This document shows, piece after piece, positions 1-64,000 of a stretch of 64,000 nt of DNA. The stretch is from Rebecca billardiae RCC1528. Its lineage: Eukaryota; Protista; Haptophyta. A program made the translations under genes and the position numbers. Under the pieces are notes generated by a model. It had not been told where the DNA came from and did no database searches. It worked only from the letters and a program-made list of their open reading frames with translations. Position 1 is the first letter of the stretch; every line of letters begins with the position of its first letter. The stretch spans positions 434,001 to 498,000 of the forward strand of contig OZ251254.1 in the NCBI GenBank assembly GCA_965240325.2. Reading direction: 5' to 3'.

Positions 1-66
1 ACCGCCAGCGCGGCCGCGGCCGCGCGTGCGGCCGCGGCCGGCGCCGTCCCGCTCTCGGCGGCCGGT

Positions 67-2864
67 GTGGTGGCGGAGGTGGTCGAGGCGACGGCGGCGG
101 GTGCAGGTGGCGACGAGGCGTCGGGCGTCGACGAGCACGCCGAGCACCCGCCGTCGCACCCCGACGCATCGCAGCCCGCGTCGCCCGCGCGCCGCGCGCC
201 GCAGCCGACGCAGCCGCAGCCTGCTGGGGCCACGCCCACGCGGCTTCCGCTGCCCAAGACCAAAGGGGGCATGGGCGGCCTGCTGTCGCGGCTGTGGCGT
301 CCGACGGCGGCGACCGCGGCGAAGCAGCACGTGCCCAAGCACGCGGCTCCCAAGCACGAGCCCATGTCCATCTCGGAGGCGCTCACGTCGCCGACGCGCA
401 TCCCGGCGCCACGCGCGGAGCGAGCGGCCGCGAGCGCGCGGCCGGTGAGCGCACGCCCCGCCGGGGCGGCGCCGCCGCACAAGGTGGAGGCGCGGCCGGC
501 GACGGCGCGCGCGCACAAGGGGCACTTCGCCGCGCCCAAGCCGCCCAAGAACCCCGGCACCGGCCTCCCGCTCTCCACCGACGAGCGCCGGCTGCAGCAG
601 GCGCAGTGCGAGATGGCGGAGGCGCGCGACAAGCAGCGCGCGCGCTCGGCGCGGCTGCACAAGATCCTCAGCGACGTGGGCACGCGCATGCCCGCGCGCT
701 CGACGAAGGGGCTGACGATGCCACACGAGTTCTCGTTCAAGTCGGACGCGCGCACGCACGGCGCCGAGTCGCGCGCGTCTGGCGCGGCCGCCGAGCCCTT
801 CGTGCCCCTCGCCCAGGCCGTCAGCTCGTTCGCTTGGCGCGCGCCCTCCACCCCAGAGCGCGAGGGCACAATCTCGGGCACAATCTCGGCCGAGTCCTCT
901 GCCGTGTCCGCGACGGGCGCGCCGAGGCCGACGAAGCCGGCGCCGTTCCGGCTCGCGACGGAGGCGCGGCACCGGTGCGCGCCGCGCTCGCGCCGCGTCT
1001 CGCGCCGCGCGCGCGCACGCGCCGACAGGGCCGTCGGCTGGGTGGGGCCTCGGCGGGCGCGCGCCAGCCCAGCCTGCTCTCGCAGGGGCCTCACACGCGC
1101 TGTGCTGGGCCTTCGTCCCTCGTCCGCGACCACCGCCTGCGCCGCGCCGCCGCCGCCGCCGCCGCGCGCAGCCCGACGACGGTGCTCTCGACGGAGGAGC
1201 GGCAGCTGCAGGAGATCGAGGCGGCGAAGGCGGCGATGCACGCGCGCCCCGTCTCGGCCGCCGTGATGAACTCGCATGGCCACCTCGGCGTGCCTCGCGT
1301 TCAGAAGGCCAAGCCAACTGCCTTTGCGGAGTTCAGCCTGAGCACCGATCGGCGCGCGGCGGCGCGCACGGCCGCCTCGCACGCCGAGCACGCGCTGTCG
1401 TCGTCGTCCGAGTCGTCTGCGCACGGCGAGGGCGGTGGGCACTTCCGCGCGCGGCCCGTGCCCTCGACCACGTACACGCCCGAGCGCACCGTCGCCAAGC
1501 GGCCGGCGACCGCCGCGGCGGCGGTGCCGCACCGGCGCGCCGCCGATTCGCACGGCCCGGCGCTCGCGACCGCCGCGCGCGCAATCGTGCCGCGCGCGGG
1601 CGACGCCCGGGACGAGCCTGACACGCCGACGCGACGCGGCGGGTTCCGCGCGCGGCCGATGCCGCTGCACCCGACGCCGACGCCGGTGAAGCACGGCGCC
1701 GCGCCCGCCTCCAAGCCGCTCACTTCGCCCGCCGCGTTTGAGCTGCAGACTGAGGCACGCGGCGCGCTCGCGAGCCGAGCTTTTGAGGAGCGCCGCCGGC
1801 AGGAGACTGAGGCGGAGAAGCAGGCGCGCGCGTTCAAGGCGCGCGGCGTGCCACAGGCGGAGCCGTTCCAGCCGGTGCGCGCGCAGTCCAAGCTGTGCTC
1901 GCCGCACCCGTTCGACCTCAAGACCGACGCCCGCCACCAGCTCTCGCAGGTGCGATGCGCGCCGCGATGCGCAGTGCGCGCCGCGCCCGGCCCTTAGGCC
2001 ACGCCGGCGCCGCGCCGCGCCAGCTGCACGCGCGGTGGGGCTCGGCGTTGGGCGAGGCTCGGTGTCGTCCCCCCCCCGCGTCCGCTGCCCCGTGCTTCCG
2101 CTCACCGCCCTGCGCCACCCCGCGCGCGCCACCTCCGACCCCCCGCAGGCGCAGTTCGACGCGATGGTGGCGGAGCAGGAGAATGAGATGAGGCGGCACG
2201 CGCACTTCAAGGCGCGCGAGTGCACAGTCACCAAGCAGCAGCCGTTCCAGGCGCACAAGTCGACCAAGCCGCTCACCGAGCTGCAGGTGCGCGCGTGCCG
2301 CCCGGCGCGCCCCACGCCACGCCGCGTGCGCGCGCCCTGCGCCATCCCCGTCGCTCTCACGCGCTCCTCTTCTTCGGGTGCGCGCGCCACCGCCCGTCAG
2401 GACGTCATGCTGCATTCGGACGAACGCCACGCGGAGCGCGCGGCGTACGACGCGCAGCTCAAGCAGCGGCGCAAGGCGGCGGAGGCGGCGGCGCGCGCGG
2501 AGGCGGAGGCGAAGGCCGCCCGCGAGAAGCTCGAGATCGCCGAGGTGCGCGCGAGCGAGACCGCACCGACTTGTCACCGCCGCGCGCGCGCGCCTGCACA
2601 GCGGCCGCTGACTCTGCTGCTCCATGCCTGCGGCGCGGGCACCCCGCGCGCGCGCGCGCGCGCCACTCGGCCGTCCAGATGCGAAAGCGCATGGTGATCA
2701 AGGCGAGGCCCGTCTCCGCCGCAGTGCTCGGTGGCCAGCCGGTCGTCCTGAAGCAGGTCGCCAAGAAGGCGCTCACCGTCGCCATGTCGCCCAAGTTCGC
2801 GACCACCATGCGCGTGATGGCGCGTCGTGGGCGATCGCTTCTTGGCCATGACGGGTCGGCCTAG
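67..2864 (+). CDS. TPX2: TPX2-like microtubule-binding/spindle assembly protein (probably 5'-truncated by the window edge). Exons about <67-974, 1172-1949, 2149-2286, 2401-2544, 2679-2864
   Basis: Repeated TPX2-type motifs: LTMPHEFSFKSDAR, TKPAPFRLATEAR, FKARGVP, FKARE, KPLTE, HSDER..ERAAYD, RKRMVIKARPV. GT-AG introns join three ORFs in frame. Confidence 0.8.
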
Positions 2865-3256
2865 TCGAAGCTCTCGCCCGCGCGCGTGGCGGCCTCGGCA
2901 GAATCGAACCGATCGCGGACTCATAGCCCTGCCAAGCCGAGCGCCGAAGTTGGTGTGCGACTTTGTGCAGACCACTAGGACGGCTTCCGCGTTCCGCGGT
3001 GACCGCGAGGGCGGTATACCAAATGGCATCAAATAATACGGGAGTGGCGCGCCGCCTGTCCGCGACAGGCACCGAGCAGTACGGCCCCGCCGACGAGCCG
3101 CGCAGCGGACTGCGTCTGCGGAGTGCGGGGCTCCTGACGCACGGCGAGCGAGTGGGTAGTCGCCAGTCGGGGCTCGGGCGCCGCGGCCTGATGCATCTCT
3201 TATATCTGCTCTCTCTCTTTCTCTCTCGTCACGATCGACTCATCTAAGAGCGCGTA

Positions 3257-3779
3257 CAGGCAATCGCGGCGGGCAATAAGAAGTCAGAGATCTCACGGCT
3301 ATCCTCAGTTTCTTAGCCGTTCGGTAGCCCGAGCGCCTACGGAGTCTCAGTTTCTTAGCTAGGTCCGCCCGCCGCGCAGGCGCGGGGGGCGCAGGGGGGC
3401 AGAGCCCCCCGCTGAGTCTTTAGGCCCGGCCGGCGAGGCCGACGAAAATTTTGGGCCTTTTTGGAGCAAATCTGGCATGATGTTGCATGGATGCTGCGGT
3501 GCACTGGCCAGGAGTCAGTCATCAGGAGAAGTCCGGGGACTCTTGGCCTGTACTCGTAGTCGGGCCGCGCGCCGCGTCCCCGACGGGCCGACTGCGCCTC
3601 GCCCGCCTCGGCGGACCACTCGTCAGCCGGGACGACGTAGTCCCGGTTTCTTAGTGTGACTATGCGTATAGCGAACCAGCCAATCGCTAGCCTCAGTTTC
3701 TAGGCCAGATCCGCAGATATCAAGCCCCAGTTTCTTAACGTGACAGCTCCTTAGGCTTCAGATTGCCCGCGATGGCCTG
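3257..3779. mobile_element. MITE family A, copy 1 (TA-flanked, Tc1/mariner-type)
   Basis: TA|CAGGCAATCGCGG ... CCCGCGATGGCCTG|TA. Repeated internal CTCAGTTTCTTAG motif and a GGGGGGCAGAGCCCCCC hairpin. Homologous inverted copy at 15045-15630. Confidence 0.85.
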
Positions 3780-3989
3780 TAGTAGTCGTGATGAATCAGG
3801 ATCTGATGCTATAATATATATGTACGCATTATTTATTATTTATTATATATATATATATTATATATATATACGCTACTGATATATAGTCTACGACAGGCAA
3901 TAACGACGCGACTACTATAATTAATAAGCGCACGATGCTGATGACGATGATATATAACGAGCAGTGTCATCAGCAGCAGCGCAGCAGTA

Positions 3990-5432
3990 CCACCTTGAAT
4001 GGCCCCAGTGGGCGGAAATGGCCACATCTCCCGGAGATCGGGCGTACTCGCACGTGCGAGTAAAGTTTCGTCGGGATTTTCAGCAATTTCATTGGAGGAG
4101 GCCCGAGGAGGGTGCCTCACTCTATTGTCCAAACTTGCATTTTCGGGATGTGACGCTGTAAGTGTTTCGCCTTGCGGAGTAGCGCAGCCGCCAATCCGTC
4201 CAATGGGAAGCCAGCTCGGGCTTCGCTCAATGAAAAATGATCACATCGGCTCCCGCGAGCCCCAATAGGAAATAGATGCTCGCTCCGTTCCACTTCGTCG
4301 GTATCTCGCCGTCTCGTGGTGGGCGAGGGGCGGAGCTGAGTCGGGTTGGGGCTGCGGCGCGGACTGCGATGCTGGGCTGCTGACGTTCTCCGCGCGGGAT
4401 ATCTGAGGGGCACGCGAGCTGTATGTAGGGCACGCCTTGCAAACAATCTCCCCGCTGTACGTGCAGGTCATGCTAGCGTCCTCCGCGCCAAAAAAACCTG
4501 CTTGTTCTTGCGCGAGGCCCGAGTCCGCGGTGCCACGGTCGCTGCTCGCCGCAAGCTGGCACGCGTCAGCGTCTACACATTCACGATTCGGTGGTCATCG
4601 TGCGCCTGAGGACGGGGGCGATCTACTGCGTGCGCTGCTAGATGAGCAGGCCCGCGTAAGGTTAGATCACCCTGCTCCTCACGCCTTGCGCGCACCTTGG
4701 GTTGCTCACCGTCACGCTTGAGGCGCTTCACGTCGCACGGGTCGGCGTAAGCTGGAGTGTGTGATGCAAGCAGACGTCTTCCAAGCCTGGCTTGTACCCG
4801 ATGGGAGAGCATACTTCTATCGCCTTCAGCCACCACCTTCTCCGGCGTTCGACGCCCACACTACATGCGACCACAGCCATACGCAGCTCGTCGGGACTCG
4901 TCTCCGTTAGCTTGTCGATGTGCAAACGCCAAGGCCTGTGACACGCAGGGAAGACTGATTCGCCATGGCATTTGTGCACTGCGTGAAGCATTGACACCAG
5001 CGCACGTTCGCCAGGTAGATTTGCGGGAGCAGAGCGTGCTTTTCTGCAAGGATTCGCACACGTATCACAGAAGTTCAGCAGTCGCGGGCTCGGACTGAAG
5101 ATCTCTGCACCGTCGCTTAGCCGTGAGTGACAGGAACAGGCGAGGAGCTCCCACGGTGCTGGCGCACAACATGCCGTGACAGCGGGGGGCACACACATGG
5201 CGCGTGCGCTGACACAACCGCGCGGACGACCGGGCTAGGCGCCACTGATCGGCCGCCCTCGTGCAAGGCACCGGCGGACTTCGCGGCCGGAACGCCATCG
5301 GGACAGCCGTCCCTCGTTTCGGCCGCCAGATAGTCTTTCGCCTTCTTCAAAACTCTAAACATTGACTGGCCAAGTAACTCTGAGATTCGCAATCGTGCGG
5401 CCAAAAACGGGGCTGGGGGGCAGTCAAGGTGG
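3990..5432. mobile_element. Putative degenerate TIR element (about 1.44 kb)
   Basis: Imperfect inverted ends CCACCTTGAATGGCCCCAG / CTGGGGGGCAGTCAAGGTGG. Lower GC than neighbouring genes and only broken ORFs inside. TA on the left flank only. Confidence 0.4.
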
Positions 5433-5481
5433 CCACCGAGCGCGCCTGCATGCGCGCTAGCGCAGTATATATATACTGCTG

Positions 5482-8400
5482 CTACAAGTGATTGACGTCT
5501 GATGCGTTGCCGCTGTAGAGGCGGCCGCCGCCATGGTCAGCTGCGCTCCCCATCGGCCCGCCGAGCGGCTGGCCACGCTTCTGCGCCTGCTGGCGGCGGT
5601 ACGCGAACGCGCCCCCGGCGCAGCAGCAGCAGCAGGCCAAGATCGCGAGGACGATGCCGGCAATCTCGCCCGCGCTCAGCTCACTGAGCGTTTCGCCCAG
5701 GTCCGGGAACCGGCCGCCGTCGTCGTCATCGTCGTCGTCGTCGTCGTCATCCCCGCTGCTGCCGCTGTCGCCGCCGCCCGACGAGCCGCCCGAGGTCGCG
5801 GTGCCGTCGTCCTGCACGATCGGGTCGTACCACGCGGACGCGCTGAACTTGTCGAATCTCAGCGTGATCTCGTACTTGGTCGTGCCGGAGAGCGCGAGCT
5901 GCGGGTACCCGGCCGGCATCGTCGTCCACGAGCCGTCCAGCTTGGCCACGTCGGACACGACCATCGTCGCGCCGCTGCCCAGCGAGTACGTGTTGTTGGC
6001 GACCGGCGTCAGGTCGAGCGCCTCGCCCGCCTTGGACTTGACCTCGATGCCGATGTCGAGGAACTCGCCCGTCTCGCCCTGGCACGGGTTGCCGCTCTCG
6101 CCCGCGCAGAAGGGCCAGTTGAGCACCTGCACAGGGCACGCGCGCGCGCGCGCGGCGGGGGCGGTGGGGCGGCGGGGCACACGCACACGGCTCAGCGCAC
6201 TGCCGCCTGGCAAGCCAACGTCGCGCGGCGCGGCGGCGCGGCGCGGCGTGCTGCACCTCGACGTTGAACTTGAGCGTGCCCGCGGTGACGGCGTACACTT
6301 CGTCGGGCGTGGGCGTGATCGTGCCGTTCTCGGTGAAGATGAGCGCGGTGATGCGCAGGTCGGCGGCGTCGTCGACCAGCTTGACGCTGAAGTCGATCGC
6401 GCTCGCGCCCACGCCAGACACGTTGGTGGCGTACGCCGCGCCGAAGGTGAAGTCGGTGTTGGCGAAGGTGTTGCGCGAGTGCTTCCCGTCGTTTGGACCG
6501 GACTGCCCCACCGTGCCGCCGCCCGAGTCGCGCTCGACGATGCTCGACATGGTCACCTGCACCTTGTCGTCGTCCGACGCGTCCTCCGAGCCGTACACCA
6601 TCTTGCCGGACTGGCCGAGGATGCGCACGCTGTTGACCGGCGCGGAGTCGTCGCCTGACGCCGGACTGGTGAGCTCCTGCGTCGCGGGCGAGGGCGGCGG
6701 CGGCGAGCTCGGCGGCGGCGGCGGCGGGCTGGGCGGCGGGCTGGGCGGCGAGATCGCCACGTCCTGCACGAGCGGGTCGTACCACGCCGACGCGTTGAAC
6801 TTGTCGAAGCGCAGCGTGAGCTCGTACTTGGACGACCCCGAGAGCGAGAGCTCCGGGTACCCCGACGGCATCTCCGCCCAGGAGCCGTCCAGCTGGACCG
6901 CGTTAGAGACAATCAGCTCGGCGCCGCTGCCCAGCGAGTACGTGTTGTCCGCGATCGGCGTGAGGCTGAGGTTGCCGTTCGCCTTGGACTTGACCTCGAT
7001 GCCGATGTCGAGGAACTCGCCCGTCTCGCCCTGGCACGGGTTGCCGCTCTCGCCCGCGCAGAAGGGCCAGTTGAGCACCTGTGCGGCCGCGTGCGCGCGC
7101 GGGCGGGCGTACACGCAAGGGGCACGCGAGCTGTCAGCGCTCAGCGCGCGCGCACCGGCCGCAGGAGCGCGGGGGTCCTGCGCGCACCTCCACGTTGAAC
7201 TTGAGCGTGCCGTCGGTCACGTTGTACGACTCGGACGGGGTCGGGTAGATCGTGCCGCTCTCGGTGAAGATGAGCGCGGTGATGCGCAGGTCAGCCGCGT
7301 CATCCACGAGGGAGACTTCAAAATCTATGGCCGTCGCCGCCACGCCGGAGACGTTGGTGGCGTACGCCGCGCCGAAGGTGAAGTCGGTGTTGGCGAAGGT
7401 GTTGCGCGAGTGCTTGCCCGCGTTCGGCCCCGACTGCCCCACCGTGCCGCCGCCCGAGTCGCGCTCGACGATGCTCGACATGGTCACCTGCACGCGCTCG
7501 TCGTCGGGCGCGGCCGCCTGTCCGTACACCATCTTGCCCGACTGGCCGAGGATGCGCACGCTGTACTCGGAGGTCTCGAGCTCGCGGTCGGGGCCGGGCG
7601 GCGGCGGGCTCGGCGGCGGGCTCGGCGGCGGGGGCGGTGGGCTCGGCGGCGGGCTCGGCGGCGGGCTCGGCGGCGGTGGGGGCGGGCTCGGCGGCGGGGC
7701 CGGCGGCGGGGCCGGCGGCGGGGTCGGCGGCGGGGTCGGCTCGGTCGACTCGGTGCCCACGTCCTGCACGACCGGGTCGTACCACGCCGACGCGTTGAAC
7801 TTGTCGAAGCGCAGCGTGAGCTGGTACTTGGACGACCCCGAGAGCGAGAGCGCCGGGTACCCCGACGGCATCTCCGCCCAGGAGCCGTCCAGCTGGACCG
7901 CGTTGGAGACAATCAGCTCGGCGCCGCTGCCCAGCGAGTACGTGTTGTTGGCGACCGGCGTGAGGCTGAGCGTCTGGTTCGCCTTGGACTTGACCTCGAT
8001 GCCGATGTCGAGGAACTCACCCGTCTCGCCCTGGCACGGGTTGCCGCTCTCGCCCGCGCAGAAGGGCCAGTTGAGCACCTGTGCGGACGTGCGCGCGCGC
8101 GTGCGGGCGGACGCTCAGACGCTGTGCGCACGGTCGCGCGCGCGCGACGCCCTCGTGTGCCCACGTGCGCGCAAGCACCTCGACGTTGAACTTGAGCGCG
8201 CCCTTGCTCACGTTGTACGTGTCCATCGGCGTGGGCGCGATCGTGCCGCTCTCGTTGAATATGAGCGCGGTGATGCGCAGGTCAGCCGCGTCATTGACGA
8301 GGGAGACTTCAAAATCAATCGCATGCGCGGCCACGCCGGAGACGTTGGTGGCGTACGGCGCGCCGAAGGTGAAGTCGGTGCTGGCGAACGTGTTGCGCGA

Positions 8401-8643
8401 GTGCTTCCCGTCGTTCGGCCCGCTCTGGCCGACCCGGTTGCCGCCCGAGTCGCGCTCGGTGATGCTCGACATCGTCACCTGCACCTTGTCGTCATCCGAC
8501 GCGTCCGACGAGCCGTACACCATCTTGCCGGACTGGCCGAGGATGCGCACGCTGAAGTCAGATGTCAGCAGCTCGCGCTCGTCCGCCACGGCGTGCGCCG
8601 TCAAGGCCGCCAGGACGACGGCGAGGCATCGCATCGTGCGCAT
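5482..8643 (-). CDS. Type I membrane protein (about 940 aa) with three tandem SAARP/CARP-like domains, Pro-rich linkers, poly-Asp, a TM helix and a Cys run. Exons 8643-8179, 8078-7188, 7078-6257, 6126-5482
   Basis: Signal peptide MRCLAVVLAALTAHAVA. Domain motifs VRILGQSGKM, HSRNTFA.TDFTF, GTLKFNVEVLNWPFC, GEFLDIGIEVKS, MPSGYP, LRFDKF..WYDP. Three phase-0 GT-AG introns, each at NVE|VLN. C-terminus GD11G..IAGIVLAILACCCCCAGG. Confidence 0.8.
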
Positions 8644-8908
8644 GACGACGCTGGCTACGCTCGTCTGCCTGCCGATGCAGTGGCAGCCCCAGCACAGGCA
8701 GCTGGCGAATGAGCGGATGCGCCGATGGGATGACCCGCAGTTCAGAGGAAATCTCCCGTTGCTGGTAGTACACCTCCCTTGGTGGTACAGTATTCCGTAC
8801 GTATCTTCCGTACGTATGCATGGTCTCACTTCGCGCTGGGATTCGTCGCGACGGCGCCGCGGCCCAACGCCCGGGTAAAAAAACTGTGCTCCAGGCTCCA
8901 GCGCAAAG

Positions 8909-10305
8909 GGACTAATTCTATGATTTAAAGACACAGGCACGAGGGCGCAGCTCTCCTGATTCGTCTGTCGAAGTACTGAATGGAGTTAATGGAGGATGTC
9001 GGAGCGCGTTGGCCGCGGGTGAGGGAGTCGTCGTAACCGATGCTGATCACACGGTCACTGAGGTAGTAGGCGCCCGGGGATGCCGCTGTTTTGCAGTCGT
9101 CGTCGGCCTTGGTCATCATGTAGTTGCCCGTGTCGTCGTCGTCCGAGGCTGTTCAAGTTGATGCCGTAGTGCAGGTAGTGGATGTGGTCGCCCGGGCCGG
9201 TGTGCGCGGCCTAGTGGCCTTGCCGAGTTGAGGGAGTAGTCGCCCTTGCCGTTGAGGAAGTCGTCGTCCTTGCCGTTGAGGAAGTCGTCGCCCTGGCCGC
9301 AGAGGAAGTCGTCGCCCTTGCCGTTGAGGAAGTCGTCGTCCTGGCCGCTGAGGGTGCCTGCGCTGCCCAACCGGGCGCGTCTGGCGCGCCAGCGCCGCGC
9401 GCGGCTCTACGCCAGCGACTGCGGCACGGCGGCAGCCAGGTCACGGGGGGGGTCGCCGAGGGACGCGGTGCGAGCCTGCTTGGCCGGCTTGGCGTCGCTC
9501 CCGCCAGCGGAGGAGGGCCCATCCTCCTCCGCCGGCGTGGACGGCTCGGTCGCCGCGCGCTTGCCGGCTGCCGCGGCGCCGGGGGGCAGGACCAGGCGGT
9601 AGTTGGACTAATTCTATGATTTAAAGACACAGGCACGAGGGCGCAGCTCTCCTGATTCGTCTGTCGAAGTACTGAATGGAGTTAATGGAGGATGTCGGAG
9701 CGCGTTGGCCGCGGGTGAGGGAGTCGTCGTAACCGATGCTGATCACACGGTCACTGAGGTAGTAGGCGCCCGGGGATGCCGCTGTTTTGCAGTCGTCGTC
9801 GGCCTTGGTCATCATGTAGTTGCCCGTGTCGTCGTCGTCCGAGGCTGTTCAAGTTGATGCCGTAGTGCAGGTAGTGGATGTGGTCGCCCGGGCCGGTGTG
9901 CGCGGCCTAGTGGCCTTGCCGAGTTGAGGGAGTAGTCGCCCTTGCCGTTGAGGAAGTCGTCGTCCTTGCCGTTGAGGAAGTCGTCGCCCTGGCCGCAGAG
10001 GAAGTCGTCGCCCTTGCCGTTGAGGAAGTCGTCGTCCTGGCCGCTGAGGGTGCCTGCGCTGCCCAACCGGGCGCGTCTGGCGCGCCAGCGCCGCGCGCGG
10101 CTCTACGCCAGCGACTGCGGCGCGGCGGCAGCCAGGTCACGGGGGGGGTCGCCGAGGGACGCGGTGCGAGCCTGCTTGGCCGGCTTGGCGTCGCTCCCGC
10201 CAGCGGAGGAGGGCCCATCCTCCTCCGCCGGCGTGGACGGCTCGGTCGCCGCGCGCTTGCCGGCTGCCGCGGCGCCGGGGGGCAGGACCAGGCGGTAGTT
10301 GGACT
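8909..10305. repeat. Tandem duplication with a 696-bp unit (8909-9604, 9605-10300), containing internal 21-bp repeats
   Basis: The copies are nearly identical (one substitution seen, 9426 vs 10122). GGACT microhomology at 8909, 9605 and 10301. Confidence 0.9.
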
Positions 10306-11206
10306 CCCCGAGCGCCGGCCTGGCCTGTTGCACCTCGGGCCCGTCCGACGGCGCGGCCGCGGTTGGTGGCTGGGGTGGCGGGATGGCATCGTCCGAACCC
10401 TCCCCCTCGGGCTCCTCCGCCTCCGGGCCGGCGGGGTCCGCCGCCTGTTGGTCGGCCGGCTGAGGAGCAGGGCGGCGCGCAGCGGCGGGCGGCGCGGGCG
10501 GCACAGGCGGCGCGGGCGGCACGCCCCACAGGTTGTGTGGGACGCGGGCGGCGCCGGCGATGCGGCGGCTCGGCTTGAGCGGCGCGAAGAAGATGGGGTG
10601 CTCGGGGTCGATGGGCATGAAACGCAGGCGGAGGAAGATCAGGTTCACACCGCCGGAGTAGATGTTGGTCTCGACGTGCTCACCGTTGGTCACGTACTTG
10701 TTGATGTCGGGCACGATCTGCTCGTAGAGGGCCCTGTGAAACTGCACGAGCGTCATCGTGGGGCTAACCGGGAGCGTGAGGGACACGTCCTTCGCCTGGG
10801 TTGCGAGGTCGGCCGCCGACAGCGCGAGCATCTCCTGCGTGAGCTCCGTGGTGCACGCCGTGAGAATGTTCGGCATGCACAGGCTGGTGGCCAGGCGGCG
10901 GCAGATGGTCATGTTCTCGAGCACCGAGCCGGTGAAGGAGAAAACGTGCTTATTGCCTTTGGGGTCCTGGGTGAGTCCTGAGAGCAGTCGCCCGCCTTGC
11001 GAGTTGGGCGCCACGTCGCTCAGGCAGCGCGCGCTCAGCTTGATCATCGTCGTGCACATCTGCTGGCCCGCATCCCGCCTGGCGGTGGGGGTGCTCGGCC
11101 GTTCCACCTGCAGCCCGCGCTCGAAGTTGTTGGAAGAGGGGAAGAAGCTCAAGGCGCTCCTGCTGTTGAGACGGTCGCGGAAAAAGCCGTGCTGGTAAGG
11201 GGGCAT
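10103..11206 (-). CDS. Intronless hypothetical protein (about 367 aa), possibly carried by a mobile element
   Basis: ATG at 11206 (MPPYQH). Globular-looking N-terminal two thirds with coding-like codon bias, then a Pro/Glu low-complexity tail. No family recognised with confidence. Confidence 0.55.
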   Translation of the reverse strand: MPPYQHGFFRDRLNSRSALSFFPSSNNFERGLQVERPSTPTARRDAGQQMCTTMIKLSARCLSDVAPNSQGGRLLSGLTQDPKGNKHVFSFTGSVLENMTICRRLATSLCMPNILTACTTELTQEMLALSAADLATQAKDVSLTLPVSPTMTLVQFHRALYEQIVPDINKYVTNGEHVETNIYSGGVNLIFLRLRFMPIDPEHPIFFAPLKPSRRIAGAARVPHNLWGVPPAPPVPPAPPAAARRPAPQPADQQAADPAGPEAEEPEGEGSDDAIPPPQPPTAAAPSDGPEVQQARPALGESNYRLVLPPGAAAAGKRAATEPSTPAEEDGPSSAGGSDAKPAKQARTASLGDPPRDLAAAAPQSLA

Positions 11207-12750
11207 GGTGGCCGGTGTGGCGGGCGCGGGGCTGCGGAGGGCCGGGGGGCGGGTGCGGAAGCACTGCGGTGCGAGCGAGGTCGGTGCTGGTGTCAAAGGC
11301 ATTTCGGCGCGCGGGGTTGAAATCAAATTTCAAAACCCAGGTCCGGAGTGGCCCCGCCGGTCCCCCGGACCACGGCGGCCCGTCGTGCGTTTCGGGGGGA
11401 GAGGGGTTTGTCGCGAAACGGGCAGGATGGGGAAAAGGGGGGGGGGGGGGGGGGGGGGGGGGGGCTCGCGGCCGCCGCGGGGAGGCCGGGACGGGCGCGG
11501 TCTCCACCTGAGGGCCGGGCGCTGCTCAGGAAGGAGGGCGGCCCACACTCCGCGTGTCGCTCCCCAGTGCCTCCGCACAGGCACACCGCAGGTGTTAGCC
11601 GAGCTGAGGACTAAAATCGTTGTTTCATGTTTATTGTGTTGCAATGACGATGGCGATCGCGAATTCGCGCGGCCGCACGGCTCGCCGCTTCTGACTGCCA
11701 CGGCTCGGTCTTTGTCTTTTACCGCGTCCAACCCTGCCGTCGTCAGCTGCAGCACCTCATCAGCCGCGCGCGTGTTTGAGCAATGCGCCGATGATCACTG
11801 CTGCGGGGATGCCCTCTTCCTGCGACGCGCGCGCCACCCGGCGCCCGGCGCCTGCTTGCAGGCTGCCGCGTGTGCAGCTCACTCGGTCGTAGCCCGTCAT
11901 GCCATCGGTTGAGTGTTGAGCGCGTCGTGAGTGCGACCCCAGGACTGTGGCAGCCGCATGGGCATATGAACAGCGTGCGCGCCCGCGCAGCGACACGAAT
12001 GGCACGGGAGGTACGTTGGGATGCCAGCAACATACAGTACGGTAGTGTGAGTACGTAGCATCGGCTGACTCGAGGCGCGCAAGCGGACAAGTCAATAGCA
12101 TGGCGTAGCTTCGTACCGGGCGGATCTTGCGAAGCGGGGAGAATGATCCGCAGGGCCACTCGTAGGTCGGATGCACGCGATGCACTCCGCGGCCTTGGTC
12201 CATCGAATATGGCCAACCGCTCTGGCCGGCAAAGGACCGACGCCATGTTCGGGAACGCTGCAAGCACACAGGGCGAGGCTCCGCGTCAGTCGAGCTGACT
12301 CTGGATTGTTGCCTGCTGCCGGGGGCCCATGGGGCACTAGGCAGTACGAACCACGGGCGAAATTGATCCCCCGCGCACGCTGCGCCTATGTGTGCGGGCC
12401 CGTCGGCCGTCCGCATCAGCGTGAGCGTGCATGCTGAAAAGTGAGGGGTGCTCGGCGCACCAGACTTGCAAGATGCGTTGCGAACCGCCGATCCCTCGTA
12501 CCGGAACGGCCTATCCGTTAAAACTGACGACCAAGCTCGCGATCCGCAACTCTTCTGGAGCTCCAGCGGCGAGATCGTCGCCGTTCAATACCGCTAAGTC
12601 AAGGCTTAAGTCGAGGTCCAGGATCTCCGCCGCGGCTTAAACGATCCCAAGGCTTCAACCAATATGATCTCGGCTTAGGTCGTCGTCGCGCGAATCGAAA
12701 GCTGAGCCGTGAACGGCCGTCTCGAAACTCTCCCCTGACCAACGACGGCG

Positions 12751-14985
12751 ATGTTGCGCGACGGCTACCTCCGCCTCTCTCTTCTGGCGTGCGTCGCGGG
12801 CGCTCGCGCCGCGACCGCGCCGACGTGCACGACGCCTGGCGAGGACCCGTGGATCACCGGCACGCACAACAAGTGCTGCGAGGGCCTCAAGGAGTGCAAG
12901 TCGGACTGGGACTCGGACGGCGTCTCGAGCTTCCTCTGCCTGCAGGACTGCTTCCAACCGCCGCGCGAGGACATGTGCACGCCCTCAGGCCAAGACCCGT
13001 GGGCGTCGGGCGCGCAGCGCCACTGCTGCGCCGGCCTCGAGTCCTGCCTCGGCGACTTCGACTCGGACGGCATCACCTCCTTCCTCTGCCTCGAGTCGTG
13101 CGACGCGCTGCACACCTCGACGGCGCTGTGCACTCCGGAGGACGAGGACCCGTACTCGTCGGGCGCGCTGCGGCCGTGCTGCGCCGGGACGGACGAGTGC
13201 CTCTACTTCTTCGACGGCCGGGACACTGTGCCCAGCTTCCGCTGCAAGCCCGACTGCGCCGCGCTGTGGGCGCCGTCCGCGCCGCCCGCGCCGTCGGCGC
13301 CGCCCGCGCCGTCGGCGCCGCCCGCGCCCTCGTCGCCACCCGCCGTCCCCGCCGGCATCTCCGTGTGCGAGTCGGTGGGCGACCCGCACATCCAGACGTT
13401 CGACGGCGCGCGGTACGAGTTCCAGGCCGTCGGCACGTACGAGCTCGCGCACGTGCCCGCCGTCGGCCTGCGCGTGCACACGTACCAGTGCCGCTGGGGC
13501 GTCGCCGCCTCGTCCAACACGGCGGTCGCGTTCACGCTGGGCAAGCACACCTACGAGCTGTACGGCGAGCAGCTGCTGATCGACGGCGAGCCGCCGGCGT
13601 TCTTTCTGCAGGAGGCCGCCGCGCGGAAGGGCGGGCCGCACACCGTCCTCCGCTCCAAGTGCGAGCACAAGCTCGACGACGGCGCGACGCTCGAGCTGGG
13701 CGGCGGCGGCGAGCTGCTGGACATGGTGAAGCTCACGCTCGGGCTGACGAGCGTGTACGCGTACCGGCGCACGGGCGACTTCGCCACGTCGCACTGGTAC
13801 GACGTGTACGTGCGCACGCGCGACGAGGCGGTGGTGGGCGACGCCGGCGTCGACGGCCTCTGCGGCGACCCGCTCACGCCCGAGCGGCACGCGCTCGCGC
13901 CGGCCGACTCTCTCTTCACGGTCGGCTCGGCGCCGTTCGTGCAGATGGTGGAGGCGTGCGAGGCGGCGGACGAGGCGGCGCCCGAGCCCCCGTGCGCCAG
14001 CCCCGGCGCGGAGTGCTGCGTGATGGAGCGCTCGCACGCCGCCGAGCTCTGCGCGCACGTCGAGTGTGACCCGGTCGCGCATGAGCGCTGCATGTACGAC
14101 TGCTGTGCCTCGGGCGTCGACGAGTGCAAGAAGGCGTACCCGGACGCGGCCAACTGCCACGTGGGGCCGGCGCGACCGACGTGCACCGCCGTGGGTGGCA
14201 ACCCGTGGGCGTCCGGCTGGCCGAAGATCCCGTGCTGCTCGCCGCTCGCCGAGTGCCTCGGCGACTTTGACGGCGACCAGAGCACGGCGTGGACCTTTGA
14301 GTGCCTCGAGAGCTGCCCTGCGCCGCCGCCGCTGCCGTCCGCGCCGCCCGCGCCATCCGCGCCGCCGTCGCCGCCGCCGTCGCCGCCCCGGAAGCCGGCG
14401 TGCACCGTCGCGGGCGCTGACCCGTGGAAGTACGGCTGGCCCAAGCTGGCGTGCTGCGCCAGGCTGACGGAGTGCCTGTACGACTTTGACCGCGACGACA
14501 GCACGCCGCCGAGCTTCGAGTGCCACGAGACGTGCCCGGCCGCCTCGCCGCCACCGTCCGCGCCGCCGACGCCGCACGCGCCACCTGCGCCGTCCACGCC
14601 GCCTGCGCCGTCCTCGCCGCCGTCGCCGCCGCCGTCGCCGCCGTCGCCGCCGACGTGCACCGTCGCTGGCGCCAACCCGTGGAAGTACGGCTGGCCCAAG
14701 ATCGAGTGCTGCGCTGGGCTGACGGAGTGCCTCGGAGATTTCGACGACGACCCAGACACCGCGTGGAGTTACGAGTGCCACGAGGCGTGCCCAGCGCAGA
14801 CGCAGCCGCAGCAGGCCCGGCGACGGCTGCTCCTCGCGCCGCGCCGTGGGCCTGCGCCGCCGGCGGGGCTGGCGAGCAGCGAGCGGCAGTCCGCTCGTCA
14901 CCAGCAGCACAAGCAGCGCGACGAGCGGTCGTCGCCTCAGGCTCAGCGGCGCCGCCAGTGGTCCTGGCGCTACTGGGCAGACTGA
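12751..14985 (+). CDS. Secreted von Willebrand factor type D (vWD) protein with six Cys-rich DxDxD repeats and Pro-rich linkers
   Basis: Signal peptide, CESVGDPHIQTFDG and VDGLCGD (vWD hallmarks). Six repeats of CT..G.(D/N)PW..G....CC..L.EC..DFD.D....F.C...C. Confidence 0.8.
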   Translation: MLRDGYLRLSLLACVAGARAATAPTCTTPGEDPWITGTHNKCCEGLKECKSDWDSDGVSSFLCLQDCFQPPREDMCTPSGQDPWASGAQRHCCAGLESCLGDFDSDGITSFLCLESCDALHTSTALCTPEDEDPYSSGALRPCCAGTDECLYFFDGRDTVPSFRCKPDCAALWAPSAPPAPSAPPAPSAPPAPSSPPAVPAGISVCESVGDPHIQTFDGARYEFQAVGTYELAHVPAVGLRVHTYQCRWGVAASSNTAVAFTLGKHTYELYGEQLLIDGEPPAFFLQEAAARKGGPHTVLRSKCEHKLDDGATLELGGGGELLDMVKLTLGLTSVYAYRRTGDFATSHWYDVYVRTRDEAVVGDAGVDGLCGDPLTPERHALAPADSLFTVGSAPFVQMVEACEAADEAAPEPPCASPGAECCVMERSHAAELCAHVECDPVAHERCMYDCCASGVDECKKAYPDAANCHVGPARPTCTAVGGNPWASGWPKIPCCSPLAECLGDFDGDQSTAWTFECLESCPAPPPLPSAPPAPSAPPSPPPSPPRKPACTVAGADPWKYGWPKLACCARLTECLYDFDRDDSTPPSFECHETCPAASPPPSAPPTPHAPPAPSTPPAPSSPPSPPPSPPSPPTCTVAGANPWKYGWPKIECCAGLTECLGDFDDDPDTAWSYECHEACPAQTQPQQARRRLLLAPRRGPAPPAGLASSERQSARHQQHKQRDERSSPQAQRRRQWSWRYWAD

Positions 14986-15044
14986 GCAGCAGATATATGT
15001 GACCTAGCGCAGAGAAAATCCGGCAACCGGGTGCCTGATGGCTA

Positions 15045-15630
15045 CAGGCAATCGCGGGCCGCAATAAGGAGCTGTCACGTTAAAACTGAACTGGGGCTTG
15101 CTATCTGCGGATCTGGCCTAGAAACTGAGACTAGCGATGATTGGCTGGTTCACGCTATATACGCGCATAGTCACACTGAAGAAACCGGGACTACGACTGT
15201 AGTCAGTGAGTCTACGTCGCCCGCGGCCGATGAGTGGTCCGCCGAGGGCCCGAGGCGCAGTGCCCGAGTGCGGAGTGGGCGGATGACGCGGCGACGCGGC
15301 CCGACTACGACGGTACAGGCCAAGTCCCGACTGAGTCTCCTGATGACTGACTCCTGGCCAGTGCACCGCAGCATCCATGCAACATAATGCCACATTTGCT
15401 CCAAATAAATGGCCCAAAATTTTCGTCGGCCTCGCCGGCCGGGCCTAAAGACTAAGCGGGGGGCTCTGCCCCCCTGCGACCCCCGCGCCTGCGCGGGGGC
15501 GGACCTAGCGCTAAGAAACTGAGACTCTGTAGGCGCTCGGGCTACCGAACGGCTAATCTAAGAAACCGAGATTAGCCGCGTGAGATCATCGATCTCTGAT
15601 ATCGACTTCTTATTGCCCGCCGATTGCCTG
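15045..15630. mobile_element. MITE family A, copy 2 (inverted relative to copy 1)
   Basis: TA|CAGGCAATCGCGGG ... CCCGCCGATTGCCTG|TTA. Reverse complement of 3257-3779 along its length, with small indels. Confidence 0.85.
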
Positions 15631-16132
15631 TTACTCGGCGGCCGCCGGTCATCGAGTGGCGCCATACCTGATACCGCGCCGCGCGCGCGCATGGTGATAA
15701 CTGATATTGATTGGCGGCATATCATCGTCACACAGCGCGGTCGTCATCAGTCTGCGCTGAACGAACACTTACAGTGTATACCGCCACTGAGTAGCAGTCT
15801 TAGAACTCGCGGCGAGTCCGAGACTCAAGCTCTATACTGACGACTACGGTATGATGAGTAGTGCAGATGTCGTCTGGGCGGGATGACCGTCACCGTGCGC
15901 GCGATCGTCGCGCCGCCGCGGGACCGATCCGGACGAGCAGCACGGCCGGCGGCCGGCGCACTAGCCGCGAGCACAGTCGGGGCGCGGCAGCGGCGACTGA
16001 CGGCGACGCGCGAGTGACAGACTGACAGCCTGTGGTGGCGGCCTGGGAGTGCAGCCGCGCCGTTTGCGCGGGCGAGCCGCCGCCCGCGCCCTCCACGAAG
16101 ACAACAACGCGCCACCCAATCGGTCTGCCGGA

Positions 16133-17804
16133 TCAACTCGGGCAGAAGGTGATCGTGTAGTCCGCCTCGGTGCACACGAACGTCGAGGCCGCGTCGTCGA
16201 ACTGCCACGAGTAGGCTTCCGGAGCGTACGCCTTGAAGAGGTCGGGCACGGCGCCGAGCTCGATGATCGCCTTGGGCTCGGAGGCGTTGTGCGCCTTGCC
16301 GATGCGGATCGCGGGCATCTTCGCGCGCGAGCACTGCGTCGACGCGTACGACGGCGGGTACGCGCCGAACGGCGAGCAGCCGGCGACGCACGCGTCGTTT
16401 GGCGGCGGCCACGTGCCGTTGGGGAAGGGCGTCGGGCAGATGCCGTTGTCCCCGCCGTGGCCGCACTCGCAACAGACGGCGGCGATGTCGTCGGGCGTGA
16501 CCATCGACACGGCGGGCGCGCTCAGGTTGCGGTGCCCGCCGCGCGTCCGGTCAGCGACGTACTTCGAGCCGACCAGCGCCATGAAGTTGCACGCCGAGAG
16601 GCAGCCAATCGCAAACTCGGTGGTCGCATTCGGGCTGAAGCCGAAGGCGTCCGAATCGTTGCGCGCGATGCGCAGCGGCTTGGGGCAGTCCGAGAGGTTG
16701 AACGGGCCGGGCATGGCGGGCGCGCCGCAGTTGTACTGGTCGGCGGGCGCGCCCGGGCCGGTCACCTTCCTCCCGCCCTTCGGCGCGAGCGACGCCCAGA
16801 TCTTGGACGTGCCGTCCACATTCGACAGATCATAAAAGTCCTGCACTGGAAGCCCTTCGCACACGGCCGGGTCGTATGCTGGCCCGTCGGCGTAGCATGG
16901 CGGGTTGGCGCCGCGCCCGCCGCACAGCGTGAGCTCGAGCAGCGGCCCGGGCGGCAGGCCGCCGATGAACTCCCCCTTCGCCCCCCTGCACGTCGTCTCG
17001 TTGGCGCCTGGGGATCGGAGGGTAGGGGTGGGCGCGCGCGCGCGTGCGCTAGTGAGCAGCCGGGGCACCGGCGCGCGCGCCCGCCGCGCGCGCATCGCGC
17101 GCGCGCGCGCGCGCACCTGGGCAGTTGCCCGTGTCGCACCACATCGTGCCGTTCGGCCCGCACGACAGCGGGTTGCACGGCGACGTGCAATTCGGCCGCG
17201 CCCAGATCCGGCCGGAGAAGAGCCGCTCGGAGACGGCGTGCGATTTGGACTGGCCGCTGCCGAGGTGAAACCCGCCGTCGCCGGGCAGCCGGTGCTTGAG
17301 GAACTGCGCCGGCTCGTGCCACGTGAACCCCTGCATGTTCACCATCAGGTCGCCCGGGCACTGGTTCACGAACTTGAGCGTGCGTGTGCGCCCGGGGTTG
17401 GTGCCGTGTGCGCCAGCGGAGAAGTGGCAGGACGGAAGGCGCGGGGGCGCCGGCGGCGCCGGCGGTGGAGAGTGGTGGGCGGGCTTGAGCGCCGGCGCCT
17501 TCTCCTCGCGGGTGGGCTTGACTGGTGCCACCTTCTCCTCCTCGTCGTCGTGCCCGTGGCCCGTGTGATGGCCATCGTGGTGGCGCTCGTGATGACGGTC
17601 ATGATGATGGCCGCCCGCAAGCGACGGCAGGCCGGCGCGCGCGGCGAGCGAGGTCGAGCCGAGCACGAGAAGCAGCACGGCCGAGGCGGCCGCGGCGGCC
17701 GCGAGCAGACGCGGCTGCCAGCGCTGCGGGCGCACGACGCCGCCCACTAGCGGCTCGGCCGCGTCCTCCGCGGCCGTCGGCCAGCGCATCGCCGAGCGGG
17801 GCAT
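16133..17804 (-). CDS. Thaumatin-like (PR-5/GH152-type) protein with an N-terminal membrane anchor and a His/Pro-rich stalk. Exons 17804-17117, 17007-16133
   Basis: LKFVNQCP, SGRIWARPNC, CDTGNC, LLELTL, QDFYDLSNVDG, CLSAC, FKAYAPEAYSWQFDDAASTFVC, YTITFCP. Confidence 0.9.
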
Positions 17805-17952
17805 CTCGCTGGGCGGGCGTGGCGGCGATGAGCTCCCCAGTGCCGACTGCCGCGCGCGCCCAAGCTCGAGGAGTCCGGGTCAACGGCCGCGTTTCGGCTG
17901 GCGATTGGCCCGGACACGCGGGACACACTGCGCACGCCAGTGGAGTGGCAGG

Positions 17953-19944
17953 ATGGCGCGCGGGGGAGCTCCCGCGCGGCTGCTGGCGCTGCTGCTCTGC
18001 GTGGCGGGCGGCGCGGGCAAGCTGAGCAGCGTGTGCGTGAGCGAGCTCTTCCCCCGCCTCCTCGATGGCGTCGAATGCGACGCCTTCGCCCACCCGTTCC
18101 CATGGCTTCCGCGCGAGCTGCAGCAGAAGCGCCAGCTTCCGCGCATGGCCGCGCTCAACGAGACGCTGCTCTCGGCGGAGCGGCTGTACGCCGGCGCCTC
18201 GTGGCGGGCGTGCGCGGGCGATCCCGCCGGGCGTGCCACGCTCGGCCTCGCGCCCGGCGACGCGCCGCCGGACTTTTGCGTCCACCGCTCGCCCGGACTT
18301 GGGAAGATTTTTGACCAGTACGCCGCAGAGCTGCACCTGCTCTCGCGCTGGCTGCGCGACGGCGGCGCGCGGATCTGCGGCGAGGCGGCGGTGGGCGGGC
18401 GGGCCGACGCGCAGGTCGTCGTGGTGCCCTCGTTCGACTTCCACCTCTTCGTCGCGCGCGGCCGGCAGAAGACCTTTGGGGTACTCCCTTGCGTGGGCCG
18501 ATTTCATTATGAGCGCTATTGGGAGGCCGTGCGTGCGCGCTTCCACCACGCGGGGCTCGAGCGCGCGGGGCTCGCGCCGCCGCTCATCGTGACCACCGAG
18601 GTGTACCCGTGGGACACCGTCGCCAAGCTCGGCCTCTTCGGCGCCCTCGCCAACCTGCCCGCGTCCTTCCGGGCGCGCGTAGTGATCGCCGCCTCCTATT
18701 CAAACGTGCCCCTGGCTGTAAGTGCGATGTTCCCGCATGGGTGGCGAGACGGCGCGGACGCGGAGCTCAAGCGGCGCGAGCATCTCGTGAAGGAGGGGCA
18801 GGCGAGCGAGCGCGCGTTCGGCGGGCCGCACATCGTCTCCATCCCGCAGCACGTCGGCGTCGCGCGCGCGGCGGACTGGCGCGCGCCCGTTCCCGGAAAG
18901 TTCGCGCCGGGGCCGGCCGGCGCGCCGCGACCCATCCTGATTGCTTACGATGCGAGCCCGGAGCGGCGCGGGCAGTTCGTGTTCCCGTGGACGCAGTACA
19001 TCCGCCCGGCGCTCACGGCCGCGCTGCGCGAGGCGGGGGCGACGTGCACGCCCAACGGCGAGCGCTGCGTGCTGTGCGCTGGAAGCGAGGCGGACGGCGC
19101 GTGCGCCGCCGCGCCGCCCGCCCCGCAGTCGGCGCCTTCGGCGCCGCTCGCGAATCGGACCACTGCCCGCGCGCAGCCCGGCGCCGCCTCTGCCCCGTTC
19201 AACCTCTCGGACGTCTCCATGTTCGCGCTCACCGCGCGCGCGACGTTCTGCGTCGAGCCGCCGGGCGACGTGGTGGGCCGCTCGCACGCATATGTCGCCA
19301 TGCTGATGGGCTGCGTGCCTGTACTGGTGGACGGCGGCCATGCTGCCTACGACGACACGATGGCGACCTGGTGGCCGTGGCGCTCGTTGGCGGTGACGAG
19401 GGTGCGGGGCTGGGGCCAGCTCAAACCGGGCGCGCGGCCGGGGAAGAACAGCACGCAGAAGGCCACGAAGCTCCACCCGAGATCGCTTGATTACTCGCGC
19501 TTCGCCGTGGTCGGCCCGGCGAAGGCCTTTGCTAAACCGCGCACCAGCTATGGGCCGCCCCGTCCCAGCTCGGGATGGGTGGAGCGGCTTCGGGAGCTGG
19601 CGCGCACGCCGGGCGCGCTCGCCGACATGCGGAGCGAGCTGCGCCGGGTGCTCCCCTTCATGCACTTTCGGCCGGCGCACGCCGAGTGCGCCGGCGCCGA
19701 CGCGCCGCCGGCCGGCAGCGCGCGCGGCGAGTGTCCGCCTGACGCGTTCGACGGCCTCAGCGCATTCATCGAACGCGCGTACAGACATGCTCTCAGCCGC
19801 CTGCCGAGGCCGGCGCCGCCGCGGCCAGCCCCGGCGCTGCAGGCCGGCGGCGACGTGGCGCCGGCTGAGGCGTGGCCAACTGGCAGCAGGGCGAGGGGCA
19901 GCATCAGGAGCGTCAAGGGCCGCAAGGGCAGGGCGCCTCAGTGA
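17953..19944 (+). CDS. Exostosin/GT47-like glycosyltransferase
   Basis: Signal/anchor LLALLLCVAG. QYAAELHLLSRWL. C-terminal GT47-type motif ATFCVEPPGDVVGRSHAYVAMLMGCVPV. Confidence 0.65.
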   Translation: MARGGAPARLLALLLCVAGGAGKLSSVCVSELFPRLLDGVECDAFAHPFPWLPRELQQKRQLPRMAALNETLLSAERLYAGASWRACAGDPAGRATLGLAPGDAPPDFCVHRSPGLGKIFDQYAAELHLLSRWLRDGGARICGEAAVGGRADAQVVVVPSFDFHLFVARGRQKTFGVLPCVGRFHYERYWEAVRARFHHAGLERAGLAPPLIVTTEVYPWDTVAKLGLFGALANLPASFRARVVIAASYSNVPLAVSAMFPHGWRDGADAELKRREHLVKEGQASERAFGGPHIVSIPQHVGVARAADWRAPVPGKFAPGPAGAPRPILIAYDASPERRGQFVFPWTQYIRPALTAALREAGATCTPNGERCVLCAGSEADGACAAAPPAPQSAPSAPLANRTTARAQPGAASAPFNLSDVSMFALTARATFCVEPPGDVVGRSHAYVAMLMGCVPVLVDGGHAAYDDTMATWWPWRSLAVTRVRGWGQLKPGARPGKNSTQKATKLHPRSLDYSRFAVVGPAKAFAKPRTSYGPPRPSSGWVERLRELARTPGALADMRSELRRVLPFMHFRPAHAECAGADAPPAGSARGECPPDAFDGLSAFIERAYRHALSRLPRPAPPRPAPALQAGGDVAPAEAWPTGSRARGSIRSVKGRKGRAPQ

Positions 19945-20271
19945 CTCCGGCCCGGACCGCAGGCGCTCGGAGGCAGCTGGCAGTGCAGCAGATTTGTCGG
20001 CGGAGCCGCGTCGGCGGCTTCGGAGCGCGCAGACGGCGTCCGACGTCGGGTGTGCCCGCGCCGGTCTGCTGCGGTGTGACACCGGCACTGCTCGCTGATG
20101 CGCCGGCTAGGCGGAAGCCGCTAAAAATCGCTATAATATGGGGGTACTGTATGCGATTTACTAAGAATCAGAGACGCACACAGATTATTTCCAGATTAGT
20201 CCTCTGAGATTGATGGTAAGAGATTCACAGGGCATGGCGGCCGGCGCCGCCGGCTGACGGCCCGTCCCAAG

Positions 20272-22035
20272 ATGAGCAGCGGCCTGGTGGCCTGGCTCGC
20301 ATGCGTCGGCCTGGCCTCTCCCGACGTGCGCGCGTGGCTCAAAGCGTGGCCGCCTCCGTGCCGCGCCTTCGACCCCGACGATCCCAGCTGGAGCGCCCGC
20401 GCGCTCATCACGTGCTCGGAGAACCGGCGGCAGCGACTGCCGCCGGTCCCGTTCTACCTGTACGAGGCCGAGCGGCTGCTCTCGCGCGGCGGCAAGCGCA
20501 AGGGCGTGACCGCGGAGGAGGAGGTCGAGCTGGCCTCCGCGTGCCTCAACCGCACGCGCGTGGATGGCGCCTGGCTCTCCGTGCGCGAGCACCCGTACAC
20601 GGCCGACTTCTTCTTCCTGCAGCAGCTGCTGACGCACCCGTGGCGCGTGCGCTCGGCCGACGAGGCGCTGCTGCTCGTGCCGCCGGTGATGCTCTCGACC
20701 GCGCTCGCGCTCGGCACGGGCGCCGCGCCGATGTGCCGCGCCTACTCCGCGCGACGCGCGCTCCACGTCCTCAACGCCGTCACCTCACATCGGCTCTTCC
20801 GGAGGCGGCGCGCCGACCACCTCTTCACCGCGCCGCTGTGGCGGCACACGGCCCACGCGAACCTCAGGCCGCCGGCGGGCACGCTGTGGGCGTGGTACCA
20901 CGCGCTGGTGGAGCCGATGCTCCCGCCGACGGGGAGCACGGCGCAGTACACCCTCGTGCCCGTGCCGCAGAACCTGCCAGACCTCGGGATCCCGGCGGCG
21001 CGCGCGCTGACCGCGCGCCGCCCGCTGGCGGCCTTCTTCGGCGGCGGCGCGAGCAACAAGACGGCGGGCTGGCCGCAGGGCGGGTACGGCGCGGTGCGGC
21101 TGCCGCTCTTCCTCGCGGCGCTGCCGGGCGCGGAGAACGCGACGTCGGCGGGCGTGGGGCCCGACGGCGGGGTTCTGCTCGTGCACACCGCGCCGCGCCG
21201 CGGAACGGATGCGCGCTACGAGGCCACGCCGCTCACGCGCGCGCTGCCGCCGTGCGCACCGGACTGGAAGACGCTGGCAAAGGCGGCGGCGCAGGCGGCA
21301 CGGCGCGTGCACGCGTGCACCGGCGGCGTGGCGCTCGCGGAGCTCGGCCTGCGCGCGCGCGCAATGCTGTACCTGCGCGGCGACCGCCCGACCACTCGGC
21401 GCTTCCAGGACTGCGCGGCGACCGGCGCCGTGCCCGTCGTCGTCTCAGACGGCCTCCATCGCTCCGGCGGCGTCGCCTTCGAGGCGCTGGTGCCGTACCA
21501 CACGTTCTCGGTGCAGCTGCGCGAGCGGGCGCTGCGCGCCGAGCCGCTCGTCGCGCTGCGCCGCGTGCTCGAGCGGCAGCTGCACGGCGCGCGGCTGCGG
21601 CGCAGCCGGCAACTGCTGCTCCATTTCAGACGGGACCTGCTTTGGCAGTACCAGGAGTCAGAGTCCGGGGCGTGGCCTCGGCAGCATGGGTGCCAGCCCG
21701 GCGCGCGCGCGGCACGGCCGGGGGCGGCAGGCGGCGCGGCACCGGGCGGAGGCGGCGCCGCCGCTGGCTGCGGCGTGGTCCGCAGCCGCGTCGCTGAGAA
21801 CGTACTACTGAGCGCCGCCCTTGCGCTCGCGCAGCCACCGCCCATCAACGCGCACGGGGGCATGAGGGCGCCGTGGTCTTCGTATGATGCATCTGCGGAG
21901 ACACTGGGCTCGGCGGCGAAGGGCGCTGCGGTGGCGCGGCTGCACGATCGGCCTCGTCGGCATGGTCCGCCCCGGGCTGGCAGCAGCGATGACGACACGC
22001 TACCATCCGCATCCCGCAGCGCCGCCACTGCCTGA
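20272..22035 (+). CDS. Exostosin/GT47-like glycosyltransferase
   Basis: FYLYE, HPWRVRSADEALLLVPP, DHLF, AFFGG, LYLRGDRPTTRRFQDCAATGAVPVVVSD..FEALVPYHTFSV. Confidence 0.7.
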   Translation: MSSGLVAWLACVGLASPDVRAWLKAWPPPCRAFDPDDPSWSARALITCSENRRQRLPPVPFYLYEAERLLSRGGKRKGVTAEEEVELASACLNRTRVDGAWLSVREHPYTADFFFLQQLLTHPWRVRSADEALLLVPPVMLSTALALGTGAAPMCRAYSARRALHVLNAVTSHRLFRRRRADHLFTAPLWRHTAHANLRPPAGTLWAWYHALVEPMLPPTGSTAQYTLVPVPQNLPDLGIPAARALTARRPLAAFFGGGASNKTAGWPQGGYGAVRLPLFLAALPGAENATSAGVGPDGGVLLVHTAPRRGTDARYEATPLTRALPPCAPDWKTLAKAAAQAARRVHACTGGVALAELGLRARAMLYLRGDRPTTRRFQDCAATGAVPVVVSDGLHRSGGVAFEALVPYHTFSVQLRERALRAEPLVALRRVLERQLHGARLRRSRQLLLHFRRDLLWQYQESESGAWPRQHGCQPGARAARPGAAGGAAPGGGGAAAGCGVVRSRVAENVLLSAALALAQPPPINAHGGMRAPWSSYDASAETLGSAAKGAAVARLHDRPRRHGPPRAGSSDDDTLPSASRSAATA

Positions 22036-22781
22036 GGCCGCGCCAGCTGCCGATCCGGCCGGGATCAACGATCCGGCGCCCGCAATCGGCGGCGGACTAA
22101 TACTATAAGCAGGCTTCCGGTATAGCACGGCGGTGCTGCGGGCACGCGCGGCCGTGACCGTGAGGCGGCGCTGCTGAATATCGGCGCAGAAATATATAGC
22201 CGCTATCGGCTATGACTCAGACTGATGCTGCGTGCTGCTATATTATAATAAGTTTAAATATTATATATATATTATATAATAAATTATATCTGTGGTATAA
22301 TGCGGCGCGGCCCTAATATCGATCTAAATCACAGGCCTGTCGCTGTCAGCTCCGGCTTGCCGCCCGGCAGCTCAAGCTGCGCGGTGCCCGTGAGACCGGA
22401 CTGAGTACGGACTGCTACTCAGCCAACTCGCCCTCGGACTACCGCGACCTGAGGCCGCTCAGCCGCCAGCCCGCGGCCCCGCGGGGCCCGGGCCCGGGGC
22501 CGCGACGGGGGCCGTGCCGGCGCGGGCCGGCGGTCCGCGGCCCGGATACCATCACCGGGCCCGCAGCGGCGGGCGGGCCGCTACTGCTGCTGACGCAGCC
22601 CACTGAGACGGGGTCGGATCCCGCCGATCTGGCCTCACTCGCAAGCTTCCAGTACATAGCTAAGGTGACCCTGCCCACGCCAGCGCGGGGTGCAGCCGCG
22701 CAGCCGCGCAGGCGCCATCTGCGCCGCGCTATGAACCGCCAACCGCACGCGCCCCGCACTCCCCCTCCGCGCTGCGCCTGC

Positions 22782-25630
22782 TCAGTTGCCCTCGCCCCGA
22801 GGCAGCAGCGGCGCCGCCGCCGCGGGCGGCGGCCGTGCAGCCGCGGGGCCGGCCCTTGCCGCCGCCGCCGCCGGCACCGCGGCGATCGCTCTTGCGCGCT
22901 CGTTGGGCGAGGCCACGCACAGCCCGTAGACTGCGCCGAGGACCTCTGCAGACAGACCTGGGCGGACCTTCTCCAGGTTGTCGAAGGCGAGCTTGAGCTG
23001 CGCGATCCCCTTCTGCACCTCGCGCTCGCGGTGAGTCCCCAGCAGCTGGGCGAACGAGCGGAGCGGCGCGGTGCGGCGCGGGGCGAGCCGGGTAGGGGTA
23101 GGGGTAGGGGTAGGGGTACGGGTGAGAGGCACCGCGGCCGCGGGCCGGCACGCGGCACGCGAGGTGTCGAGCTTGGATGACGAGCCCGCGCGCCGCGCCG
23201 CCTCGGCGCGCCCCCGCCCAGCCTTGGCGCGCCCCCGCCCCGCATCGGCGCGCCCCCGCCCCGCACCCCGCACCTTGGCGAGCACGGGCGCGACCACCAC
23301 AGGCACGCAGTTGAAGGGCGCGGCACTTGAGCTGTCGCCGCCAGCGGCCGCCATCCGCGCGGCGCCGTTCTCGACGGCGTGCGCAAGGTGCAGCGGCTCG
23401 AGAGGCTGCGTGGCGGCGAGCGAGCCGCGGCTGGCCGCGGCCGCGGCGGCGTGGTGCGGCGGCGCGGGCGCGCACGCCGCCGCGCCGCCGCCGCCGGGCT
23501 CGATGGCGAGGGGGTGGCCGTGCATGCGCGCGGTGCCGCCGTCGCGCGGGGCGGCGACGCAGCGCGCGCCGCCGCCGCCGCCGCTGGCGGAGACGGCTGA
23601 CGGTGTGCCCGGCGTGGACGAGGACGCGTCCACGCCGCCGCCGTTGGCCGCGGCGCGCGTGGGCGTGCCTGCGCCGCTTGGCGGCGCCGTCCGATTCGCC
23701 GCCACGCCGCCGCCGCCGCGCCGCCCGTCCGCCGTCCCGAAGTCCCAGCAGCTGCCGCCGTCGTTTTCGTCCACGCGAGACGCGTGTGCCCCGTGCGCCG
23801 CGCCGCCGCGCCGGCCTTCGCCGTTCTGCTGCTGCTCGGCGCTGCGGCGCGACGAGGGTTGGCTGCCTGCGCTGCTCTCGCCCGCGCCGCGCCCGCCCTG
23901 CGCGGCCGGGCCGCCCGACACTCGCCTGTACTGCGGCGCTGCGCTGCCCGCGCCGCCGCGCGCGCCCGTCGCTGCCTTGTGCTCTGCGACGAGCGCGCCG
24001 AGCGCGGCCGTCTCCCCGGCGCCGCGGATGAAGGGATGGTTGAGCAGCTCGCCCGCGGCCGGGCGCGCGCGCGCCGACTTGCACAGGCAGAGCGAGACAA
24101 ACTCGCGCATCTCGCGCGACCACGGCCCGTCGGCCTCCAGCTCGGGCGGCGGCGACTTCGGGATCTGCAGCAGGACCTTCATGGGGTGCAGGTGAGCCAG
24201 GGGCGGCTCACCGCGGCACAGCTCGATCGCGGTGATCCCTGCGCGGGCGGGCCGAGCGCGCGACGCGCGCGCGCGAGGGAGCGAGCGCGCGGTGCGCGGT
24301 GCGGTGCGGTGCGCGGCGGGTGGCGGCGACGCGCGGGGAGGGCGCGGGCGCGGTGGTGAGCTGGGGATGGCGACGGCGGTGCGCTCGGCCACTTGAGCGG
24401 CCCACTGCGGCCACCACCGGGCGCCGCGCCGCGCGAGCGGAGTGGAGCGGAGCAGCGCCGAGCGACCGCCGTCCTCAGCGCCCCCTGCGCACGCCGCCGC
24501 GCCCTGCCTCGCTCTCTCTCCCGCCAAACCTTCACCCTAGCCCTAACCCTACCCCTACCCCTGCCTCACAGTCCCTCCCGCTCGCTGCCGGCGGCACCGC
24601 CCTGCGCGCCCCGAGCGCGCCGCGCACCGAGCGACCAGATGTCCGCGCGCCAGTCGTAGTTCGACTGCGCGATCACCTCCGGCGCCATCCAGAACGGCGT
24701 CCCCACGAAAGTGTTCCGCTTGGACATGGTCTGCGTGAGCTGGCCAGCCACGCCAAAGTCAGCAAGCTTCACCGCGCCCGACGCGCAGAGGAGGATGTTC
24801 GCCGCTGCGCGGGAGCGGGGCGGACGGGGGCGCGAGGAGCGACGCCGTCACACCGTGCGCCCGCACCGAACGTGAGCGGCCGCGCACGCAGAGCGGCGCG
24901 AGCAGACGCGCCCCTCCGGCGGCGCGGCGGCGCGGAAGGCGCCGCGGCGCGCCGCCGCGCCGCCGCGCCGCGCGCAGGCTGGGCTCGCCGCGCCGCGCCC
25001 GGCCAGTGCCAGCGCACGCGGACGCGCCCGCCGGCCAGCTCCGGCCGGGCGGCCTGCCGACAGCCAGTGCACGGCCGCGCCATGCGCCCGCGTACACGCG
25101 CGCGCGCGCGCACACCCTTGATGTCCCGGTGAATCTTCCCCTCGGAGTGCAGGTAGTGCAAGCCGCGGAGCACCTCGCGCAGGATGACGGCCATCTCGCT
25201 CTCGCGCAGGCTGGTCGTCTGCATCACGTCGAGCACCGAGCCGCCGTCCACGAACTCCATCACGATCCACAGCGTCGTGCCATACACGCACGACGCGTGA
25301 TATCGCGTGACGTAGTCTGAGTTGCACGCCGAGATCATAGCGATCTCCTTCTGGATGTCGTCGATCTCGTCCTCGGCCTCCTCGAGGTTGATGAGCTTGA
25401 CGGCGACGCTCTCGCCCGTCTGCTTGACCCGCCTGCGCCGCGGCACGGCGAGGCAAGCGCGCCACGCGGCGCGCCTCGCGTGAGTGCCTAGCGCACACGG
25501 GGGGAGCGCCCGAGCCGCGCGCGCGGCGCGCGCACGCGGCGACGGACCCCTTGTACACCTTGCCAAACGAGCCCTGGCCCACAGCCTCGAGCAGCTCGTA
25601 ACGCTCGTGCGGATTCGCGCCGCGCGCCAT
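22782..25630 (-). CDS. STE20-family GCK-III Ser/Thr kinase (MST3/STK24/25-like). Exons 25630-25548, 25432-25116, 24804-24628, 24238-23274, 23045-22782
   Basis: [73 protein letters not shown]-terminal [14 protein letters not shown] resembles the GCK-III/PDCD10 dimerisation domain. Confidence 0.93.
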
Positions 25631-25983
25631 GCCTCGACGAGGGCGGGCGACGGTGACGAAGCCGTGCGGCGGCGGCCGCGACGAACAGCGCGCTGGCGGG
25701 TAGGAGCGGGCCGCTGTCAAAATAGGGCCGGAACTCATCATTGTCGATCGTCATCGGAGTGTCGACTCGACACAAGACTGCTCATCGTGTGACTCGTCAA
25801 TGATCAGGCAGATCTGGAGCCACTGTCACAGACCATGAATTTCTGTGATCAAGTTCTTGCCACTGTGTTGAAAGGTTATCTATAAACCGCTTCCCAGCGA
25901 GAATCGGGAATCCCGATTCCCAGTACTGGAGCTGGAGGAACAAGGGGCTAGCCATGCGGGTACCTTCCTTGCTTACTGTATTA

Positions 25984-28507
25984 CCGATTTTGGGCAACTG
26001 AAAACATGATTCTGCACTTTTTTGAAAAACGCACTTCAAAAAGTTTCAACTTTTGAAAACCGGATTTAAAACATGTTTTGTTTTGTTTTTGGAAAAGAAG
26101 TTTTGCCAAAACGAAACAAAAACCGAAAACTTTTTTCAAAACCTGTTTTCAAAACGTGTTTTCAAAAAGTGCAAACCTGTTTTCCCTTTTTCAAAAACGT
26201 TTTCACTTTTTGTCTTTTTCCAAAAAGTGACGCTCGAAAACACACGGTGAACAGAATGGCGGCCAAATGTTCACTTTAGGGTGCCGCCGCGCGACGCGGG
26301 CCGGCGGCCTAGTAAGAACCCTGAGCCGGCGCGGACGGGCACTGGCAGGTGCGCAACCACCCAACACATGCTCCAGGCACCGCTCACCAGCCCCTCACTT
26401 CGTCTCCTCGTCTATTACTGCCCGCGACACGCGCGAATGTCATCTCAATCGCCCTGGCGTCGCGCGACCGCGCGGCCGCGCGCGCATGCGGTGCGCAGGC
26501 GTCAGATGGCGGAGGTGGTGATGCGGTGCGACGCGCATGGACGATCTCGCGCAGACGCACCTCGCTCGCAGGCCCGCTGCCACTGGATGCGCCCGGCTGC
26601 ACCGTCCGTTTGCTGCGCGCAGTCGCAGCCGGCCGTTCTTGTCGACGGTGTTGGTGCGCTTCTTCATGATCTTCATCTTGCCCACGATCACCTGCTTGGC
26701 GGCCTGCTCGACGCGGCCAGCTCGCGGCATGCTCGTGCCGCGTCTGTTCGAGCTCAGCCCGCCCGCCCGGCACGTGCGGTCGCGGAACGTGTTGCCGATG
26801 ATCTTGCCGTCGTGCTCCGACGCTTGTGTGCTCGCGCGGTGCAGCTCGCCGCCGAGTCGCACGATGGCGCGAAGGGCGATGGCGACGACCACGTGCGGGT
26901 GGCACGCGACCGTGCTCGTCCACCGCTTGAGCTCACGCACATACGCGCACCTGGCGTTGAGCGCAGCAAGCACCATCACCTTCACCTCCGCGGCGGTCGT
27001 CGGACGCCGCCGACGAGTTCGCGCACCGCCACCAACCACAGTCGGCAGAAGTCCTCACACGTGAGCTGCGGCTGCTGCGGTGCCTGAGCAGCGTTGGCGT
27101 AGCCCTCGCACGGCACGTTGGCGTCACGCGCGTGCTGCATCCTCTGCTGCCCGCCGTCACCGGCGTGGCCCTGGCCCTGGCGGTACCTGGCCGCACGCGG
27201 CGCGCACTACGACTCGTCGTGTCCGCCGACTTTGCGTCTGCCGACGGCTCGGTCCACACTGATCGTCAGCCCTGGGCTCCGCGGCCGTGCAGCGTCACTG
27301 CTGTCGTGCGACGATCGCATCGATATGACTCACAGCGACTCACGCGTACTTGTGTCGTAGTAGTATGGCAGCGTCATGCACGGCATCAGACGACTGATGA
27401 CGAGGGCTCCTGCCCGAAGCGCACGGGCCCGCGGAGGCGGATGAATCATGTTAAAAGTCGAAAGACATGATCGGCTCGTCCGGACGCGCGCATCATCACG
27501 CTGCTCGTCGCGCCCAGATTCCGCTGCTCGCCATGATGACGAACGAAGCACGGACTCCTGCAGGCCGATGTGCTCAGCGGCGCGCTTACTGCGTCGGCGA
27601 CAGGATCCTCCATCAGCTCCCGCCCCTGGCCCTGTCGCAGCAGGGCACGGCTGAGGGTCACACCCGCTGATGGCCGGGCGAGACCAAGCATCAAGCGCGC
27701 ACGCATGCGCGGTCGCCGCGGCGCACTCGCGCGCACCACCGGAACCTCAACGGTCTTCTTGCGCGTCATGCGGATGACCTGCATTGCCCTGCAGACGGTC
27801 GGCTCGCTGACGCTCAGGCCATACCACAGCGCAAGGCGTGCACACGTTTGCGCCAGCGTGTCTCGCGGGTACATCTTGACGAGTGCTTTCAGCAGGAAGA
27901 GCTGGGGCAGGTCGAAGATCGGCGGGCCAGAGGACGCGACGCCGCCCGACTGCGTGCTCACGATCTGCTGCGTCGCGAGGTACTCCCGCACCCACTTGAA
28001 CACGGTCGATTTGGCGACGCCCGTGAGTTGAGCGATCTCGTCGTACGTGCACGACGAGTTGCCCGCGCGCAGTCGGAGGGCAGTCCCCACGACGCGCTGC
28101 CGAAGAACCACGTCGTAGCTCCTACCCTGTCGGTACACGCCGTTGTGCGCGTTGACTGCGATCCGCGGCCGTGGCTCGCGCGGCATCTCCTGTCGCCGCC
28201 GATTGCCCCGCCGCGCGACGCGGTGGACAACGGTCTTTCTTTCCTCGCTCCAAGAAAACTTTTTCAAAACAAAACTTGTTTTCAAAACACGTTTTGAAAA
28301 CTTAAGTTTTGTTTTGTTTTTTTGAAACACGTTTTGAAAACTTGTTTTGAAAACGTTTTTCAAAAAAACAAAGCAAAACAAGTTTTTCGAAAACATTTTT
28401 TCAAAAAGATGTTTTGTCCAAAACATGTTTCAAAAAAGGAAAAAAGATCAAAAAACAAAACAAAACTTGCAAAAACGAAATGCATGTTTTCAGTTGCCCA
28501 AAATCGG
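25984..28507 (-). mobile_element. IS630/Tc1/mariner-like DNA transposon (2.5 kb) with a TA target duplication
   Basis: TA|CCGATTTTGGGCAACTGAAAACATG ... CATGTTTTCAGTTGCCCAAAATCGG|TA. About 250-bp TTTTGAAAA-type arrays inside both ends, plus a transposase HTH ORF. Confidence 0.92.
26440..28186 (-). pseudogene. IS630-like transposase with an intact N-terminal HTH region and a degenerate catalytic part
   Basis: GRSYDVVLRQRVV..YDEIAQLTGVAKSTVFKWVREY..YPRDTL..VSEPTVCRAM..MTRKK. Downstream only fragments remain (HDES*, VMVLAALN), with stops and frameshifts. Confidence 0.65.
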
Positions 28508-28543
28508 TAATATTGATGGTCCAAGTGTGAGCGGCGAGTCGCC

Positions 28544-30046
28544 ATGGCGGCCGCGTCGCCGCGGCGCCGCCGCCCAAGGAGGAGCCTCGTGCTCGCGGTG
28601 GTGGTGGCCGCAGCGCTCTGCCTCGCGCTCGTCGGGACGAGCTTCACGAGACGCACCCGCGTCGCCCGGCCCAGACCCGTCGCCGCGTGCAACTTTGGCG
28701 GCACGCCGCGCGGCGACGCGCACGCGTCGGCGTGCGCGTGCGAGGACGCCTGGGACGAGCCGTCGCGGTGCGCGGCGCTACGCCTCGGCGAGGCGCGCGA
28801 GTCCATCGCGCTGGGTGGCGGCGGCCCAGGCGACACCGACGGCTGGTCCGTCTGGGGCGCCTCGGTCCTCGAGCACGGCGGCGTGTACCACGCCTTCGCC
28901 TCGCTGATCGCCAATCGGTGCCCGGTGTTCCCGCACTATTGGCTCTCCAACTCGGTCGTGGTGCGCGCGGAGAGCGCGTCGGCGGACGGGCCGTTCCGCG
29001 TGCTCGAGCTCGTGCTCGGTCCGGAGGACGCCGACGTCGGCGCCATCCCGCGCGCGCCCCGCGCACCCTCCCGCGGCGTGCAGCCGCGCGGCGGCGCTGC
29101 GGCGGGGGCGCCGCCTCGCTTTGACGACGCCATGGCCCACAACCCGACGGTCCACGTCGCGCCCGACGGCTCCATTCTGCTCTACTACACGGGCGCGTCG
29201 CTCGGTGGCACCGCGCACGCGCCGCGGCCGCAGTGCGCCGGCGGCGCCCGCCCCGTGCTCGCCGCCGAGCACGTCGACAAGCTGCGAGCGTCACAGCGCA
29301 TCGGCGTCGCGCGCGCGCCGTCGCCGCTCGGACCGTGGACGCTCGGCGCGGGGCCCGTGCTCGCGCCCTCTGCGGAGCCGGGTGCGTGGGATGGCGGCTT
29401 CGTGACCAACCCGATGCCCGTCGTGCTGCGCAACGGCACCGTGCTGCTCGGGTACAAGGGGGTGCAGTCCGGCCGGCCGCTGCGCATGCGCCTTGGCCTC
29501 GCGCGCGCGCGCGCGTGGACAGACGACCGGTGCGAGCGCCTCACGCCGGCGGCGCCCCTCTTCCCGGAGCTGTGCGCCAACGTGACCCCCGCGTGGAAGT
29601 GCCAGGTGGAGGATGGGTTCATGTGGCGCGCGCGCGCGAGCGAGCACGACGGCGCCGAGCCGGACGCGCGGCCGTTCCACCTCCTCTTCAAAGATCAGCA
29701 TGGGGTCCTCGGCGCGGAGGCCGGAGGCGGCATTCACGCCGTCTCCGCCGACGGCCTCCGCTGGCGGCTTGCGCGGCCGCGCGTGGCGTACGACCGGACG
29801 GTGCGCTGGGCGACGGCCGAGGCGGCCAGCCGGCGAGGCGGGCCGCGGGGCGGCGGCGAGGAGGAGGACGAGCGCGACCCTCTCCCTGAGCGCACGACGC
29901 GGCTGCGCCTGCGCGAGCGCACGCAGCTGCTGCGGGGCGCGGACGGTGGCGTGCGGCTCACGCACGCGTATCACGCGGCGAGCGACGGCGTCCACGAACA
30001 CACGTTCAACCTCGTCACCCGCATTGGTCGCCACAGCAGATTCTGA
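28544..30046 (+). CDS. GH43/GH117-like five-bladed beta-propeller glycoside hydrolase with a type II anchor
   Basis: WSVWGASV..GVYHAFAS, NSVVVRAES...DGPF, HNPTV, QRIGVA...PLGPW, WD..VTNP, VEDGFMW, RERTQLL. Confidence 0.8.
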   Translation: MAAASPRRRRPRRSLVLAVVVAAALCLALVGTSFTRRTRVARPRPVAACNFGGTPRGDAHASACACEDAWDEPSRCAALRLGEARESIALGGGGPGDTDGWSVWGASVLEHGGVYHAFASLIANRCPVFPHYWLSNSVVVRAESASADGPFRVLELVLGPEDADVGAIPRAPRAPSRGVQPRGGAAAGAPPRFDDAMAHNPTVHVAPDGSILLYYTGASLGGTAHAPRPQCAGGARPVLAAEHVDKLRASQRIGVARAPSPLGPWTLGAGPVLAPSAEPGAWDGGFVTNPMPVVLRNGTVLLGYKGVQSGRPLRMRLGLARARAWTDDRCERLTPAAPLFPELCANVTPAWKCQVEDGFMWRARASEHDGAEPDARPFHLLFKDQHGVLGAEAGGGIHAVSADGLRWRLARPRVAYDRTVRWATAEAASRRGGPRGGGEEEDERDPLPERTTRLRLRERTQLLRGADGGVRLTHAYHAASDGVHEHTFNLVTRIGRHSRF

Positions 30047-31371
30047 ACCATATGCTGGCACTCATCCATGCCATGCAGCGCATCTGGTCCCGCGGCGACT
30101 TCAGTCTACTGATAAGCTGCACTAGTACCGCGTGCCGCGCAGGCGCGTGCGGGCGCGGGCGGCGCGGCGCTGCGGGCGGCACCGGGCCGACGGGCCGGCA
30201 CCAGCAGCTTATACTGCTGCGCTGCTAGCTGCTGCGCTATATAGTCGTCGACGTTACTGCTATAGCAGCGCTAGGACGACCGCCTAGGTGTGGGCCGCTC
30301 GCGGCGGAACACGGGACGCTACGGTGCGGTGCGGCTGGCCAGTGCCGCGCCAGGCGGCGGCACTGGCCCGAGTGGCCCGTGGCCCGGCGGTCCGGCCCGC
30401 ACTCGATCTTCCGGCAGCGACGTCAGGCTGGTCACGGTGGGCCTGGCGGTGGCGCCGCCTACTTATTTAGCCGGCCGCAGTATACCGCCGTCTGATGAGA
30501 AACTGGCTTGTAGTTGATCAATATGGGCAGCATGAGGTGAATGAATAGGGACGGTACAGCAGTGCAGGACGACAGCTGCTTTTGTGACATTACCGGGCCA
30601 CGCATGGCATCACATCGCATGTGAATCGGTGTCAGCAAGGTCCGACACAGATTGTCTGACGGGCCACTGGTGCGGAAGGCGCGGCGGTCAGCCGCGGCGC
30701 GCGGACTCCGACGCTGACCGAGCGCCAGGGCCGCTTTGACTGGCGTGCCAGGCCGTCCGGCGCATTAGCGGGGAGCGAGTGCCGTGTCAGGCGTGCGCGC
30801 TGTGCCAAATCCGTGCAGCGATATCGGAGGGCGCCTGCTGCGCTGTACATGTGCGTGCCTCCACTGAAAAGTAAATCGCATGCACAGTTGACTACTAATA
30901 AGAGACGCACACAGCTCAGGCAGGCGACAGACAAGTCGGCCGTACAGGGGGGCCGCCATTGCTCGGCCCAGCTGTTTGGTGAGTGAGTTACCCATTTATC
31001 CACTTACCCGCCACATGCTGACCACATAATGACGGATCGAACATCACTTGATGACAGTCTCAAGGCACACCAGTAAGTCGTTATTAATTAGGCCAGCCTG
31101 ATGAGTGGGGTTTATGAACGAGTTTGATGGTTGACCGACTCGAAATCTCGTTTGCCCGCCGTCCATCTTGTATGAGGATGTATGACAATGAGTAAATACG
31201 TCAATAAGACGTTGCAAAGTGAAGCCAAGTTGGGCTGGGCAGACAACCCAGCTCGCCCCGCCCGGACACGGGCGCATCACGCCGATCCACTGTTGCGCCT
31301 TGCGCCCCCACGCCCACCTATCGTCGATCACCAGGGGCGCCGCCACCCACTCGAAGGCTGGCGTCGCGCGC

Positions 31372-33258
31372 ATGGAGGCCTCTCCCGCACGCGAGGACCG
31401 CGGGGCGACCGTGCACCCGATGCCGCCCGCCGTGGACGATCCCGAGCGGGCAGACCCCGCGTCCTTCCGCGTGCCCTCCGCCGCCTTCGACGACGCCGAC
31501 CACCTTTCCGCCTCGCCGCCAGATTTCACGTGGTGGCAGGCGCGCTTCCGCGACCCGGCGGTCGAGGTCGAGTACCTGACGCGCGAGCTGATCCCCACGC
31601 TCGAGCGGCGGGGGATGGTCGCGGGCGTCGCGCTCTCGTGCATGTGGTTCGCCATGCTCGTCGCCGAGCTCGTCGCCTCGTCGGGCGCCCCGACCGCCGC
31701 GGTGTGGCTTTGCACAGCCTGCGCGCTCGCCGCTCTGGCCATCATCGGCGTCGCGCGCACGCCGGCGCGGCTGGTGGCGCAGCTGCGCGTGCGGCTGATA
31801 GACTCGTGCGTCCTGCTCTCGCTCGTCGCGCAGACCGTCGGGCTGCTCATCATCCTCTCGCCGCCGCTGAGCGGCGCGATGTTTGGCGAGCGCGCCGAGG
31901 CGGTTGCGGGGCCGCAGCCGGGCGCGCCGCCGCCCGGCTGGATGCCGCCGGCGTCGCAGCCGTCGTACGAGGGCGAGGCGCTGCTGCACGTGCTCGTGCT
32001 GCCCGTCATCGTCGCGATCTTCCTCCCCGTGCACCCGCTGCGCTTCGGCGCCTTCGCCGCGCTGCTCGCGGTGCTTCCGACGCTCCTCCGCGCAGCGGTC
32101 GGGCTGCCGGCGACGACGGCGGTCTCGACTCGGCTCACGTTCGTGGCGTTGCTCGCCGTGCTGTTCGGGGCGCACCTGCACCTCGCGCTGCTGCAGCGCT
32201 CGCAGTTCCACTCCACGCGCTCGCTGCGCACCGCCGTCGTCACCGTGCACCGCGAGAAGAGCGCCATGCAACAGCTGGAGCGCGCGGAGGCGGAGCAGGC
32301 GGCGCAGCTGCGCTCGACCGAGGCGGCGCAGAACGCGCGCTCGCGGCTGATCCGGATGGTGATGCACGGTGCGTGCGTGCGTGCGCGGCTGCTGCGTGGC
32401 GCGGCGCGGTCGCGCGCGCGCGGGCGGGCGGCTGCGCGCGCGCGCGCAACCGCGCACCAGCCGCGTGCTCACCAGCCCCCCGCCCGCCGCGCGCGCGCCG
32501 CGCGGCTCGCCGCGCTGCGGCCGCGCCCGCCCGCGCGCGACACACGCCTGGCGCCGCGCCGCGCAGACCTGCGCTCGCCGCTGCTCTCGGTGAACAACCT
32601 GGCGACGTCGCTCGCCGCGATGCCGCCGAGCACGCAGGTCGGCGCGGACGAGGTCCAGGGCTCCTTCCGCGCGCTCGGCGTCTGCGCCTCGCTAATGGAA
32701 TGCATCGTGTCTGACATGCTGGACTTTGAGCGCATCGACTCGGGGTCCGTAGTCCTGGTGAAGGCGCCGTTCCGGCTGGAGCGGCTGCTGGCGGACGCGC
32801 TGGCGAGCTTCGCGGGGATCGCGCGGGCGAAGGGCGTGCTGCTCTCCGTCGAGGAGGTCCCGGACGCGATCTCGCGCGCCATGTTCGTCGGCGACGCGCG
32901 CCGGCTGCTGCAGTGCCTAAATAACGGTCTTTCCAACGCGGTGAAATTTACCGAGCGCGGCGGCACGGTCCGGCTGCGCACGTGGCTCGGCGTCGGGGAC
33001 AGGGACGCGACGGCGGTGAGCGAGGGCGTGTGGTTCAAGGTGCACATCGCCGTCATCGACTCGGGCGCGGGGATCGACAAGGACGAGCTGGCCGCCCTCA
33101 ACTCCGGGTCACTCTTTGAGCAGGTGAGCGGCCCGCGCGCCTGCGCGCGCGCGGCCGGTCGCCTGTGCTCGCGTGGCTGCGCGCCTGCGCTCGCGCGGCC
33201 GCGCGCACGTGTGCCACGCACCCGCCGCCGGGACTGCTGCGGCGGCGGCGGCCGCGAG

Positions 33259-33309
<51 letters not shown>

Positions 33310-34941
33310 GTGTGCTTGCGCGCGTGCGGCTGCTGCTGCTGCAGGGGCAAGCGCGGTCGGAGCGCGGCGCGCGTGCGCGCGTGCCCGCCCGCCGCCGCCG
33401 TGCGCCCGCGTGTGCTGCGCTGCGCTGTGCCGGGCCCTGGCACCGCGCGACAGCCGTATGTGCCCGGCCGCCGCTGGCCAACTGGTGCCCCGCGCGTGGC
33501 GTGCCTCGCAGCGCCCACGCGCCACCACGCTCACGCGCACCACCGCCACGCCCCCGCGCCGCGCCGCGCGCTGCTCCGGCGGCGTAAACACAATCACACA
33601 TATTTGGTGTCGGTTTTGGTTGGTGGCGCGCAGGTCGGGCGCGGCCAGCTGAACGGCACAGGCGGCACCGGACTTGGGCTCGGGATCGTCCGGCAGTTGC
33701 TGGCGCTGCACGACAGCAGCGAGCTGGCGCTGAGCTCGGGCGGCCGGAACAAGGGCACAAGCTTTGAGCTGGTTCTGAACCTGCAGGGCGCGCGCGTCGA
33801 CCCGCCCTCCGTCGCCGCATCCGACGGCCACGCGCGCACGGGCCTCGCGTCGGGCGCGCGCACGCCCGACGCGTCGGAGTCGGAGTCGCTCCACGCGCTC
33901 ACGAGCGCGCTGCTCTCGCACCAGTCGAAGCGGCGGCCGGGGAAGGCGCGCGCGCAGACGCTCGCGTCGGTGCCCGCCAAGTCATCGGCGATCGGAGGCA
34001 CCTCGATTGCCGCCGCGGCGGAGAAGGTGCGCATGCGCCCGGGCGCGGCGGCGAGCGGCTCGCAGCTCGTGCAGGCGCGCCGTCACGGCGTGATGGAGGA
34101 CGGGGAATCAGACACCGATTCCATCTACGGCGGGCTCGGCGGGCTCGGCACAGGCACGGGCGGGTTTGGCTCGCCCGCGACAACCAACCGCACTGAGGTG
34201 CGCTGCTTGTACGTCGAGGACGACAAGTTTCTCCAGCTCACCATCCCTGGGCGCATCTTCCTGCCGCTTGGCGTCGGGTACGACTCGGCCGAGGACGGCA
34301 AGCGCGCGGTCGAGATGGTGCTCACCGAGGGCCGCAAGTACGACTGCATCGTGATGGACAACCAGGTGCGCGACTGCGCGTGTGTGCGACCGCGCGTGTG
34401 TGCGAGTGTGCGCGCGGCTACGGCGCGGGGCTACGGCGCGGGGCGCGGGCGCTGGGCGCGGCGCGCGCGTGCGGCTTTGGCGGATGTGGGGTGCTCCTCG
34501 CGCGGCGCGCCGCCCCCTGGCCCCCGGGCACTTGCCGCGCCCGCCTGACCGACCGCCGCCGCGCCCGTATCTCCACGCGGGTTGCCGCACCGCCCGGCCG
34601 CGCGGCCGCGCCGCGCGCAGATGCCGACAATGACGGGCGCGCAGGCGACGCGCGCGCTCCGCGCGGCGGGCTTCGCCGGCCTCATCATTGGCATGACCGG
34701 CGACCCCGCCGGCTGCACCGACCGAGACGACTTTGAAGCCGCCGGGCTCGACGAGTGCTGCGACAAGGACACGCCGGGCATCGAGCGCGTGATCGCTCGG
34801 ATCCGCGCGCTGCTCCCGGCTGCCGAGCAGCAGCAGTCGGCGCAGCCGGCGCAGCACGCTCAGCAGATTGAGCTCGGCGATGCGACAGAGGTGGACGACG
34901 ATGGCGTCAGCTTCAGCTCGCGCGCGGGCACCCGAGACTAG
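31372..34941 (+). CDS. Membrane hybrid histidine kinase (multi-TM sensor, HisKA, HATPase, receiver). Exons 31372-32368, 32567-33123, 33634-34365, 34621-34941
   Basis: H-box MVMH|DLRSPL. N-box LLQCLNNGLSNAVKFT. G1 DSGAGI, G2 GTGLGLGI. Receiver YVEDD..IVMDNQ|MPTMTG..IIGMTG..DK. Confidence 0.92.
33258..33342. repeat. (CTG)n microsatellite in histidine kinase intron 2
   Basis: About 17 uninterrupted TGC units plus a second short run. Confidence 0.9.
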
Positions 34942-36539
34942 TGCGTCTGAGCGCTCACCATGCATCGGACCGCTCCGTGCTGCGCGCAGGACCGCGACGC
35001 CGCGGACGGCCGCGGTCGCCGCGGTTCGGGCGGCGAGACCGAGTCCGTCATCGGACGGCTGCTGGTGAGTGCTGCGCGCGGCTGAGCGCGCGGCCGACTG
35101 GCGTCTGTCGTCAGGCCGGGTGTCATATATATTATAGCAGCACGCCGACTGGGCGCGCGTCGTCGTCTATCGGCGACTGCGCTCACTGCCGAGAGTCCTT
35201 AGTCGGGGCACGGCTGCCGGCGGTTGCGGCACGCCTCACGGTGTCACGCTATGTCTATATAGCTAGCTATGCTGATCGTCGGCTGCCGCCACACCTGACA
35301 GTCTGCTGACTCGGACGATGATATGATGATGCGGCGGCGGCGATCAATCGTCTCATCAGCAGCTGTGCGCGTGACGAGTTTGACGCGAGATCGTCATCAC
35401 AGTCGTGACGACATCTCGTCGTAGTGATCACGACGACGACGCCGATGATATTATAACGACGACGTACTGACTAGTGCTGATGATATGATCCGTATAGTAT
35501 CGGCGCGCGCCGTACGTATCATCAGCAGCACGCATAATCGCGTCATCATCGTCATCGCATCATGACGATATGCTGCGCGCGCTGCGCTACGTCGCGTTGC
35601 CGCGCGCCATGCGCGCATCATCGCGCCAGCAGTGCCACTGTGCCAGTGCCAGCAGTGGGAATCGGTGTCATGCACGATTGCACGCCCTGACGTTGGCGGG
35701 TTTATAGGTACCTCTCACGGCCGATGGCGGCGGCCCCCACGTGCGCGAGGAACGCGATTCCTGCACTCCTCGGTGACCGGTGAGTGCACGAATCCAGTTG
35801 CGGCGCTCGTCCGCCTCGTCATTGTCGCACACGAGGTACACCCAACACCATGGGTCGGATCCCAGAACTCTCCGCGCGCTCGCGCCCGCGCGGCGAGGCA
35901 CTGATGACATGCTTGTTCTCATCATCTTATTGGCCAAGACTGCAGCCTGAAAGATGCGCTAGGACGCGTGTGCACGCCTGTCCGCGCGTCAAGGGCGCAC
36001 ATGGCACGCACCTTGTCGTCATCTACGCCGAGGAGGCCTGAACAACCGGCCCACCAACCTGCCGCGATCACGTTCAAATGCAGGCGGCAGGCTGCATGCG
36101 AGCGCACGCAACGGAAACATCTCACGCTCGACAAGGACGTGGCGGCGGAGCGAGTAGAGCCGGTATCGTTTGCAGTCCATCTGTCGTTCACCAATCCTGG
36201 TTCACCACCTGACACGGGCGCGACGCAGCCAAGGCAGAGTACTTACAACTTGCAGCGCGCCCGCAACCACGGTTTGCCGCCGCGGCGCGGCGATCGTCAC
36301 ACTGCCGTGCGGTGCAAGTGACGTCTGTGTCATGGCGAAGCACCAGGGCAAGGCTTAGCAGCAAGCCTTGGCATGATCTTTCCCTACAGCTCAGCGCCCT
36401 AGTACGAACACGCGCCAACGACGTGCCATCACTACTCCGCAATCGCGCCGGTACCCACCACCAGCGGGCAAGCCGCCATTGTACCGCGCGTTTTATTTAT
36501 GCGCGAATAATTGGGCTCTCGCAGAAATAAAATAGGCTA

Positions 36540-37528
36540 TCTCTTTGTTGGCCGCGGGGAAGATACGCTAGCGTATCTTCGATGGCGCCCCGGCGCGCGT
36601 GAGCTCTGACGGCGCGTAGGAGGCGCGCGCGAGGGCGGCCGCGGGCGCGATTGATGCCTGGGACCTCAACGACAACTCACATGACGAGACATTCTCTTCT
36701 GATGCCGATGACGGCCCTCCAGAGGCGACCGCGCTCGACGACGGTCGTGATTTGGACGACTGCGGCGCTGCGCGGCGTGAGGCGGAGGAAAGCGGCGCGG
36801 CGCAGGGCTTCGAGCGGGCTGTGGCGATGGAGCAACTTATCATCGTCAACGCCATCGCCCCGAGTGCCACTGCGCTGCCGCACGCCACGCCAGTTGCGCC
36901 AGTGCAAGCTACGCGCGGCCGATGCGGCACGAGCCGGGGGCGTGGCCAGCAGCGCGGTGGCCGCGGTGCCTGAGCAGGGCGTTGCAGGTGCGACCAGCGC
37001 GCCGCTGCCACCGCGCGCTCGTCAACAGTTGATGGAGTCGCGAAAGCCGTACGTCCCGCCGACTAGCCCGCCCTGTGTGCTGTCGCCGTGACCCCTCAAT
37101 GCTGTTGGTCGTCCGACGACGAGCTGCCGAGCGCGTCGCTGAGCGTGTCGCTCAAAACGTCAGTCGTGGAGCTCTCTGACGTGCGCGGCGCTTGCTGCCC
37201 ATTAAGTCAATCATGTTGGGCACCTCCTGGGGCACCTCTGGCTGAAGTCTTAGCCTCTGAGGTCTCGAACATAGCCGGCGCTAGCGTACTACCGGCACCC
37301 TCAAAAGGAAGATACGCTAGCGTCCTTCGACTTTTGGACGGTTCCGGCGGTCGGACGGTCGCCTGCGGCACCTGACGCCCAAACCCGAGCGGGTCCCAAG
37401 GTTTTCGAGGTCGCTGAACGCATTTGCCGCTGGGGCCGAGGTCTGAAAAGTGAAAACCAAGCGATTGCGGCGTTTTTCGCGATTTTGTGGTCGGAAGGAC
37501 GCTAGCGTATCTTCGGCCAACAAAGAGA
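36540..37528. mobile_element. MITE/non-autonomous TIR element family B (about 1 kb) with a TA target duplication
   Basis: TA|TCTCTTTGTTGGCCG ... CGGCCAACAAAGAGA|TA. Palindrome GAAGATACGCTAGCGTATCTTC next to the left TIR, with one-mismatch variants at about 37308 and next to the right TIR. Confidence 0.88.
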
Positions 37529-37810
37529 TACATCAGTTTATAATACTACGTACTATGTTTTAACGTGCACACTACAATGTCAGTATCGTCACCATCATCA
37601 TCATGATCATCGATCATCACGACATCAGCATCATCGTACATCAGTCAGCGCATGGGCACCGCCGCCACATTGACCGGGTCGGCGCCGGCGCGCGCCGCCG
37701 GCGGATGACGCGCCGCTGCTGACCTCGGCACACAGCACTCAGCAGCAGCAAGAGCGCCGCATGTCGTACCGCGCGCTCAGCGCTCTCCGCCACCCTGCTG
37801 CTGCAGTGAC

Positions 37811-40800
37811 TCACAGTCCGCCGCGGCCGCGCGCCTGCGGCAGCTGACACGTCACCGCGCCGATCTCGCCGCGTATCTCGCCGACGGCCAAGCCGCCGCG
37901 CTCGAGCGCGCAGCAGAACGGGCGCAGGCTGGGCACAGCCACCGGCGTGCCAGGCGGCGGCTGCTGGTCGGGGCCGCGGCCCGCGCCCGCGGACGACGAA
38001 GCCTCGTCCGCGCCGTCGCCGGCCGCGCTCGCGCATCCTGCAGTTCGGGGCGCGCGCTCGGGGCACGCGCCCCCCGGCCCGCCCTCCGGAGGTGCCGCCG
38101 GGGCCGGCAGCAGCACCGAGCCGTCGCCGAGGCAGCGCCGGCCTGCGTGCACGCTCAGAGCGAGGTGCGGCACACTGCCGCGCAGCGGTGGGAGCAGCTC
38201 GGCGGGGAGGAAGAGCGAGATCGCGATCTCGCGCGCGGCCTGCTGCTCTCTCGGCGGCTGCGGCGCGGCAGCCGTCCCGTCCGCCGGGTTCGGCGCAGGG
38301 GGCTCGGCGTGGGCGGCGCACACGCGCGCCGCGGGCAGTGGCACGCGCAGCGCGCCCGCCAGCGTGACGTGGACGTCGTAGCGTGACAGCGCGTGCGCCG
38401 CGCCGCCGCGCTCGCGAGCGGGCTGCGCCGGGGCGGGCGGCGGCTGCGCCGCCGCGGCCGCGGCCGCCGAGCTCGCGGCTGCGCGCGCCGCAGTGCGCGC
38501 GGCGCGCGCGGCAGGCAACAGGGCCGGTGGCGGCTGCAGGGGCTGGGCCGAGCGGTCGCGCGCGGCCGCGCCCTCGGCGCCAGCCGGCCCCGCGTGCGCT
38601 GCGTCCGCGTCCGCGCGCCAACCGGCCGCGTGCGGGGCGAGCGCGCCGCCGCCTTCGTCACCACTCGAGTGTGCGCCATGCGAGCCCTCCGCGCCCGCGC
38701 CGCCATCGCCCGCGCCGCCATCGTCTGAATCGCCATCGTCGCTCGCTGACAGCGGTGCCGCCCCCGGCAGGTGGGCGGAGTCGACCGCCGCCGCCGAGGG
38801 CCGGGGCGACGGTGCGCTGGGTGCGTGCGGGGGCGACGGCACGTGCCGCGCCGCGGCGGGCGAGCAGGAGTCCGCCGCCGCACTCGGCCACGGCGGCGGC
38901 GGCGGCGCGACGGTTCGCAGCCTGTCAGCCTCGCGACACGCGGCCCGGCACTGGGTGGCGTCGGGCGGCGCGTCGGCCGCGCAGCCCGCAGCTGGGACGG
39001 ATGGCCGCTCGCGCCGCGCGCCGCCGTGCTCGGCGTGGCGCGCGGGCGCCCCGGCCGAGCCTCCGGCCGCGCTGCCGTCCGCGCCGCCGCCGCCCTCGCC
39101 CGCTTGCCACGTCGAGCGACGCGACCCGAGGGCGCGCGCGCGCTGAGCCGCTGTGGCGGCCCAGAGTTGAGCGCCGCCGGCGGCGGCGGCAGCCGCGCCG
39201 CCTTCGCCCTGGCACGCGGCGGCGTGCGCGTCGGCCGACGAGTCTGCGGATGGCGGCTGCCCGGCGTGCGCGCCGGCGTCGTGCGCGCGCGCGCTCACAC
39301 TGCCACCGCTGCCGTGCCGACCCGCGGGGCCGTCCGCGGCGGAGAGGCTGCTTTGGTGGTGGCGGTGGTGGTGGCGGTGGCGGCGCGGCGTGTGCCGGCT
39401 GTCAGCGGCGCCGCCGCCTCCACCGCCGCCGCCGCCGCCTCCAGCTGTGTGCTGCTGCTGCTGCTGGTGATGATGGCGGTGGCGGTGGTTGTGAGAGTCG
39501 CTGGCCGCGCCGCCGCCGCCGCCGCTGCCACCGCCGCCGCCGCCGCCGCCGCCGCCGGCCGCGCTCGCGCGCGGCGCGAGCACGAGCGCCGAGATTGCAA
39601 TCTGGACGAGCACGACGCCACAGCGCGGCGGCAGGCGCACCGGCGGCGCGGGCCAGAGCTCAAATTGCATGGCGACGGGCGTGTGGTCGCTGCCGAGCAC
39701 TTGGGGTGCGCTCCAGTACGCAACGGGTCGGAGCTCGCCGGCCGCCGCGCGGCGCGCGGGCGCGGGCGCCGCCGCCGGCTGCGGCTGCGGCTGCATAGCG
39801 CGCGGCTCGACGGCGGTGCCGCCGCCAGCCGCGGCCTCGGCCGCGCCGGCCGCCGTGCGCTCCACCCCCGCCGCCCCTTCCGCCGCCTCCGCCGCCGCCG
39901 GGCGCACGTGCAGCACGCGATCGCACCAGGAGGGCGTGCGGAGCTTATCGGTGGCGTAGGCGGCACTGGCCGCGCTCTCACACGCCGGCGCGCCGCCGCC
40001 CGGCGCGGCCGAGCCGCCGCCGCCGCCGACCGTCGGGCAGGCGGCGGCGGCGGACGCGGCGGCGGCCGGCTCCGAGCCGGCGCCGCCGGGCGGCGCGCAC
40101 CGGCCGGCGCGCGCCGTGCGCTCCATCCGGAATGTGGGCATGAAGGTGATAGGCGCCTCGCGCGCGCGCGGAAGGAATCGCCCGGCCGCGCGCTCCGCGC
40201 TCAGCTGGTCGTGCTCCAAGAGCGACGCCCACGCCGCCGCCGAAGCCGGCGGCGCGGCGGGCGCGCCGACGAGCTGCGCGCCGGCGCGCGCCGTCGCGTC
40301 GGCGTGCGCGTCGGCGGCGCCGGCGTCTGTGGCTGTGGCGAGCGGCGGCGCGTCGGCGCGCGGCGCGACGAGCGTGAGCGCGCGCTCGCACGGCACATCC
40401 ACGCGGTAGTTGAGATCTCCAAAGATGAGCACGTGGTCGAAGATCGAGAGAAGCTCGTGGCGCGCGCCGGGGCAGCCATGGCCGCCGCCGCCGCCCGGCG
40501 CGCCGCTGCCGCCGTCGAGCGCGCCGAGGTCGGCGGCGGCGGCGGCGGCCGGCAGCGTCTCCACCAGCTCGGCCATGTCGGCGTTGCGCTGCGCGGCCAT
40601 GGCCTCGTGCGCCGCGAGGTGGCAGTTTACGAACGCGAGCGAGGTGCCTCCGATCACGAGCTCCGCGCCCACCGCACCCTTGTTGGCGGCCATGCCCGAC
40701 GCTCCGGTGTACTTGGAGAGCACAGTGCCGCGCGCGCCGAGGCACGGCGCGAGCGAGCGCGACGCGAGCGCGAGCAGCCGCACGCCCGCGAGGTGTGACA

Positions 40801-42475
40801 TGCCTTCCTGCAGCGCGCGGTCCAGCTTGCGGCCGACCGCGCTCGCGCCGCGCCGCTTCGCGCCGCCGCCGCGCGCGAGCGCCGCGCACTGCAGCTGGCC
40901 CACGTCCACGGGCCCGGCCGGGTCGGTGATCGACAGCTGCGCCACGCGCTCGTACTCGGGGCCCGCCGCCGCGGCGAGCGCGGACCACAGGGCCTCCTCC
41001 TTCTCCACGGGGCACTCCTGCACGCCAATCACGAGCAGAGTCGGCGCGGCCGCGGCCGACGGCGCGGCCGCGGCCGACGGCGCGGCCGCAGCCGTCTCGG
41101 CCAGCCAGTCGGCGGCGGTGCCGTCCGCGGCCGCCGCCGCGCCCGCCCGAGCGCGCGCGTGAGCGCCGCCGTCGTCGTCGTCGCCGGTGGCGCGCGCGCC
41201 GCCCGGCGCGCGCCCACCGCTCCGCCGCTCTCCACCGGGGACCACATCGCCCGAGGCGAGGCCACACAGCCAGCGGCCAAGCGCCTCGGCCGCCGCCGCG
41301 CTCGCCGCCGGCTCGGAGCCGCCGCCGCCGCCGACCGCCGTCGCCGCCGGCGGGCCAGACCCGTAGTTCCAGCTGGCGACAATGACGCGGACCGGGCCAG
41401 GCGCGGGCGGTGCCGCCAGCGGCCATGCCGCCGGCGGCGCGGGTGCCTCGGCGCCCGCCGCCGCGCGCGCGCCGCTCGCGCCGCCCGCATCCGAGTCGGC
41501 CGTCGCTGCCGCCGCGCCATGCCAGCCTGCTGCAGGCGTGCCGCTCGCCGCGGCGTCGCGGCACGCGGCCGGCGTGCCGCGCGCGCCGTCGAGCGCGCGC
41601 TCCAGAGCCGCGACGAGCGAAGCCGAACTCTCCAGCGCGCGCGCCGCACACCCGCCCACCGCGGCCGCGCGGCGCGCGCGCGCGACGCTGAGCACTCGGC
41701 AGAGAGCAAGCGTGGCCTCATGCCACGCGACGCAGCGCGCGTGCGCGCGCGCCGCGCCCTCCGCCGCCGCGCCGCCGCCGCCGCAGCCGTGCACGACCGC
41801 CGCCGCCGCACCCGCCGCCGCGCCCGCCGCCGCCTCGGCCTCGTCCTCACAAAAGGACGCGGTGCGCTGCCGCGCGCGCCGCGCGCCGAGGCCACTTAGC
41901 AAGACCGCGGCCGCCACGGCCGCAGGCGCATCCGGCGGGCTCGGCGCCGCGTTGGCCGAGTCGGCGGAGCAGTCCGCGCGCTCGGCCGCTGCTAGGGGCG
42001 GCACTTCGGCCGACGGCAGCGGCTCGGGCGGCGGCTGTGGCGGGAGCGGCGGCGGCGGTGGGAGCGGCGGAAGCCGAGAGGGTGCCTCAACCAACCCACC
42101 GCCACCGGTGGGGTCGGCACCGCGCGCGGGCACGCCGCCACCGCTGGCCGTCCCGCCCCTGCGCTCGGCAGAGCGCGCTGAGCCCGCGCCCACCCCCGAC
42201 AAGGGCGGCCCCCCGGACAGGGCGGACGCTTCGCAGGACGGGGGCGGGCCCCCGGACAGGTCGCCCCCGGACAGGGCGGACGCTCCGGAGGACGGGGGCG
42301 AGGGCGCCTCGGAGGAGCTCCCGCGCGAGCGGTGCGCGCCAACGCCTGAGGACGCGCCGAGCTCATCTGCGCTGCTGCAGCTGTCAGCAGGGCGAGCCCG
42401 GCTGCCAGCACCGCGCCCTCGGTGCGCGCGCGCGGGCTCACACCCCTCCTCCGCTGCGAGGCTGCTGGCGCTGTG

Positions 42476-42543
<68 letters not shown>

Positions 42544-45500
42544 GCGCATGCTCAGAGCGCACGCCGCGGTGCGTGGCCGCGCGCGGCAGCGCGCCGCTCG
42601 AGCCGGCGCCAGCGGAGCCCGTCGCGCCGTGGGCCGAGAGCGTGCGGCAGCAGCTGCCCTCGCTGCCCTCGGCGCCCGCGTCGAAGGGCGGCAGGCGGAG
42701 GTCGGTGCCGCCCGCGCGGACGCTGGGCGGCGGGTGAGCCGGCGGTGAAGCAGGATGCGCGCCAGCCGCGCCGTCGCCGCCGCCGCCGCCGCGCGAGCCC
42801 CCGCCAGCGCGGGCAGCCTCGAGCGAAGCCGCGCCTGGCCGCTCGGCCGAGGCGGATGCGGATGCGGATGTGGAGGCCGACGCGGACGCGGCGGCGGGCT
42901 CTGTGAGCGGTCGGCCGCGCGCCGGGATGATGATCGGCGGCGGCAGCGCGCGCTCGCGAGCCGAGGAGGCGGCCGCGCCGCCGCCCTCGGCCGCGAGCGC
43001 GCCGTCCGCCCCGGCCTCCGAGCCGCCGCCGCCGACCGGCTGTATCCGCAGACGCGCAGACCGCCCGCCGCCACCGCCGCCGCCGCCGCCGCGCACGCCG
43101 CTCGCCGCCGCCGCGCTCGCGGCCTGCTGCGCGCGCGCGTAATCCGCGTGCGCGCGCCGATACGCGAGGAGGGCGTCGTGCGAGTCGGCGCGGATGGCGG
43201 ACAGCGTGCGCTCCAGCCGCGCGCCGCTGTCGGCGAGCCGTGCGCCGTAGCTGCGCAGCGCGTGCGCGCACAGCCGCAGCCGGCCGGCTTGCTCGGTGGC
43301 GCCGCCGCCGAGCGGCGCGCTCCACCCGCCATCGCCGCCGCCGCCGTCCGGGGGAGCCCGGAAGCTTCCGTCCACCGAGCTGCGGAAGCTTCCGTCCAGG
43401 GAAGTCCGGAGGAAGAACCGGACCGTGCCGTCGGACAGCGCCTCGAGCGCAGCCGCGAGCTCCAGCGCGCGGCGGCTCAGCTTTGCGAGCAGCCGGCAGA
43501 ACGCGTCCGCGCCGAGCGAGTGCGTCTTGTCCGCGTGCACGGCGACCAGCAGCGAAGGCGCGTGCACCGCCGCCCGCGCGGCGGGCGCGGCGGGCGCGGC
43601 GGGCGCGGCGGGCGCGGCGGGCGCGGCGGGCGCGGCGGGCGCGGCGGGCGCGGCGGCGCCCTCGGCGCCTGGCATCGGCGTGTGCGGCGCCGAGCCCAGC
43701 GCGGGCGACGAGCCCCCCACGCGCCGCGTCGGGCCGGTCGGCGAGCCTGGAGCCGTGGCAGCGCCCGCGCGCGCGCCGGCCGCCGCGCCGTCGACCGCGC
43801 GCGCCCAGCCGGCGGCGGCGTCGTCGGCGTCGGCCGCGCCGCTTGCGCTTCCGGCTGACGCGCCGCTGGCAGCGCTCAGCACACTCGTCGCCGAGTGGTT
43901 GCGGGCGGAGGTGAGGAAGGCGCGCGCGGCCCTGGCGAGCGCGCTTGCGTCGCCGCTGGAAGCGCCGCGCGCGTGCTGCGAGCGGAACCGAGGTCGGCGG
44001 AGGGTGCTCGCCGCCGCCGAGTGCGGCGGCGGCGGCGGCGGCTGCTGTGACAGCCGCGTGCGCCGCCGCGGCGGCGGCGGCTGGTGCTCCTCGTCCAAGG
44101 GCTCGGCGGCCGCGCCCTCCGCCGCATCTCCGACGGCCGCCTGCGCCTCCACCGCGCTGCCGGCGGGGCGCACGTCCGGCGGCAGGGCGGCTGGCGGCAC
44201 GAGCGCTGCCGCCGCGCGCGCGGCCGGCACCCTCGGCGGCGCGACGCGCGAGCGATCGTCATGGCCGTCCGCGCCGACTTCTGGTGGGAGGGCGGCACTG
44301 GCGCGGTGCACACCGTCTGCGCCGTCGGCGTGCAGAGGCATGTAGGCCGCAGGTGCGTCGCGTGGCGCGGCGCCACCGGCACAGCCCGCGGCTGCCAGCG
44401 TCGAGCGGTCGGCGGCGGCGGCGCGGGCTGCCGCGCCGACCGCGCCCAAGCCTGGCGCATCGAATGCGGCGGCGGCCAGCGGCGGCAGCGGCGGCAACGG
44501 CGGCGGCGGCGGTAGCGGCGGCAGAGACGGCGAGGGCTGCTGCTCCTGCGTGTGCGGCCGCGGCGGCGCGGGCGCCGCCGAAGCCGCCGCGTGCGGCTGC
44601 GGCTGTGGATGCGGCGGCGTGCACGCCGCGGCCCCGACGCCCGCCGCCGCGTGCGCGTGCGCGTGCGCGTGTGTCGCGGCGCCCGGCTGCGGCTGCGGCG
44701 GCGCGGCGTGGGCCGAAGAATAGGCGGGCTGGTGCAGGGCCCAGGCGGTGTAGAGATGGGTGTACCCTCCGGCCGCGCCGCGCACGGCCGCGCGCACGCC
44801 GCGCGCCGTGTCTCGCACCGTCGGCATGTGCGCCCACGCCTGCGCCCGCGCCGGGTCTACCACGCTGCCCCCTGCGGCGGCGGCGGCCGCGGCGGCCGCG
44901 TCGGTCGCCACGAGCGCCGCCGCCGCCGCCGCGCCGACGTCAGAGTGCGTTCGCTGCGCGAGGGCGAGCTCAAGCAGCCGCGCGGCCGCGCGCGGCGCGT
45001 GCGCGTCGAGTAGCGCGTGCGACAGCCTCGCGAAGCGCGCGCACGCCACGATCGACTCGTCCACGCACGCGGCCGTCAGCTCCTCGCGACTTGCCTCGAT
45101 CGCCCTCAACTCTGCACATGCCGCCAACTGCCTGACCTCGCGCTCGGCCGCGGCGGCGCGCTCGGCGGCGGCGGCGGGCGAGGTCGCGGAGCCGCGGCCG
45201 ATGGGCGGCGGCACGCGCGGCGGCGAGAGGCTCGTCGGAATCGCCGCCTCGACGCAGAGCTGCGCGCCGTGCGACGGCGTCGACGACGACGACGGCGGCG
45301 GCGGCGGCGGCGGCGGCGTCGACGGCGGGGCGGCGGATGCCGACTCCGCGGCGGCCGCCGCGCCGGCGCCGGCGCTGGCATCGGCGGCCCTGTCGTCGCG
45401 GAGCTCGTGCAGCAGGCGCTGGGAGCGCGCGTTGAGCTCTACCGCGTCCGCCGCGAGCGTCGGCGCGAAGTCGCGGCCGAGGGACGCCGCGAGCAGCTGC

Positions 45501-45847
45501 GTGAGCTCCGACCACAGCAGCAGGATGGCCGCCGCATCAAACGTCGCGCCCGCAGATTCCTCGTCCGGCGCGGCGGCGCCGAGGGTGAGCAGCAGCCGCG
45601 CGAGCTTGCACAGCGCGCCGTCGAGCCGGTGCCACGCGCGCGAGGCGTGCTTCGCGTCGCTCGCCAGCCGGTGGTGCGCCTCCGCGCGCTGCTGCAGCCC
45701 GCGCTCGCGCTCGCGAAGCATCGGCGCGCCGGGCGCGCGCCCGCCTGTGGCGGCGGCGGCGGCGCGTTGGAGCATCGCACTGATGCTGTCCGCCACCGCG
45801 TGCGCGCTGCGCGCCGACTTGCGCTGGAGCCGGTTGAGCGTCTTCAT
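37811..45847 (-). CDS. Very large inositol polyphosphate 5-phosphatase (about 2680 aa) with helical N-terminal regions and long low-complexity inserts
   Basis: VIVASWNYG, LLVIGVQE, NKGAVG, FVNCHLAAH, IFGDLNYR, EAPITFMPTFR, RTPSWCDRVL, SDHTPV. One uninterrupted ORF with likely start MKTLNRLQ. Confidence 0.88.
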
Positions 45848-46333
45848 CGCCCGCGCGCCGCGCGCCCCGGCGGCGGACGCCGCGGGACGGAGGACGCGGG
45901 GGCCCGGGCCGGGCCGGCTGCTCCCTGGACACGCTCGCACCGCACGTCCCACCGTCCGCACGGGTGCGCAGGACTGCGAAAAGCGAGTCCGGGTCTTCAG
46001 CCGGAAGAAGAGAGCGCTTCCGCGAATCCGCGTGATGGCGGCCAAGTTGAAAGTGGCTCTCGTGGACGGCATCATGGCGAACGCGGCCCGGGCGGCGCGC
46101 GCGGCCCGTGCGCTGCATATCTACTGCTGCGTCATCACGCGACATGCATACGCAGAGTGCCAGGCGCGCTACTACAGAGCTTGCAGGCTGAGCAGACGCG
46201 CGAGAGAGAGGAGGGCCTCGCCATCCGCGAGAGTCGAACGCCCGGCCACGGCCGCACCGCGCCCGCCGCCAGATACTCGTCGACGTCGTCGTCGGACGTC
46301 GGGAGGAGGACATCACCATGATGGGACGCGTCG

Positions 46334-48583
46334 TCAGCACTCGTCCGCCGCACGCGCCGCCGCGCACATCGCCATGGGACCGTCCACGCACAGCGTGGGT
46401 GCAAGGTAGGCGCGCCCAAGCGCGCTCCTCGCACACCACGGCAGCCCAGGCTGACGCGCGGCGGCGGCAGCCGCGCCCCCGCCGCCGCCGCCGCCGCCAC
46501 CACCCATGCCGCCGCCGCCCAAGCCGCTGCCGGCCACCTCAACGAGCTCAACGAGCTCAAACGCCGCGAGCACGTGGCGAAGGATCGTCCACGCGGCGAG
46601 CAGGGCGGCGGTGCCGGCGGGGCACGCGCGGCGCCCGAGGCCAAACGCGGCGAGCCTTGGCCCCGGCGGCGCGCGGAGCGGGTCCCAGCGTGCACATGCA
46701 TCCTCCGCCGCCGCGCCGCCGCAGCAGAGCGTGTCGGCGCGCACGAGCGTGCGCTCGCCCGGCTTGCCCGCGGGCGCGCCGCGCGCGAGCGCGGGGCAGC
46801 GCGCGCGCAGCTCGTCCGTGCGCACAACGCGCGGCAGCGTCAGTACAGGCGGGCACGCCCACAGCGTGGCGCCCATGCAGCGCACCAGCAGCATGGCCGG
46901 GTCCGTCGTCGCGTCCGCCGCGCCCGCGCGCGCGCTCGCCGGGTCGGGCGTGGCTGGCGCGTCCGCCGCGCCCGCGCGCGCGCTCGCCGGTGCGCGCTCG
47001 GCGGCGGCGCCCGACGCGCGGCAGCGAGATGCTTCGGCCTGGGCTGCGCCGGTGTCAGCCTCAGAGGCAGCCGAGCACGCCGCGGCGGCGGGCGCGCCCG
47101 GCCCCGCGCGCAGCGCCGGGTGCGCCGGCGGCACGGGCCGGGCGATGGCCGCCGGCAGCGGCGCCCCAGTCGTCGCGCTCGCCTTGAGCGCGCGCAGCGC
47201 ATCGCAGTGCAGCGCGCGAAGGCGCGCGCAGCGCGCGAGCTCCGCGCACTCGCGGCCGAGCGCGAGGCGCAGGCGCTCGCGCCCCGGCTGGTGGGCGCCG
47301 AGCTGGAGCAGCGTCACGCACACCACGCCGAGCGTCGTCTCGAACCCCGCCGTCAGGAACGAGACGCAGTTGGCCACAATCTCCGAGCGGGCGAGCGCGG
47401 TGCCGCCGGTACCGCAGTGGGCGGCCATGGCGGCAAGGAGCGGCGCGCACGCGCCGCCGCCGGGCGCGTGCGCCGCGGGGCCGTGCGCCAAGCCCGAGCC
47501 GTGCGCGCTCGAGCCCGGCGCGCCCCCGCCCCCGCCCGCGCCGCGCGCCTCCGCGCCCGCCGCCGCACCGCCCGCCGCCGCCCGCAGCTCAAGCTCGAGC
47601 CACGACGAGAGCCGAGCGCTCAGCCGCGCGTGCGCCGCGCGCGTGCGCGCCGGATGCTTTGCGCGCGCGCGCAGGCTCCGCCAGAAGCGGAGGAAGTCGG
47701 CGCCGAGCGCGCGCCGCGGCTCGTCGTCGTCGTCGTCACCACACGCGCGCGTGGGCGGCGGGCCGCCCTGCTCCCACCCGCTCGCCGAACCCGGCGCGCC
47801 CTCCTCCGCAGCGGAGGCCCGAGGCCCGCGCGGAGCGGACGGCGTGGCCTGCCGCCGCGCGGCGTGCGGCTCCGTCGGTATGGCGGCGGCGCCGTCGTCG
47901 GCGGGCGGCGCGCCCGCGCCGAGCGCACTCGCGCCGATCCCGGCCTCGGCGGCACTCCGCGCGCCCCCGTCGCGCTCCGCGCCGCCAGGCGCGCCCGACC
48001 GCGGAGACGCACCGCCGGGTGCGCCGACGCACTCGCCGTCCGGCGCGCCGACGACGAGCTCGACGATCCAGCGCGCGAGCACGGGCTCGAGGAGCGGCTT
48101 GAGGTCCAGCTGCAGCACGGCGCCGGGCGGCGCGCTGGCCAGCGTCGCCTGCAGCCCGCCGACCAGCTCGCGCGCCGCGCGCTCGGCAATGGCGACTGGT
48201 CTGTCATGCCCCAGGCCGATCGGGAGGACGCGCCGCGTGATGAGCGCGCGCTGCCGGCTCCAATCGGCGCCGGTGGCGCCGGTGAGCGCGTCGCGGATGT
48301 GGTTCGCCGTGCGCGCCGCCGGCTTCTCCAGCGCGCCGCCGCACACCGCCTCGAGCGCCTCGAAGGTCCGCGCGTCCAGAACGACGACTGTCCGCGCCGG
48401 CGCGTCACGCATGCCGGTGGCAGTCACGAGGAGGCCCGCGGCGCGATGCGCGCGCGAGGCGCGGGCGCGGAGGGCCCACAGCTCGTCGCCGGCGGCGCCC
48501 ATCCACGCCCGCCAGCTCGGCTCGGCTGGAGCGTCATCGCCCGCGCGCGCCGCCGACGGCGACGAGCTCGCCGCCTGCCCCAT
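46334..48583 (-). CDS. Divergent cytochrome P450-like protein
   Basis: C-helix W..QR, I-helix SFLTAGFETT, heme motif FGLGRRACPAG. ExxR not found. Confidence 0.75.
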   Translation of the reverse strand: MGQAASSSPSAARAGDDAPAEPSWRAWMGAAGDELWALRARASRAHRAAGLLVTATGMRDAPARTVVVLDARTFEALEAVCGGALEKPAARTANHIRDALTGATGADWSRQRALITRRVLPIGLGHDRPVAIAERAARELVGGLQATLASAPPGAVLQLDLKPLLEPVLARWIVELVVGAPDGECVGAPGGASPRSGAPGGAERDGGARSAAEAGIGASALGAGAPPADDGAAAIPTEPHAARRQATPSAPRGPRASAAEEGAPGSASGWEQGGPPPTRACGDDDDDEPRRALGADFLRFWRSLRARAKHPARTRAAHARLSARLSSWLELELRAAAGGAAAGAEARGAGGGGGAPGSSAHGSGLAHGPAAHAPGGGACAPLLAAMAAHCGTGGTALARSEIVANCVSFLTAGFETTLGVVCVTLLQLGAHQPGRERLRLALGRECAELARCARLRALHCDALRALKASATTGAPLPAAIARPVPPAHPALRAGPGAPAAAACSAASEADTGAAQAEASRCRASGAAAERAPASARAGAADAPATPDPASARAGAADATTDPAMLLVRCMGATLWACPPVLTLPRVVRTDELRARCPALARGAPAGKPGERTLVRADTLCCGGAAAEDACARWDPLRAPPGPRLAAFGLGRRACPAGTAALLAAWTILRHVLAAFELVELVEVAGSGLGGGGMGGGGGGGGGGAAAAAARQPGLPWCARSALGRAYLAPTLCVDGPMAMCAAARAADEC

Positions 48584-48656
48584 TGCCGCCCGTCCGGCCC
48601 CGCGACCGGCCGACTACGATATTTTCCATTTTCAATTTGCTGTCTGCGGCGCGAAA

Positions 48657-49405
48657 CCAACCGGTCCAGACCTCAGGATTTGGGAAACTCGGAAAATGAG
48701 AGAAATTCAAAACCCGCCGCGTGCGCCCGCCACAGCCATCCGCCGCGAGGCGCCGCCCGCTGCCGCGCCGCCGCAGTCGTAGACGTGCACGCGGCGATGG
48801 CGCACGCGGTCGGGCAGAGGCATAGGGCCTTTCTGCGCCGCCCTGCGCCGGGCAACTCGCGTCTGACCATCTTCTCGGCGCCTTGAGCCCGCACGGGCGT
48901 GTGCGCCGCCTCTCGGCTTCAGCCGTGCTGTGGTCCCCGCAAAGTATGCGCGCGCTGAGCGCAACCCGAGGCGCGCATCCCAGGACGGCGTGAGCCATGT
49001 GACAGTACGGTCGTGGGCGCGCGCCATGGTGCCCAGCGGCTTCACGTGCGTGCCTCTTTGCTGCCTCGGCAGGCAAGGCGCGGCATGGCTCTGGCTGAAT
49101 GTGGCGGCGGCGCACGCTCGCGCTCTCGCGGGCCTGCAGCTGACCGTCGAGGTGCGAGGGCGCGAAGCGCTGCGCCACGCGCAAGCGACAGTAGTTCACC
49201 GCTTCGCTACCGCCCCGCTGCGTCCCATCGGAAGATCTACTGGACTTCGCGCGGCCTCGCCCTGGCGGCGGAAGGCGAGAGCGAGGTGGCGGCGGGAGCG
49301 TCCGCCCCAGCGCGCGCCAACCTGACGAAACCCGAAATCTGCACGCCAGTGGGCCGCCCACTGGCGTGCAGATCTACCGATAATCCTGAGGTCTGGACCG
49401 GTTGG
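48657..49405. mobile_element. MITE family C (about 750 bp)
   Basis: Perfect 24-bp TIR CCAACCGGTCCAGACCTCAGGATT / AATCCTGAGGTCTGGACCGGTTGG. Flanks are AA on the left and TA on the right. Confidence 0.85.
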
Positions 49406-49517
49406 TAATGCCGGGTGCTGTTGACGGTAGTTTATTGCATGGACCACTTGATGGACGGCTAGTAAGTAGTAGCATCGCTGCATATCGCGTCATCGTCCAT
49501 ATATTCCGACCAGGTTG

Positions 49518-50642
49518 TCAGCACGTCGCCGCGTAGTACTCGGCTCGCGCGCGCGCAAACTCGAGCGCGTACGGCCGCCAGACGCGCGGCTCAGGGCCGC
49601 CGAGCCAGCGAAACGTCGCAGGCAGCGTGCGCGCCAGAGCGGAGTCGAACGGCGGCGGCGCGCGCGAAGGCGGCGGCGCGGCCGGCGCATTGCGCGCCGC
49701 GGCCGCCGCCGCGGCCTCCGCGGTGGCAGCCGCCGCTGCTTCGCTCCCTTCGGCCACCGCTGCGTCCGCGGCGGCGAGCACGTGCCGCATGCGCTGGGCG
49801 GTGCTGGCCGACATGCGCGCGCGGAGCCAGAGCACCGCGTGCGCGTGCCCAGCCCACGCTGCGTGCTGGCAGGCCGTGTCCGCGCGCAGCCGGCACCCGG
49901 CCGCTGCGCCGAACTCGAGCACGGCCGTGTGCCCGCCGCGCGCGGCCGCCGTCATGGTCTCGTCGTCCCACGGCGCCTTGGCGGCGTCGCGGAGCCAGCG
50001 CAGCGTCTCCAGGTGCCCGCCGCGCGCCGCGGCGGAGCACGCCTCCTTCGTCGGGCGCAAGCCGCAAGCCTCAACGAGGTAGCGCACGCACGCGAGCTCG
50101 CCGCCGCGCGCGGCGCCGACGATCGCGGCCCGGCGCAGCGGCAGCCGGCGCTCGCGCGCCCAGCGCAGCGCGTCGAGGTGGCCCGCGGCGGCCGCCGCGG
50201 CCGGCGTGCGCCAGTCGAACGGGCACTCGCGCGCGCGCAGCCACTCGAGAACATGCACGTGGCCGGCGAGCGCGGCCGAGGCGGGCGCCCAGGTGTCCCA
50301 GCCCGCCTTGGCGTCCTCGCGCGCCCAGCGCAGCACGTCGAGGCGGCCGGCGGCGGCGGCGAGCGCGCAGGTGAGGCACGGGTCGAGCCCGGCCTCCAGC
50401 CGCGCCCAGCGCGCGATGCTCACGCTCGAGACCGCCACGCGCCGCGGCGTCTGGAAGCGCACGAGCCGGCGGCCGACGCGGCGCGGCGCGCCGGTCCGGC
50501 CGGCCATCACCTCGCGGAAGCGGCGGCAGACGAGCGCGAGGAGGAAGGCGTGCTCGTCGCCGACCCGCCGGAAGATGGTGCCGAGCTCGTCGTCGTTCGG
50601 CAGCCGGAACGGCGACGCGTCGAGCGCGCCCGTTGCTGGCAT
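49518..50642 (-). CDS. F-box-like plus ankyrin-repeat protein (algal/giant-virus type)
   Basis: LPNDDELGTIF..LALVCRRFRE. About seven repeats such as AAAAGRLDVLRWARE, AALAGHVHVLEWLRARECPFD, AARGGHLETLRWLR..PWD. Confidence 0.85.
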   Translation of the reverse strand: MPATGALDASPFRLPNDDELGTIFRRVGDEHAFLLALVCRRFREVMAGRTGAPRRVGRRLVRFQTPRRVAVSSVSIARWARLEAGLDPCLTCALAAAAGRLDVLRWAREDAKAGWDTWAPASAALAGHVHVLEWLRARECPFDWRTPAAAAAAGHLDALRWARERRLPLRRAAIVGAARGGELACVRYLVEACGLRPTKEACSAAARGGHLETLRWLRDAAKAPWDDETMTAAARGGHTAVLEFGAAAGCRLRADTACQHAAWAGHAHAVLWLRARMSASTAQRMRHVLAAADAAVAEGSEAAAAATAEAAAAAAARNAPAAPPPSRAPPPFDSALARTLPATFRWLGGPEPRVWRPYALEFARARAEYYAATC

Positions 50643-50846
50643 GCTGCAAGGCAGGCTGGCCGGTGCGGCGCCCGCGGCCGAGCCAAAGCCGACGACACGG
50701 ACAAGGACAGTCCGGGCTTTGAGCTCTTCGTCCGGACTGGGAAGGCGGGCGTGAGAGTCGTGACCACGCTTGGCCAGCTCCTACTGGCACGGCGACGCGC
50801 CCGCTGGCGGACGAATCCCACGCACGCGCGGAGCCCAGCGCCGTCG

Positions 50847-52857
50847 ATGCCCGCCGCGCGGCAGCCCGTCGCGTCGAAGGCGCTGCTCGGCCACTTCTGG
50901 GCGCTCGCCGACGTCGAGCCCACCGTGCGCTGCGAAGCCACCGCCGGCCTGCTCGCCCAGCTCGCCGCGGCGCGGCGCGTCGCGGACGACGGCGGCGGCG
51001 GCGGCGACGGCGCGGCGCCCTTCCCAGAGCTCTCTTACGCGCTCTCGCGGCTGGTGCGCGGCCTCGCCTCGGCGCGCGAGTGCGCGCGGCAGGGCTTCGC
51101 GCTCGCGCTCGTCGGCGTGCTCCGCGCCTTCCCCGACCTCGTCAGCCCCGACACCGCGCTCGACTTGATCGAGCAGCACCTCACACGCGGCGCGACCGGC
51201 TCGGCGGACGAGCGCGCGCAGGCGCTGGGCTGCCTCTTCGCGCACGCGGCGCTGGTGCGCTCGGGCCGGCTGGCGGACGTGCCGCCCGACGGCGGCCCGC
51301 CCCACGCCGCCGTGCGCGCGTTCCGTGGCCTGATGCGGTGCGCGCACCGCCGCTGGTTTTTGGCTGAGCCGGCGGCGTGCGCCGCCTCTGAGCTGCTCGA
51401 GCAGCTGGCGGCCGGCGGCGGCGGCGGCGGCGGCGGCGCGGAGGGCGCGGCGGTGGCGGCGCGCGCCTCCAGGCCCACGCCGCGCCGCGCCGCCCGAGCC
51501 GCCGCGCCGCCGCCCGACGACGCCGCGCTCGCGCGACTGAGCCCGCTGCTCGCCGAGCTCGGCGCGGCGGTAGGTTCCGGGAAAGTTCCGCCGCAGGAGT
51601 GGAGCGCGGCGCAGCTGCTGCTCGTGCTGCGCGGCGCGCGCACGGCGCGGCGCGCGTGCGGCGCGCCGGGCGCGCGCGCGCTCGCGCGCGCCCTGCCCGC
51701 CCTCCGCCTCGACCCGACCACCGGCCTCATTCTCAGCGCCGCGACGGCGCCGCTGCTGGCCGAGCCTTTCAAGCGTGCGTCCGCGTCGCACCCGCGGCTG
51801 CACTCTGCGTGGGCGGCGGCGCTGGACGAGCTGCTGGGCGATGGCGGCGGCGAGGGCGAGGGTGGCGAAGGCGGTGCGGTGCCGGAGGCGGAGGGCCTCG
51901 CCGCCGCGCAGGCGCGGCTGCACGCCTTCTGGGCCGCCATCGTCGACGGCGGGCTCATGGCTAGTCCCTCCGCCGACCGAAAATATTGCGCGCTGCTGCT
52001 GACGCAGCGCGCGCTGCCGCGCGCGGCGCGCGCGGCGGCGGCGGCGGCGCGCGCGGGCGGCGCGGACGAGCACGCGTGCCAGGCGGCGGCGGCGCGGATG
52101 GCCGCGCCGCTCCTCTCGCGCGAGCTCCTCCGGTGCGCCGCCGCGCGCCCCCGCGCCCGCCCCCCTGCGCCGCCCGGCGCGCCAAGCTTGCGGGCGCCGC
52201 GCCGCGCCGCGCCGCGCCGCGCCGCGCCGCGCCGCGCCGCGCGCGCTCACTCAGCGCCGCCGCCGCCGCCGCCGCGCGTGCGCACGCGCCCGCCCTCCCG
52301 CCCGCCCGCCCGGCGTGGCGCAGGTACATTGGCGGCGCGCTCGCCTCCGAGGAGCACTGGCTGCACGCGCACGCCTCCGCCGCGCTCGACACGATCGCCG
52401 CGGCGGCGGGCGCGAACCCAGCGCTCGCGCTCGCGCTAGCAGTGCAGGTGGGCGTGCGCGCGGACGCGGGGCGCGACGGCGGCGCGAGCGCGCGCGGCGG
52501 GGCGGGCGGCGGGAACGCGCTCGGCTCGTCCGAGGCGGCGCTCCGCCCGTTCCTCGCGCGGCTCACCGCCGCGCTCGCCGGCAGCCGCCGCCCCGCCGTC
52601 GGCGGCGCGCGGGCGGCGGGCGGCGACGGCGGCGGCGGCGGCGCCGACGGCGGCGGCGGCGCCGAGGGCGGGCGGGCGCTCGACTTCGTCAATCACCTGT
52701 GCGGCCTCCTGCTGCGCCCGGACAGTCCGGGCGGTGGTGGCGCGGGCGGCGGCGGCGCGGGGCCGCCCACGCCCGACGCGCTCGCCGCCGCCAGCGCGCG
52801 CCGCAGCTGGGCGCTTGAGCAGCTCGGCGCCGCATGCCGCACCTCCGCCGCCGAGCT

Positions 52858-52941
<84 letters not shown>

Positions 52942-54413
52942 GTGGTGCCAGCCGGGCGCGCCGCTGCTGCAGGTGCTGGCCCTGCTGTTCGTGTGCGGGT
53001 ACGGCGGTGCTGACGGCGGCGCGGCCGCGGCGCCGGAGCCGCGCGCGAGGAAGGGCGGCCCGAAGCGCGCGCCGCCAGACGCTGCACTTGTTGTGCCGGC
53101 GCCGGCGAGCGCGGCGCGCGCCGCGCGCGGCGGCGGCGCGGCGGCGGATGCGGAGGCGGCGGCGGAGGCGGCGGGCGAGCGGGTGATCGGCGCGCTGACG
53201 GAGCGGCTGCTGGGCGCGCCGCCGGACGCGCCGCTCATCTCCCCACCGCTCTCGCTCGCCACGCGCCGCCTCGCGCGCGAGCGCGCCACCGCACTGCTTC
53301 GTGAGCTCACGGCCGCGCGCGCGCTCGGCGCGCCGCCGCCGCCCGCGCGCGGCGCGCGCGGCGGCGGCGACGACGACGGCGGCGGCGGCGGTGGCGGCGC
53401 GAACGGCGAGGGCGAGGGCGAGGAGTCGGGCGGGCCGCGCGCGCCGGGCGGCGCGCAGCGCGCGCAGCTCGGCGCCGCGCTCGGCGCGTGCCGCGCGCTG
53501 CAGGCCGCGATGGCGGCGGCCGCCGGCACGCGCGCCGACGCAAGCGGCAAGGCGCGCTCGGCGCGCGCGCGCGCGGCGCGCGCGCGCGCGCTCGCGGCGC
53601 TGCGCACGGCGCGGCGCGCGCCGGCGCGGCGCGACGGCGGCTCGTCGAGCCCGCGCGCGTGGTGCGCGCTCGAGCTGCTGCTGACGCACGCGCTGCTGCT
53701 GCACGCCGCGGAGCCGCGCGCGACTTCGGGCCTGCTCGCCGACCTGAGCGCGTGTGTCGAGCTGATGGCGGGCGAAGGCGGCGGCGGCGGCGGCGCGGCG
53801 GGCGGCGAGGCGGGCGCGCTTGCGGACGACGACGACGACGAGGAGGAGGAGGAGGAGGGTGGTGGTGACGATGACGAGGAGGGCGGCGAGGGCCCGCCGT
53901 CGGTGGTTGAGGTCGTGGCCGACGTCTGCCTGTCTCTCCTCTCGCGCCCCTCCGCGCTTCTGCGCGAGGTGAGCGCGCTCGCCTTCAGAGCGGTGGCGGC
54001 GGAGGTGCGTGCGCGTGGCAGCGGCCGCGGCCGGAGTGCTAGCGCGCGCGCGCGCCGCGGCGCGCTCGCGGCACGCTGCCTGCTGCGCCGCCCTGCGCCC
54101 GCCCCGCCGCCTCCGCCTCCGCGGCTGCTCTGCGCCTAACCCTAACCCCACGCCCGCACACAACACCTCCGCACCCCGCCGCTCCAACCCTAACCCCAAC
54201 CCTAACCCAACCCTAACCCCTAACCCTAACCCCCTAACCCTAACCCTAACCCCTAACCCGAACCCGAACCCGAACCCTCTAACCCGAACGCATGTGCAGA
54301 TGACTGCGCCCGCGCTCGCGCTGCTCACGGACGTGCTGCGCTCGGCGGACGCGCTCACCGCGCCCACCAACGACGACGGCGACGCCGCGGACGACGACGA
54401 CGACGGTGGCAGC

Positions 54414-54447
<34 letters not shown>

Positions 54448-55275
54448 AGGAGGCGGAGGCGGGCGCAGGCTCGGGGTCGGACGACGAGGACGACGACGAC
54501 GAGGAGGACGACGACGACGAGGGCGGTGACGCGGCCGAGCGCGCCGCGGCGGCCGACTTCCTCTACGGCTCGCTGCTCGCGCCGTCGCACGCGGCGGCGG
54601 CGTCCGGCGGCGGCGGCGGCGGCGCGGCTCGCGACAGCTTGGATGGCTCGGGCGAGGCGGCGGCGGCGGCGGCGGCGGCGGTGGAGCGGCGCGCGGCGCA
54701 CGCTGCCGCCGCCAGCAACGACGACTCCGACTCGGGCGACGACGACTCGGACGGCGACAAGCACAAGAACGAGAGCGACGCCGACGACGGCTCCTCCTCC
54801 TCCTCGGCCGCGCCGATGCCCGAGGACGACGAGGCGATGGCGCAGGTCGACGCGCAGCTCGGCGCGCTGGTTCGCCTGAAGCAACAGCAGCTGAGCGCGG
54901 CCAGGGAGCGCACGCAGCAGCTGGCGCACTTCAAGCTGCGCGCGCTCGACCTGGTCGAGGGGTTCGTCAAGCACGCCGCGCACCCGCCGCTGCCCGGGCC
55001 GAAGCCGCCGCCGGCGGTTGCGGCGGCGGGTGCGGCGGCGGCGAGCACGCGCGCGCGCAGTGGCGCGCGCGGCGCGCGCGCGGCCGCCGCCGCTGCCGCC
55101 GACGCCGCCGACGCCGACGCGGGCGCGGCGGCGGCGCCGACGGCGGCGCTCGCGCTCGGCCTCGTCACGCCGCTGCTCGAGTGCGCCTCGCGCGCGCACG
55201 GCGTGCCCGACCAGAAGGCCGTCTTCCTCCGCGCCGGCGCGCTGCTCCGCTCGAAGCAGCTGCAGCGCGCGCTGT

Positions 55276-55312
<37 letters not shown>

Positions 55313-56669
55313 GCCGCCGCCGCGGCTGGACGCGGGCGATGCGATCGCGGCGGTGGAGGAGGTGGTGTCGTTCGCGGCGCGCGGCGCGCGGAGCGGGCTG
55401 CTCGTCGGGATGGCCGCCGAGGCGCTCTGCGCGCTGCTGCGCGCCCTCGGTGCCGCCGGGCTCCTGTCAGAGCCCGCGGCGGCGGGCGGCGCGGCCGGCG
55501 CGGCCGACGGCGGCGCGCGCAAGCGGCGGCGCGGCGCGGCGGGCGCGGCCGACGGCGCCGAGGCGGCGCGCGTGCGCGAGGCGGTGCTCGGCACGCTGGC
55601 CGACGCGCTCTCCTCGTACGCGCGCGTCAAGTCGACCAAGCTCACCTCGCCGTTCTGGCGCACGCTCTTTTCGCGCCAGCCGGCGCTGGGTTGGGCGGTG
55701 CTGGTGCGCGCGGCGCGCGCGCGCGTGCGCGGGGTGCGCGAGATCGCAATCTGGCCGAGCCGCGTGCGCGCGAGATCGTCGCGAGATCGCAATCTGGCCG
55801 AGCCGCGCGCGCGCGAGATCGTCGCGAGATCGCGATCTGGGCGCGCGCGAGAGAGAGGGTGGGAGGGATGGGCACCGCCATCTGCGCGCCCCGCACTCAC
55901 CCGCGGACGCCCGGCTGCTGCCGCCGCGCGCGCGTGTGTGCGCGTGTGCGCGCGCGCCGCAGCCTGCGCTGTGCGACGCGATGGAGGGCGCGCGCACGGC
56001 GTTTCTGCGCGCGGACCTGGCCGAGCACGGCGCGGCGGTGCTGCGGCAGGCGCACGCGCTGCCGGCCTGCGCCGCCGACCCCGCCGCCGCGCTCCGCACG
56101 GCGGCGCGGCTGCTCGACGCGCTGGGCGGCACGGTGCGGCGCGCGACGCCCGACAGCGGCGATGGCTGGAAGGTGAAGCGAGTGCTCGCCGTGCTCGGCG
56201 CGGGTGCGACGGCGGCGCAGGTGCGCGCGCGCCGCCGCGCGCACACCGCCCGGACTCCCTCCCATGCGCGCGCGCCGGACCGCGCTTACGCGCGCGCGCG
56301 CCCGCGTCGCCGCGCCGCGCTCCGCTGCCGTCGGCTCGGGCGGCGGCACAGGCTACAGAGCGCATCGGCACGGCGGCGGCGGCGGCGGCGGGCGGCGGCG
56401 GGTCGGGCGCGCGCGCGGCGGCGGAGGCGCTGCGTGGGCTCTCCGCCGCGTGCGAGCCGCTCGGCGGCGAGGGCGGTGACGCCTCCGGCGCGGCGCACCC
56501 GTCGGCCAAGGTGCACGCCGCGTGCGCGCGCGTGCGGCAGGCCGCTGCCAAGGCCGAGCGCGCGCTGGCGGCGAGCGGCGCGCCGGCGGAGCCCAAGGCG
56601 GCGGCGGCGGCGGCGCGCAAGGAGGGCGGCACGCCGGGTGCGGGGCGCAAGAAGCGGCCGGCGAGCTGA
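50847..56669 (+). CDS. POL5: MYB-binding protein 1A / DNA polymerase phi (Pol5) nucleolar protein. Exons 50847-52132, 52324-54004, 54300-55703, 55963-56220, 56352-56669
   Basis: HFWALAD..VR..A..LL, YALSRLVRGLASARECARQGFALAL, VVADVCLSLLSRPSALLREV, an acidic tract, DAQLG..HFKLRALDLVE, C-terminal NLS-like RKKRP. Confidence 0.82.
54135..54285 (+). repeat. Interstitial telomere-like (CCCTAA)n array in POL5 intron 2
   Basis: Many CCCTAA/CCCGAA units ending about 15 nt before the AG acceptor. Confidence 0.9.
55736..55840 (+). repeat. 43-bp tandem repeat (about 2.4 copies) in POL5 intron 3
   Basis: AGATCGCAATCTGGCCGAGCCGCG.GCGCGCGAGATCGTCGCG starting at 55741, 55784 and 55827. Confidence 0.85.
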
Positions 56670-57105
56670 GCGTCGAGGCGCATCGTCGAGCGTTTGCGCC
56701 GCGCCGACAGCGTAGAGGGCGGGCGGGCGGGCATGCGACGCCATGCTGCTGGCGCGGCGGCCGCATCAGACATTTCTTCAGACTGAGTTTGGTTCGGGCC
56801 TCGTCGCAAACATGCGCCGTCGAACCTCCACGCGCCAATCAGCGCTCTCGGAATTGGTATCGCACTACTCGCGTGCGTCAGAGTCGCGAATCGGCGCCCT
56901 TTCAGACTCTCTCTCACACGGGCTGCAGATTCGTCAGATGAACAGGCGGGTTCGCGTGGCCGGCCCACCCGGCCGCCCGGCACGGCCGCGCGGCCGCGCG
57001 ACTTTCGCACTGCCTTCCCAAACCTCGCGGCGGGTCGTCATCAGCGCGCTCGCACCGCGCGCTCCCCGCACCGGCGCGCAGCCCGCCCGAGCCCTCGGAC
57101 CGCCG

Positions 57106-57766
57106 ATGGCGCAGATCGCGTACGAGGTGCCCGGCCTCGACCTCTCCGCCTACCGCGCGTCGCTCGTCCTCTTCGTCAACGGCGAGCGCGTCGACGTGCC
57201 GTCGCCGCAGCCGCAGACGCTGCTTCTCGATTTCCTGCGCGCGCGCGGGCTGACGGGCGCGAAGCTGGGCTGCGGCGAGGGCGGGTGCGGCGCGTGCACG
57301 GTGGTGGTCTCGCGCTGGGACGCGCCCGCGGGCGTCGCGCGCCACGCCTCCGTCAACGCCTGCCTGATGCCGCTGCTCGCCGCCGACGGCTGCAACGTGA
57401 CGACTGTCGAAGGCATCGGCTCGGCCGTCGCGGGCAAGCTGGGCGGCGGGAGCGCGAGCGCGGGCGGCGGGCCGGGCACGCCGACGGAGCTGCGCGCGCT
57501 GCACCCCGTGCAGCAGCGCATGACCGAGCTGCACGGCTCGCAGTGCGGCTTCTGCACGCCGGGCGTCGTGATGGCCGTGTATGGCCTACTCCTGCAGCAG
57601 TCGCCAGAGCAGCTCACGACCGCCGCGGTGGAGGAGAGCATGGACGGGAACCTGTGCCGCTGCACGGGGTACCGGCCGATCTGGGACGCGGCGAAGAGCC
57701 TCTGCGTCGACGCGCCGCGCGAGCCGGGCGGCGACAAGTGCGCCGACTGCCCGTCGCGCGCGGGCG

Positions 57767-57798
<32 letters not shown>

Positions 57799-59742
57799 TG
57801 CGGCGGCGGCGGCTGCGGCGGCGGCGGCGGCGGCTGCAGCGGGCACTCGCACGAGTCGAAGCCGAGCGGCGGCGGCGCGGCGGACGTGGAGTCTCTCGGC
57901 GAGCGCTTCGTCGTCTCCACCACCGCGTCCAAGCTCGCGCAGCCGCCCTTCGCCACGCCGTACTCGCAGACGGACGCAGCGGCGGCCGACGCAGAGCGCG
58001 CGCTGCCCGCGGCGGTGCGGGCCGCGACGTCCGCGCCGCCGGACGCGCTGCGCATCGCGGGCGAGGCGTGCGTGTGGTGGCGGCCAGTGTCGCTGGCGGA
58101 CGCGCTGGCGATCAAGGCCGCGTACCCCACGGCGCGCGTCGTCGTGGGCAACACCGAGGTCGGCATCGAGGCGCGGTTCAAAGGCGCGCAGCCAGCGGTC
58201 GTTCTCGCCACCGCCGCCGTGCCTGAGTGCTGCGGCTGCGCGCTCGTGCCAGCGGCGGCGGCAGGCGGCGGCGCGCGGCTGGAGCTGGGCGCGGCGACGC
58301 CGCTCGCGCGTGTGATGGCGCTCTGCGAGGCGCACCACGCCGACGCCCCCGTCTGCGCCGCCATCGCCGCCATGCTGCGCTGGTTTGCGTCGAATCAGAT
58401 CCGCAACGTCGCGTGCCTCGGCGGCAACCTCGCCACCGCCTCGCCCATCTCCGATATGAACCCGCTCCTCGCCGCGGCGGGGGCGAGCCTCGAGCTCGCG
58501 TCCAAGGCGCGGGGCGTGCGGCTCGTCCAGGTCGCCGACTTCTTCAAGGGTGCGCGCCGCCGCGCGCCGCCGCGCACGCCCGCCCTGCCCGCCTGCCGCC
58601 GGGGGCGCGCCGCGCCGCGCGCCCGAGGCTGGTGGGGTGGCGCGCCGCGCCGCGCCGCGCGCGCTCACGCGCCGCGCCGCGCCCCGCCCGCCGCTTCGCG
58701 GCCGCGCGGGCGCAGGGTACCGGCGCGTGGACCTGGCGGAGGACGAGCTGATCGTGCGCGTGCTCGTGCCCGCGCCGCCGCCGCGTGCCGGCGCCGCCTT
58801 CGAGCTGCTCGAGCCGTTCAAGCAAGCGCGGCGGCGCGAAGACGACATCTCGATCGTCACTGGCACGCTGCGCGCGCGCGTCATCGCCAAGGGCGGCGGC
58901 GGCGGTGGGGAGGGCGGCGGGTGGTACGAGGTGGAGGAGGCGTGCCTCGCGTTCGGCGGCCTCGCGCCCACCACCGTCCTCGCGCCCAAGACCGCCGCCT
59001 CGCTGCTCGGCAAGCCCTTCTCCAGAGAATCTCTCGAGCTCGCCCTGGGCAATCTCGGCGCCGAGATTCGCGTCCCGGACGGCGCCCCCGGCGGCCAGGC
59101 GGAGTTCCGCTCGGCGCTGGCGACGTCGTTCCTGTTCAAGTTCTTCGTGCGCGGCGCGCTCAGGCTGGGCGACGCCGCCAGCGCCGCCGGCGCCTCGCTC
59201 CCGCCGCCGCCGCTCATCGACGCCGCCGACGCCTCCGCCGCGCGCTCGTTTGTCGTGGAGCCCAAGCCGAGCACGCGCGGACAGCAGAGCTTTGCGCTGC
59301 GCGCCGAGGTCGCGCCCGGGCTGGAGGCGGCGGTGCTGCCGGAGCTGCCGGCGCGCGCGGACGGGGCCGCCGCCGGCGCGGCGGCGGTCTCCGCCGGCGG
59401 CGGCGCCGGTGCCGCCGACCGCTCCGTCGGCCGCGAGGGCCAATCCGGGCAGAGCGCGACGCACCGCGCGGGAGTCCTGCACACGACGGGCGAGGCGGTC
59501 TACACGGACGATCTGCCGCGCCCGCCGGGGCTGCTGCACGGCTGGCTGGTCACGTCGGCGCGCGCGGCGGCGCGCGTGCTCTCGATCGACGCCTCCGCCG
59601 CGCGCGCGCACGCCGGCGTCGTCGGCGTCTACTTCCACGCAGACCTGCCGCCGGGCGGGAGCAACGAGCTCGGGCCGGTGCTGCATGACGAGGAGTGCTT
59701 CGCGCAGGAGGTGCGTGTGCGTGTGGGTGTGTGTACGCGTGC

Positions 59743-59809
<67 letters not shown>

Positions 59810-59872
59810 CGTGTGTGTGTGTGTGTGTGCGTGTGTGTGCGTATGTGTGTGTGTGTGTGTGTGTGTGTGCGC

Positions 59873-59921
<49 letters not shown>

Positions 59922-62900
59922 CGTGTGTGCACGCGTGTGCACGCGTGTGTGCGTGAGTGTACGCGTGTGCACGCGTGTGTGCGTGTGTGCGTGTGTGTAC
60001 GCGTGTGCACGCGTGTGTGCGTGAGTGCGCAGCTGTGCGTGTGCCGCGCGGCCGGGGCGCGCACTCGTGCGCCTGCGCCGCCACGCCCTCCGCCGCCCCA
60101 CGCCGGCACACGCGCACACGCACCGCCAGCCCCCGCCCCTACGGCCCCGTCCACCCTGACCTAACCCTAACCCTAACCCTAACCCCTCAACCCTAACCCT
60201 CACCCTGCTCACCGCGCGCAGCTCGTGCACTGCGTGGGGCAGGTCATCGGCATCGCCGTCGCCGAGACGCTCGCCGCCGCCAAGCGCGCCGCCGAGCTCG
60301 TGCGCGTCGAGTACGAGGACTACGACGCGTTCGCGGCGGCGGGGCAGCAGACCGCGGCCGCGGCGGGGCAGCACGCGCAGGCGCCGCAGCCGGCCGCGGC
60401 GGGCGCGGGTGCACCTGCGATCATGTCGATCGAGGAGGCGATTGCGGCCAACTCGTTCTTCGAGATGACGCGGCACAAGCTCGAGTCGGGCGTGCCCGTG
60501 GCGCAGGCGCTGGCAGAGGACGGGCTCGTGACGGTCGAGGGCGAGTTCAGACTGGGCGGGCAGGTACGCGCGCGCGTGCGCGTGCGCGTGTGTGCGCGCG
60601 CGCGCGTGTATATGTGTTGGCGCGCGCGTGGTTGCGCGCGTGTGCGTGCGCGCGCGCGCGCAGCCGCCGCAGCCGCCGACCCTCCCCTACACCGCACACC
60701 CGCGCCACCCTGCCCCCGCGCCCCGCGCAGGAGCACTTCTACCTCGAGCCCAACGCCACGCTCGCGCTGCCGACGGAGGGCGGCGGTCTCGAGCTGCACT
60801 GCTCCACGCAGGCCGTGACCAAGACTCAGGCGTACGCGGCGTCGGTGTGCAACGTGCCGATGCACAAGGTGGTGGTGCGGATGAAGCGGATGGGCGGCGG
60901 CTTCGGCGGGAAGGAGACGCGCACCGCCTTCGCCTCCGCCGCCGCCGCCGTCGCCGCGCACAAGACGAACCGCCCCGTGTCCCTGGTGCTGGAACGGGAT
61001 TACGACATGCAGATTACGGGGCAGCGCCACGCGTTCCTGGCGCGGTACACGGCGGCGGCGCGGCCGCCGCCGCCGGGCGCGCCGCCGGGCACGCCGCCCT
61101 CGCTCGCCGCGCTGGACATCAGTATCTGGTGCAACGGCGGCTGCGCGCTCGACCTCTCCGGCCCCGTGTGTGACCGGTGCGCGCGCGTGTCGCGTGTCGC
61201 GCGCACCCGCAGCGGCGGCACTCGCGCCGCGCTCGACGCGCGCCGCGCCGTGTGCTCCGACTCGGTCGAATCCTCGCGCATGCGTTCATGCATGTCGGTG
61301 TGTGCGTGCTGCTGCTGCTGACGAGTGTGTCCCCGCCGTGCGCGTCTTCCCGCGGGCACCGGTGCGCGCTGCAGCGCCCTCTTTCACGTGGACAACTGCT
61401 ACAAGTGGCCGGCGCTGCGCTGCGAGGGCGTCGTCTGCCGCACGCACCAGGCGCCGCACACGGCCTTCCGCGGGTTCGGCGGCCCACAGGGTGCGCGGCG
61501 CAGCGCGCGCCCGGTAGGGGTAGGGGTAGGGGTAGGGGTAGGCAGGGCGCGCGCGGCACGCCGCCCTGCGCGCGCGCGGCGCCGCAGCCGCAGCCGGAAC
61601 CGTGGCGCCGCCGCGGCGGCGCGCGCTTACGCGCGCCACGCCCGCCCTGCCTGCCCCTGCCCCTACCCCTACCCTACCCCCTAACCCTAACCCGCCCTGC
61701 ACGGCGCGCTCTTGCCCCACGCCCGCGCTGCCTGCCTGCGTGCGCGTGGTGCGGCGCTCCACCACCACTCGCTGTGTGCGCGCGCGCGCAGGCATGATGA
61801 TTGCGGAGCACGTGCTCGACCATCTCGCGGCCGCGAGCGGCGCCGACCCGATCGCGCTGCGCGCCGGCGCGCTCTACGCCGAGAATGACGAAACGCACTT
61901 CGGCCAGGCGCTCGCAGAAGGGACGTGGAACGTGCCGCGCGCGTGGGAGACGCTGCGCGCGTCCGCCGCCGTCGAGGCGCGCCGCGCCGAGCTCGCCGAG
62001 TTCAACAAGGCGCACCGCTGGCGCAAGCGCGGGCTCGCGATGCTCCCGACCAAATTCGGCATCAACTTCACGGCCAAGTTTATGAACCAGGTGTGCAGCG
62101 GGGGCGCACGCGCGCAGGCGCGCGCGGCGTGGCGGCTGGGCGCGGCCGCCGAGGCCGCCGCGCGTGGGCGCAGTGCGCCGCCTCTCGCGCGCGCGCGACC
62201 CCGCACACGTGCCCGCGCGCACACCCTCGCCACCCTCGCCCTCACCACCCGAGCCCAACCCCCCAACCCGAACCCGAACCCCCTAACCCTAACCCTAACC
62301 CTACCTAACCCTAACCCTAACCCTACCTACCACACCACCGCGCCGTGCAGGGCGGTGCGCTCGTGCACGTGTACACGGACGGCACGGTGCTGGTGAGCCA
62401 CGGCGGCACGGAGATGGGGCAGGGGCTGAACACCAAGGTGCAGCAGGTGGTGGCGCACGCGCTCGACGTGCCGCTCGACGCGGTGCACATCGCCGAGACA
62501 GCCTCGGACAAGGTGGGCACACCCGCCGCCCCCGCGCCGCGCCGCCGCCATGCCAGCGCCGCCGCCACCGCGCCGCGCCGCGCCCGCGCGCCCACCGCGC
62601 CGCGCGCGCGCGCGCGCGCGCGCGTGGCTGCTCACGCTGACGCCCGCCGCCGCCCATCCCGCCCACCCCGCCGCGCGCCGCAGGTGCCCAACTCGATGCC
62701 GACGGCCGCGTCCATGTCCACCGACCTCTACGGGATGGCCGCCCTCGACGCGTGCTCGCAGATTCTGAAGCGACTCGCGCCGCTGCGCTCGCGGCTCGGC
62801 GCGGCGGCGTCGCTCGCGCAGCTCGCGAAGGCGGCCAACTTCGAGCGCGTCGACCTGTCCGCGCACGGCTTCTTCGCCGTGGACGACGCGCGCTGCGGCT

Positions 62901-63992
62901 TCAACTGGGACCTCAGCCCGGTGCCGCCCAAGCCCGACGGCACGCCCGACAACTCGAAGCGCGGTGCGCCGCGCGCCGCGCGCCGCGCGCCGCGCCGCGC
63001 TGCGAGCGACCCTACCCTAACCCTAACCCTAACCCTAATCCCCCACCCCTTACCCCTAACCCCCGGCGGCAGGCCTGCCCTTCAACTACTTCACGCAGGG
63101 CGTGGCGTGCGCGGAGGTGGAGCTGGACGTGCTGAGCGGCGACCACTCCGTGCTGCGCGCGGACATGCTGGTCGACGTGGGCAACACGATCAACGCGCAC
63201 CTCGACGTGGGACAGGTGCGGCGGGCGCTGCGGGCGGGCGCGCGGTGCGAGGGGCGCGCGGCCGGCGGGAGGCGGCGCTCGCCCGCGGCCCTTGGGCGTG
63301 CGCGCGCTACGCGAGGGGCGCACGCACGCGGCCCCACCGCCGCCCGCCGCACCCTCACCCCCCTCAACCCGCCCTTTCCCGCCCCCCAGATCGAGGGCGC
63401 GTTCGCGCAGGGCGTCGGCCTCTGCACCATCGAGGAGGTCACCTGGGCAGACTCGGACCACCCGTGGGCCGGGCCGCGCGGCCGACTCTTCACGCGCGGC
63501 CCCGGCGGGTACAAGCTGCCGTCGTTCAACGACGTGCCGCACGACCTGCGCGTGGGGCTGCTGCCGGGCGCGCCGAACAAGTTCGCCGTGCACTCGTCCA
63601 AGGTGCGCGCGACGACGACGCGCGCGCGACGGCGCGGCGCCGGCGCGGCGCGGGGCCATGCGCAAGCTCACAGCTCCGCGCGTGCGCGCGCGCACCGATG
63701 GCGGCCGGCGCCCGCCCGCCGCGCCCGCCCGCGCGCGCGCCCACGCCGAGCGCAGGCGGTTGGCGAGCCGCCGCTGTTCCTCGGCTTCTCCGTCTTCCTC
63801 GCGCTCAAGGACGCCGTGCGCGCCGCGCGCGCCGAGCACGCGGGCACCGACCCGGCGACCGACTGCTTCGAGCTGCGCTCGCCCGCCACTTCGGAGCGGC
63901 TGCGGCTCGCGTGCCTCGATCGGTTCGCGCGCGAGTCGATCCGGCTGAACGGGCACGAGGAGAAGGGGTACCAGCCCAAGGGCAGCTTCTGA
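57106..63992 (+). CDS. XDH: Xanthine dehydrogenase/oxidase, 11 exons: 57106-58549, 58716-59710, 60222-60563, 60731-61176, 61375-61490, 61792-62090, 62351-62512, 62684-62963, 63073-63215, 63390-63602, 63756-63992
   Basis: 2Fe-2S motifs [34 protein letters not shown] motifs [16 protein letters not shown]. Moco motifs [32 protein letters not shown]. The XDH-type Glu and Arg substrate residues are present. Confidence 0.96.
59711..60045. repeat. (GT)n/GTGC microsatellite in XDH intron 2
   Basis: About 300 bp of near-pure GT dinucleotide repeat starting at the donor site. Confidence 0.95.
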
Positions 63993-64000
63993 GCGGGGCG

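Follow-up and report, generated by a model that had tools for sequence, protein, structure and literature searches.

The window, by which we mean the whole 64-kb stretch of DNA that was analyzed, carries on its minus strand a four-exon gene whose 940-aa product comprises a signal peptide, three repeats of about 238 aa, two Ser/Pro linkers, a run of 11 consecutive Asp residues (D11), one transmembrane (TM) helix and a tail. The initial annotation had listed a signal peptide, PPPS-type linkers, an 11-Asp run, one TM helix and a CCCCC motif, all of which are present in the four-exon model. It had also proposed three near-identical domains of about 250 aa; the three repeats are there and are 79-93% identical, but their length is closer to 238 aa. 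The features are as follows.

5482..8643, minus strand: entire gene from start to stop codon, 4 exons, 940 aa
8179..8643, minus strand: exon 1, 155 aa, with the signal peptide (8584-8643) and the N-half of domain 1
8079..8178, minus strand: intron 1, GTGCTT...CACAG, phase 0, 100 nt, its position matching the intron of relative L004
7188..8078, minus strand: exon 2, 297 aa, with the C-half of domain 1 (7761-8078), Ser/Pro linker 1 (7584-7760) and the N-half of domain 2 (7188-7583)
7079..7187, minus strand: intron 2, GTGCGC...CACAG, phase 0, 109 nt
6257..7078, minus strand: exon 3, 274 aa, with the C-half of domain 2 (6761-7078), Ser/Pro linker 2 (6653-6760) and the N-half of domain 3 (6257-6652)
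6127..6256, minus strand: intron 3, GTGCAG...GTGCAG, phase 0, 130 nt
5482..6126, minus strand: exon 4, 214 aa, with the C-half of domain 3 (5809-6126), a Gly/Ser stalk (5752-5808), D11, TM helix, tail and stop codon (5482-5484)
5719..5751, minus strand: D11, 18 residues outside the membrane
5599..5664, minus strand: TM helix, 22 aa, placed by hydropathy scan and by eye, with CCCCC (5620-5634) in its cytosolic half
5485..5598, minus strand: cytoplasmic tail, 38 aa

All three introns have GTG...CAG ends, lie in phase 0 and fall at an equivalent site in every repeat (KFNVE|VLNWPFC). Sequence comparison supports the splice junctions: (i) joining the exons restores the family spacing of exactly five residues between KFN and W; (ii) both halves are contiguous within one exon of relative L001; (iii) no gap separates them either in the complete MMETSP1464 transcript of Exanthemachrysis gayraliae, a pavlovophyte; and (iv) the single-domain relative L004 has an intron at the equivalent position. 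Given that GC3 is 0.93-0.99 in the predicted frame, and that each repeat keeps 32 of the 32 columns conserved at 85% or more across the wider family, a chance open reading frame can be excluded. By eye, the N-terminus resembles a signal peptide, with MRTMR followed by a hydrophobic core that ends AVA|DE.

The repeat units are 82-87% identical at the DNA level, their introns aligning in part, and at the protein level the N-halves are 81-83% and the C-halves 79-93% identical. In a tree the three repeats of the window are mutual nearest kin (99*), which argues that the triplication arose inside the gene; no additional copies of the domain were found elsewhere in the window. Values of dN/dS between repeats were moderately below 1 (0.28-0.77; 0.68-0.77 for the C-halves), with dS probably underestimated at a GC3 near 0.95. 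Most of the sequence of the two linkers (59 and 36 aa) is made up of SPPP, PPPS and SPPPPPP units, that is, the Ser-Pro(3-6) repeats of extensin-like or hydroxyproline-rich linkers, and the ectodomain contains 13 N-glycosylation sequons. Asp accounts for 71 of the 940 residues (7.6%), acidic residues exceed basic ones by about 64, and the sole poly-Asp run is juxtamembrane, outside the domains.

It had been suggested in the initial annotation that the repeat resembles the non-acidic core of SAARP, CARP and acidic SOMP proteins. We found a profile match to a protein so named. A family profile of 227 positions, built from separate exon pieces, retrieved 674 cluster representatives at E<=1e-3, of which 137 reach E<=1e-30, including a protein of Actinia tenebrosa (P0041) named 'skeletal aspartic acid-rich protein 2-like' by NCBI (E 1.6e-42, positions 5-225 of 227). 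A relative from Crassostrea virginica (P0168) has the same name in UniRef, and other named members come from Mytilus, Tegillarca, Potamilus, Actinostola and Sanderia. A first word search had yielded one relative, and one that started from the Actinia protein gave no scleractinian proteins. With a small local set as database, BLASTP of each half against the named animal members gave 31-41% identity, both halves in order, with best E values as low as 1e-20. By eye, the motif order is colinear with that of Adi-SAARP1/2 and CARP4/5 as printed in S21 Fig of Takeuchi 2016 (supplement file 27). On the profile match, the ordered half-domain BLASTP matches and the colinear motifs, homology of the repeat to the non-acidic core holds.

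The coral proteins SAARP1/2/3, CARP4/5 and acidic SOMP/P27 (PMC3748352; PMC4890752) have a core of about 230 aa in common with the algal repeat, marked in its first part by G-x-SGK, E-x-D..G..VG, KHS..F-x-x-x-x-F-x-F and GT-x-KFN-x5-W-x-FC..C..G..G-x-x-LD, and in its second part by Y-x-x-G-x-x-x-E, MP-x-G-F/Y-P, R-F/V-x-KF and Y/I-DP. In coral and alga alike, the protein starts with a signal peptide and has a hydrophobic membrane anchor at its C-terminus. The coral proteins have one domain with two long Asp-rich loop inserts and are occluded in aragonite, whereas in the algal protein the loops are short, three domains are strung on Ser/Pro rods, the poly-Asp run is juxtamembrane, and a TM helix comes with CCCCC and a tail. 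The anemone and bivalve 'SAARP2-like' proteins (P0041 and P0168 above, P0166 of Potamilus, P0158 of Tegillarca and the P0004 cluster of Mytilus) have the same domain, one to three per protein, and no acidic inserts. Unlike the algal protein, they lack Ser/Pro rods, D11 and poly-Cys and have GPI-signal-like tails; their second loop is Lys-rich, and they form clades separate from the algal repeats in the tree.

The core thus belongs to a large, unannotated family of eukaryotic surface domains, 674 cluster representatives strong and without a Pfam model (four exon products and 18 full-length relatives searched); at E<=10, the 149 alignment members gave scattered weak Pfam matches only. A PDB sequence search with two exon pieces returned nothing useful. 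Structure models of two relatives, about 50% and 33% identical to the window protein (pLDDT 93.2 and 92.0, pTM 0.90), point to a beta-supersandwich whose nearest solved structure is the luminal domain of GLMP, the top structural match by 3-5 Z units over all others; as modeled, the relatives have the luminal beta-sandwich fold of GLMP/NCU-G1 (PF15065). A 2026 preprint had described the fold only as "Ig/FnIII-like", and the GLMP-like supersandwich is the family's first structural anchor.

In 119 of 163 family proteins (73%) a hydrophobic segment ends within 6 residues of the C-terminus and is GPI-signal-like, while 21 of the 163 have a TM helix and a tail. Among 181 family proteins compared, none has CCC near a TM helix and the longest acidic run is 8 residues or fewer. 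Partner domains in the family include PAN, F5/8-C, EGF, disintegrin, C-type lectin, peptidase M6 and Hint. The CCCCC motif of the algal protein is a likely S-palmitoylation site.

The explanation that we favor, with moderate confidence, is that the gene product is a type I cell-surface glycoprotein of a very GC-rich haptophyte, probably a pavlovophyte, and acts as a multivalent binding-and-spacer protein of the glycocalyx or cell covering. The tripling and the membrane anchor, both claimed in the initial annotation, are borne out by the gene model, and the surface location proposed with them stands as probable. From the gene structure, the homology, the fold of two relatives, the conservation of the repeats and the anchor types of the family, all of which are observed, we infer the modifications, location, ligand and role as follows. 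Cleavage of the signal peptide would leave three tandem supersandwich domains of about 230 aa on display; the Ser/Pro linkers (59 + 36 residues), probably hydroxylated and O-glycosylated, would form stiff rods of roughly 10-18 nm; and the Gly/Ser stalk would hold D11 just outside the membrane. The TM helix has five Cys, which are probably palmitoylated and would anchor the protein in a lipid-raft-like manner, much like the GPI-type tails that most relatives have. A glycan or a protein would be the ligand of each supersandwich, which would have no enzymatic activity, and the poly-Asp collar might add a local cation-binding patch to a protein that would not itself form mineral. The triplication would have come about by in-gene tandem duplication of a half-domain/intron/half-domain unit, and corals would later have made skeletal proteins by inserting Asp-rich loops into the same module. 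There is an architectural parallel in the chimeric hydroxyproline-rich glycoproteins of algae, for example the volvocine pherophorins, in which globular domains are separated by Ser-Pro rods. Like these, the algal protein would be secreted or at the surface and sets globular modules on SPPP-type rods, but its globular domain is a different one, it is anchored in a membrane and not part of a wall, and it comes from a different algal lineage.

GLMP, the top structural match, is a lysosomal accessory subunit and not a surface adhesin, which is a point against the explanation just given. It suggests a second scenario, unlikely in our view, in which the protein is resident in the membrane of an endolysosome or vacuole, where its TM helix and a luminal loop would contact a polytopic transporter and its glycans would shield that transporter from proteases. 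GLMP is known to shield MFSD1 from proteases through its glycans (PMC11252000). Besides the lead of 3-5 Z units, the common topology (signal peptide, one type of beta-sandwich, TM helix, short tail) and the 13 sequons are in keeping with such a subunit. The likeness to GLMP/NCU-G1 (PDB 6NYQ, 8R8Q) is, as it stands, a likeness in fold: identity to the family is about 10%, HMM-level similarity is absent, Pfam NCU-G1 matched 0 of 149 members at E<=10 and none of 8 full-length members at E<=1, and a search of PDB sequences with the family profile gave no match at E<=10. GLMP is a lysosomal single-domain partner of MFSD1, whereas three domains on Ser/Pro rods fit a surface or wall protein; GPI-signal-like C-termini without a tail, in 73% of the family, fit poorly with pairing between TM helices; and neither a YxxPhi nor a dileucine sorting motif was seen by eye in the 38-aa tail. 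No transporter gene was found next to the gene, an absence that is neutral and no evidence either way on an MFSD1-type complex.

A role as a Ca2+-binding or mineral- or scale-templating matrix protein, an algal equivalent of the acidic proteins in coral skeletons, is improbable. The homology to the SAARP/CARP core, D11 and the acidic excess are consistent with it, as is the mildly acidic first loop at the site of SAARP acidic region 1. Coral SAARP2/3, anchored to the membrane at the C-terminus, have been proposed as a bridge between cell and crystal (PMC4890752). SAARPs and CARPs proper, however, have two Asp-rich regions intercalated in the core and about 20% Asp (PMC3748352), against 7.6% here, and loop analysis found both inserts to be absent from the algal repeats: the first loop has about 9 residues in a 16-residue segment, the second segment about 26, and neither has a long acidic run. 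In the family as a whole the equivalent loops are neutral or basic, and members are common in non-calcifiers, namely non-calcifying anemones, a jellyfish and protists. We considered whether the acidic-region-1 loop is acidic family-wide and rejected the idea, its median D+E content (12%) being that of the whole domain. The GC content of the genome (73.1%) is close to that of Diacronema lutheri (73.25%), and the genome resembles that of a non-calcifying, Diacronema-like pavlovophyte. The Pavlovophyceae are not known to calcify, and the host alga is probably mineral-free. With the Asp-rich inserts absent, a family that is mostly non-acidic with GPI-signal-like tails and a genome like that of a non-calcifier, the biomineralization-associated fold, Ca2+ binding and scale templating put forward in the initial annotation find no support. 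Since a probable non-calcifier carries three copies in a membrane-anchored, probably surface-located protein, we conclude that the SAARP core is an ancient surface module, widespread among eukaryotes, and not a biomineralization device.

There is a slim chance that the protein is a membrane-tethered member of the galactose-mutarotase superfamily, either a carbohydrate-active enzyme or a sugar-binding lectin. The supersandwiches of that type (aldose 1-epimerases; the N-terminal domains of GH97, GH129, GH65 and GH94; the P1 domain of YidC) have no sequence similarity to the algal domain and are enzymes or parts of enzymes, whereas the algal domain has no sign of catalysis: Pfam searches returned neither aldose epimerase nor a GH family, the catalytic His/Glu arrangement of an aldose 1-epimerase was not found, and the closest structure, GLMP, is non-catalytic. 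The lectin part of this proposal overlaps with our favored explanation, and the enzyme part alone is a true rival. That the gene is mis-modeled or decaying, the repeats being real and the single 940-aa product not expressed, would suit the C-half dN/dS of 0.68-0.77 and is very improbable, with four open exons, GT-AG ends and phase 0 at all three introns, all 32 conserved positions kept in every repeat, high GC3 and a signal peptide and TM helix framing the model. We rejected a chance open reading frame, a pseudogene and a mutarotase enzyme as explanations.

Proteins of the CARP4/SAARP1 type rank among the most abundant of the coral skeleton. The presence of the core in non-calcifying algae, and its transcription in a pavlovophyte transcriptome, move the question from how an acidic protein makes mineral to what ligand an old surface module binds, and non-animal systems are now on offer for asking it. 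A broader and more tentative reading, possible but doubtful, is that a single ancient superfamily of C-terminally anchored supersandwich ectodomains, spread across eukaryotes and perhaps with archaeal look-alikes, includes both the SAARP/CARP core and the luminal domain of GLMP; a haptophyte paralogue set on Ser/Pro rods would build a cell covering, and corals would have derived their main skeletal proteins from this module by inserting poly-Asp loops. The ESM Atlas gave weak archaeal clusters by features (0.78) and the same clusters by shape (TM 0.72-0.74), which we treat as a lead only. If this joint reading were true, acidic decoration of the module would recur outside any mineral context, as in the D11 collar here and, in the Exanthemachrysis homologue, an acidic N-terminus.

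The minus-strand gene at window positions 8643-5482 belongs, as a non-animal representative, to the SAARP/CARP-core family, named for the non-acidic folded part of the acidic skeletal proteins of scleractinian corals, and it presents a new architecture for that family. We infer the function of this predicted gene, and the support for its splicing is comparative. Four exons are predicted from the DNA reading and the ORF list, giving a product of 940 residues in total:

Window 8643-8179, minus strand: exon 1, 155 residues
Window 8078-7188, minus strand: exon 2, 297 residues
Window 7078-6257, minus strand: exon 3, 274 residues
Window 6126-5482, minus strand: exon 4, 214 residues

All three introns (100, 109 and 130 nt) start with GTG, end with CAG and are in phase 0; GC3 in the predicted frame is 0.93-0.99 and the window as a whole is 73.1% G+C. 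The N-terminus of the product resembles a signal peptide, with MRTMR followed by a hydrophobic core and AVA/DE, and the product contains three repeats of about 238 aa apiece, separated by two linkers of 59 and 36 aa that consist mostly of SPPP/PPPS units. After the repeats come a Gly/Ser stalk, an uninterrupted run of 11 Asp, a hydrophobic helix of 22 residues with CCCCC inside it, and a 38-residue tail, and the ectodomain holds 13 N-glycan sequons. The exon model and the repeat comparison confirm what the initial annotation had described at the gene level, namely a tripled domain with PPPS linkers, an Asp run, a TM helix and a CCCCC run.

The predicted junctions are supported by four comparative lines: (i) in the predicted product KFN and W are separated by exactly five residues, as elsewhere in the family; (ii) P0001, a JGI-metagenome relative with one domain and 60% identity (locus L001), has both halves contiguous in one exon, its gene having its own intron at a different site; (iii) P0190, a complete transcript ORF of the pavlovophyte Exanthemachrysis gayraliae (MMETSP1464), is uninterrupted across the junction point and (iv) in L004, the locus of a single-domain relative on a Logan contig of 72.8% G+C, a GT-AG intron agrees with the window introns in both position and phase (KFNVQ/LANW). 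Since L004 encodes a single domain, the intron is older than the triplication. The L004 gene (3289-4448) has an N-terminal segment that is Gly/Lys/Pro-rich and not acidic; the automatic gene caller divided it in two, one ORF being antisense and the other covering the C-half. L005 is a second case of this kind.

The triplication arose by tandem duplication of a half-domain/intron/half-domain unit, because the repeats are alike in protein (79-93% identity) and DNA (82-87%), their introns are alignable in part and the intron position is identical in all of them (KFNVE/VLNWPFC). No repeat copies were found outside the gene in the 64-kb window, and each of the three repeats keeps 32/32 strongly conserved family positions. 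In a FastTree tree of 149 domain rows the window repeats are mutually nearest (99*); their subclade includes MMETSP and metagenome sequences, and bivalve and cnidarian rows cluster elsewhere. Most rows are without taxon labels, and the tree does not separate ancient origin from transfer.

No Pfam model matched the domain, either in the exon products or in full-length relatives. We describe the family through a profile (227 positions, local hmmbuild) of alignment A2, which gives each exon piece and each L001 piece a row of its own. An exhaustive search with this profile retrieved 674 cluster representatives at E<=1e-3, of which 429 reach E<=1e-10 and 137 reach E<=1e-30. Among them are P0041, an Actinia tenebrosa "skeletal aspartic acid-rich protein 2-like" protein (NCBI name; E 1.6e-42, profile positions 5-225), P0168 from Crassostrea virginica (UniRef name "Skeletal aspartic acid-rich protein 2-like") and further named members from Mytilus, Tegillarca, Potamilus, Actinostola and the jellyfish Sanderia. 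Within a small local set, the window half-domains aligned with animal members in the correct order at 31-41% identity, with E down to 1e-20. The non-acidic region of SAARPs and CARPs is reported to occur in Nematostella, Hydra and bivalves as well (Takeuchi et al. 2016, PMC4890752). By eye, the motifs in the S21 Fig alignment and the printed Acropora digitifera SAARP1/2 sequences of that study are colinear with the algal repeat, including the stretches upstream of acidic region 1 and downstream of acidic region 2. The proposed homology of the repeat to the SAARP/CARP core is supported by the P0041 match, the half-domain alignments and the colinear motifs. A literature search found no published account of this family in algae. 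With this gene, the origin of a protein family that is central to coral skeletons is pushed well outside the animals.

No support was found for the suggestion that the protein serves biomineralisation. Skeletal SAARPs/CARPs are defined by two Asp-rich regions, with about 20% Asp (PMC3748352). Read by eye from the printed sequences, these regions would be two loop insertions within one continuous domain, the first at the site of a nine-residue loop in the algal repeats (SSDASDDDK in repeat 1). Asp-rich intradomain regions are absent from the repeats of the window protein, which has 7.6% Asp and its sole long Asp run outside the domain. Nor are the two insert-bearing loops acidic family-wide, the second being Lys-rich in animal non-skeletal members; across the 181 family proteins collected, acidic runs reach 8 residues at most. 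The G+C of the window is also close to that of Diacronema lutheri (73.25%) and, to our knowledge, pavlovophytes do not calcify. Together, the missing inserts, the Asp content, the non-acidic loops and the host G+C argue against this function. A cation-binding side role is possible, because acidic low-complexity segments recur beside the domain in the lineage (for example, 34% D+E in the N-terminal segment of the Exanthemachrysis homologue).

We favor a role in the glycocalyx or in adhesion for the window protein, as a multivalent binder without enzymatic activity. Of the 163 family proteins whose last domain is complete, 119 (73%) have a hydrophobic segment <=6 residues from the C-terminus, and these tail-less ends look like GPI-attachment signals. 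All named animal members, "SAARP2-like" proteins included, end this way; the coral literature calls such ends transmembrane domains. A TM helix with a tail of >=10 residues, the pattern of the window protein and of the algal sequences nearest to it, occurs in 21/163, and 23/163 have neither anchor type. Fusion partners across the family (Pfam) are PAN, F5/8 type C, EGF, disintegrin, C-type lectin, peptidase M6 and Hint, as in P0003 (F5/8-C and PAN), P0133 (C-type lectin), P0143 (peptidase M6), P0083 (disintegrin) and P0047 (EGF). Anchor patterns and fusion partners together point to the outer face of the plasma membrane as the likely location. P0014 (469 aa, Logan/JGI) carries a Hint module (Pfam E 1.2e-15) after the domain, a hedgehog-type autoprocessing layout that could free the domain from its carrier. 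The CCCCC run was found only in the window protein among the 181, and its palmitoylation would take the place of the lipid that anchors the GPI-type relatives. Stiff rods of Ser/Pro would hold three ligand-binding supersandwich modules apart, and a poly-Asp collar would adjoin the membrane; analogy suggests a glycan (from fold relatives) or a protein partner (from GLMP) as candidate ligand. At L001:2637-4522, 1.4-3.3 kb upstream of the single-domain SAARP-like relative on that JGI contig, two called genes match Pfam HPAT (hydroxyproline O-arabinosyltransferase), and HPAT is at matching distance in L002 and L003. This proximity fits Hyp-arabinosylated Ser/Pro linkers, though it could be chance.

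Structure models were made on two relatives rather than on the window domain itself. Both are all-beta: P0017:1-235, the closest contiguous relative, which shares about 50% identity with the N-halves of the window repeats (149-row alignment; pLDDT 93.2, pTM 0.90), and the Actinia SAARP2-like domain (pLDDT 92.0, pTM 0.90). Their top structural match is the luminal domain of the lysosomal protein GLMP (NCU-G1; PDB 6NYQ, 8R8Q). The cellodextrin phosphorylase N-terminal domain, to which the paper on GLMP compares that protein (PMC11252000), is also among the structural matches. No Pfam NCU-G1 match was found at E<=10 in 149 family members, and the family profile had no PDB sequence match; the domain is thus predicted to be GLMP-like in fold, without a sequence-level link to GLMP. 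In a 2026 preprint the core of CARP4/SAARP1 is presented as a sandwich of 5+7 strands, "resembling Ig or FnIII", and GLMP goes unmentioned; our literature search found no paper treating both GLMP and SAARP/CARP4. The modelled GLMP-like fold gives the family a structural reference point. Archaeal hypothetical proteins of the ESM Atlas (about 360 aa; Bathyarchaeota, Thermoplasmatota) reach TM 0.72-0.74 to the model over about 208 residues, and archaeal clusters also came first in the feature search (0.78); we take this resemblance as a lead only.

The window neighbours are unrelated to the gene: TPX2-like, histidine-kinase-type ATPase, P450, DNA polymerase phi, xanthine-dehydrogenase-type protein and GT47. 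Immediately upstream of the gene, a possibly coding ORF (9116-9370, minus strand) has repeated DDFLNGKG-like units. An uninterrupted 2,754-aa ORF (37811-46075, minus strand) has a lone Pfam match, Exo_endo_phos2, near residue 1,800, and an ORF at 56743-59688 (plus strand) with Fer2, Fer2_2 and FAD_binding_5 is like the N-terminal part of a xanthine-dehydrogenase-type enzyme.
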